Shown here: one piece after another, positions 1 to 64,000 of the stretch
Layout of the letters: every line of letters starts with the position of its first letter
How positions within the stretch are numbered: position 1 is the first letter of the stretch
Source of the DNA: the human T2T-CHM13v2.0 reference genome, Homo sapiens
Length of the DNA stretch: 64,000 bases
Reading direction: 5' to 3' (one strand)
Assembly: GCF_009914755.1 (NCBI RefSeq)
Contig: NC_060932.1
Program-made: the position numbers and the translations under genes
The notes under the pieces: model-generated
Told to the model about the DNA's origin: nothing
The model's database searches: none
Seen by the model: the letters and a program-made list of their open reading frames with translations, nothing else

Positions 1-476
1 ATTGTTTTTCAACCAATATTGGAAAGGGAAAGTTCCAAACCATACTAATTGGACCTACATTGAACATGGTAAATTCCTCCTCAAATAGTTGCTAATGGTT
101 TGCTGGGACAGTACTTCCCATCTGTAATAACTCTTAAAATTAAATTACTAATATCTTTGGATTTCTGGATCATCTTTTACTTAATATCCAAAAATAAATT
201 GTGAGGTTTTTTTAAATGCCTGGGTAAAATTCTGAAATAGTAGTTTATTTCAATTTTGATAGCTGCTGAGATTCACACTAGCTTTTCTTCAGTCGACACA
301 GTAAACAATAAAACTTCAGCAAAACTGGAAAATATAAGAACCCCCAATATATAGTCCCCCAAAGGATCCAGCAGGTTATAGAGTCCAAAGCCCTTATTTT
401 ATAAATGAGTAAACTGAAGACAAAAGCACCAATGTAGTTGCTTGAAGGTTATAAAATGGCAGGGATACATGTATGT

Positions 477-497
477 GTATATATATATATATATATA
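477..497. repeat. (TA)n microsatellite
   Basis: gtatatatatatatatatata run seen directly. Confidence 0.85.
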
Positions 498-1639
498 GCT
501 CCTTAAAATGTAGACTTTTGAAAGATCAGAGGATTTGAATATGTTTACATGTCAAGTGATTTTCTAAAGCTCTGGCTACTGAATTGGCTCTGAGTCAGCA
601 TGGCCCTTTGCCATATCAAATAAGAAAAATCACAAACAGATGACTAACTTACATAATGCATTTCTTTTGGAGCGAGGTCCTTGGCAACAGGAAAGGGTAA
701 TAGTGATTTTAAACATTGACTCTTCAGTGAAGAAGGTCACTGTGTGGTCATGGATGAGGAAAGTAATAAGATAATGTTGATGGCTTTTCTGACTTAGCAT
801 GCCTACAAGAAATCAGAATTCTGGGTGATGACACAGTCTGTCTATCTTAAGTAATCTTAACTGGGCATCAGGCCATCAATCTTGAAAACATAGGTTAAAG
901 CTCTTTGAACATTGATTATAACTAAGAGCAGCTGACTTTTTCACTGCACCATAAACCTCTTATGACTCTGACTCATCAGATGATTTGGAAAAGGTGTACT
1001 CACTGACAAAGAAAAAGAGAAAATATAGATGAGTTAAGTCACTTTAGTCCCAGAGGAGGACAACTGAGCATTAATAACATTTTAGAATTTATTTTCTGCC
1101 TGGGGTCAAATGACCAATTTCAGACAGCATTTCAAATTCTTTTTTTCAGCATGGCAGAGAAAAGTACATCAGAGCCTCACCAGAGCCTGAATACTTTCAA
1201 CCCAGTTGAATAGTTTATGCAATTAATTATGGCTTTTAATAGAAATGTATTCACTTTTACCTTGAGAGGATGAGAGGACATCCTAGAATATGGGTCAAAG
1301 TCCTATAACCAACACCTATGTGATAAATGGATTTACTACATTAGGTATTTAGTCCCTAACTTGGCATTCTACCTCCTTCATCACCAAATTTTATTTCTTC
1401 ACCAGTACTCTTTCTCAAACCATTACTCAATGACAATTCAGGCCATATAAACTCAAACTTTTGTGATCTGCATGTCTATGCTTTAAGTTTCACTCTTTAC
1501 CGTTCTGTCACTTTAATAAATATTGATATAGCATTCCCAACCCAAATTGTACATCCTTTGAAACTTTGACTAAATGGGTAATAATTATGACAATATTTAT
1601 AATAAATAATTATAAGAGCATATTATCAGCAATTGTATT

Positions 1640-3461
1640 CCACAAAACTGGATTATAAAGAAAAACTGAAAAATTCCTGAAAACACATAAATTAGTGAAA
1701 CTGGCTCAAAAAGAGATAGAACATCTCAACAGACCTATACTAACTAAAGAGATTGAATCAATAATTAGAAACCTTCCATCAAAGAAAAGCCCTGGACCAG
1801 ATGTGTTCACACGTGAATTCTAACAAAGAGTTAAAGAAGAATTAATATGCATCTTTCTTAAACTTTTCCAATAAATGGAAGAGGAGGAAACATTTTCTAA
1901 TTCATTTTATGAGGCCACCATTACTTGGATACCAAAGCGAGATAATAAAATAACAAGAAAATAAAATTACAGACTAATATCTCTTACAAATATAAATGCA
2001 AATATCTATCCTCAATAAAGTATTAGCAAATCTAATCCAACAATATATTCAAAGTATTATTCAGCTCAATCAAGTGGGATTAACAGAGAAAACCAAGGGT
2101 GCGTCAATATAGGAAAATCAATCCATGTAATACATCACATAAATAGAATATAGGTAAAAAAGAAACACATGAACATTTCAATAGATGCAGAAGCAGTATT
2201 TAACAAAATTGAGGAGAATTTCATGATAAAAACTCTCAGAAAACTTAGAATAGAATAATTCAGCCATATGATAAAGGGCTCTTATGAAAAACACATAGCA
2301 AATATAATATTCAATGGTGAAATGGAAGGCTTTACCCCTAAGAGTAGGAAGAAGACAAGAATGCCCGCTTTCACCACGCTATTAAGCATGGTACTGGAAG
2401 GCCCTACCAGAGCTACTACAAAAGAAAAAAAAAAAGAGAGAGAGAAAAAGCATTTATGTTGAAAAAAAAATCAGGTTAAAACCATCTCTATTTATAGATG
2501 TCATGGTCTTATACCTAGAAAATCCCAAAGAACCTAGTAGAAATCCCCAATAGCTAATAAATGAATTCAGCAACATTGCAGTATAAAATTCAATAAAGAA
2601 AAATCAGTTGAGTGTTTATATGACAACATGACCAACCAAACAGAAAATTAAGAAAGCAATTCTCTTTGCAATAAAGTCTAAAGTAGTTAAATACTGAGGA
2701 ATAGATCTAACCAGGTAGGTGAAATACTTGTATTTTGAAAGTTATGAATATTGCTGAAAGAAATTAAATAAGACATGAGTAATAAAGATTTGTGTTTATG
2801 GACAGGAAGACTTAACATTATTAATGTGTTAATGCCACATAAAGTGATCTACAGATTCAATGCAATCCCTATACAAATTATAACAGGCTTTTTCATAGAA
2901 ATGGGAAAAATGCCCTCAAATTCATATGGATTTTTAAGGGGCCCCAAATAGTCAATTATATAAAGAAGAAAAATAAAGCTGGAGGACTCACATTTCCTGA
3001 CTTTGCAATGTACCGTAAAGCCATAGTACTTACAACAGTATGGTGTTGGCATAAAGACAAACATGTAGACTAATAAAATGTAATAGAAAGCACAAAAATA
3101 ACCCCTGCATACTTAGTCAAATTATCTACAAGTATGCCAAAACCACTCAAAGAATGAAAGGACAATCTTTTCAATAAAAGGTGCTGGAAAAACTATATGT
3201 CCACATACAAAAGAATGAATTTGGATCCTTACCTTACAACATATACAAAAATTAACTCAAAATTATCAAAAACTGTAATAGCTGCAACTACAAAAGTCTT
3301 AGAGGAAATCATTGGGGAAAATCTTCATGACACTGGATTTGGTAATGATTTCATTGATATGATACCAAACACACAGGTAAGAAAAAAATACAGTAAAGTT
3401 GAACTTCATCAAAATTAATAATTTTTGTTTATCAGAGGACACTATCAAAAAAGTTAAAAGA
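1640..3461 (+). mobile_element. Old L1 (L1MB-like) ORF2 region, piece 1 of a host element split by two later insertions
   Basis: Degenerate ORF2 sequence (agccctggaccagatg..., ORF remnants ANIIFNGE, RMNLDPYLTTYTKINSK); many stops and frameshifts; colinear with 4492-5149 and 10662-11165. Confidence 0.85.
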
Positions 3462-3897
3462 TTCTGGTTGCTAATATTTTGTTGAGGAATTTTGCATCTA
3501 TGTTCATCAGGATTATTGGCCTGAAGTTTTCTTTTTTTCATTGTGTCTCTGTCAGATTTTGGTATCAAGATGATGCTGGCTTTGCAGAATGAGCTATGGA
3601 GGAGTCCTCCTCCTCAATTTTTTTTGAATAATTTCAGTAGGATTGGCACTAGTTTTTCTTTGCACATCTGGTAGAATTTGGCTGTAAGTCCATCTGGTCA
3701 AGGGCTGTTTTGGTTTGTAGGATTTTTTAAATTACTGATTCAGTTTAAGAACTTGTTATTGGTCTGTTTAGGTTTCTACATTCATCTCGGTTCAATGTTT
3801 CCAAGAATGTATCCATTTCCTCTAGATATTTGACTTTGTGTGCATAAAGGTGTTCATAAATGTCTCTGAAGATCTTTTGTGTTTCTGTGGGATGGAT
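3462..3897 (-). mobile_element. Inverted 5' segment (ORF2) of a younger L1PB/old-L1PA-like insertion
   Basis: Antisense ORF2 (ttgttgaggaattttgcatctatgttcatcagg...); remnant [27 protein letters not shown] on the minus strand; begins immediately after the left TSD copy. Confidence 0.85.
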
Positions 3898-3899
3898 TA

Positions 3900-4152
3900 T
3901 AATGCATATTCTCATATATAAGTGAGAGCTAAACATAGAGTACACATAAACATAAAGATGGGGACACTGGGGAATAATAGAGGGGGAAGAGAGGGAGAGG
4001 AACAAAGATGAAAAACTACCTATGGGGTACTATGCTCACTACCTGGGCAAGGGGTTCAATCATAGCCCAAGCCTCAGCATCACACAATATACCTTTATAA
4101 CAAACCTGCACTTATACACCCTGTTTCTAAAATAGAAGTTGGACAAGAAAAA
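3900..4152 (+). mobile_element. 3' UTR end of the same L1PB/old-L1PA-like insertion
   Basis: gggtactatgctcactacctggg...acaaacctgcac...ctaaaatagaagtt followed by a short A-rich tail. Confidence 0.8.
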
Positions 4153-4491
4153 ATGATGCGTAGTATAAATTATTTAAATGTTTTGCAGAAAGTTTATACA
4201 ATTTATTTCCTACTAGTTTACTGTGATTTTTTTAGATACCATGATTGCTATGAATGATGGTAACTTATAAGGTGGTCACAGGAATGGAAGTGGATAAAAG
4301 GTGATGAAATTGAGACATGGAAGCCAAAACCAAAAGGATCATATATTGATGTGGTTTTGGGAGGTTAAGAGATGACAAGATTGATTCTGGCTTCTGCTAC
4401 TGGGAAAATGTTTGTTTTCTGGTTTGTTTATAGAGAACAAGAGAGAAAAATAAAAATAAAAAAACAAGGATATGCCCCCCCTTAAAAAGTT

Positions 4492-5149
4492 AAAAAAGTT
4501 AAAAGAAAACCTGTAGAATGAGATAAAGTATTTAGAAATTAAGTAAGTGATACAAGATTAATATCTAGGACATATAAAACGCACTTAAAACTCAACAATA
4601 ATGACAATAACAAGAAAAAAAGTTCAAAAAGGCCAAAGCACTTGAGCAAACACTTCTTTAAAGATACACAAATGGACAATAAGCACTTGAAAAGATGCTC
4701 AACCTCGTTAGTTATTAGGGAAATGCAAATCAAAACCAAATAAGATACCACTTCATACCTACTAAGAGGGCAACTACAAAAACCCCTGAAAAATAACAAG
4801 TGTTGGTGAGGATGTGAAAAAATTGACACCCTCTTGCATTGCTGGTTGGAATGTTAAATGGTGCAGCCACTGTGGGAAACAGTTCAGCACGTTCTAAAAA
4901 ATGTTAAAAATATAATAATCATATGACCCAGAAATTTCACTACTAGGTATGTATCCAAAGCAATTCCACTATTAGGTATGTATCCAAAGTAATTGAAGCA
5001 GGGAAGAGAAACCCATACAGCAATGTCCTTAGCAGCATTATTCATAATAGCCAAAAGGTGGAAACAACTCAAGTGTCCATTAACAGATAATAAATAAGCA
5101 AAATGTGGCATAAAGACACAATGGAATACTATTCAGCCATATAAAGAAT
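4492..5149 (+). mobile_element. Host L1MB-like element, piece 2 (ORF2 C-terminus / 3' region)
   Basis: Resumes at the second copy of TSD aaaaaagttaaaaga; gaaatgcaaatcaaaacc, atggaatactattcagccat motifs. Confidence 0.85.
4933..4990. repeat. 29-bp tandem duplication within L1
   Basis: aatttcactactaggtatgtatccaaagc / aattccactattaggtatgtatccaaagt. Confidence 0.8.
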
Positions 5150-6038
5150 TCTTTTCCTACTTTATTGAAATATAGTTGGCAGTTAAAAATGTTATATATA
5201 CACACACACATATATATAGAGAGTACAACTAGATGATTTAGTGTATGAATGTAATATATGAATACATTCCGAAATGTTATCACAATGAACTAAATTAACA
5301 TATATAACCTCACATATTTACTTTTTTGTTATGAAAACAAGATTTATCTTCTTAGTAAATTTCAAGTACACAATAGAATACTATTAACTATAGTCACATT
5401 GTTGTACATTAGATCTTCAGAACTTACTTATCTCACATAACTAAAACTTTGTACCCCTTGATCAATATCTCCCCATATCCCTTTCCTCCAGCCCCTGGTA
5501 ACTACCATTCTAATTTTTGTTTTATGGGTTTGACTTTTTCAGATTCCACATGTGAGCTTATGCTGCATTTGTCTTTCTGTGTCAGGCTTGTTTCACTTAG
5601 CATAATACCCTCCAGTTGTATGCATGTTGTCATAAAAGGCATGATTTCTTTCTTTTCTAAAACTGAATAATATTTCAATGTGTCTGTATATGAGTATTTA
5701 CAGAAATGTAATTATTTTTGTATTTTGATTTTATAACTTGCAATTTTACTAAAGGTGTATCAGTTCTAACAGTTTTTTAAAAATATTTACAGTTTTCTAC
5801 ATATATGATTATGTCATCAACAAATAGAAATGATTTTTTATTTGGATGCCATTTATTTCTTTTTCTTGTCTAAACGCTTTGGCTAGGTCTTTCAGTGCTA
5901 TTTTCAAAAGAAGTGAATAGAGTGGAAATCTTTACCTTGGGCCATATCTTAGAGGAACAACTTTTGTGTGTTCCCCATTAATTATGATGCTAGCTGTGGG
6001 CTTTTCATATATGGCTTTTATTGTGCCTTCTAAAACTA

Positions 6039-6252
6039 TAGACAGTCCTCCATATCCCTGGGTTGCACATCTCTGGATTCAACCATGGAGAGAAAACATA
6101 TAATTTGTGGGATGCAAAATTTGCAGATTTGAAAGGGCGATGTTTGTATCCGCAGTTCTGCAAGTGCCGACCGTGAGACTTGAGAAACCATGGATTTTTA
6201 TATCCACAGAAGGTCCTAAAACCAATTCCCCTCAGATACTAAGGGACAGTTG
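6039..6252 (-). mobile_element. MER8/MER2-like Tigger (Tc1/mariner) MITE inserted in L1
   Basis: Reverse complement reads caactgtcccttagtatctgaggggaattggttttaggacc...; degenerate TIRs, TA on both sides. Confidence 0.75.
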
Positions 6253-9200
6253 TATTTTGCTAATTGTTTTAATCATGAATGGATGTTGAATTTCATCAAA
6301 TGTGTTTCCTGCATCTATTGAGATAGCCATTTTTTAAAAATTTTATTAATGTTTTATATCACACTGATCGATTTTTGTATGTTGAACAATCCTTGAATTC
6401 CAGGGATAAGTCCCACTTGGTCATGGTGTGTGATGCTCTGAATTTAGCAGAATTTGGTTTGCTTGTATATTATTTAGTACTTTTATTTTATGTTTATTAG
6501 AAATATATTGTGGTTTTCTTTTCTTGTAATGTTTGTCTTATTTTGGTATGAGGGTGATTCTGAACTCATAAGTTTGGAAGTTTTTGATCATTTCCTATTT
6601 TTGGGAAAAATTTAAGAAGGTTTGGTGTTAATTCCTCTTTGATGTTTGTTAGAATTCATCTATAAAGCCATCTAGTCTTGGGTTTTTATTTGTTAGGAGA
6701 TACTTGACTATTGCTTTAATCTTCTTAATTTTTTTATCTGTTCCTGCTTTTTATTTCATCTTGATTTTATTTTGTTAGGTTATATAGCCCTAGGAATTTA
6801 TTCATTTATTCTAAGTTATGCAACTTGTTGGGATATGATTATTCATAATATTCCTTTATGATCATTTTTATTCCTGAGACATAGATTGTAGTGTCTTCTC
6901 TTTCATGTCTGGATTTTATTATCTGAGTCCTCTCTCATTTTCTCTTAGTCTAACAAAGGGCTTATTTTTTCTAAACACCAGCTCTGGAATTGTTTCTTCT
7001 TTTCTATTTTCATAAAATCTCTATTGTACTTATTTGTGGTCTACTCTTGATTGTTTCCTTTCCCCCACCCCCCCATGACATTAGGTTAGTTTGTTGTTAT
7101 TTTTCTAGTTATTTGTGATGTTAAGTTAAAGTGTTTATTTGAGGTCTTTTTTCTTTTATAAAGTAAGTGTTTATCACTGTAAACTTTTCTCATATTACTC
7201 TTGTACTTTTATTACTGCTTTTGCTTTATCTCATAGGTTTTGGTATGTTGTATTGTCATTTTTAATTCTATTTTGATTTCCTCTTTGACCCAATGATTGT
7301 TCAAACTATGTGTTTAGTTTACAAGTATTTGTGAATTTTCCAGTTTTCTTCCTGTTATTCGTTTTAAGTTTCATTCTATTGTGGTCAAGAAAAAATACTT
7401 GGAATGATTTCAATATCCTTAAATTTGTTAAGGTTTATTTTGTGACCTTATAAGTGATCTATACTGGGGAATATTCCATGTGTTCTTGAGAAGAATGTGT
7501 ATTCTTATGCTGTTTGTTGGAAAGTTCTGTTTGAGTGTGTTAGTTCCATTGGTCTACACATTGTAGAAGTCTGTTGTATCTTTCTTGGTTTTTTGTCTAA
7601 ATGTTCTATTCATTATTGTAAGTGGAATATCAAAAGTCCCCTGCTGTTATTATATTGCTGTCAATTTCTGTCATCAGATCTGTTAATATTTTCTTCACAT
7701 ATTTGCATGCTTTGATATTGGGGGCATATATATTTATGATTGTTGTATCTCCCTGTTGAATTAATCTTTTATCACTATATAATGTTTTTCTTTGTCTTTA
7801 GAGACAGGTTTAGAATTAAACTATATTTTATCTGATATAAGTGTAGTCACACCTGCTTTCTTTTCATTATCTATTGCATGGAATATATTTTTCTATTCCT
7901 TCACTTGCAGCCTATGTGTGTCTTTAAGTCTAAAGTGAGCCTATTGTACACATATCTGTGAATTTTTTTTCTGTATAACCCCTCTAGGCCTTTTGATTGG
8001 AGAGTTTAGTTCATTTTCATGTAAGGTGATTATTGGTAAGTTTGGCCTTACTATTGCCATTTTGTTCATTCTTTTCGATCTATTTTTCATTTGTTTCTCT
8101 ATTCTTTTTCTTCTCTTGCTGTCTTATTTTGTTATTTAATAATTATTTAACATTTTACTTTGATTATTTTCTCTTTATCTTTTGTATATCTATTACAGAT
8201 TTTTCTTTGTGGTTGGCTTAATGTTTGTATACTGTATCTTATTCTGAGATACTATAAGTTGTATCTTATAGTTAAGCCTTCTATTTTAAGTTGGTAACAA
8301 CTTAACCTCAGTTAAGAATGAAGTTAAAACTACAGTTTTACTTTCTCCTTCAGCTTTGTGTTATTGTAGTCATGATTTGCTTTTATTAATATTGTGTATG
8401 CATTAAAAAATTCTCATCTTTTAACTTCTATATTAGAATTAAAATAAATTATGCATCACCATTAATGCGTAAGAATGAGCTGTATATGGTTATATAGTTA
8501 CCTTCCCCAGTAAAATTTATGCTTTCATATGCTTTTGTATTGTTGTTTAGTATGGGTTTATTTCAATTTGAAGAATTTATTTAAGCATGTCTTGTAAAGC
8601 ATGTTTAGCAGTGTTGAACTCCCTCAGTTTTAGCTTGGGAAAGTTTTTATCTCTCCTTTCTTTCTGAAGGACATATTTCCTGATATTCTCGAATGGCAAT
8701 TTTTTATTTCAGTACTCTGAATATGTCATCTTATTTTCTGCTGGTTTGTGAGGTTTCTGTTGAGAAATCTACCAACAGTCTTATAGAGATTCTCTTATAT
8801 GTGATGTTATGCTTTTTTAGTCCCTTTCAACATTTCCTTTTTGTCCTTGACTTTAGACAAGTTGGCCATAATGTATCTCTGAAGATCACTTGATGTTCAG
8901 CTTATTTGGGGTTTATGGGCATAATGGATTTGGATGCCTGTTTCTCTGCACACTTTGAGGAATTTTCCATCATTTAAAAAAAATTAGTTTTGGCTCCTTT
9001 CTTTTTCTCCACTCTTTCTGGGAATTTCATTTATATGTAAATTGTTTCACTTAATGGTATCCCATAAGTTATATAGGCTTTCTTCACTTATTTTCATTTT
9101 TTTCTTCTTTTCATTCCTCTAACTGGATAATTTTAAGAGATCTCTCTTCAAGTTAACTGATTCTTTCATCTGCATGACTGAGTTTTCTGTTGGGGCTCTC

Positions 9201-9524
9201 TATTGAAATTTTCTGCTCCAGAATTTCTGTGTCTTTTAAAATTGTTTCTTATTATATAACTTCTAATTTTGTTCATGCATTGTTTCCCTGATTTTGTTTA
9301 GTTGATTTTCTTTATTCTCTTGTAGCTCACTGAGCTTTCCTAATATTTTTTTGAATTCTTGGTCAGGGAATTGATAAAGCTCCATTTTTGGGGTGGTCAG
9401 TTACTAAAAAATTATTGTGTTTCTTTGGTGGTGTCGTGTTTTTTTACTTTTTTTGTTTATTATAACCTTGCATTGATGTCTTCCTATTTTAGGGAATAGT
9501 CACCTCTTCCTCACTTTACATACT

Positions 9525-9529
9525 TCTCT

Positions 9530-9563
<34 letters not shown>
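9525..9563. repeat. (TC)n(TG)n compound microsatellite
   Basis: tctctctc followed by about 15 TG units. Confidence 0.95.
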
Positions 9564-9564
<1 letters not shown>

Positions 9565-10661
9565 GGAAGCTATTCACCTATTGGTGGGTACAAGGGCACT
9601 GGCTAAAAAGTGTGTGGTAGCCTAGTTTCCATGCAGCTCCATCAGCTGAGGTCAGTGTCAGCATAGACTCAGGGAGATCTCATTAGCCAAGGCTGTGGGC
9701 ATTCTTTTACTCTCCTGACATAGCTAGGAATTTTGAGGTCCTTAATGGTGAAGGCTGTTGCAGTTCTCTTGTTTTATTTTACCTCCACAGGGTGAATTTA
9801 TGGCTGAGGGAATTCATTATGGTGCTGGTTCCAGCATTTGAGTGTGCTTTTGGTGGCAGTGATGCCAGTGTGTGAGGCACAAAATTGCCCAGAATGGTTG
9901 CAGAATTAGGATCGGAAGCATGAGCATTAACAGAGTGACCATGGCCAGAGACTATGGTGTGGGCTTGCCACCTGTGGTGCTCCTGTCAGATGTGGGCATA
10001 CATAGAGTGGGTGCAGAGACAGGATCCTAAACACAGAAGGGAGTAGAGTAACAGCAATGCTGGAGTTTGAATGTGCATGTTTTTGCAGGGGGATAGACGA
10101 GTGGGTGCTGGTTCTGGCCCAGGGTGGTGAAGTGTTTCCACAGCAACTTTGATGGCTACTGAGCTCCTCAGCAGCAACAACTGCTAGAGTCTTCCTGCAG
10201 GCCACTGGGGACCATAGTATCACTTGCTGCATGGCTGAAACTGTTTGGCCCTGCCCTTTTTCTTTGTTTTCAGCTTCTCCAGACATCTCATCTATATTGA
10301 TCTTTCTGGTAGTCTGGTTGGTATACAACCAAAATGGACCCTTCAAGCAGTGACCCAAAAGGCCAGGGCAGCTAGTCATTTGCCCTACTTTCTTTTTCAC
10401 CATGAGGGAAAATCATGGGCTGAGAGTTTCTTTTCGAGGCTGAACTGTCCCAGGCTGGAGGATAGGACGATGCAGGCAAAAAAACTCTTTCCCCTATTTT
10501 TTCTGTGTAGTTATTTTTTTTCCTTCAATGTGTTGCTGCAGCTTTTTATCTGAACTGAACTCATCCAGATCTATTTTCATCCAAAGATAGCTGTCTAATT
10601 GTTGTTTCTACGGGGAGACAAAGGTTGGGGTAGCCTACTTCACCACATTGCTAATGTCATG

Positions 10662-11165
10662 GAAAGAATACAATTTTGATATAAGCTTCAACATGGATAA
10701 ACCTTGAAAGAATTTTGCTTAGTAAAATAAGCCAGATACAGAAGATAAATATTGTATGGTTCCATGTTTGTCAGATACTTAGAATAAACAAATTCATAGA
10801 AACAGAAGGGAGACTATAAATTACTAAGGGTTGAAGGGGTTGTTGAGGGGAGAAGGGAGAGTTATTGTTTAACGGGTACAGAGTTATTGTTTAATGGGTA
10901 CAGGGTTTATACACCAAACCATTCTAGTGAATACATTAAAAATCAGAAAAGGAATATACACACCTAAAACACTTATCAATACCAGACTATAAATTACTAA
11001 GATGAAATTGAGAGCTATTGGTGAGTTGGGGATGATAAAACATTTGGGGGTATAGATAATAGTGTGGGTTGACAGCATTGTGAATAAATTTAATGCAACT
11101 AAATTGTATATTTACAAATGGCTAAAATTACATCATGTTTTATATATATTTTTCCACAATAACAA
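10662..11165 (+). mobile_element. Host L1MB-like element, piece 3 (3' end)
   Basis: caacatggataaaccttgaa...ataagccagatacagaaga...gagttattgtttaatgggtacag; contains a 22-bp tandem duplication at 10859-10902. Confidence 0.8.
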
Positions 11166-12829
11166 TGCGATTTATCAGTTTCATAAATATTTGGAAAAAA
11201 TAATAGGGGATACTCATACCTCAATGAATAATTGTAGATGGTGTCAAGGTTTATTTCTATTTTGTTCTTACCTTCAGGGATCTTCAGTCAAGTGAGGAAG
11301 ATAGTCATATGTTTAAAAAATGGCTTTTTTCCTGAACCTTGTTAATTCCAGATAATTCTACTATCATATCAATATTTCTGTCTTTTCATGCTATATCTTC
11401 CCTGCTTTATCTAGCAGACAGTTGAAACAAGGAAATGAGGGCTTGTAGTATTTGTGTATTAGACTCTTAAGTTAATCCCTATTTTGACTACCTTTCCCCC
11501 TTCAAATCTTAAATAGGATATAATGACTGATCTTAGGAATATACTATAGAGGATCTTATCTTATCTTATCACATCTAATGAAAACTGATAGCACTGAAAA
11601 AATATTTAACTACATATTGTACCCAAAGTTAAAATGTCTTATACTGTCAGATAAATAGTTCAAAAAGGGCTATAGTCATATTTTAATTAGTAATTTTCCT
11701 GTCAACTATAAAATATCACTGTCATTATTCAGAAAATTGTCTCATAGTAACAAAATCTATAATTTCATAGTAATACTTTCACTTGACAGTCACATTCATT
11801 TTCTCTTTCTCTAAGGGATAGTATTACAGGCTTTGAAAGTTAAACATAAAACTATCTTTATGTTTTGTGAACACTAACATAAAAACTATTCTAATAAGAT
11901 AGCTTGTGAATATATAAGCTGTGTTTATATACTGTGCCATCACTATATGTTTACATGTTTATAAAATCTTTTCATTTATAATGACATATTATGTTCTAGA
12001 GATCATTATAGACCATTTAAGAAGATATCTTGTAGGTATTACAAGCTTCAAAATAACACAAAAGTACATTTCATTTTTTGGCAAAACACAGCATTTTCAT
12101 GATAAAATATCTTATAATGCATACATAAAAAATAGAGAAATACACTGCATTTTTGAGTGAGTAAACAAGAGAAGATATATGTGCCATTGGCAAAGAGTGT
12201 TCTGTTTAAGTTTGGTTTATTATACACAATGAATTAGTATTTTTTAGCTTCCATATGCTATGCCTTATTTTAATGTTCATAATATGATCTTGAGGAAGAG
12301 AAAATATGCTGAATGCCTACTGAATTGCTACATAAAAATTAGATTTGCTTCAGTGTAATGTTATCGATAATTATATTATTGTACAAACATTATATGTCTT
12401 CTGAACTCCTGTGAGAACTCATCAATACCTCTCATTTGCATCTTAGTAATTTATAGTCTGGTATTGATAAGTGTTTTAGGTGTGTATATTCCTTGTCTGA
12501 TTTTTAATGTATTCACTAGAATGGTTTTGTGTACATGGTGCTGACTACACATAGTTAATCAATAAGTAGCTGTTGATTTGAATTCACCTTCTAACTCTAA
12601 TCACCAGAATACCTACAGGAAAGCTCCATTCCCCAGGCATGTAAGAAAATATCAAGGTTACATTAATTTTGAAAGTGCTAATCTGGAATTGATTTTCAGT
12701 TAATGAGGAAATGTTTTATTTCTCTAGGCTTTCTAAAGTATTGGATGTTTTAAATTTGTTTAATCTACGTATTTGTATGTGCATAGTTGATAATTTCTTT
12801 ATTTTTAATAAACATGGGCTATAGATTTT

Positions 12830-12945
12830 TCCCACTAGAAGTAAGCTACATTATAACAGTAAATATCTTTTTCATTTTCACTGTTATATATCCAGCACCT
12901 TTAGCAGGAACAAGTAGATGCTCAATAATATTAGCTAAATGGAAG
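12830..12945 (+). mobile_element. L2 3' end fragment
   Basis: cactagaagtaagct...tcactgttatatatccagcacct...gtagatgctcaataat. Confidence 0.6.
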
Positions 12946-13629
12946 ACTTAAGAATATATATTCAGAGTATAATTTCATGCTTTCTGTTTAAAAAAATAAG
13001 TCAGAGATATATTTCATGACAATACTGAAATAACTTCACTAAGAAATGTAGAACACCGGACATCCAGACAAATTCATGCACACAAACACACACACTATTT
13101 TAAAGAAATAAAGAAAAATTTTTAGATAGTGACATATATCCTTAAGTAAATATGTAATTAGTAGAGGCTTCTATCAAAATTCCAATGCAATTTTTTCAGG
13201 AATTGATCACATTTTTGTAAAGCTCACGGGGAATTTTCTGACTCAAGATCACTGTTTTTTTACATCTCCTTTCATCCTAGATCTCATTAAAATAGTAGAA
13301 TAAGTATTTTTAAAAATAAGCATAAAACATAGAAACATTGGAAGGATAAGAATAAGCTAGAAGGAGAATGGAATACTGAAGAATTTCAGATAAATATGAT
13401 TTGCATAAATTAATAGCAAAACTCATTAGAACTGAGGAATTAATTCTACACAGGCAAAAAGGCAGACATCTAAAACAACAAAAATTTCCCAAAAGAATTT
13501 TGGAATCACAAGATCAAGTCAAGCAAGTATCAGAGAAGGACTGGGCCATTTGTCAAGGACGAGATTAGACCAACCATTGCTTGACAATCTGAGAGAATAA
13601 CTTGGGCATTGCTCACCTAGTAGCTAAAA

Positions 13630-13875
13630 TAGTATGGTGGTGGTTAAAAACACTGACTTGGGAGTCAAACTACGGGATTAAGTACCACATCTTCCACTTG
13701 TTATCTATGTAAACTTGGGCAAATTTTATAATCTAGCAAATTTCAATTTATCCATTGGTATATAAGAGATAATAATTGTTCATATGGAGTTGTGAGTATT
13801 AAAAATGTTAATAAATGGAAAGTACTTAGAATGGCACCTGAAATATATTAAGTGCAGTATTAGTGTTTGCTCTTG
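13630..13875 (+). mobile_element. MIR SINE
   Basis: gtggttaaaaacactgacttgggagtca...cttgggcaaatt...gttgtgagtattaaa...aaagtacttagaatggcacctg. Confidence 0.75.
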
Positions 13876-14035
13876 TTATTTTTTTAATGGGATTTGAGTT
13901 TAAACTACAAGTATGGCTCTCTGCAGTGAGAATTTTAACATAGGCTATACCTAGATTGGTCACTTGGGAAAGAAAAACACAATAGAATACCAAGTAATTT
14001 AGGACTGCCAAGAGGGAAAGGATTTTCTATCACCC

Positions 14036-14456
<421 letters not shown>

Positions 14457-14539
14457 TCAAATTCTCATCCATACATGCCAGAGATAAATACTACTCTGCT
14501 TATATGACAAATTACATATATAATAAATAATTAAAAATA

Positions 14540-15095
14540 AGCATTTTATTCTGCCTAGCACAAAGAAACTGAAATAGCAAACAGAAAATTAGCCCACCCA
14601 AAGAAATAAAAAGAGAAAACAGAATTATTTTAATTGACTACTGAGAAAACGAACCCCACCAAATATTAATTTAGAAAAAAGAAGTGAATAGCAGATTTGA
14701 CTCAATTAAAGTTAAAATAAGTGAGATAAAAGAAAGGACTTAATTTTTTTATAATCACCAGAGAAAAAGTATACAGAAAAGGTATGTGATATAATGGCTA
14801 GTTCAAGAATTCCAACTATTCGTTAGTATAATAACAAAATAACAGAATTGAGAGAATGGGCAGAGAAAATCATCAGTCTAATAGAAGGACATTTTCCAAA
14901 ATAAAAGCTCCAGTCTTTGGAAAAAAGTTATTGTTTGACATTCAGGATTAACACAAGAAAAAAAAGTTTGACATTCAGGATTAACACAAGAAAAAAAATT
15001 CTGCAAGAAGTCATATCCTAGTAACAGCAAAACTAAGAATTTGAACAAAACAAAAATCATAAAAGCTTTTTCAGGGAAGGGGTGTGTTTACCTTC
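14540..15095 (+). mobile_element. Ancient L1M ORF1-region remnant
   Basis: A-rich degenerate ORF1-like sequence (gaatagcagatttgac..., atagaaggacattttccaaa). Confidence 0.45.
14933..14998. repeat. Perfect 33-bp tandem duplication
   Basis: gtttgacattcaggattaacacaagaaaaaaaa twice. Confidence 0.95.
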
Positions 15096-15099
15096 TAAA

Positions 15100-15325
15100 G
15101 GCAATGGTCAGTAAACTACAACTACAGATAATGGGCTACATATTTCTGTTAATAAAATTTCACTAGGACACAGACACACCCATGAATTTACTTATTGTCT
15201 GTGGCTGTTTTTGCACTACAAAGGCAGAATTGAGAACTTGTAACAGAGACCATTTAACCACCCCTAAAAATTCAAACCTAGTGTATTTACTACCTGACGC
15301 TGAAGAAAAGTTTACCTACGGGGTT
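15100..15325 (+). mobile_element. MER58-like hAT MITE
   Basis: aataaaatttcactaggacacag...tgtctgtggctgtttttgcactacaaaggcagaattgag...gaaaagtttacc. Confidence 0.7.
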
Positions 15326-17111
15326 CTGAGGAAAGATGAATTATGAGCTGCAAGACTAGGTGCAAGAAGATAATGAAAGAAGGCCTTTCAAGTTCTACAG
15401 AAAGTTTTGAAACTAGTGCACAATAAATACAACATAAGTTGGAGATAAACCAAGAAAAATTGACAAAGCCATAATAAACTTGAGTGATATTAATAAATAG
15501 GTCCCTGAAACTAAAGGAAATCAGGGAAAATAGGTCAGTCTTCTCTATTAGATTCACTTCTGACAGAGGCCTTTGGTACAATTGTCTCTGATTACTCCTT
15601 GCAAACTACTGATATTTTGAGAATGAGATATTGTGAAGAACTTCAGCCATCTGACCCAAGTCTATTGATTCTCTCTCCCTTTTTGTCAATCCCTATTTTC
15701 AGGGCATCTGAATTTTTCTTCTGTCTCCATTGTTATGCTTAGCAAATTTCCCCAAACGACTGGATTTCTATGATGGCCTCATGATGATTTTACTTCTACA
15801 TATATATAATCTATTCTGCTCACCCAAGAACAGATTCCCTTTGTTTCTTAAATATTATTTGAACTCAAGTGGGTTGGAAATACCTATAGTACTCTAAGAA
15901 CTCACACTTAGTTCCTTCTTGAGAAAATATTACTGTTTCAATTTTCTTGGTCTCTGCTCTTTTCCTTGCACTCCTTTCTCCACTCAGCCTTGTCCCTCAT
16001 TGACACTCAGCACACTAAAAGGCTGACGTCCCCACATATTTTGATCTCATGTCAATCCTCTGATGGGTGCCAATCTTAATGGAAGTATATGAGGGAAAGG
16101 CAGGGAGGCACCACATACTGATTAACTATGCTTTTTGAATAAAAATCTATCACTTTGGAAAGCTTAACTTACACCATTAAAAATCAATTAAATGAACTTT
16201 TGAGTTGTGAAATTTAATTTTCTCTTACTATATACTGTTTCCTAAAATTTTGTTTGTAAAAATTAGATCCTATATAAAAATTGAGTCAATTAGATTGAAA
16301 GCTGGCTTCAAGATGATAAAGAAAACATAGTAATAAATTTGGAGTCTTAATTTGCAGATCTAGCAAATCTGTGGTCTGTTTTTCCTTGGCCTCTTCATTA
16401 ATATTTTACTGTATGAAATTGAAGTGAATTATCACATACCATAGGCAATATTGAAATAGGAGGTGTTTCAAGCAGTGTAAATGAGAGGAAAATAATTACA
16501 GAACATTAAGTATAAGGCAAAAAGTCTAAAAATAAAAAACTATCAAATTGAGTAAATCACCATTAATGATTGTTTTGAAAAGATTATAAAAGTAAGCACC
16601 ACTGAAAACCTTGGGTTTACCCATGGCTTGCAGATATGTGAATTATGAGATTTATTATAATTAGAGCAATTTATTATAATATCAACTATGTGCTGGACTT
16701 TATCTACTATATGCCTTATCCTATGTGTTCCTTATAACAACCCTAGGTAAAATCTTTTTAAATCTCTATTTTACCAACAACATCAAACAACTAGATAAAG
16801 ATGAAACCAGAAATTTAATTTTAATGGTCTGAACCCAGAGTCCACATTTTTAACCACTATTTACATACCTATTATTAGCTCATATTATATGCATCATGGT
16901 TAATCCTTCTATGAAGGGAAACAAGTTTCACACCTGATTTGCTGCAATAGATTATAGGCGTTGCTATGGACTGAAACTTTTTGTCACCCTGAAATGCATA
17001 CATTGAAATTCCAGCCCCCATTGTGATAAAATTAGGAGGTGAAGCTTTTTACCAATAATTAGCTTATGAGGATGGAATCCTTATGAATGGGATTATAAAA
17101 GGGATCCCAAG

Positions 17112-17366
<255 letters not shown>

Positions 17367-17457
17367 TCAGTGTGCAATCTGGAAGGAGGCCCTCACCAGA
17401 ACTTGGCCTTGCTGTTTACTGATCTTGGACTTTGAGTCTCCAGAACTGTGAGAAATA

Positions 17458-17533
17458 CTAAGTTGGTGCAAACGTAATTGTGGTTTTTGCATCAACCTAA
17501 TAAAAAACTGCAATTATGTTTGCAGAAACCTAA
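17458..17533. mobile_element. MADE1 (Hsmar1 MITE) with rearranged centre
   Basis: ctaagttggtgcaaacgtaattgtggtttttgc ... aaaaactgcaattatgtttgcagaaacctaa; TA on both sides. Confidence 0.85.
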
Positions 17534-18009
17534 TATATTTCTGTTGTTTATAAGCCACTCAGTCTATGGTACTCTGTTATATAAGCCCAAACTGACTAAG
17601 ACAGGTGTACAACAAGATGTTGAACTTCTCAACTTTCAGGAAAACTTGAAGGGTTTTCAGTTTGTCAGAATTCCTGGAAATGTGTCTGTCAATGAGAAGT
17701 ACCCCATAGATAGCAGAGCACCGCACAGGCAGATGAACACTCCATGATCTTCACAGACAGTGAGCAGAACAGGTACTTGCTGATACTCATTAATATCCTG
17801 GGCTTGGCCAAGAAAATGCTCTATTACCTGGATAGCTACTCAACAATTGTAATAGATTCAGAATTCACTACTGCCCATTACCCACAAGGAACTGGTGATG
17901 CTGCTGAAGGGGGTTGGGTTTCAGGGATCTGTAGAGCATAACAAACAGGCAAACTGTCTCATGATACACATGACTATGGGTGGCACCTCCAAACTCTATC
18001 GTTGAATAT

Positions 18010-18516
18010 TGTAGTGGATAGAAAATGGTGGCAGTCTGTGCTCTCTCCTCTTGAATCTGGGTGAATTTGTGACTGTTTCATCAACAGAATGAAACAGAAG
18101 TGATGCCTAGTGTCTGAGCCCAGGTAATAAAAGACTAGCAGTCTCCACTTTCCTGTCTTTTGGAATTGTAGCTCTTGGAACCCAGTCATCATTGTGAGAG
18201 AAGCCTGAGGATCTCTATGAAGATGACTACATAGATGTAAACTAAGGCCCCTGGCTGACAGCACCTGGATGAGCTTCCAGCCAGCAGCCAGTATTAAGGT
18301 GTCAGCCATGTAAATGGTCTTCTTGAAAATGGATCCTTTAGTTGCACTTAAGCTATTGTAGCTGATACCACTGGGGTGGGGCTGAGGGGAGGGGAATAAG
18401 CCATCCTTGCTGAACCCTACCCAAATTGCAAGTTTGCGAGAAAACTAAATTAATATTATTGCTTTAAGTTGTAAAATTAAGGGTGGCTTTTTATGTAGCA
18501 ATAGAAAACTGGAACT
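18010..18516 (+). mobile_element. MaLR LTR (MLT1F/G-like)
   Basis: cttgaatctggg...gctcttggaacccagtcatcattgtgag...tatgtagcaatagaaaactggaac. Confidence 0.7.
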
Positions 18517-18731
18517 AATAGTGCTATTTGAACTCACCCCAGAGTTAATTTCTCAGAAAGTATACAAAACTTTGCAAATAAAGGCTTCATTTTACTGTGA
18601 AATCATTTATATGAAAAATTCAGTTACATTTAAAATACATTCACATTATAACAGTACATTTAATATTTATTAATAAAATAAGTTATTCAACTGTAAATAT
18701 AATTCAATTGAACAATTTTGCATGGTTCTAA

Positions 18732-19046
<315 letters not shown>

Positions 19047-20653
19047 AATGCTTTATATTTCTTATGCACTTATGCAGAGTTACATATTGCTGACAACTAA
19101 CAATATTTTGAAAGGATTATTATAAACATGTAAGCAAACTTAAGACCTGATGTTTTAAAAACCTCCAAAATGTTATGTTCATGGATCAAGCTCAAGCTGC
19201 TCATGAAACTATTTGGAAGTATTATACAAACTAATACAGTATTTTACCCAAGACTTGAATTGTATTTTTCTAATAAATATATAATATAAAGATTACATTT
19301 TGCCGAGCTCCACATAAATACCCACAAATTGCCCCATGTTTAATCTCATGTGCCATACATGAAAAAGTTTACAAATTTCTGATGTAAATAATGTTGTTCT
19401 CATTTTAAAGCTTAGGAAACACACATAGAAAATCTAAGTACATCACTTCAAATCACACAAATGGTAGGTTGTAAAAAGAGTTTGAACACAATCAGTCTGT
19501 TTAAATTTCAAGCCCATGCTCTTTCTAGTACGTTTTTTGTTTTCTGAATAATTTAGCTTTGAGAAAATCGGTTGACCCTTATGTTACAGTAATGTTTAAT
19601 AATATGAGTATACAACTAGTTTTGAGCTGCTCATGCATCAAAATTAAAAATGATAATAATATAAACATTTTATCTTGTTGAGCCTAGATTTAGTCAGTAT
19701 CTTTGTAGATTTAGCAATACCCTGCTTCACATTGACCTGATACTCATTAGGCAGGGGAGGATTTGCCTCTAGTATAGTTTTGATCAAAGCCAGTCACAAA
19801 GACATTCAACCCAGGGATGTAAGGTAAATCCGCAAGGTAATGCCTCCAAATTTACACTGTTAAACCCTGGATTGAAACAGCTTTTGTGTGAGCTTTGTTA
19901 ACCTTAACAAATAGCATTTATTCTGAGTACGCAACAGGAAAAAAAAAAAAGCAGCCCTTTGTGCATGTAATTCTGTTACATTCTCTACTTGCAAATTGAT
20001 TATATTCTCCTGCATAGCAACACAAAAATCATATTTTATATTGTCTTGTTCTTGAAAATATCAACTAATTATGAGAGTCAGTGTAGTAGCTATATTAATT
20101 AAAACAAACCTATTATTTTAAAACATCTAATCACTTTCACACAGTTTTGGAAATGAGATATCTTTCTAGATTTATTCCCTTTCATTACTCCAATTTAGGA
20201 TTACTGGTTGTTGGTGATGGTAGCAGTGTTCATGATTCATGGTGATAGTTGCAGTGTGGCTGTGTATTTGCGATTCTGTATATGTGTGTATGTTTCTGCT
20301 CTCCAATTTAATTTACCTGTCATTTTGTTGTATCTATATTTTCACTACATCACAAATAAGATCTTAGTGAATAATAAGCAACAATACATGTTGACGAATG
20401 ATTTGCAGAAGAGCAGGATGAAGGGTGGGGAATGTATTATGGATTAAGCCTGTGGGTTTCTATAGCTCAGTAGAAACTAGTTGTCAAAGTCACTACCTCT
20501 ACAAGGACTTCTCTTGAGAAGGGCCAAAAACAGAGCATCTTTCGCCAAGAGGTGAAATTTGAATGGGAGAGGCCCTTACTCCTCTCGTTCTGACTTAACA
20601 AGTCTTTTTATAAGACCAAAAAAATGTTGAACCTAACTTACAAAAATCCATTG

Positions 20654-20932
20654 TTTTTTTTTTTTCGAGACGGAGTCTCACTCTGTTGCCCAGGATGGAG
20701 TGCAGCGGCGAGATCTCGGCTCACTGCAAGCTCTGCCTCCCGGGTTCACGCCATTCTCCTGCCTCAGCCTTCTGAGTAGCTGGGACTACAGGCGCCCGCC
20801 ACCACGCCCGGCTAATTTTATGTATTTTTAGTAGAGACAGGGTTTCACCATCTCTATCTCCTGACCTCTTGATCTGCCCGCCTCCGCCTCCCAAAGTGCT
20901 GGGATTACAGGCGTGAGCCACAGCGCCCGGCC
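20654..20932 (-). mobile_element. AluY with ~15-bp internal deletion in the left arm
   Basis: tgcaagctc, cacgccattctcc diagnostics; tttcacca/tctctatctcc lacks gttagccaggatgg; TSD caaaaatccatt. Confidence 0.95.
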
Positions 20933-21959
20933 CAAAAATCCATTCTTAATGGCTTTCTCTTCTGATGCAAAATCCTGATTGCCTTCAAATATTACTATTA
21001 GATAGAAATCTCCCCACCTTTAGCTGAAAGAGATAAGGAGGTTTTGCACTGAGGAAACAAACAAACAAACAAGCAAACAACATTCATCAATTTTTAAAAA
21101 AAGTATGTATTGAACTATAGTCAGGTTCAATGAGGAAATGCATTACATTGTCACTAAACTGGCCTTAGTTGGAGAAAGAACACTGGCAGATTAATTAAAG
21201 TTATTAGCGCTTATGGTAGGAAACTGCATGATATATGTGAAAGATCTTTTAGGGACTGGAAACACAGTGTAAATTCAAACTCCTCCCAAAACTTTAACAA
21301 GGCTGGATGAAATGAAAGGAATACTGTGATTTCTACAATTGACAACAGTGTCAGGCATGCAGGAAACAAACAAAACCTTTTGATGAAGGAAAAGTAACTT
21401 CTGGACAAAGTATAATTGGTTACAGGTAAACAGATATGTCATCCAGGCAGATATGACAGTTTATAGGAAAAATATAATGTTATGATCTAAAAAATGCAAG
21501 CCACAAACCTATTGCCTGGGCAATAATTAGCCTGAAGTTGGGCTACTAAGGAGCTGGCTAAGCAGCAGTGATAACACCAGATACTGGAAGAAACTTCTGT
21601 GATCAGAAACCAATACAACTAGTGAACAATTCACAGTATTTCTAAATCCGGGCACCAAGGAAGTTGTTTGGTTAGTCATGATGGAAGCCAGGAACAAATA
21701 GATCTCAAATGTGTGATAATAATTATCAAGCGGAATGTCTAGAATATTATAGTGAGTGCCAAGATTTCCATCTAAGACATTACCAACATAGCAACTGAGG
21801 CATGAATTACAGGTTTTACACAAAAAAAGCATTATAAGAATAATACATATAATATATTAACAGTTCAAAAGTGAAACAAACATTTATGAATGGGCTACTC
21901 AGATTTAAAATAAAATATTGCCTGTTCATTGAATGCTTTCTGGATTTTACTTTCTAATT

Positions 21960-23420
<1,461 letters not shown>

Positions 23421-23443
23421 TATTGTAATTTCTCCCCCCCCCA

Positions 23444-23690
<247 letters not shown>

Positions 23691-24221
23691 TCTATCCGCC
23701 ACTTCTTGTGCATACCTCCTATCTCTTGCAATTAATATTGAAATTACTCATTTATTCACATTTTTCCCAAATGCAGTGTGAGAACTTTAAGGACAAGAAT
23801 CCTGTCTTATTTTTAAATTTTCTATTACCATTACCTAGAATACTGACTAATCTATGATGCATTTGTTAAATGGAAATATGCCTTAAAAGGTATCCACAGC
23901 AACTACCATAATTAGAATGTCTAGTTTCATCTGTGGAGATTGGAATAGTATTTATGTCTGTTTATGTCAAAATGTTATTCCCTAATGAAGAGGAACCTGT
24001 ATATATTGAGTTCATCAGAGGCAGAAGGCAACTCTAAGTTAGCTAGCACATTAAAAGACATCCAATAATAGAAATCACTCACAGATAGATGATATCAAGT
24101 TGATGGATAAGACAAAGTGACTCCATTTGAATAAGTACAGTGATAATGAAGACTAATGCGAGACAGATTGAGCAAGCAGAAATTAAGCTTAAGGAAACAA
24201 AAAGAAAAATTGTATCTATGT

Positions 24222-24701
<480 letters not shown>

Positions 24702-25104
24702 ATTTGCATGCCAGATCAGATTTAAATGATAACTAGGACCTAAGGAGGGCCTTCAAGATACACTTGAAGTCTGGTTGTTAGCGCCCCATTAAGAGCTAAC
24801 TAAATAAGTATGACTATAACCTCCCTTTCACTGTTATATTAATTTAAAAAAAGACAAACAAACAAACTAAAAACCCCAACTGTTTCTGAGAATCCCAAAA
24901 AACCTCCAGAAGTTTCGTGGACTCTTTCATCTTGGACTTCCTACCTCTGTTGAACTCTTGTTCTCTGCATTACATTTGATGGCTATTCTTTTATTTTTTT
25001 CCAAATAAAGCTAAACTTCTTTGTGAGATTTTTCATATACTCATATGTAAATATATCATAAATACCCACACATTTTTGCCTGTATTGTATACTTTCTTGA
25101 ATGT

Positions 25105-25655
25105 TGTGATGGTTAATATTGAGTGTCAACTTGATTGGATTGAAGGATGCAAAGTATTGTTCCTGGATGTGTCTGTGAGGGTGTTGCTGAAGGAGATTAA
25201 CATTTGAGTCAGTGAACTGGGAGAGGCAGACCCACTCTCAATCTGAGTGGACACCATCTAATCAGCTGCCACCATGGCTAGGATATAAGCAGGGAGAGGA
25301 ACATGAAAGGACTAGACTGTCTGAATCTTCTGGCCTTTATCTTTCTTCTGTGCTGGCTGCTTCCTGCCCTTGAACATCGGACTCCAAGTTCTCAGCTTTT
25401 GGACTCTTGGAGTTACACGAGTCGTTTGCCAGGGGTTTTAGAACCTCCAGCCGCAGACTGAAGGTTGCACTGTTGGCTTTCCTACTTCTGCGGTTTTGGC
25501 ACTCAGACTGGGTTTCTTGCTCCACAGCTTGCAGACAGCCTATTGTGGGACTTCACCTTGTGATCCTGTGAGTCAATACTTCTTAATAAGCTCCCCTCTT
25601 TATATATACATTTATCCTATTAATCCTGTCCCTTTAGAAAACCCTGACTAATATA
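25105..25655 (+). mobile_element. MLT2A (HERV-L) solo LTR
   Basis: tgtgatggttaatattgagtgtcaacttgattggattgaaggatgc ... ccctgactaatata; perfect 5-bp TSD aatgt. Confidence 0.93.
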
Positions 25656-27162
25656 AATGTTTAGGGAAACAGAAGGGGTTTTACTTTCCTGACTCTTCAT
25701 ATCACTGCAGAATACATTTAAATCCTTGTTTTAAACACACTTTAGTTATTTCATTTTCTTGCTTGACCTTCTCTTACTCTCTATTTCAAGTGGCCATTTT
25801 CAGGGCAGGAGAGAAAAAAAAAAACCCTTCCTTTTGTATGCAAAGCTATTTAGGGTTTTTCCATGCCCTGTGTCTGGAAATATAGCCAGGGATCATCTTT
25901 TGCAATTACAAAAACTCAGTATTGATATGAATGTTGTGCTCTAGGTGTCTATCTAAACTCTTAGGCAAAGAGTCTTCTTCTACACAGTGGAGCTTGTAGT
26001 TTGCTTCATCCATTTCTAACAGACCCATGGGAATTTTGATAAGGCTAACTAATATTTTCACTAAGCAGTACGACCCTTTTCTACTAGCAAGTAGAACTCT
26101 TATGCTGGCCCTATGTCTTGGAATGCTTTCCTTGAAAAATATTAAGCTTTTTTCCAATGCCCATGACCAACCAACTCTGCTAGTGTCACCTAAGTGCTGA
26201 CCCATGTGAGCCCTGTTCTTGGTTTTCCCTTTAAGTTGATTTTCAAAACTCCATCTTATCCTCATGCAGGATTAACTAGAGGCTTTGGAAATTTCCATGC
26301 CTTACGCCTGTGAAATTTTGCAGGGAATAGTCGGTGGTCATGGCCAATTTTAGGATGTCAACTGAGGAAGGAATTGCTGCTGCCGTTTTCTCCTTCTCCC
26401 CTAAAGTACTTTCTTGGAGTCTACAGACGTCTTAGAAGCAAATCTGTCATCAAGTTTTACTAAAAAAAAGAGTATAAAAGTTTTGGAGACTTCAAATATT
26501 CTGACAAAATGTTTAATACTCAATTGTATGTGACACTGATAATATGAGGGTTAATCAGATGTTAGAAGCATCTGGGGTCTAATTAGACTTCTACTGTGTT
26601 TTGATAGATGCTAGATTTTTGCAACACAAGATAGAAATTCAAATTGTGTTCACTCTTCTGCATACTTTGAATATAAGAGAAAATAAACAGGTAAGGGCTA
26701 AGAAGGGAGTAATAAATCATTACTATCTATGTGCTGCACATATCAAAAAATATTTTTGAAGAATTCTGAAGAGAAGTCAGATACTGTAATGCATTGTTGG
26801 GAATGCTGAGGATATGGAATGCATAGCTTTTAGTCAAGTGGACTTTCCAGCCTTGACCCACCCATACACGTTTTTGACATCATGATGTTCAGGAAAGGAA
26901 GGAGAAGACAAAGTTCAGGGGCTCCATCATTCCTAAACTTTTCCTTCCTACATACACGCATACATCCACATTCTACCAACACCACTCACAGAAATAGCTA
27001 CAAAGTTTGCACAATTCTGGGCCATAGAAAATGTGCAGAGAGTTCGTAGGACACATTGATGCTTCATCTCTTCTAATCTAAATGACACAATGAGAGTTTT
27101 AGGTGAAATCAAGGTGCAAGATCTGTCAAGAACTGACTTTGAAGATCATTTTTTTTTTTTTA

Positions 27163-27589
27163 TGAGCAACATGGCTGTTTATTTCACCTGGGTGCAGGTG
27201 CTGTGAGTCCGAAAAGAGTCAGCAAAGCGTGATTCTTTGGTTCAAAACCAAAGAACCATTAGTTCTTATAGGTTTTGGGATAGGCGGTGAAGTTAAGAGC
27301 AATGTTTTGTGGGCAGGGGTGGATCTCACAAAGTAAATTGTCAAGGGTGGGGAGAATTACAAAGAACCTTCTTAAGGGTGGGGTAGATTACAAAGTATCT
27401 TCTTAAGGGTGGGGGAGATTTCAAAGTACATTGATAAGTTAGGGTGGGGCAGAAACAAATCACAATGGTGGAATGTCATCAGTTAAGGCTATTTTTACTT
27501 TTTTTGTGGATCTTCAGTTACTTCAGGCCATCTGGATGTATAAGTGCAAGTCATAGGGGATGCGATGGCTTGGGCTCAGAGGCCTGACA
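27163..27589 (-). promoter_or_regulatory. HERV-H 3' LTR remnant (U3-R only; type II / LTR7B-like)
   Basis: Minus strand starts TGTCAGGCCTCTGAGCCCAAGC after PPT AAGAAGGCAGGAA; ~30-bp U3 repeats (cccacccttaagaag); TATAAGA box ~27264-27270; AATAAA then GTTGCTCAT-polyA. Confidence 0.9.
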
Positions 27590-27899
27590 TTCCTGCCTTC
27601 TTATATTAATAAGAAAAATAAAACAAAATAGTGTTGAAGTGTTGGGGTGGCGAAAATTTTGGGGCGGTGGTATGGAGAGAGAATGGGCGATGTTTCTCAG
27701 GGCTGCTTCAAGCGGGATTAGGGGTGGCGTGGGAACCTACAGTGGGAGAGATTAAGCTGAAGGGAGGTCTTGTGGTAAGGGGTGATATTGTGGGGATGTT
27801 AGAAGAAACATTTGTCGTATAGAATGATTGGTGATGGCCTGGATACGGTTTTGTATGAATTGAAAAACTAAGTGGAATAAGAGAAGGAGAAAAACAGGT

Positions 27900-30100
27900 A
27901 TAAAATATCTAAGAATTGGGAGGACCTAGGACATCTGATTAGAGAGTGCCTAAGGAGATTCAGCATAGTCCTGCCAGCAAAGATTATTTATTTACTTCAA
28001 GAGTTAAGAATGGCAGTTTGGGGATAGCAGGAGGAGATATCAGCTGTGATGGCTTGGAGAAACAGTGTAAACTGGCAGTGTAAACAAGAGCAGGGCATGT
28101 ATGAGTAGTTGAGAATGGTGAATAGGAGTACGACTAGACAAAAGATAGTAGGGATGACCAGGTTTTTGGGGGCACAGTCTAAGTTGGTCTGGTGTCTGGA
28201 ATGAGACTGGGGCCTAATAAAAAGGAACGTCTATACAGGAGCTTAAATGGGCTGTACCTTATAACATTCTGAGGACAGGTCTGACTTCTGAGAAGGGAAA
28301 GTGGCAAAAGTATTGTCTAGTCCTTTTTAAGTTGGTGGCTGAGTTTGGTGAGGTGTGTTTTTAAAAGACCTTCAGTACGTTCTACTTTTCTTGAAGATGG
28401 ATGACCATAAGGGATATAAAGGTTTCACTGAACACTGAGAGCCTGAAAAACTGCTTGGCTGAATTGACTAATAAAGGCTGGTCTGTTATCAGACTGTATA
28501 GAGGTGGGAAGGCTAAACTGAGGAATTATGTCTGACAGAAGGGAAGAAATGACTGCAGTGGCCTTCTCAGACCCTGTAGGAAAGGCCTCTACCTATCCAG
28601 TGAAAGTGTCTACCTAGACTAAGAGGTATTTTAGTTATCTGACTCGGGGCATGTTGAGTAAAGCTAATTTGCCAGTCCTGGGTGGGGGCAAATCCTCAAG
28701 CTTGATGTGTAGGGAAGGGAGGGGGCCTGAATAATCCATGAGGAGTAGTAGAATAGCAGATGGAACACTGAGAAGTTATTTCCTTGAGGATAGATTTCCA
28801 CGATGGAAAGGAAATGAGAGTTTCTAAGAGGCGGGCTAGTGGCTTGTACTATAGCATATCCTGCCTTTGCTGGTGTGTGGTGATTAGGCCTGATGGAACT
28901 GCCATCAATAAATCAAGCGTGATCAGGGTGAGGAACAGGAAAGAAGGAAATATGTGGAAATGGGTTGAATGTCAGGTGGATCAGAGAGATACAGTCATGG
29001 GGGTCAGGTGTGGTATCAGGAATAATGTGGGAGGCCGGATTGAAGTCCGGGCCAGGAACAATGGTAATTGTGGGACTTAACAAAGAGTGAGTACAGCTGA
29101 AGGAGCCGGGGAGCAGAAAGTATATGCATCAGGTATGAGGAAGAGAATAGATTTTGGAAGTTATGAGAAATGTAGAGAGTCAGTTGGGCATAGTTTGTGA
29201 TTTTGAGGGCCTCTAAAAGTATTAGGGCGGCAGCACGCTGCACGGAGACATGATGGCTAGGCTAGAACAGTAAGGTCAAGTTGTTTGCACAGAAAGGCTA
29301 CAGGGTGCGGTCCTGGCTCTTGTGTAAGAATTGTGACCACATTAACCATGCCTAGGAAGGAAAGGAGTTGTTGTTTTGTAAGGGATTGAGGTTTGGGAGA
29401 TTAATTGGACATGATCAGCAGGGAAAGCACGTGTGTTTTTATAAGAATTATGCCGAGATAGGTAACAGATGAGGATGAAATTTGGGCTTGACTGAAGTAA
29501 TGGGGGCTGTCTGTGAAGCCTTGCGGCAGTACAGCCCAGGCAATTTGCTGAGCCTAATGGGTGTCAGGGTCAGTCCAAGTGAAAGCGAAGAGAGGCTGGG
29601 ATGATGGGTGCAAAGGAATAGTAAAGAAAGCTTGTTTAAGATCCAGAACAGAATAATGGATTGTGGAGGGAGGTATTGAGGATAGGAGAGTATATGGGTT
29701 TGGCACCATGGGTGGATAGGCAAAACAATTTGGTTGATAAGGCATAGATCCTGAACTAACTTGTAAGGCTTGTCTGGTTTTAGGACAGGTAAAATGGGGG
29801 AATTGTAAGGAGAGTTTATAGGCTTTAAAATGCCATGCTGTAGCAGGCGAGTGATAACAGGCTTTAATCCTTTCAAAGCATGCTGTGGGATGGGATTTTG
29901 GCATTGATCGGGGTAAGAGTGATTAGGTTGTAATGAGATGGTAAAGGGTGCATGATCGGTCGCCAAGGAGGAAGTAGAGGTATCTTATACTTGTGGGTTA
30001 AGGTGGGGGGAATACAAGAGGAGGACGCAAAGGAGGCTTTGGATTGGGAAGAAGGGCAGCAATGAGATGTAGCTGTAATCCAGGAATAGTCAGGGAAGCA
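27900..30100 (-). pseudogene. pol: HERV-H pro/pol remnant (RT, RNase H, partial IN), frameshifted
   Basis: ORFs 29448-29966 ([28 protein letters not shown]) and 29554-29904 ([27 protein letters not shown]) are RT motifs in two frames; boundaries approximate. Confidence 0.85.
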
Positions 30101-30449
30101 GAAAATTTAGTTAAAGTGTCTCAGCCTAATAAGGGAACTGGGCAGGTGGGGATAACTAAAAAGGAGTGCTTAAAAGAGTATTGTCTAAGTTGGCACCAGA
30201 GTTGGGGAGTTTTAAGAGGTTTAGAAGCCTGGCCGTCAATACCCACAGCACGTTATGGAGGCAAGGGAAACAGGCCCTTGAAAAGAAGGTAATGTGGAGT
30301 GGGTAGCCTCTGTATTGATTAAGAAGGGGGCGGGCTTACCTTCCACTGTGAGAATTACCTGAAGCTCAGCGTCCGTGATGGTTTAGGAGGCTTCTGAGGC
30401 AATCGGGCAGTGTCAGTCTTCAGCTGCTAAGCCGAGAAGATCTGGGAAG

Positions 30450-31622
30450 GAGTCAGTCAGAGAGCCTTGGGCCAGAGTTCCAGGGGCTCTGGGAGTGGCT
30501 ACCAGGTGAGTTGAACAGTCCGATTTTCAGTGGGGTCCCACACAGATGGGACGCAGCTTAGGAGGAATCCCGGGTTGCGGGCATTCCTTGGCCTAGTGGG
30601 CAGATTTCTGGCACGTGTAGCAAGCTCTTGGGGGAGGAGTTTCTGGAGGAACGTCTGGCTGCTGTGGTTCAGGCGTTTGGAAGTTCTTGTGTGCTGGAGA
30701 TGTGGCTGGGGTTTGTCTCACAGAGGAGGCAAGGAATTGCAGCTTTTTTCTATTATTGTACACCTTGAAGGTGAGGTTAATTAAGTCTTGTTGTGGGGTT
30801 TGAGGGCAAGATTCTAATTTTTGGAGTTTTATTTAATGTCGGGAGCAGATTGGGTAATAAAATGTATATTGGGAATAAGACAGCCTTTTGACCTTTTAGG
30901 GTCTAGGGCTGTAAAGCGTCTCAGGGTTGCTGCCAAACGAGCCATGAACTGGGCTGGATTTTTATATTTGATGAAAAAGAGCCTAAACGCTATTTGATTT
31001 GGGGTAAAGAAAAAGGAGCATTAACCTTGACTATGCCTTTAGCTCCAGCCACCTTTTTAAGAATAAATTGCTGGGCAGGTGGAGGAGGGCTAGTCATGGA
31101 ACGAAACTGTAAGCCAGACCAGGTGTGAGAAGGGGAGGTGATAAAAGGATTATAGGGTGGAGGAGCAGAGGCTGAGGAAGAATTGGGACCTAGCTCGGCC
31201 TGGCGAGGAGGGGAGGGGTCAGATGGGTCTGTAGAAAAGGAAGATTAGAAAGACTCAGCGACACTTGGGGTTGGGACTGAGGGGACAGGTGGGAGGGAAA
31301 GAAGGAAGATTTGGGATGAGTTGCATTGGGCACAGAGACTAGGAAGGGACCGATGTGTAAAAGAATGCCTGGACATCAGGCACCTCAGACGATTTGCCTA
31401 TTTTATGACAATTATTATTTAGATCTTGTAGGATGGAAAAATTGAATGTGCCGTTTTCTGGCTATTTGGAACTACTGTTGAGTTTGTTTTGGGGTCAAGC
31501 GCATTGCAGAAGAAAATAAGATGCTTAGATTTTAGGTCAGGTGAGAGTTGAAGAGGTTTTAAGTTCTTAAGAACACAGGCTAAGTGAGAAGAAGGAGGAA
31601 CGGAAGGTGGAAGCTTGCCCAT
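30450..31622 (-). pseudogene. gag: HERV-H gag remnant
   Basis: MGKLPPSVPPSSHLACVLKNLKPLQL..HLIFFCN gamma-type matrix start at 31622; downstream disrupted. Confidence 0.75.
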
Positions 31623-31649
31623 AGTGAAGGAGGCAAGTCCAGAGAAAAG

Positions 31650-31930
31650 AGTAGAGACACGGAGAAGGGGTGGGGGGTTCTTGCCCTCCAGAAAAGCAGA
31701 GAAGGGGTTGGGGCATGGAAATAAGAGGTCAGGGTGCGGAAATAAGGGATTGGGGGTTCTTGTCCCCTAGAAAAGCGGGACTTGATGTTAAGGGTGAAGG
31801 AGAAGGGGTTGAAGGGTACTTGCCCCTCCCCCAGAAAAGCAGAGAAGGGGTACAGACATGGAGAGAAGGGGTTGGGGTACTTGTCCCTCCGCCAGAAAAG
31901 TGGGGCTTGCCACTAAGGGTGAAGGACCAA
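31650..31930 (-). repeat. HERV-H leader imperfect tandem repeats
   Basis: Repeated agaaggggttgggg..cttgcccctccc.cagaaaagc units. Confidence 0.7.
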
Positions 31931-32342
31931 GGCAGGCGTCCCTGTGTGGTCTGACAGCTTTGAAACGTGGGTGAATAATCGGAGAGGTGTCCCTGAAATG
32001 ATTAAACACCAAGGGAAGGCTGCCTTCCCAGTCCATGACCGGCGTTGGAGTTTTGGGTCCACGGATAAAACGTGTCTCCTTTGTCTCTACCAGAAAATGA
32101 AAGGAATTGAAATTAAGAGAAGGGAGAGATTGAAGTGTGGTGCCAAGATTGAAAGGACAAAGAGGTTGAGGGATAGTGAGGGAGGTTGGAGAAGAGAGTA
32201 AAAAGAGGCCGCTTACCGGATTTGAAATTGGTGAGATGTTTCTTGGGCTGGTCGGTCTGAGGACCTGAGGTTGTAAGTGGATGTTTCTCATGGAGCAAAG
32301 AGCAGGAGGATGGGGCATTGATCTCCCAAGGGAGGTCCCCCG

Positions 32343-32360
32343 ATCCAAGTCACAGCACCA
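32343..32360 (-). other. Primer binding site, tRNA-His
   Basis: Minus strand TGGTGCTGTGACTTGGAT, CpG-decayed form of TGGTGCCGTGACTCGGAT, directly after U5. Confidence 0.9.
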
Positions 32361-32362
32361 AA

Positions 32363-32469
32363 TTTCATGTGTGTCCGTGTGAAGAGACCACCAAACAGGC
32401 TTTGTGTGAGCAACATGGCTGTTTATTTCACCTGGGTGCAGGCGGGCTGAGTCCGAAAAGAGAGTCAGC
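32363..32469 (-). other. HERV-H 5' LTR remnant (R-U5 only)
   Basis: Minus strand GCTGACTCTCTTTTCGGACTCAGCCCGCC...AATAAACAGCC...CTCTTCACACGGACACACATGAAA; no U3 upstream. Confidence 0.92.
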
Positions 32470-32513
32470 CTGGAGATCATTTTTAATGCCCACTAAAAAA
32501 ATTTAAAGCTGTA

Positions 32514-32863
32514 CAGAGAGAATATCTCTTATCTAAAATGCTTTGGGACCAGAAGTGTCTCACACTTTGAATTTTTGGGGGGGTTTTGGAATATTTGCAT
32601 TTACAGAATAAGATATCCTGGAGATGGGACCTCTGTCTAAAAACAAAATTTATGTTTTTTATATACTTTAAACATACAGCCTGAAGGTAATTTTATACAA
32701 TATTTTAAGTAATTTTTTGCATAAAACAAAAGTTATGATTGCAACATATCACATGAGGTCAAGTGTGGGATCTTCCGCTTGTGGCATCATGTTAGTCCTC
32801 AAAAAGTTTTAGATTTTGGAGCATTTCACATTTTGAATTTTTAGATTAGGGATGTTTAACTTG
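32514..32863 (+). mobile_element. Tigger4b/MER46-like (Zombi) MITE
   Basis: ttatctaaaatgctttgggaccagaagtg ... ttttggagcatttc..attagggatgtttaacttg; TA on both sides. Confidence 0.85.
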
Positions 32864-34187
32864 TATATATTCTCTACTGTTCCATTCAAATTTAAATATC
32901 CAAGGGCTTTGATTTCATCTGTCACATGGCAAAATTAGCATTAAAATTATCTCATATCTAAAACAAAGTTCTTTTCAAAGGCACTTTTTATGTTACATTC
33001 TAGGAACTAAGCATGTAATTATAATACATCCAAAACAAGCGAAGCAGTTTCACAGAGATAGATGTAATTGCTTAACTGTAATAATGCTTACCAATTTTAC
33101 AGAGGAGGAAGCTAAAACTCAAAGAGCTTATATTTAGTAAGTCACAAAGGTTGACTTAGAACCCAGTTCTTTAGGCTCCTAATTTGGTATATTTGTTTCC
33201 CTACCAGTCTTTCTGCAATGCTATAAAATAGAAAGTGACTGCATTTTTTTTTGCTTGTGATTTCATAATATAGTGATTAATCTGTCATTTTTCACTAGAA
33301 GACAAAGGTTTTTGTGCCTTGATTATTCCACATTATGATTTTTTGATGCTGTAAGAAACTATCAGACATCGTCTGATAAAACCATTAATTTTTCTTATTA
33401 TCATAATCACCAATAAGTTTTTACTTTATGATACGTTAAGTAGGAAAAGAGCTCATAAGGTTTCTACAAGCATACACATTAGAAAATAGATATTTGATCA
33501 CAGGAAAAGTCTCATGTGTGAGCTAAAAAGAAATCTAACAATAAATCAGTAGATCATTGTTATGCATTTTTTAGCATTTTAAAATATTTTATGTGTATCT
33601 GTGTGTCCCAGTCCATTTAAATGAAAAAGTTTATGTCTTACGCTTCCTTACTCTTTACAAATCATTAGAGATGTTATTATATACAATATTGTTAAAGGAG
33701 ATTTATAGATATATGTGGAACATAACGTGACCTGCAGTCCAGATACCAGACACACATAGAAGGCAGGAGCTATTTTAAATACATTCAATTACATGGCATT
33801 TGCTAGTTTCTCTGATTTCTTTTGCTTTAGTTTCCCTCAACTGGTGTCAAGAATGTATCCAGCAGGGTCCAAAGTTTTCTGTGATGATGCACTTATCCCT
33901 TGGGAACATGTGACTTTATATCCATACAAATTTTTTAATATATCATTTCACTGCCTTCAGGAGGACATTTGGTAAAGTGATTTAGAGAAATTGAAATGAT
34001 TAAGTCTAAAAATTCAATATGTGTTCCAGAGTTGTGGATTGAGTCAAAAGAGTGAGGAGAGAATATTTAAGTCATTTAATTTTATCTATATTAATTTCTT
34101 AATCCCCCTGCTTTACCCACTGGCTCTCTCTGGCTTTCGTTCTCATTTCTTTTGTGAAATTCACAAAGGGAACATCAGAATCATCTA

Positions 34188-34412
34188 TACTAGACATGGT
34201 GACTATAGGTAGCAAGATACAGGATTCTTGAAATTGCTAAAAGAGTGAATATAAAGGAGTCTCACCATAAAAATGACAACTTTATGAGGTAATGCATATG
34301 TTAATTAGGTAGATGTATTCATCCATCTGCATATTTACTTCAAAACAATATGTTGTATATGGTAAATACAAACAATCTTATCTGTCAATAAAAAAGAAAA
34401 TAAGTAAATAAA
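34188..34412 (+). mobile_element. L1MA 3' end fragment
   Basis: catggtgactatag...gaaattgctaaaagagtgaat...gaggtaatgcatatgttaattag, A-rich tail. Confidence 0.75.
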
Positions 34413-36544
34413 ATACCTATAGCTCACTTAGATGGCTTGGGTAAAAGTGCCTCTTAATTGTTGAATTCACTGCTGGTTTTGATTTTCTCAAGCTGAATAG
34501 CAAGCCACCTACTAATGGAAACAAATTTGCTTATTAGCTTGGCAGTCATATTAAATTTGGAATTTCATTGAATTATTTTTGTGAATGACCAAGGCTGCTT
34601 CTGTGGCACACACGGAACTGGATCGGGGCTGAATAGTACATTTGTCTATGTATCGTTTTGCAAGTAGTTTGATGTTCTCTCTCTCTCTTCCTTTCTTTCA
34701 GGGGCTTCTTGTGTGATCTCAAACCATTTCCTTTTAACTTACCATTTAATATTTGACCATCTAAGTATGAATCATATGTGTGTGTGTTGCACACATTCCT
34801 GTTTCATACACATTCTTTAATAACTCTATAATAGCAAAACATGGAAAGAATGTGCCATCATAAAGTATTTTTTACAAGCATCTGTACATCTTCAGTGATA
34901 CATTTGTTGCCAGTTTGATGCAGAGTTAAGCTGTAATTATTTGGACTAATGAGGTTCCCTGCAGTTAAAATGTTTAGTAACTACTTTTCAGAAGAAAGAA
35001 TGTCAGTCACACATTTTTCTGACCAATTCTAAAATTTAGAGTCCAGAGTTTTTTAATTTTTCAAATGAAAGTTGAAATCCAATCTGGACCTGGCGGGAAT
35101 CTACTGATGCTTGTCCTCTTGCAGCCCTTGAACTGCTTCCTCCGTTGCCACTGACACCTTAATGAAGAGAAAGGTCTTTTGAAAGTAAAAATGCTGAAAT
35201 TTATTACAACTCTTTCTCTGTAATATTAAATGATAGCATTAGAGTATTTTGTTCTTACACACCATTTTTCTTTTCTGGAGCTAAAGTAGTTGCTCCATTA
35301 CTATACAAGCATTGTAAAGTAGATGAGAAAATAAATATTACTCTCTTCAGTATCTAAGGTAACGTAAGCACATTCTTTAAGTGACTTGTCAGAACCACAG
35401 CCCCTCAATTGACAAGTTTGTATTGAAAAACAACAACATGATTTCCAATTCTGTGCTCGTTAATTAAACTGTTTAACTTAGTAATTGAAGCATCAGTTTG
35501 TATTAAAACTTGTTAAAGGGGCTAATAAGACTTTGCAAAGAACTTCTTACTCTTCATAATAACCATGTTAGGAGAGTTGGATCTATTAGTAAGGCACATT
35601 ATTATGAAATTTATATCTTATCATGCTTATTTTGCTACAGTGTCAATCCTGTTTACAAATCTGGAGGAGCGTGTGCTGATTCTGGCCTCTTAAGGAAACT
35701 ATATATTGGTGTACTTTTTTACAGTATCTCATGGCATACTATTTTATCTTCCATGATCACACATCACTCACACCATAGTGTTAAATGCTATTAATTATTT
35801 GCTTGTCTATTCAAAACTTGAAGGTCTGACCTAGTATCTAGCACCCTACTCCTAGCAGTTAGCCTGGGTCACAGATGCTGCTCACTAAGTGTATTGATGA
35901 ATAAATAAAAATAACCCATCATTCTGGATAGTAGAGTGTAAGTTTTATGTAGGTGAGAACAGAGTCTGGCTTTTTCCCCTCGGGCTCTTCCTCAATAACT
36001 TGTAGCACATATTCGATAAATTCTGTGGAGTTTATTTCACACATACCTGCCCACGTGAAGAGGTAGTTTTGACCATGCCATGTTTTGCTTTCCCTCCAAA
36101 TCTCAAAACTTGTAGTATCCAGTTTTCCTGTGATTACTGAAGGATTTGGGAATCAAGATAAATATTGAATTTGGGTTGTCAGAGTTGTTTTTAAGAGAAA
36201 ATAAAACCAAAGAGAAATTACTCTTTGATGCTTGTTTACAAAAGTTCAGCAATATCCTCCTTTCTGCTCTTCCAGGACTGAAAATATCATTTTAAGTGGC
36301 TTTTATTTGTTTACTTTTGTTCTGTATGTTCACTTGCATGTCTGGACACAGACTCATGGTTACTGTTTAATCACTAGGCAGGTTTTATGGTCAAGCATGA
36401 CAGGGAGAAATGTACAAAATCATTCTTTGTAGAAAGCTCATTGTACATAAACCAAGAATATTCCTTTTTGATGGGTTTTCATAAAACCTTCTGCATAAAA
36501 TGCTTTCTTACTTCTTACTGATAGCATTCACTGAGATAAGATAT

Positions 36545-37617
36545 TGACACAGGATATTTTCACTGCTGCTTCACCAGCCAGAGACCTCCGTGGCCAGCAG
36601 CACCCCTGCTTGAATTTTGCTTGCACCTGCTGGGTTTGTTCCACCCACTTGGGCTGGCAAACTGTACTTGGCTCAGCATGCTAGCGGCCTAGATCTCACG
36701 CCTGCCAACGGTGAGCCAGGCATGTTGGTTGCTGTTGTGGGGAAAGCAGCTCCAGGTGCTGGCTCTGTGCGAGACTGCAGCTGGACCAGGTGTATTGCAA
36801 GCAGCTTCTGCCTTGGGTGCTGGTGTTTGGATGAGGGGAATGTGGTAGCACCTGAAAAACTCAGAAAGGCCAGGAACCATGGAGCCTCAAAGAGGGTGTT
36901 ACAGTATGTTACCACTCTGGCTTGGGGAGTCTTGAGGTCTGGGCCCCAGAAGGGTCGCAGCTCATTTGTGTTACAGTTCATTGGTTCCTGCCATCCACAC
37001 GTTTTGGAGAACAGCGGCATGTCCCAGCTTGTTCGGTCCTGTTGCACCGCTCCGACCTGCAACTCCTGGGCTGGCCCGGTCCTGACACTGCTTCCTGTTA
37101 TGTAAGGTGACCACTAGACACCTGCAGAGGGCAGGAGGGCTACAGCTTTACAACTCCTTTCACACCCACTGTTTGGCGGATCCCAGGTTCTTGTCGTGCA
37201 TCCAAAAAGAATGAGGTTATGAGGACAACTGAATAGTGAGCAAGGTGGAGAAGAGTTTTACTGAATGACAGAACAGCCTTCAGCAGAGAGGGAACCTGAA
37301 GTGGGTAGCTCCTACCTGAAGGCAGGTAGTCTCCCTGTATGGCTGAGTCTGGGATTTTTATAGGCTTATAATGGGGGAGGTGAGGGCTTTAGGTAGCCTT
37401 GGAAAAGGCAACATTTGATTGGTTAAAAAGCACTATTTAGAAAGAACCAATTGGGAAAGAGTGGGTGAACAGGAATAGAAGTTCTCACTCCTGTTGCAGA
37501 CTCCATCCCAAACTGGCAACCCTATTTTCAGGCTTCAGGCTGATTTTGGCTTGAAAGTCAGGTTTATGGGGACCCGCCCCTTCTGCCTAGGAATTTGTCT
37601 GCTTCCTCCTGCTACCA
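36545..37617 (-). mobile_element. ERV1 solo LTR (LTR27/LTR28/MER52-related, ~1.07 kb)
   Basis: TG...CA ends, 4-bp TSD atat; minus strand starts tggtagcaggaggaagcagacaaattcctaggcagaaggggcgggtcccc; GC-rich island in AT-rich background. Confidence 0.8.
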
Positions 37618-38764
37618 ATATTACTTGTTAGATATGATTATAGTGAATTTCAAGTGACAATCTAGGTCATTGATCATATTGCTCACTATTTCCAGAGACA
37701 TAAATTATAAATATATAATATAGACATGTATATGTGTGTGCATGTGTATACATGAATGTATGTGCATATGTGGGCATGTATACATATATAATCTTATTCT
37801 CTGAATAAGGTATTCTTTGAATAAAGTGTCTATAAGAACAGTTTACCTAAATTTGCAGAGAAAATTTGGGTCATAAAGGCAAAGGCCAATGATGAACATA
37901 CATTGTTCTATGAAAGGCATCACCTATAGTAAGATCTTCTGAATTCTACACATAGGTTATAAGATAAACTTTACAAAAGGGAAATGCTATGAAGCTTTTT
38001 GTTAGAAATATTATGTATATCTTAAATTGTTGAAATACATAATTTTTTTTTTATTTACATGCTTGCTGTCTGCTACCAGTAATAACTAATTGTAGAAGGG
38101 TAGCCAAGACATGCAGGAGGAAGAAACCTTCTGAAGACACTGAGAACACTATTGGAAATGACATTCTGACTCTCGACTATACACAGAGGAAATAGAAATT
38201 TGAGGAAGATTAAATATTCTCTTCAGAAAATTTCCTTCTGATACTATATTTTCTGTGCAAAATTTAATATGCTGCTATCAGCATATCTTTTTAGCAAAAT
38301 ATTATCTTTAATTCCAATCTTGTTAACTTTTCTATCCTCAGAAAGTATATTTCATATATTATTGTACAATGTTATGTATATATTTTAAAAGTTTTTTTAT
38401 ATTTTTAGTTTATCCCTATAAAAATTTAAATGTGGGAAGATCATCATATTTTGGAAGAAACTGCATGCATGTAGCATAGCTATTTATATATAATTTACAT
38501 TAAAATGTAGAATGCTTTTTCTATTCGTTGGTTACATTTTACATTTGATAATGTTGAAGTCATCATTTTGGCCTGTTTTTTATATAGGAAGAAGGCCCCA
38601 ATGAGAATTCCAGATAACTCAAACTGTTAAACAGATGTATTGATTTTCAAGGTTTCACTCCACAGGAAGTAGACTTAATCTCATTGCCAAGAAAAAGCAA
38701 TTTAAAAAGTAGAAATAGGAATTTTTTTTAGCTTTCTAGAAACTTTAAGACAACACTAAATAAT

Positions 38765-38960
38765 CTTTGAGTGCTTAATGCAAGAAAAAATCTGGTTGTC
38801 TTGCTCTCTAAAACTTACTTCCATCATCTATAAGACAGATAGCAATAGTTTCTGCTAATTAAGGATGTTATGAGGATTAAGTGGGATAGTGCATTTAAAG
38901 TACTTAGACAAAGGCCTAGCTCATGTTCAGTACATAATAAATGGTAGTATTTTTATTATA
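38765..38960 (+). mobile_element. MIR fragment
   Basis: gttatgaggattaagtgggatagtgcatttaaagtacttag core. Confidence 0.65.
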
Positions 38961-39943
38961 AGTCAGGAGGTTTAGTTATCTTCTCTTTTCTAGGTTATAT
39001 ATTTTAAAGTAACATTGCTTGCTTACATACAATAAAAGGTCCCAGTTTAAGTGCACAGTGGAATAAATTTTGACAAATATATACCTCTGTGTAACCACTG
39101 CCACAATGAAAGTATGAAAATTTCCATCACTCCAAAAAATTGTTTGTGCTCCTTTCAGCCTCAGGCAACCACTGATCTGCTTTTAGAAATATAGTTTAGT
39201 TTTGCTTTTTCTAGAATTTCATACAAATGGAATTCTACAATGTGTACATTTTTATTGCCTTCTTTCATTCAGCATGTTTTAAAATTTGACAATAATTTGC
39301 ATATCCAAAATTTGTTCCTTTTTATTGCTCAACAATATTCCATTATTTTAATATATCATAGTTCCTTATCCATTAATCCACTGATGGACATATGGGTTGC
39401 TTTTCATTTTTGGTTATGGTAAATAAAGTTGTTATGAACATTTTCACACAAATCATTTCTGTGTAAATATATTTTAATCTCTCTTTTGTAACTATCTAAA
39501 AGTAGATTTTCTGTATCATATGGTAATTGTTTAGCTTTATAGGAATTTTCCAAGTGACTGCACAATTTTTCATCCCTACCCACAATGGACGAGAATTCCA
39601 ATTGATCTACATATTTACCAACACTTAATATTGCTGGTCTTCTTATTTTTTGGCATTCTAGTGGTTATACAATAGCATCTCATTACAATTCATTAAAATT
39701 ATATTGAAGCTTTCTTCGTTGAGCATATTTTCGTGTGCTTACTGATGATTATTATACTTTCTGTGTCAAATGGTTGTTCAAATCTGTTACCCACACTCAC
39801 TGAATTGTCCTTTCATTGTTGAATTATAAGAATTCATTATTTATTCTGGATACCAGTTTTTTTGAGATATATGTATATTTCCTCCCAATCCGTACTAGGC
39901 ATTTTTATTTTCTGGGGATCTCTTTTGGAAAGAAGAAATGTAT

Positions 39944-40278
39944 TGTATTAGTTTTTTTTCATGCTGGTGATAAAAACATACCTGAGAGTGGGAAGAAAAA
40001 AAGGTTTAATGAACTTACAGTTCCACATGGCTGGGGATGCCTCACAGTCATGGTGGAAGGTGAAAGGCATGTCTCATCTGGCGGCAGACAAGAGAAGAGA
40101 GCTTGTGCAGGGAAACTCCCCCTTATATAATCATCAGATCTGTATGACTTACTCACCATCATGAGAACAGCACAGGAAAGACTTGCCCCCATGATTCAAT
40201 TACCTCCCACCAGGTTCCTCCCACAACATGTGGGAATTCAAGATGAAATTTGGGTGGGAACACAGCCAAACCATATCA
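39944..40278 (-). mobile_element. THE1 (B/C-like) MaLR solo LTR
   Basis: tgtattagt...cagttccacatggctgggga...cacagccaaaccatatca; TSD tgtat/tttat. Confidence 0.9.
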
Positions 40279-40509
40279 TTTATGTTTTGGTAATCCCTAA
40301 GTTATTTATTTATATTTTACAGTTCATGATTTGGGGCATTCTTATCTAAAAATTACCAAAACAAAATCACAGAGATTGTAGATTTTTTCCCTTTATGCTC
40401 TTTTAAGAAGTAAAATACTTTTAACATCTACGCTTGATTGATCAATTTCTATGTCTGTTCTTATATCAACGTAACAGTGTATTTATTAGAATAGCCTTAT
40501 CAAAGTCTT

Positions 40510-40711
40510 CCAGCCCAGGCAATATGGTGAGACTCCATCTTTACAAAAAATAGAAATAACTCTCTGGGCTCACGCCTGCAGTCTCAGCACTTGGGAGCCT
40601 GAGGTGGGAAGATCACTTGAGCCCAGGAGGTTGAGGCTGCAGTGAGTGGAGATCACTCCACATCAGCCTGGGTGACACAGCAAGACCCTGTCTCAAAAAG
40701 AAAACAAAAAA
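40510..40711 (+). mobile_element. 5'-truncated AluJ
   Basis: gatcacttgagcccaggaggttgaggctgcagtgag; A-rich tail. Confidence 0.85.
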
Positions 40712-40784
40712 CGTTTTGAAATAAAGTCTTTAAAATGTGTCCTTTATTTTCGAAACTGTTTTGGCTATTAAAGATTCTTTTTAT

Positions 40785-41190
40785 TTCATTTTTAAAATTT
40801 ATGATAGACATACTAATTGTACATATTTTTGAGTTATAATGTGTTTTTTTACATGTACACATTACACAACGATCCAATCTGGGTAATTAACATATGCATC
40901 ACCTTAAACATCATTTCCTTGTAATAAGAACATTAAAGAACTTGTCCTAGTTATTTTGAAATGTACAATACACTATTGTTAAGTCTAGTCATCCTACTGT
41001 ACAATAGGAAAACTGAACTTATTCTTCCTAACTGTAACTTTGTATTGATTGACCAATCTCTCCCCATTCCCACCTCCTCTTTACCTTCTCCATCCTCTAG
41101 TAACCACTATTCTACTGTCTATTTCTAAGAGAACAAATTTATAGTCTACATATAAATATGTGAAGTGAGATAATGAGATATTTGTCACTT
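40785..41190 (-). mobile_element. L1MA 3' end
   Basis: aattgtacatattt...ctagttattttgaaatgtacaatacactattgttaa. Confidence 0.75.
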
Positions 41191-42371
41191 TAAAATCAAT
41201 ATGAAAATTTTTACTGAAACCAAAACAAAGCAAAGCAAAACAAACAAAACATATAAAGATTTTGGCTGGTATTGTGTTGACTCCTTAGATCAATTTTAGG
41301 ATAATATAAAAATATTGTGTTTTCCAATTTATGAAGTTGGTATATCTCACCATTTGTTCTCCTCTTTTGCAATTTCTTACAACAGAATATCATATGTTTC
41401 ATTGTACAGGTCTTGTATATATTTTGCTAAATTCATTCCTAAGTATGTCATGTTTTTAGTGCTATTGTAAATGGCATTTTAAAATTTTGTTTGCAGGTAT
41501 TATTTGCCAGTATATAGAAATATAATTGCATTCACATGGCCCTTTGCAACTTTACTAAATTCATAATTTTGTGTCTATTTAATGATTCCTTGGAATTCTC
41601 TCCATAAAAGATTATGTCCTCTGTAAGTAAATTTGTTTTATTTTTCCTTTCTAATATCTATGACTTTTCGTTCCTTTTTGCTTTATTGCACTAACATAAA
41701 ATCCAATCAATTATTGACTAGCAGTTGTAAATGCAAACTTCTTTGCCTTTTTACTAATTTTAGGATGAAAACATTCAGTGTTTCTTCTTATGATTTTAAC
41801 TGTAAGGTTTTCATAGATACTCTTTAGCAGATTGAAGTAACTTCCTTATGTTACTGTTTTTCTGGTTGTTTTAACATGAATATATATAAAATTTTGTTAA
41901 ATGCTTTTCTACCATCTATTTAAATGACTATGTTTTCTGTATTATTATGTTAGTTTGATGAAGGTGTAAAATCCTTTGGATAAAATCAAAATAGAAATGG
42001 GCACCACTAGAAGACATTTTTATTCAGGTGACAAGGATTTTATGAGTGATTTCAGGTATATTTTATAAATACCCATATCAGTACTTCCTAATACAGTATT
42101 GGAATGTAAAGAATAAAGAATTGTTAACAATGACTTCTGAGTTCTAAATAGTTTAATGATGACTTCCAGGTACCGAGTGTGGATGAAGAGTCACTTACTG
42201 AAATAAAGAAAACCTACATACAGTACATTTAATTTTGGTGGGACATGATAAATCTTAGATACTTATGAGGATCTAAGAGGAATAACTAACTTGCAAGTTA
42301 AATAAATGACTGGAGCTAAGAGCAGAGGTCTGAGCTTTAGTTTACATTTAAGAAATATAGAATATGGCTGA

Positions 42372-42735
42372 TTTTTAAAAAATCTATTTTAATTGACAAA
42401 TAATAATTGTACATATTCATGGGGTACATAGTGATGTTTCAATACATATAATGTATAGTGATCAGATCAGAGAAATTGGCATAGCCATAATCTCAAGCAT
42501 TTGCCATTTCTTTGTATTGGGAATGTTCAATATCTCCTTTCAGGTTATTTGAAACTATATGTTATTTTTAACTATCATCACCCCACAGTGGTAAAGAGCA
42601 CTAGAACTTTTTTCTCCTATGTAGCTGTAATTTTGTATCCTTGACAAATCTCTTTCTATTCCTCCCTTCCTCCTACCCTTCCCAGCCTCTAGTAGTTTCT
42701 GTCCTGTTTTTTACTTCTATGAGATCAACTTTTTA
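42372..42735 (-). mobile_element. L1MA 3' end, inserted in L2-like sequence
   Basis: ataattgtacatattcatggggtacatagtgatgtttcaatac...ttctatgagatcaacttttag. Confidence 0.8.
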
Positions 42736-44275
42736 GCAGCTAGTATTTAAAACCAAGAACTTTCTAAGCCTTTCCTCTGTCTCTAGAGCTTTAACACTTT
42801 CTTCCATTTTTAATGTTAGCATATAGCTGGCATATAAAGCCCGCTAAAGAGCCTAAGGTGAGAATTTAGAAAATGAACAAAGAAAGGCTTGGGACAAAGC
42901 CTTGAGAGGCTCAACATTTAGGAGTCAGGTCAGGGAGGGGAATCCATCAAAGGACACTGTGGTCTTCCAAAACCCACGAGAAGTAACTTTCACAAAAGCA
43001 ATATGGGATTGATTTACTGTGTCAAATGCTTCTGAGAAGGCAAATAAGAATAGGATTGAAAAGTTTCCTAAACTCTTTTAATTAGCTATCTTAAGCTATA
43101 CCTTTTACAATCCTGTTGAAGAATCTTTGGCATTTAATATTTTACATCCAGGATCTGTAACAGAGACAAGTTCATTATTTTCTTTGTGGCATATTTAAAA
43201 ATCCCAAGTAGCACTGCTTTTTGATTATGACAGTTACATACCATGTGAGCTTAATATATGAAAAAATAGACTTCAAACTGCTACATAACTCTGTAATGGC
43301 ATATCTAATCTAATCTGCTTACTGAAAGATATTTTGTGGGTGATATTCGAAATTGAAGACTTTTATAACTCTTTCCTTTCTGGAAGGAATTAAATATGTG
43401 ATGGCAAAAATACTGATGCAGAGAAAAAACACATTTAATTACTATAATCTTAGATAACTGAATAATTCAATAAAAGATTTATAATTTCATGTACCGTATT
43501 TTTGTATTCCCTTTATTGTGGGAATCTGGAATCCTATTTTTCTTCTGTAATGAATACATTTTAAATCAGTTATCAAGATTCAAAGTGAGAGTCATTACAA
43601 GAAAACACCATAGTGTAGCAGAGAGCTTTATATTATAAATGAATCTTTGGGTACTCTGTCTTCTGCTCTGTGTTCAAAATACTCAGACTCCCTGGCATAA
43701 TTTTAAACCCCACATAATTGACTCAGTTCTTTATCTTTTCAAAGATAGATACAGAGTACTAGCAGCTTTAGTGTCTACGAGGCTGGTGTTTGTGAAAGTT
43801 TAAATATTCTATAAATGTTTCATTTATTTAAAGATGAATTGACAGTCATTTTACTGACAGTGCACTGGTTTCAGTGTTTCTGTTTCAAAAACAAAAGGCA
43901 TTAGAACCTTGTAAACTATGCCCTCAATGCTCCTGTTTTTCAGTGTCTCATGTGCCATATGAAGCAAAGTAAATAGATTAATGCTTTAGAATTATTTGTT
44001 CCTGAAAAGAAAAGGTGTGTACTAACTGTAGTTCTTATTGATCTCTCTATATTTGTCTAACTAATTTAATGGAGTCTGTTTATAATCTATAACTAGCCTC
44101 TTAGGTCTTACTGGGAAAACCTTGGATTGCTTATGTGGTAATATTTGACAAATACTGGAAAATTTGATTAGAATATGAAATATATCACTTTCAGTAGTCC
44201 CTTTAGCAATATTATATAACGGATATTTTACAGAGGCGTCATTAACTTGTTGATATATTTAGAATAAAAAATAAT

Positions 44276-45075
44276 GCTCTGGGGAAAATTGTTTCTCTAC
44301 ACCCACACAAAATACATCTGACACCAGATGTGTGAATTTTTTCTCATACCAATTAATTCTCTAACACCAGCTAGTATTCTACAATTCGATTCAACTTTGA
44401 CACCATCTAGTTGGATTTTGCATCAGATTCCACAGTTAAGGGCTTGGTCTCACAAGACAGTGCTCTCATTTCAAGCACAATCACAAGTCTGGGCCTCCCA
44501 TTCTTCTGGCCAATCATCTGTAGGGAGGGTCCCTGTGACCTTCTCCTCAGGTTTGACACTTTGCTAGAATGGCTCACAGAATTTAGGGAAACATAAGTAT
44601 GTGTTCTGGTTTATTATAAAAGATACAGATGAACAGCCAGATGAAAAGGTACCTAGAAACAATCACATGAAGGCCCCCAAGAACAAGAGTTGCTCTCCCC
44701 TTGGAGTTGGTGTGCATGAACCTCCCAGCATGTGGAACCATTCACCAACTGGGAAGCTCATCAAATCTCATGGTTTGAGAGCTTTTATACAGCTTAATCT
44801 CCAGTCTCTACTCCTTCCCACTCTCTTCTCTGGTTGGTGGCGGGTGAGACTGGATCCATCCTCTAATCACTTGGTCTTGTTGGTGAGTAGCCCCATCCTG
44901 AAAATATCTGGGGCCCTACACAAAACTACCTTATTAACATAAACTCAGGAGTGATCCAAAGGAGCTCATTATGAATTTAAAAAAGACACTTCTGTCACTC
45001 AGGAAATTTCAAGGGTTTTAGGAGCTGTGCTAGGAACTGAGAAAAAATACCAAGTGTATTTCTTATTATACCACA
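44276..45075 (-). mobile_element. MER21-like LTR
   Basis: tctgacaccagatgtgtg...ttattataaaagatacagatgaacagccagatgaa...caggaaatttcaagggttttaggagc...ttcttattataccaca. Confidence 0.8.
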
Positions 45076-46699
45076 AATGGCTACTTAGTATTTGCTGTTA
45101 TTTTCTTGGTATTTCTCTTCTTTCTTATTCGCTTACTTTCCCCATGGTCAGTCTTGCATCAGTTGAGTTGATAGATAATGAGCTTCCTTTAGCTTCTAAG
45201 TGGATGATTCCCAAAGTGTTTTATAGTAAATGGTAGTCTGCCAAATTCCGTATATGTTCTTGGTTTCTGTGAGATAAATGTTTCCAGTGACACCATAATC
45301 ACTTTATTGAAGATACATGTGACTTTTGAAGAATTCAGGTACTGATCTACCTTCCAATGGAAGCCCCTAACTTGTAATCCTTTGGTTATCTCCACCACAT
45401 GCAAAGGATTGTCAGCTTCCTTGCTAGGAGTAAGCCAAAGAAAAATCACCATTTCTACTTCCTGCTAATTGATACTGTTGCCTCTCTTGTTTCTATTATT
45501 GTGGTAGTCATGTTTTGTTTGTTTTGTTTTTGTTTGTGTTTTTAGCTTTTCCTAGGAAATTAAACATTTTCTGATTCCAAATTTTAGGTTTGATATCAAT
45601 CTAAGTTTGGTTACGATTTTTTGAAATCTAAATCATGTCATCCTATATGCTAAGCTCCAGGGTTTGGCAGGCACAATGCTGCCTTTACTGGAGAGAGAGC
45701 AGGCAGCTAGCTGTGGTTCCTAAGGACTTGCTTTTCCTATGCTGCATCTAAAGGCCGTCCATTGCCTATGAAATGAGACACATACCCAAATACACACCGT
45801 GGATAGATATACTTTAAATATTTTAATTATTATTATACTTAAATATTTATAATAGCACAAATATTATAAGTAATCTGAATTTTGCTAAGCAATTCCAGGA
45901 CTTGGGTATGAAGAAATTTGCTTTAATTACAATATCTCAGATTGCATTGGATCACTCCCTTCATCTTTGTACCATAGCATCTCAGTTCTCTCTCAAAGTC
46001 CTCAGAATGCATTTCTAGGAATTCTTAAAGCTGTCTCAAAAGTCTACTCAAGTCAATCCAGTCTCCTTGGTGCTTTCTCTGGCCTATACAGCCACCTGAA
46101 TGTAATTTCATGACTCTGCTTCTGCTGTGGCATCCTTCAAAAGAAACCCGATTCCTGCCTAGCATACTGAATCCCTGAATCCTCAGAGCTGTAGTCCTGC
46201 ATGGGATTATGACATCTGGAAAAAGAATAAAAATTACTCTTTTTGAGAGGAGAGAAGCATACACCATGAGGCAAATACTAAGGAATCTTCACTCTGAGAG
46301 CTTTTGAAACTATGGTGCAGAAAAATGACCTCCAAGCAGAAAGGAACAGTCATAGGACAGGAAAAATGAAACAGGTATTAGAGTGCTGGAGTTTCTAAGA
46401 CAAGTCAGAATTAAGGACATGATTTAATAGAGGTAGATCACATAGAAGAAATTTAAAAAATCTGTTTAAGATGCTCTTACAGACTTAGCTTCTTACAGAC
46501 TCAGCTTAAAGTTGCACATGTGTAGTGCAGGACTCTGGGAAACATAAAAGAAACAGAGATTAATGAAGGAGCAGAGAATTGGAAAGACCTGGAATCCTGG
46601 CCCATCCTAAATGGAAAATCTTGACGATTACTCGTGCATTCAGTTAGCATCAAAGTAGGCACACCCAGCAGTAAGGAGCACACACTTGGTTAGGACTAA

Positions 46700-47815
46700 G
46701 ATAAGAATTGAAAGAAACCGTCCTAACAAAACTTAAACTCCAAAATGAAAAAATCATCTGAGGGCGATTTAATTGACTACCAGATCAAATGAAACATCTT
46801 TTAGGGAAAAGTTACCTAATGTGGAATATTTAATTGTTTTATTAACAATTTCAGCATAAAATTAAAAATACATATTAGATATAAAAAAGCATGAAAAAGT
46901 GACTGATAATTAAGAAAGAAAAGAAAGCAATAAAAGTAAATCCAGAGATGAGTTAGATATTAGACAACAAAGAATTCAAAATGCTAAGATTAATATATAA
47001 AATAAAATAAAGTAGACAATAGCTCAAATATATAAAAAGTAGAGCATTTCAACAGATAAATATAGACTTCAGAGAAACCAATGGAAGGTTATAAATTGGA
47101 AAACATAATAATACAAAATTAAGGAGTTACTGCATAGGTTTAAATTCAGGAGTTCAATAGAAAATATCTAAAGTGAAACACAGAAATCAAAGAATAAAGA
47201 AACATCACAGAGTGAAGTATAAAGACAAGTGGAACACATTTATAAGTGTAAAATTAGACCAGCCTGGCCAACATGGCAAAACCCCGTCTCTACCAAAAAT
47301 ACAAAAATTAGTGGGGCATGGTGGCATGTGCCTGTAATCCCAGCTACTGGGGGGCTGAGGCAGGAGGATCTCTTGAACCTAGGAGGCAGAGGTTGCAGTG
47401 AGCCGAGATTGTTCCACTGTACTCCAGCCTGGGCAACAGAGCAAGGCTCCGTTTCAAAAACGATAAATGTAAAATTAATATTACTAGCTTTCCAGAGAAA
47501 GAGATAATGGAACAGAGAAATATTGGAATAATAAAAGCTTAATTTTAAAAAATGTGAAGGAAGACATCAATCTATGAATTCACTAAGATCACTAACTTTA
47601 AACTGGATAAATACAAGGACAATTATGCCTAGGCACTTCATAATCATTCCGTTCCAAATAAAGATGAAGAAAAACATGTTAAAAACAGCCAGTTAAAAAA
47701 TACAAATATCCAAGAAACAACAGAAACTATAGAATACAAAGGAATGTAACAACATCTTTAAAGTTTTGGGATGAGAATAGGGGTAATTAGCTCCCACACC
47801 AAAAATTATTCAAAC
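46700..47815 (+). mobile_element. Ancient L1M ORF1-region remnant
   Basis: A-rich ORF1-like sequence (gaaggaagacatcaatctatgaattc, cctaggcacttcataatc). Confidence 0.55.
47257..47460 (+). mobile_element. 5'-truncated AluS
   Basis: Begins gaccagcctggccaac; TSD ataagtgtaaaatta / ataaatgtaaaatta. Confidence 0.9.
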
Positions 47816-47822
47816 GTAAGTG

Positions 47823-48505
<683 letters not shown>

Positions 48506-50059
48506 ACCACCTAAAAAGTCTACCAAATAGGAAAACATAAAGACTTTGTCATCACCTCCTCTCCACCCCCCAAAAATGGGAAAATTGGTTAAATTATAGT
48601 TAAAAAAACTAGGGCGTAATACCTCTGGAATTACAAATAATAAAACAATCTAAAAGAGGCTTTAGAATAAAAATAGTAAAAATGTTTCAAAATACAAGGG
48701 AAGAAATAGAGTTAATGAGATCAGGGAAGAACCTTAGAAGAGAACAACTACCTTTTTCTGAATAAAAATTGCCTTTTGATTGAATAAATCAAGTATTGTT
48801 TTAGACATTTTATATAAATTATAGTGAGCAAATACACTTAGGAGTGAATGGAACATGAATGGACATAAGGTCTATAAAGGAATAATGATATAAATTTTGG
48901 ATTAACTCGAATATGCGTGAAAGATCATTAAAATGATCTGAAATTGAGTAGCTTAGAGTAACATTAAAGGTTAAAGAAACCAAAGAATATTACATTTTAT
49001 TCATGAAAAGTAAAATAGAGATTATTTTTAATACATAACTCAAGAATGCTTGGATTAAATTGACCTGAAAGAAATTGACAAGTCATATGAAGTTGATTTA
49101 AGTATTTATGAAGTGCCTATATGTAGGCTAGGCATAAAGGTGCATATGGAAAATGTGAGCGAACAGCAATTTAATAAACATATGATTAAATGAGAGAATT
49201 TATCTTATTTCCCTTTGCCTTGAGAAATAACTAAAAAAAATAAAAGTGCTGCCGAGACAATAGCAATTACCTTTGCTTTTTAAATGCTATTTCATTTGGA
49301 TTTGTCTGTTCAATCAACACAGTACTCCCTCTGCCATTTAACCATCCATTTAATGATTCACCAAATATTTATTGAATATCAGAAACCATTTTTAGTCATT
49401 TTCCTATTTACCAGTATTGAACTTAATCCATCTTATTGTGAACCCAAATCCCTTCTTGTGTATGATCAAGAGAAAAACCAAAGAATACTTAAGAGATAAA
49501 AAATTATGTTATCTCTATTTTATCTTTCTATATATTATATAAATATCTATGTTTAAGTATTTTTACTTCCAAAATGAGGAGCACTATTTTAAGTGGCACA
49601 TTTTTAAAGCTGGGTATACAGCTAAATCTAAAGTGAAATTCATAGATTAGGTGTGTTCTATGGACTGTTGGAATCAACTCATCCCCAAGTTCATGTATTA
49701 TCTACAATGAATGTTAAGAGTCTTTGAAGAAGTGGTTTTTGTACAGATGCCTACGAAAGGAAATGTCTGCTTCTATTCCTGGCCAATTTAACTAGGTTGG
49801 AGTCTTACACAGTTTGAAGAAGCAGGCCACAGGTTAAGAGTGTGTAGACAGACAAGATTTTCTAAGACATACATAATTCAGCTTTGGGTCTCAACCAGAC
49901 ATAGGGACACACAGAGTAAGTCAGGAAAGCCGTCATATGGCTTCCTGGATAGCTGAAATTGCCTCAGCAAAGGTATACAAATAAAGAAATTTAAAAAAAA
50001 AAAGAAATGGTATGTAATTGAGGAAGAAAAGTATGGGTTAGAAATTCGATATCCTTTGA

Positions 50060-50920
50060 TAGCAAGAGGAGAAAAAAGTCTCTGGAAATATTGTTTACTG
50101 CATCCAAGACTTAATTTATATCTTGCTACCTGGATTAACATGGATGATAAAAAGATGGTCTGGAGAGCAGCAGATGGATCAGAATGACACAAGAGTAGAG
50201 AGAGGAAATCCAATTAGGAAACAATTGAAAAAAATATCTAGAGAAAATTGTTAGTAACATTTGAGTAACATTGTTTCACTAGAGATAGAGGGAGTCAGAC
50301 TGGAGGGATATCAAAGAAATAGAAAAGTTAGGACTTAATTGCAGATTAGAGGAACTGGGGTATTTCAATAAAGTTTTCCCTTGGGTAACTGAGTATCAGT
50401 AGGAGTCAATAGAAGAAAACATTAAGAAGAAGGATTTTACGCTGAGTAAATATATGTTTCAAACATTGGGGAGTTTGCAGATGGTGATTATGTTACAAGA
50501 AATCTGAAACACTATTTGCAGCATGAAAGAAAGAAGTCAACACTAAAGATGCAAATCTTGGGAATCTTGGGAATCATCACCTGAAGGTGTGAATGTAAAT
50601 ATGGCCACAATTAGAATATGAAGAGAATAGAAGACTACCTGAGGAATTCTAAAGGATGCTCAAGTATCAGTGGTAGAGTATATGGCAAAGTATTCATTAA
50701 GGAGGTCATAAAGGAATGAGTAGAAATTTAGAAGGGGAAGAATGTAAGATATCATCATGGAAGCCAATAGACCTTTAAGGAATATGAGAGGTTTAACTGT
50801 GTCAAATGTTACTTAGGGAAAGGTTGGGAAATATGTTATAGCTATTAGTGAGAACCATCTCATGTGGTGATGGGGGAGGACACAAAAAAATTAATGTGAG
50901 TTAAAGTCTTAGAACAAATG
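50060..50920 (-). mobile_element. L2 remnant
   Basis: Purine-rich antisense L2-like sequence (ttgggaatcatcac, tcatggaagccaa, actgtgtcaaatg). Confidence 0.55.
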
Positions 50921-51479
50921 TAAAATCAAACAAACAAAAAAAAGTAACTCTTTCAAATTCGGGAATCACAGAAAAAACAGAAGTGAGAGTAAATTTTTAA
51001 ATGTTGATAATAGCTAAGATATATGCAGCTCATACAATCTGTCATTTCTGAGTAATTTATAATTGTAAGTAATATATATGTGCTAATTTAAACCTTATAA
51101 GAAATAGCAAATAAGCGAGAGATACTGAGTTTCAGCTTCAAACACAAGAGATACAGTGACCTATTTTCAGTAGCCCATGTTCCCTCAGCTGGTAATTGAC
51201 AGAGCTTTGATACTAATCTACATAGTAGGGTTTTTTTTTAGTTTTGTTTTCGTTTTTTGCTTCTACTCAGTATTGCCTCACCTAAAGAAAAAAGAGAATA
51301 AAGGAAATTAAGCATCTCTGTATAAAGGGAAGTAATTATTGTACATTCTCTAAGTTTTTATTAATCTTCAAAAAATATTCACTAAAGTCCATGATGCTTT
51401 TTGCATTAAATGACTTTTAAAAACATATTCATCTGAGTAGCATCAATTCCTGCATGGTACCCAGCCACATCTAATATTT

Positions 51480-51772
51480 TAGGGCTCAGCTTAAATGTCA
51501 TCACCACAAAGAGAATATCATATATCTAATATAAAATGTTTTGAAAACATGTATCCAATCTGTAATTTTAAAAATACTAGTTTTCTTTCTATCATCCCAT
51601 CCTCTAAAACTTGAAAAACAGAAGGACTCTGCCTGCCATATTTATAAGTGTATATTCAGACAACAGCTGTATTCCTGACACAGAATAAAAATGCTTTAAA
51701 CTTTTCTGAGGAATGTATGGATGAATGAATGCATGAATGAATGGATGGGTGAATGGTCATATGGATGGAACA
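51480..51772 (+). mobile_element. L2 3' end with (ATGA)/(TGGA) tail
   Basis: ctcagcttaaatgtca...cctgacacaga...gaatgaatgcatgaatgaatggatggg. Confidence 0.6.
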
Positions 51773-52154
51773 AATGAGGCAACTGTGATGGCAATATTTT
51801 CAAAATAATCTTTCGAGAACTATAATCTGAAAAATAAAGTCATGCTACTTTCTTATGTGAAAGACAAGCTGAGAAATACCTGAAATGTTTTAGTAATTAT
51901 TTAAAAACAAAAGGGAAAAATTGAAATATGGACTGTTATAAAACAAATTGAATACATATAATTTCTAAACAGTAGTACCCCATTAAGCTAATAATCTCCC
52001 ATGAAGAATTGCCGGATATGAGTTTACTATAGTTCAAATCTATAGTATTTACACATGTTTTTGTGATTTCTATTGATATAGTTTGTTTTAATTTGGTCTT
52101 GAGTTCTCTCCCTTGAAAAGTGACCATAAGAAGTTAGCCACTTTCTAGGAAAGC

Positions 52155-52675
52155 TGTGTCCGAGGGCAAGTTAGGTTCAGATATGTGTGTCAGGTGAGAC
52201 ACAATGGGGAGGTGAAACCAAACTGTATAAACAGAAGAAATTTATTACTCACAGGTCTCAGAGAGGTTGAGTGTTTCAATGAGAGCCTATGGAAAGTTCT
52301 GAGGTGACAGGGAGCTCAACCAGCAAGCGAAAAGGGAGACTGAGAGGACGTTTAAGACTATTCCCTTATTAAGGTCCATGGGATTATCCCCTAGATTTTT
52401 CCACAGGGGTTATGGACTGGCTAGTTTTTTAAAAACATGCGTAAAGGGAAAAATTTATTTATATGACTCTGGTATTGGGACATTAATTTTATCACAATAA
52501 GTAGCTGTGGGGTGAGTTGGGTTTTGGGTTAGGGAGATGAGGAACAAGTAGGCTATATCAAAAACAACCACACAGGGGCAGGGAGTTTTAAGCAAGCAAA
52601 AGGTGATGAATTTTAGATAACTATATCAGGCCTAAACATAAATGCTAAGGAAGCAACTACAAAATATTTATGACA
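52155..52675 (-). mobile_element. Probable old ERVL-type solo LTR (family unresolved)
   Basis: Minus-strand cctgtgagtaataaatttcttctg poly(A) context, TG..CA candidate ends, GC step relative to flanks. Confidence 0.45.
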
Positions 52676-54383
52676 TATGTGTATTATAGAGAAACAGTGC
52701 TACATTATTTTGGATTAAAGCTAAAATGATCAAATGGAAACATAATTTTTTGATGTGACCAATTTCTTAATTTACATTTAAATGTAGTTCTTATAATTAT
52801 CTAATTTCATTGAAAAATTATAAATATTTTGGTATTCTGACCTCTTTTTTATTAAGTTTTTTGAACAAAGAATAATTTACAAGGATGGAAAACCTTGTTG
52901 TTTGTGTGATTGCATCAAGCATCACCTACTAGAAGGAATTAAGTGAGGATTGAGTTAACTGTTTCACTGAGAACACGTATGGGGTATAAACATAGAATGA
53001 AAAAGATGAGGCTGGGAAACAAAACATTACTTTTTAAACCCCCCAAAAAAACATGTATAGAGAAAAATCACAGCATAAGAAAAAAATCCTTTCATGTAAC
53101 ACAAGTAATTGCTTTAATGAGATTATGTTGAGTTAAAATTTTTACATAGGATATTTCAGAGAATATAATTTGGAAAACTAATTTTGTAGCAACGGATTCA
53201 TTTTTTCTTCATGAATAGGAAGAGTAGCTACACAGTGAATAATAAACTTTTTACTTATATAACTCAGATGGCTCTGCCATTAATTCGATTATCCAAGTTT
53301 GAATAGAAAAAAATATGTTTCTGACAAAATGGGAAAATAATTGGTTACCATGGAGATACCAGTTCTTGTGGATATTGCTCTCTACCAAGATGTCAAATAT
53401 CTAGGATTGTTTGCCAACCAAAAACTTTTGTACTTCTAGCTATTAGTAAAAAGACAATGTAAATTTAAAATCCATGTTAGTATTTACAAAAGGCTTGATA
53501 AGGACAAGTAGGCTATTTTAAACAGAAAGTTTCTTGACTTTTGTTGGAATTAGAAAAAAATTTAGTACGTTTATATTAGCTAGCTGATGGTGATTTAATG
53601 CTTCTTCTTGTGGATATATATACACATGCATGCCCTTATAAATGACACATTAAAAGTTGGCTATTTATTAATATAGATAGAGTAGACCCAACAGGGTATA
53701 TGGCAGTTAAAAGGCCAAAATGTGTGAAAAGTTTGAGAACTAATGATCTTGAAAACAAGGTGGCTCAGGAGTTTATACTATGTATTTACTTAAATGGGGA
53801 TGAACATATTATCATAAATGGAAAATTTTATTATAGCTAAATTTAGCATTTAATAATGATTTGTAATATTTTAAATACACAAAAATAGAAAATAAATGAG
53901 AGAAGTGGCAGTAATAGATGGAAGTATCAACTTGAGTATAAGATTTTGTGCTAGAGTGTAAACTACTTAAAGGTAAAGAGCCTCCCTTCCTTTGCACATC
54001 ACAGATTTCAATTTTGTTTCCCCTTTTCAAATAACTATGTAAATATTCCAGATATTTTCCAGCTTGTCTTTCACATGAAGTAGTATGGCATTGTTTTTTA
54101 GACTATGTTCCTCAAATTTTTAACTTTTAAACACTGTTGCCTTAATTTGTTCATTCATTAATTATTAAGTTTAAAGCATTATAAATTATGTGAAATAAGA
54201 GTAGTGTTTTTCAAATTTAAAAAAAAAATTTCAATAATGGGAAAAGTTATCACATTGCATTCATTAGAATATTCGTGAAAAAAGGCCTGAAATGCACAAT
54301 GTCTAGATCACATTAGAAGTATACAGAGTTTCTTGCTTCTCTAACAGGATTGTGACAGTGAAGATATCCCTCCCTTTTGCCCT

Positions 54384-54801
54384 TGTGGTGGTTAATACTG
54401 TCTACTGGATTGGATTGAAGGATGCAAAGTACTGATCCTGGGCATGGCTGTGAAGGTGTTGTCAAAGGAGATTAACATTTGAGTCAGTGGGCTGGGAAAG
54501 GCAGATCCACTCTTAATCTGGTTGGGCACAATCTAATCAGCTGCCAGCACAGCTAGAATATAAAGCAGGTAGAAGAATGCAAAAAGACCAGACTGGCCTA
54601 GCCTCCCAGCCTACATCTTTTTCCCATGTTAGATGCTTTCTGCCCTTGAACACTGGAATTCAAGTTCTTCAGTTTTGGGATTTGGACTGGCTCTCCTTGC
54701 TCTTCAGCTTGCAGATAGCCTATTGTGGGACCTTGTGACCATGTGAGTTAGTACTTAATAAACTATTAGTTCTGTCCCTCTAGAGAACACTGACTAATAC
54801 A
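54384..54801 (+). promoter_or_regulatory. HERV-L 5' LTR (MLT2A)
   Basis: tgtggtggttaatactg...ctgactaataca; contains caatctaatca and gattggattga DUX4-like words. Confidence 0.92.
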
Positions 54802-54806
54802 GATTT

Positions 54807-54824
54807 TGCTACCAGGAGTGGTTC
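54807..54824 (+). other. Primer binding site (tRNA-Leu type, degenerate)
   Basis: tgctaccaggagtggttc shortly after the LTR end. Confidence 0.7.
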
Positions 54825-54849
54825 TAGAGGAACAGAATATAAAGGATGG

Positions 54850-56520
54850 AGCTCTTTCATTGGTTTTGGGGTTTTTGGAGTTGGCTGCTTAATATGATTC
54901 AACCCAAAAATGCTAAGGACTCTACTTCTAATAGTATGTAGAATACCAATAGTCATTGGAGTGAACTGTTTAGAGAGTTATGCAAAATGAATGCATTTGA
55001 CACTCCTGATTCACTACTCATGAGAGGCAAGGAGTTTAGTGACTCTATACATAATACCTTTGACCATATGTACAGAACCAAGGAACATAATGAAGCTGGT
55101 TGGTTGTTCCTAAGTTCAGTGGACAAAGTGAAGAAGGAAAATGGTGAACTCAGGGATTCTAACTCCTGGCTTAGGAAGCAGATACTGAGCCTCAAATCTG
55201 CTAAGATTGCCCTGAGTCAGAGTCTTATCTCCTGTAGAGAAAGAGCTGAAATGTGGAAAAACAGACACAAGCTCTTATCACACAAGTGGCAGACCTGCAA
55301 CGAAAGGTGCATGCACAACTTTGCCAGTTAAAATGAGGGCATTGATTGGAAAATAATGGGACCCTGGAACTTGGAATGAGGACATGTGGGAGGACCCTGA
55401 TGAAGCTGGGGACACTGAGCTTATAAACTCTGATGAACTTTTTTTGCCAGAAGAAACAGCTTCCCATCCCTAGTAGTGGCAACATCCCCTCCCCGACCCA
55501 TGCTATCATCAACTTTTCCACCTTTGAGGAGATAAACCCTGTGCTGCCTGAGGCAATGGCGATGTTCTCCTCTGAGGAAGTTGCCTGGCAAGATAATGTT
55601 GATTCTCCACACGAGCCACCCCAACACCCTTGTTTGCTTCTAGACCTACAACTATACTAAAATCCCAGTGGGCCCTGAGAGGTAAGGTTGAGAGTGTGAC
55701 CCATGAGGTAGTGTGCTACACTAAAAAAGAACTGCTTGAGTTTTCTAATTTATATAAGCAGAAATATGGAGAACAGGCATGGGAATGGATATTAAGAGTG
55801 TGGGATAATGGTGGAAGGAACAGAGTCCCTCTAAGTAGGGACTCTGCATTTAATGTTGCAGCTGGGGAGTTAAAAAAGGTTCTCATAGTTTATTTGCTTG
55901 GTTAGCTGAAATATGGATTTAGAGAAGGCCCACGGTAAGCAAGCTGTAGACGAAGGGATCCAAAGGCTTAGGGAGATTGGGATGGTGGAGTTGATTTGTC
56001 ATTTTAGACCTACTTATCCCATCTGGGAGGCTTCAGAAGATATACCCTTGACCAATGCCTTGCAAAATAGATCTGTGAGGACAGCACCTGAATCTTTGAA
56101 GAGCTCTGTAATTGCTCTTCTCTGTATATCAAATCTAACAGTGGAAACTGCAGTCACTCAACTACAAAATTGAAATACAATAGGAATAATTGGATCTTGA
56201 GGTGGGAGGGGCCAAGTGGTGGCACTCAACTATCAAAGGCAAGTTGGGTGTAGCTACCGTAATGGATAGCAGAGGCAAAGCAGCAATCAGAATAGTCTGA
56301 CTTGGGTAGAGCTCTGGCAGTAGCTAATTAATCATGGTGTTTCTATAAGTGAAATTGATAGGAAGTTTACTGCATTCCTACTTAATTTATATAAGCAAAA
56401 AACTTCTACGTCGAATTGACAAAGGGCTAATTTGAATTATAAAAACAGTGAATCACAGCCCCTCAATCAATTTCCAGACTTGAGCCAGTTCACATACCCA
56501 GAACCCCTTGAATGAAGGGG
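54850..56520 (+). pseudogene. gag: HERV-L gag remnant
   Basis: ELLEFSNLYKQKYGEQAWEWILRVWDNGG and EGIQRLREIGM motifs (ERV-L/Fv1-type gag); multiple stops, frameshifts and deletions. Confidence 0.85.
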
Positions 56521-56599
56521 AGTCTGTGTCCCCTTGAGTAAGGACCCCACTACACTACCAACAATTTATGCTGTTAATCTTTCTCACATTCTTCCCCAA

Positions 56600-59520
56600 G
56601 GACCCAAGGAGACCCCCGGCCTTTTACCAGGGTAACTTTGCATTGGGGAAAGGGAAATAATCAGACATTTCGGGGACCACTGACCTGGCTCTGAGCTGAC
56701 GGTGATTCCAGGGAACCAGAAATGTCACTGTTGTCCTCCAGTTAAAGTAGGGGCTTATGGAGGTCAGGTAATTAATAGAGTTTTAGCTCAGGTCCGACTT
56801 ACAGTGGGTCCAAGGGTCCCCGGATTCATCCTGTGGTCATTTCCCCAGTGTCAGAATGCATAATTGGCAGAGATACTTAGCAGATGGCAGAATCCCCACA
56901 TCGGCTCCCTGAGTGAAGGGTGAGGACTATTATGGTGGGGAAGGCCAAAAGGAAGTCAGTAGAACTGCCTCTACTTAGAAAAGTAGTAAATCAAAAACAA
57001 TATCACATCCCTGGAGGGATTGTGGAGATAAGTGCCACCATCAAGGACTTGAAAGACGCAAGGGTGGTGATTCCCACCACATCTCCATTCAACTCTCCTA
57101 TTTGGCCCATGTAGAAGACATATGGATCTTGGAGAATGACAGTGGATTATTGTAACTTTAACCAAGGGGTGACTCCAATTGCAGCTGCTGTACCAGATGT
57201 GGTTTCATTGCTTGAGCAAATTAATACATCTCCTGGTACCTGGTATGTAGCCATTGACTTGGCAAATGCCTTTTTCTCCATTCCCGCCCATAAGGCCCAC
57301 CAGAAACAATTTGCCTCAGCTGGGAAGGCTAGCAATATACCTTTATTGTCCTACCTCGAAGGTATATCAACTCTCCAGCTTTGTGTCATAATCTTATTTG
57401 GAGAGAACTTGATCACTTTTCACTTCTGCAAGATATCACACTGGTCCACTTAATTGATGACATTATACTGATTGGATCCAGTAAGCAAGAAGTAGATAAC
57501 ACCCTGGACTTATTGGTGAGACATTTGCATGCCAGAGGATGGGAAATAAATCTGACTAAAATTCAGGGAACTGCTACTTCAGTAAAATTTCTAGTGGTCC
57601 AGTGGTGTGGTGCCTGTTAAGATATTCCTTCTAAGGTGAAGGATAAGTTGTTGCATTTGGCCTCTCCTACAATCAAGAAAGAGACACAAGGACTAGTGGG
57701 CCTATTTGGATTTTGGAGGCAACACATTCCTCAGTTGGGTATGTTACTTCAGCCCATTTATTGAGTGACCTGGAAGCCTGCCAATTTTGAGTGGGGTCCA
57801 GAACAGGAGAAGGCTCTGCAACAGGTCCAGACTGCTGTGCAAGCTGCTCTGCCACTTCAGCCATATGACTCTGCAGATCCAATGGTGCTGCAGGTGTCAG
57901 TGGCAGATAGGAACGCTGTTTGAAGCCTTTGGCAGGCTCCCATAGGTGAGTCACAGCAGAGGCCTCTAGAATTTTGGAGCAAGGACCTGCCATCTTCTGC
58001 AGATAACTACTCTTTTTTTGAGAGACAGCTCTTTGCCTGTTAGTGGACTTTGGTGGAAACTGAACATCTGACTATGGGTCATCAAGTTACCGTGCAACCT
58101 GAACTGCCTATCATGAACTGGGTGCTCTTACCCATCTAGCCATAAAGTGTGTCATGCACAGCAGCATTCCACCATCAAATGGAAGTGTTATATATGTGAT
58201 CAGGCTTGAGCAGGTCCTGAAGGCACAAGTAAGTTACATGAGGAAGTGGCTTAAATGCCCATGGTGTCCACTCTTGCCACCCTGCCTTTTCTCCCCCAGC
58301 CTGCACCAATGGCCTCATGGCGAGTTCCCTATGATCAGTTGACAGAGGAAGAGAAGACTAGGACCTGGTTCAAAGATGGTTCTGCACGATATGCAGGCAC
58401 CATCCAAAAATGGACAGCTGCAGCACTACAGCCCCTTTCTAGGACATCCTTGAAGGAGAGTGGGGAAGGGACATCTTCCCAGTGGGCAGAGCTTCAAGCA
58501 GTGCACTGGTTGTGCACTTTGCATGGAAGAAGAAATGTCCAGATGAGCTATTATATACTGATTCATGGGCTGTAGCTGGTGGTTTGGCTGGATGGTCAGC
58601 GACTTGGAAGAAGCATGATTGGAAAATTGGTGACAAAGAAATATAGGAAAGAGGTATGTGGATGGACCTCTCTGGGTGGTAAAAAACTGAATATATTTGT
58701 ATCCCATGTGAGTGCTTATCAACAGGTGAACTCAGCAGAGGAGGATTTTAATAATCAAGTGGATAGAATCACCCATTCTGTGGATACCACTCAGCCTCTT
58801 TCCCCAGCCACCTCTGTCATCACCAAAGGGCCCATGAACAAAGTGGCCATGGTGGCAGGGATGGAGGTTACACATGGGCTCACCCACATGGGCTTACACT
58901 CACCAAAGCTGAGCTGGCTACAGCCACTGCTCAGTGCCAATTTGCCAGCAACAAAGACCAACACTGAGCCCTTGATATGGCACCATTCCTCGGAATGATC
59001 AGCCAGCTACCCGGTGGCAGGTTGATTATATTGGAATTCTTCCATCATAGAAAGGGCAGAGGTTTGTCCTCACTGGAACAGACACTGACTCCAGTTATGG
59101 GTTTGCCTATTCTGCACACAATGCTTTTTCCAAGACTACCATCCACGGACTCACAGAATGCCTTATCCACTGTCATGGTATTCCACACAGCATTTCCTCT
59201 GATCAAGGCACGCACTTTATGGCTAAAGAAGTGCAGCAGTGGGCTCGTGCTCATGGAATTCACTGGTCTCACCATGTTCCCCACCATCCTGAAGCAGCTG
59301 GATTGATAGAACAATGGAATGGCCTTTTGAAGTCACAGTTACAATGCCAGATAAGTGACAATACTTCGCAAGACCGAGGCAAAGTTCTCCAGAAGACCAT
59401 GTATGCTCTGAATCGGCATCCACTATATTGTACTGTTACTTCCATAGACAGGATTCATGGGTCCCCAACTCAAGTGGTGGAAATGAAAGTGGCACCACTC
59501 ACTCTGTCACTCCTAATGAT
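56600..59520 (+). pseudogene. pol: HERV-L pro-pol remnant (RT, RNase H, integrase)
   Basis: [28 protein letters not shown] (YxDD equivalent), FKDGSARY, SSQWAELQA, HHPEAAGLIEQWNGLLK spread over several frames. Confidence 0.9.
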
Positions 59521-59559
59521 CCACTAGCAAAATTTTTGCTTCCTGTTCCCATGACATTA

Positions 59560-59810
59560 AGTTCTGCTGGCCTAGAGGTCTTAGCTCCAGAGGGAGGAAC
59601 GCTGCCACCAGGGGACACAGCAACAATTCCATAAACTGAAGTTTAAATTGCCACCTGGACATTTTGGGCTCCTCCTACCTTTAAGTCAACAGGCTAAGAA
59701 GAGAGTTACAATGTTGGCTGGGTTGATTGACCTGGTCTATCAAGATGAAATCAGTCTACTACTCCAAAAGGGAGGTAAGGAAGAGTATGCATGGAATACA
59801 GGAGATCCAT
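59560..59810 (+). pseudogene. dut: HERV-L dUTPase remnant downstream of integrase
   Basis: SAGLEV..LPPGDT, PPGHFGLL..LAGLIDLVYQDEI motifs; position after IN is characteristic of ERV-L. Confidence 0.8.
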
Positions 59811-60384
59811 TAGGACATCACTTAGTATTACCATGCCCTGTGATTAAGGTCAATGGGAAGCTACAACAGCCCAATCCAGGGAGGGCTACAAATGACCCAT
59901 ACCCTTCAGGAATAAAGGTTTGGGTCACCCCACCAGGAAAAAAAAAACAAACAAACCCATGACCTGCTGAGATACTTGCTGAAGGCAAAGGGAATACAGG
60001 ATGGGTAATAGAAGAAGGTAGTCCTCAATACCAACTATGACCAGATGACCAGCTCAGAAACAAGGACTGTAATTGTCATGAGTATTTCCTCCTCCTTTTG
60101 TTAGTAACATGTTTGTGCATGTATACACTTGTACAAAGAAAATATCTTCATTTTATTTTCTTTTTCCTTTAACATGTGACATAAGATTTATTGACTTCAT
60201 ATCAGTATTTAAATATTGTTAACTTTATGTAATAGTATTTGGGTTGGGGATTGGTGCATTTCCAGTTGTACACAAAATAATCGTATTATGTTAGACATAA
60301 TTATGATCTTATTATTGTCTTTATTTGAAGATTATGCATTATCTCAGGATATGTGTATGCGTTCAAGTTGACAAGGGGTGGACT

Positions 60385-60815
60385 TGTGATGGTGAATACT
60401 GAGTGTCAACTTGACTGAATTGAAGGATGCAAAGTATTGATCCTGGATGCATCTGTGAGGGTGTTGCCAAAGGAGAGTAACATTTGAGTCAGTGGGCTGG
60501 GAAAGGCAGACCCACCCTTAATCTGTATCTACAGATTAGCTACTAGATTGTACACTACAATCCTGTCAGTTGCCAGCATGGCTGGAATATGAAGCAAGGA
60601 GAAAAACGTGAAAAGATTAGACTGGCCTAGCCTCCTAGCCTGCATCTCTACATCTTTCTCTTATGCTGGATGCTTTCTGCCCTGAAACATCAGACTCCAA
60701 GTTCTTCAGTTTTGGGATTCGGACTGGCTCTCCTTTCCCCTCAGCTTCAAGATGACCTATTGTGGGACCTTGTGATCGTGTGAGTTAATACTTAATAAAC
60801 TCCATATATATATAA
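60385..60815 (+). promoter_or_regulatory. HERV-L 3' LTR (MLT2A), lacking its terminal segment
   Basis: Follows PPT aaggggtggact; matches the 5' LTR up to aataaact, then (TA)n; terminal ...gactaataca and TSD absent. Confidence 0.9.
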
Positions 60816-60816
60816 A

Positions 60817-60857
60817 TTTTGTTATAACTGTTGTCAGTATTATTAATAACATTTTAA
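60817..60857 (+). repeat. 41-bp exact dispersed direct repeat (second copy 63831-63871)
   Basis: ttttgttataactgttgtcagtattattaataacattttaa identical at both sites. Confidence 0.95.
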
Positions 60858-61807
60858 TACTTATATATATACTTTGAGGGACATGAGTTGGAGATTCTGC
60901 AGCATTTAATATGTAGCTTCTCAGGTCCCACTGGAGATAATCTTCATTCTAACTAGGCAGAGGGTAAAGCAGGATGGAGCCAGTTGTTGAAGGTGTGGCC
61001 AGCCACTTTTGTTTACATTCCATTGTATAGAACTCATTCAACCCTATGAGAACATCTATACTCAATGGAGGACTGATACCTCACCTTTGCTGATAGAGAG
61101 CTGCTTCTCAGTGCCAGCTCTATTCTTAGGAAGGGTGTGCCTGGCTATTGGTGAGCAGTTAATAAACTGCATCCAAAGCATGAAGAAATACTGTAATTTC
61201 AAAATATTATTAACATTTCACTTATATATATTATTTTAATAATTAAATGATATATTTCAGGCACACTTAAAGCCATCTTTACACTATTCTTTAATCTCAT
61301 TACTCATCTTCCATGCCCAAAATGAATAACTCTCCTGAAGGCATTCTATGAAAGGCCTTTTGATTTTTAAAAAAGCATTTAGTATGTAAATGTTGGTGTA
61401 TATTATTAAAAATTACATTCAAGGTACTTGATCATATATAGAATTATGTCTTTTTTGGTGCAATTGACATTAAGGTTTTTTAAATAATGTAAAACATGAC
61501 AAATATAGTTAATTCCTTTTACCATGTGCTTTATAGGATAAATACACTACATTTTATATATTCTTTCTTGTATTGACGGGCATTCAAGTTGCCTCCTACT
61601 TTTAGGAATTTTAAGTTATAATAATATGAGCATGCTTGTGCACATAGGCCACATGATTCTAGGGTATACACCTGTGGGACAGAGCTTCTGAGTGTTCCTT
61701 AAAAATTGGGAAACAGGAAACATTCTCAGGCCTCTTGTATGTATGTGTGGTCGTATCACTGATTTCTGTCCAATTGATTCTTAGTGATGTTAAGAGTACT
61801 CTATCCA

Positions 61808-62120
<313 letters not shown>

Positions 62121-62129
62121 TTAAGAAAT

Positions 62130-62385
62130 ATGTTATAGTTGTACATATTTTGGGAGTAAATGTGACATTTTGATACCTGTATACAATTTGTAATGATCAA
62201 ATCAGGGTAATTGGGATATTCATCACCTCAAACATTTATCTTTTGTTTGTGTTGGGAACATTACATTTCTACTCTTCTAGCTATTTGAAATAAACAACAA
62301 ATTATCATTAACTGTAATTTCCCTACTGTACTATCTAATACAAGAACTTATGTCTTCTACCTAACTGTATTTTTGTACTTCTTAA
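62130..62385 (-). mobile_element. L1MA 3' end fragment
   Basis: gttgtacatattttgggag...taatgatcaaatcagggtaattgggatattcatcacctcaaacatt. Confidence 0.8.
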
Positions 62386-62389
62386 AAAC

Positions 62390-62655
62390 AATACAGCTCA
62401 AGGGTTTTAAGAGGCATTTGCTGTCTTTTTCCTCTGCCTCTAGTTTAAAGCAGACAATGATAAGTTGCAAATAAAGCACAATATGGACAAAGCCTAGGTT
62501 GCTCAATCATTATGTAGATGAGAGTCACCTGTCAATGAGAAATTCCTGCTTTCAAAAATTCCATGAATGAGAAAAATAAATTTTACTGTATGTAAGCTAT
62601 TCTGTATTTGGAGATCCATTTATTAGAGCAGGTTAGCCTACACTAACTCAAACTA
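62390..62655 (+). mobile_element. MLT1 (I/J/K-like) LTR fragment
   Basis: atgaatgagaaaaataaattttactgt...attagagcaggttagcctacactaac. Confidence 0.5.
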
Positions 62656-62659
62656 GATG

Positions 62660-64000
62660 TGACTTATTGGTCATAGATATGTGCAACATTAAGTAAATTT
62701 AGTAATGATTTATATTTTGGTTTACAAAGTATGTATATCTGCTTACTGTCTGCAAATGTACTTGAGAGTTTTACTTGCCCTAAAACTTCACCAACTCTCA
62801 AGGTTCTTAGTTTTAACTATTGGTCAATGACAATGACAATGTATATATTAATAAGTGCTTGTGCTAATTTGCATTTCCCAGATAAATAGTGAAGGTACAC
62901 ACTTTTTCAAATGTTGATTGGGCATTCAGTTTTCTTTTTCTAGAAAAACGTCTTTATGTATTTTTCCATATTTTATTTTGAATTTTTAAATTACTTTAAT
63001 GACATTCATTTTGTAATCTGGTTTTGATTTATCACTTAACATGCATAACAGGTATCTTTTGTAAATATGGGGCATATTATTTAACTTTTGCAAAAATAAA
63101 ATGTTTTTTTATATGCAAATCACTTTTTAATTTTGAATACTGTAAAATTAATCAGTCTTGTCCTCTTTGAGTTTTCATTTTTTATAATAGTCTTTCCTAC
63201 TCCAAAATCTTGTAGATGTTGTTCTGCATTCCACTCTGTTTTAAAATTTTGCATTTTATAATTATGTCTTACTATAAATACTTTTTTTGTGTGTACCGTG
63301 AGTCAGGACTGTATTTTATTTTTTACATGTGGACTATGAAGTGTCCTGAGTGTTACACTGATATTTTGTTGTTTCCCTATTGATGTATCGTGCCAATTTT
63401 ATTGTATACTAACTCCCCATATTTCCATATGGGCACACAGTTCAGATCCATTAGCTATCTATCTATACTTGGGTTAATAAAATAAACATTATGTACAATA
63501 GCTTCATTATTAGCTTAACATGTTGATCATGTCTTTCTGAGGGTTAATATTATTTCTTATAGATACTATTATTTGATACAGTTAATTCCATATAATTTTA
63601 AAGATGAATTTGTACATCTATGTTAAACCTTTCATTGGGAATTTTATTGAATTCTGAAATTAGTTTGAAATGAATTATAAGTTTGATCATGTAGAGCCTT
63701 TCTATATGCCAGATTGAATAGTATATTGGCTCAGGTATGCTTTCTGTCTCTTCAATAAAGGTTCATATTTCTCTGTACAGATTTTATACAACATTGTTAG
63801 ATTTATTTTGGAATAAGTAAATGTCATAACTTTTGTTATAACTGTTGTCAGTATTATTAATAACATTTTAAATAATTTTTTCTGTCTTTTAAATTAGTTA
63901 TTCTGAGAAAACACTATTGATATTTGTATGTTAGTTTTCTTTTTTATGAAGAATCTTAGGTCAACAGTAATATTAATATTGACATTTAGTCTATAGCATA
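62660..64000 (-). mobile_element. Ancient L1M antisense remnant
   Basis: taatttgcatttccc, ttgggaattttattgaaattctg, ttgttagatttatt motifs. Confidence 0.6.

What the first reader, a model, noticed from the sequence alone, without database searches (positions are those of the whole stretch)
27140..32486. HERV-H copied into the genome by L1 machinery as a polyadenylated mRNA (processed ERV), not by its own integrase
Seen: on the minus strand the element starts in R (GCTGACTCTCTTTTCGG, 32469) with no U3. It runs through U5, PBS-His, gag/pol and the PPT, then U3-R, and stops about 14 nt after AATAAA in a poly(A) tract with no U5. It is flanked by a 14-bp TSD (tgaagatcattttt / tggagatcattttt, 1 mismatch), and the right copy ends TTTTT/AA. 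Established: integrase-made proviruses have two complete TG..CA LTRs and a 4-6 bp TSD, whereas L1 ORF2p target-primed insertions have polyA, longer TSDs and a TTTT/AA nick site. Such copies are well known for HERV-W and, to my knowledge, much less often reported for HERV-H. Inference: this is a fossil full-length genomic-RNA cDNA that records the TSS and poly(A) site of an LTR7B-type HERV-H expressed in germline or early embryo. It has no 5' promoter and would probably be annotated as an ordinary provirus.
Basis: partly seen in the sequence, partly recalled or inferred. Interest (0 to 1): 0.85.

Follow-up and report, generated by a model that had tools for sequence, protein, structure and literature searches.

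The report
L1-made retrocopy of HERV-H RNA
This 5.3-kb HERV-H copy was pasted into the genome by the LINE-1 machinery as a capped, polyadenylated RNA copy rather than by retroviral integration, and it is one of dozens of such HERV-H copies in this human genome, a class that reviews usually credit only to HERV-W.

Summary
On the minus strand the element starts at the first base of R, preceded by one extra G and no U3 (32470/32469). It runs through U5, a tRNA-His primer binding site, decayed gag-pol and a 3' U3-R. It ends 15 nt after AATAAA in T+A13 with no U5, and is flanked by a 14-bp target duplication (13/14) preceded by TT/AAAAA. An ordinary HERV-H provirus in the same genome has full LTRs and a 5-bp duplication.

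It is not a one-off. The genome holds 50 LTR7 R-poly(A) junctions against 1640 R-U5 junctions. I confirmed 13 further copies that start at R, end in poly(A) and carry 13-19 bp duplications. I also saw one R-only copy, a 5'-truncated copy, one 5' inversion and two apparently spliced forms. Twelve of 15 R-start copies carry the extra 5' G, which 0 of 29 U3-R junctions have; this fits a copied cap.

The mechanism is the one known for HERV-W. I found no open-access report of it for HERV-H, and one review calls W the sole such group, but the key older papers could not be read. The orthologous empty site could not be tested. Moderate interest.

The parts
32485..32486 (-). TT immediately 5' of the duplication; with the AAAAA that follows it forms the TT/AAAAA L1 endonuclease nick motif (TTTTT/AA on the + strand)
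32471..32484 (-). 5' copy of the 14-bp target-site duplication, AAAAATGATCTCCA
32470..32470 (-). Extra G ahead of R, absent from the U3-R junction of this element's own 3' LTR (T there); probably the reverse-transcribed cap
32407..32469 (-). 5' R (63 nt), from GCTGACTC to ...GCTCA, with AATAAA at 32427-32422
32361..32406 (-). U5 (44 nt, ending ATGAAA) plus a TT spacer
   Evidence: U5 end defined on the control provirus
32343..32360 (-). Primer binding site for tRNA-His, 16 of 18 bases, with two CpG-to-TpG changes
27590..32342 (-). Internal region: leader with an unspliced GGTAAG donor at about 32217, decayed gag (Gag_p30-like, 30832-31020), decayed pol (RVT_1-like, 29557-29922), and a purine tract just before U3. 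No long open frame. The sense strand is 14% G and 32% C.
27224..27589 (-). 3' U3 (366 nt), starting TGTCAGGCC, with three 31-bp tandem repeats (27328-27438) and TATAAGA at 27270-27264
27163..27223 (-). 3' R (61 nt), with AATAAA at 27183-27178, ending ...GCTCA at the poly(A) site; no U5 follows
27154..27162 (-). T plus the 8 A's of the poly(A) tail that lie outside the duplication (the A run totals 13, 27161-27149)
27140..27153 (-). 3' copy of the target-site duplication, AAAAATGATCTTCA

Best explanation
The element is a processed retrocopy of an unspliced HERV-H proviral transcript, made by LINE-1 target-primed reverse transcription.

Inferred sequence of events:
1. A source provirus elsewhere was transcribed from the start site in its 5' LTR and polyadenylated at the R/U5 border of its 3' LTR.
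2. L1 ORF2p nicked the window's + strand at TTTTT/AA.
3. The freed T run annealed to the poly(A) tail and primed cDNA synthesis up to the cap, which added one G.
4. A second nick 14 bp away produced the duplication.

What the sequence shows directly: the boundaries, the A tail, the duplication, the nick motif and the extra G.

What is inferred: L1 as the enzyme, the cap as the origin of the G, and a germline or early-embryo setting.

The copy has no 5' promoter and no coding capacity. It is an old, inert fossil.
For: Boundaries: the 5' end lies at the R start with no U3, and the 3' end lies at the poly(A) site with A13 and no U5. At the left junction the + strand reads duplication copy, then a T run, then the antisense R end. 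This is the order expected when the nicked T run primes on poly(A).

Duplication and nick site: the 14-bp duplication matches at 13 of 14 positions, P = 1.6e-7 at a fixed register, and is preceded by TT/AAAAA.

Control: an ordinary provirus in the same genome has complete LTRs and a 5-bp duplication.

Class behaviour across the genome:
- The pattern 'R end plus poly(A)' gives 50 places, against 0 for the reversed-pattern control. All 30 of the 30 places fetched are LTR7 sequence upstream of the junction.
- Eleven of those loci extend more than 1.5 kb upstream. Nine of the 11 start at R without U3 and have 13-19 bp duplications. One is truncated in U5 and has a perfect 16-bp duplication. One is truncated further in.
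- Four more R-start/poly(A) pairs were confirmed with duplications.
- One locus has a 5' inversion (L032), and one is an R-only copy with a duplication (L013).

Extra 5' G: it is unambiguous in 12 of 15 R-start copies, ambiguous in 2 and absent in 1. By contrast, 0 of 29 U3-R junctions in the 3' LTRs of the same loci have a G there.

Start site position: the shared start lies about 31 nt downstream of the TATA box in an intact LTR7.
Against: - No orthologous or paralogous empty site could be examined. The left flank is unique, and the right flank becomes an old repeat only from about 32511.
- No source provirus was found. The closest relatives of the 3' 1.7 kb are 91-94% identical.
- The A tail is short (13 A).
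- A G before GCTGAC also occurs in some U3-bearing LTR7s: 24 of the 38 exact matches listed. For a single locus, therefore, the extra G could have been templated.
- L1 itself is inferred from the hallmarks, not shown.
Confidence: 0.95

Rival explanations
1. An ordinary integrase-made HERV-H provirus that later lost its 5' U3 and 3' U5 through two independent deletions.
For: HERV-H copies carry many deletions relative to each other. The 6-mer ATCTCC in the 5' flank resembles the end of LTR7 U3, so 2 of 40 alignments reach back to query base 10.
Against: Both deletions would have to end exactly at the transcription start and at the poly(A) site. They would also have to leave an A13 run and a 13/14 duplication flush with both ends. 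The same architecture recurs at 13 or more other loci with different flanks. The 3' flank copy matches the whole 14-mer, not only ATCTCC.
Confidence: 0.01
2. A HERV-H cDNA made by some other reverse transcriptase, or captured at a double-strand break independently of L1 endonuclease.
For: L1 proteins are not observed directly. Endonuclease-independent insertions are known from the general literature (recalled).
Against: The TT/AAAAA nick motif and the 14-bp duplication are the endonuclease-dependent signature. Most of the other copies also show T-rich/A-rich sites, for example TT/AGAA at four loci and TT/AAAA at L013. Retroviral reverse transcription would rebuild full LTRs, as in the control provirus.
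Confidence: 0.03
3. A retrocopy of a host lncRNA or chimeric transcript that merely contains HERV-H, rather than of a proviral transcript.
For: Many LTR7-driven lncRNAs exist (review PMC12228294, passages seen).
Against: Nothing but HERV-H sequence lies between the two duplication copies, from the R start to the R end. The leader splice donor is unspliced. An LTR-to-LTR unspliced transcript is the proviral RNA, so this rival differs in name only.
Confidence: 0.01

Closest known systems
HERV-W processed pseudogenes (Pavlicek et al. 2002, not readable here; criteria as restated in Grandi et al. 2016, PMC5016936, passages seen)
   Same: [quoted passage not shown] All were found here. The HERV-H set also includes 5' truncated copies.
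   Different: The retroviral group differs: LTR7/HERV-H with a tRNA-His primer binding site. The share of the family is much smaller, with about 50 R-poly(A) junctions against 1640 R-U5 junctions. From recall, processed copies are the majority of HERV-W loci. [quoted passage not shown]
Processed pseudogenes of cellular mRNAs made by L1 (Esnault et al. 2000; recalled, not read)
   Same: Promoterless, polyadenylated, flanked by a 7-20 bp duplication, with an L1 nick motif and occasionally an extra 5' G.
   Different: The template is an unspliced, non-coding retroviral genomic RNA of about 5.3 kb. Repeat annotation would therefore probably read it as a provirus. Vargiu et al. [quoted passage not shown]
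Ordinary HERV-H provirus
   Same: Same internal sequence, collinear with other copies at 86-94% identity. Same primer binding site and same LTR family.
   Different: This element lacks 5' U3 and 3' U5 and has a poly(A) tail. Its duplication is 14 bp, against 5 bp in the control provirus.
Spliced HERV-H elements in genomic DNA (Goodchild, Freeman and Mager 1995; recalled, not read)
   Same: HERV-H RNA copied back into DNA.
   Different: As I recall, those elements keep full LTRs, meaning retroviral-type reverse transcription. The window element is unspliced and has the L1 signature. Two short L1-type copies that look spliced were seen elsewhere in the genome.

Membership tests
L1-mediated processed retrocopy | 5' end at the transcription start, with no upstream promoter (U3) | tested here: met
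   R starts at 32469 and no U3 precedes it. In the genome search, 36 of 40 scored alignments begin at this boundary.
L1-mediated processed retrocopy | 3' end at the poly(A) site, followed by an A tail | tested here: met
   AATAAA, then 15 nt, then T and A13, with no U5.
L1-mediated processed retrocopy | Target-site duplication of about 7-20 bp, flush with both ends | tested here: met
   14 bp, 13 of 14 identical; P = 1.6e-7 at a fixed register.
L1-mediated processed retrocopy | Endonuclease nick consensus TT/AAAA | tested here: met
   TT/AAAAA at 32486-32480 on the minus strand.
L1-mediated processed retrocopy | Empty pre-insertion site with a single copy of the target sequence | not testable with these tools
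   No primate genomes are held. The flanks give no paralogous empty site.
HERV-H (LTR7 / HERVH-int) | Primer binding site complementary to tRNA-His | tested here: met
   16 of 18 bases match. ARAGORN calls tRNA-His(GTG) in two genomic loci whose last 15 nt are the complement of the intact HERV-H primer binding site.
HERV-H (LTR7 / HERVH-int) | LTR and internal similarity to the family | tested here: met
   R-U5-leader is 93-96% identical to 39 other scored places out of 2111 candidates. The 3' 1.7 kb is 91-94% identical to 40 others. No named library (Dfam) was available, so the family name rests on the primer binding site, the LTR motifs and recall.
HERV-H (LTR7 / HERVH-int) | Gammaretrovirus-like gag-pol order | tested here: inconclusive
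   Of 20 open-frame fragments, only 2 gave Pfam hits: Gag_p30 (E = 2.9e-4) upstream of RVT_1 (E = 1.1e-4). Both are below the curated cut-offs.
   No Dfam or Repbase library was available. The U3 is of the TATAAGAAC kind found in 11 of the 30 R-poly(A) loci; 18 have TATAAAAYGG-like sequence and 1 has no U3.
Integrase-made provirus | Two complete LTRs (U3-R-U5) | tested here: not met
   The 5' LTR lacks U3 and the 3' LTR lacks U5.
Integrase-made provirus | Target duplication of 4-6 bp | tested here: not met
   14 bp here, against 5 bp (GTCAG) in the control provirus.

The most novel reading that the evidence does not exclude
HERV-H is a second human ERV group with a systematic population of L1-made processed copies. 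T2T-CHM13 holds about 48 independent R-poly(A) insertions, about 3% of LTR7 R ends. At least 14 are intact from cap to tail. The set also includes R-only, 5'-truncated, 5'-inverted and apparently spliced forms.

These copies go unrecognised in HERV-H censuses and contradict the statement that HERV-W is the sole group mobilised by L1. Their cap-G 5' ends fix, to the base, the start site that LTR7 used in the ancestral germline. Their internal structures sample the HERV-H RNA isoforms present there.
Probability: 0.4. Interest if true: 0.55.

Novelty: new member of a known kind. Interest (0 to 1): 0.45.

Why it matters
**Annotation.** Such copies are promoterless at their 5' end and were never integrated by a retrovirus. 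Counting them as proviruses distorts HERV-H copy numbers, LTR-divergence dating (their two R regions do not start identical in the usual sense) and solo-to-provirus ratios.

**Biology.** They are base-resolution fossils of LTR7 start-site and poly(A)-site use. They also show that HERV-H RNA and active L1 were present together in ancestral germline or early-embryo cells.

**Limits.** The mechanism itself is textbook, and this single locus has no evident function.

Tried and rejected
- **Parent provirus.** A search with the 3' 1.7 kb gave nothing above 94% identity, so no source was found.
- **Paralogous empty site.** The left flank is unique. The right flank is an old repeat only from about 40 bp outside the junction. 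This is a dead end.
- **Splicing as the cause of gaps.** I tested whether the internal gaps of other copies, relative to this one, are splices. Seven of the 8 boundaries examined lack GT..AG. Only the chr22 copy has a GGTAAG-type donor near its gap. The gaps are not generally splices.
- **Pfam on 20 open-frame fragments.** Only two sub-threshold hits.
- **Bulk fetch.** I therefore examined only the 11 loci that ran past 1.5 kb, plus 4 pairs found by coordinates. The 20 junctions without loci were otherwise not inspected.
- **Literature.** Eight full-text searches and passages of 13 papers gave no description of HERV-H processed pseudogenes. Pavlicek 2002 (PMC155283) is not held. Jern 2004, Belshaw 2005, Costas 2002 and Goodchild 1995 were not read. 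No supplements were opened.
Full report
**What is in the window.** I read both strands. The element lies on the minus strand. I give its 5' end first.
- The flank ends ...GCATT.
- The 14-mer AAAAATGATCTCCA follows at 32484-32471, then a single G at 32470.
- R begins GCTGACTCTC at 32469 and contains AATAAA at 32427-32422.
- U5 ends ATGAAA and is followed by TT.
- The primer binding site TGGTGCTGTGACTTGGAT lies at 32360-32343.
- No U3 precedes R.

A genome search with this end scored 40 of 2111 candidates. Thirty-six of the 40 LTR7 alignments begin at query base 17-19, exactly at this boundary. The other four are the window's own locus, one other R-start copy (discussed below), and two alignments that reach back to base 10 only because the flank shares the 6-mer ATCTCC with the end of LTR7 U3.

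At the 3' end a purine tract precedes U3, which begins TGTCAGGCC at 27589.
- U3 carries three 31-bp repeats (family D1) and TATAAGA.
- R begins at 27223, with AATAAA at 27183-27178.
- Fifteen nt later the sequence reads ...GCTCA, T, then A13.
- The A run merges into AAAAATGATCTTCA (27153-27140), followed by unrelated flank. There is no U5.

The two 14-mers differ at one position. The chance of that at a fixed register is 1.6e-7. The only long direct repeat shared by the two ends is R, about 62 nt at 90% identity (family D2).

**Identity of the element.**
- The intact form of the primer binding site, seen in other copies, is the exact complement of the last 15 nt of two genomic tRNA-His(GTG) genes plus CCA. 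The window copy matches 16 of 18 bases, and both differences are C-to-T changes at CpG.
- The interior has no long open frame.
- Of 20 frame fragments, 2 gave weak Pfam hits in the right order: Gag_p30 at 30832-31020 and RVT_1 at 29557-29922. Both are below the curated cut-offs.
- The sense strand is 14% G and 32% C. This is the bias quoted for HERV-H in Grandi et al. 2016 (PMC5016936, passage seen).
- The interior is collinear with other HERV-H copies at 86-94% identity. It reads straight through the leader GGTAAG donor, so the template was unspliced.
- The family name rests on these features and on recall of LTR7 motifs, because no Dfam library was available.

**Control.** An ordinary provirus in the same genome (C1:208695...-208700...) has U3-R-U5 at both ends and the 5-bp duplication GTCAG. 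The window element fails both defining features of an integrase-made provirus. It meets every testable feature of an L1-made processed copy:
- a start at the transcription start site;
- an end at the poly(A) site with an A tail;
- a 14-bp duplication;
- a TT/AAAAA nick site.

On the + strand the left junction reads duplication copy, then T run, then antisense R end. This is the order expected if the nicked T run primed on the poly(A) tail.

**It is one of a class.** The human assembly containing the window could be searched.
- The pattern 'R end plus one base plus eight A' occurs at 50 places with up to 2 mismatches, against 0 for the reversed control.
- The corresponding R-U5 pattern occurs at 1640 places, against 0 for its control. 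About 3% of LTR7 R ends are therefore poly(A)-terminated.
- Two of the 50 look like ordinary R-U5 junctions with mismatches, and three chr9 copies share one flank. The number of independent events is nearer 45-48.
- All 30 loci that were fetched have LTR7 sequence upstream of the junction: 29 have U3-R and one has R only.
- Eleven of the 29 loci other than the window's own run past the 1.5 kb held. I fetched further upstream for these in separate pieces and mapped them by coordinates.
- Nine of the 11 begin at R with no U3-like hit upstream, and they have duplications of 13-19 bp.
- One of the 11 is truncated in U5 and has a perfect 16-bp duplication. The last is truncated at element position 3812.
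- Four more R-start/poly(A) pairs, found by matching coordinates, also have duplications.
- A separate search for GG-CTGAC starts not preceded by C-rich U3 ends gave 46 places, against 0 for the control. By my reading of only five upstream bases, about 29 of these are U3-less starts. Eleven of those I checked in sequence.
- One locus has a 5' inversion (L032), and two short copies look spliced.

**The extra G.**
- Fifteen copies start at R: this one, the nine, the four and the R-only copy. Twelve have an unambiguous G between the duplication and GCTGAC, two are ambiguous and one has none.
- At the U3-R junction of the 3' LTRs of the same loci, the base before GCTGAC is C or T in 29 of 29 cases.
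- A G there does occur in some U3-bearing LTRs: 24 of the 38 exact matches listed, out of 733 places in all. For one locus it could therefore have been templated. Across the set, a reverse-transcribed cap is the simpler reading. That such a G marks capped full-length L1-type insertions is recalled knowledge.
- The common start lies about 31 nt downstream of the TATA box in an intact LTR7.

**Age and source.** The best matches to the 3' 1.7 kb are 91-94% identical, so no parent was found and the insertion is old. The short tail, the one changed duplication base and the CpG decay in the primer binding site agree with this. I give no date.

**What could not be done.**
- No primate genomes are held.
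- The left flank is unique, and the right flank is an old repeat only from about 32511. No empty site could be examined.
The 20 junctions without loci were otherwise not inspected, apart from the four pairs.

**Literature.** Grandi et al. 2016 restate Pavlicek's criteria for HERV-W processed pseudogenes, which this element meets (PMC5016936, passages). [quoted passage not shown] Vargiu et al. [quoted passage not shown]

Term searches inside four HERV-H papers found no mention of processed or L1-made copies:
- Carter 2022 (PMC8912925);
- Gemmell 2019 (PMC6629862);
- the 2025 LTR7-HERVH review (PMC12228294);
- Thomas 2018 (PMC6298018).

Eight full-text searches found no report for HERV-H. Pavlicek 2002 is not held. 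Costas 2002, Jern 2004, Belshaw 2005 and Goodchild 1995 were not read, so prior description remains possible. No supplements were opened.

**Verdict.** The mechanism is the one known for HERV-W and for cellular processed pseudogenes. The locus is an inert fossil. The wider point, that HERV-H has a sizeable and seemingly unremarked population of L1-made copies with cap-G 5' ends, gives it moderate interest (0.45).

Noticed in passing
window 27225-27262 (minus strand, 3' U3 between TATA and R): Other TATAAGAAC-type LTRs have a short ATAATCC(C)ACCACCC stretch here. This copy instead has a longer near-palindrome (GGTTCTTTGGTT..AACCAAAGAATC), which moves the TATA box to 47 nt from R instead of about 31. 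It may be a local hairpin-type replacement. The timing, in the source or after insertion, is unknown.
   Followed up: partly
window about 32511-32830: The right flank is an old interspersed repeat, 75-78% identical to the 39 other scored places out of 2267 candidates. The insertion lies about 30-40 bp outside its edge. I did not name the family.
   Followed up: partly
L013 (G000:C14:33487231-33487261, minus): A retrocopy consisting only of R (about 63 nt) plus poly(A), with the extra G and the duplication AAAACTCTGTTCT. It is a transcript that started and was polyadenylated within a single LTR.
   Followed up: partly
L053 (C12:113998706-113999528) and L054 (C15:53520982-53521799): Two retrocopies of about 0.8 kb, both R-start and poly(A)-ended with duplications. 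Their leader stops at the GGTAAG donor (element position about 270) or at about 328 and jumps to internal blocks and the 3' LTR. They look like copies of spliced HERV-H RNAs. The chr22 copy also has a GGTAAG-type donor at its large gap.
   Followed up: partly
L032 (C12:81954714, minus): In this R-poly(A) copy the 5' block is inverted relative to the rest (349 nt on the minus strand abutting the plus-strand part). This is the pattern expected from L1 twin priming.
   Followed up: no
L026, L027, L028 (C9:42408623, C9:47593851, C9:77276267): Three U3-R-poly(A) copies share the same downstream flank. They represent one insertion that was later copied by segmental duplication. C7:144897950 and C7:145067210 look like another such pair.
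   Followed up: no
G000:C3:90149528-90149568: The R start is preceded directly by the reverse complement of R (…ACCTGGGTGCAGGCGG|GCTGAC…), giving a head-to-head R-R junction of unknown origin.
   Followed up: no
one search list, e.g. C1:208695919/208700664, C9:35022766/35028395, C13:53343054/53348398: Some ordinary proviruses carry a G between U3 and R in both of their LTRs (24 U3-bearing places among the 38 exact matches). One possible cause is a cap G copied at strong-stop transfer during retroviral replication and then inherited by both LTRs. This is speculative.
   Followed up: no
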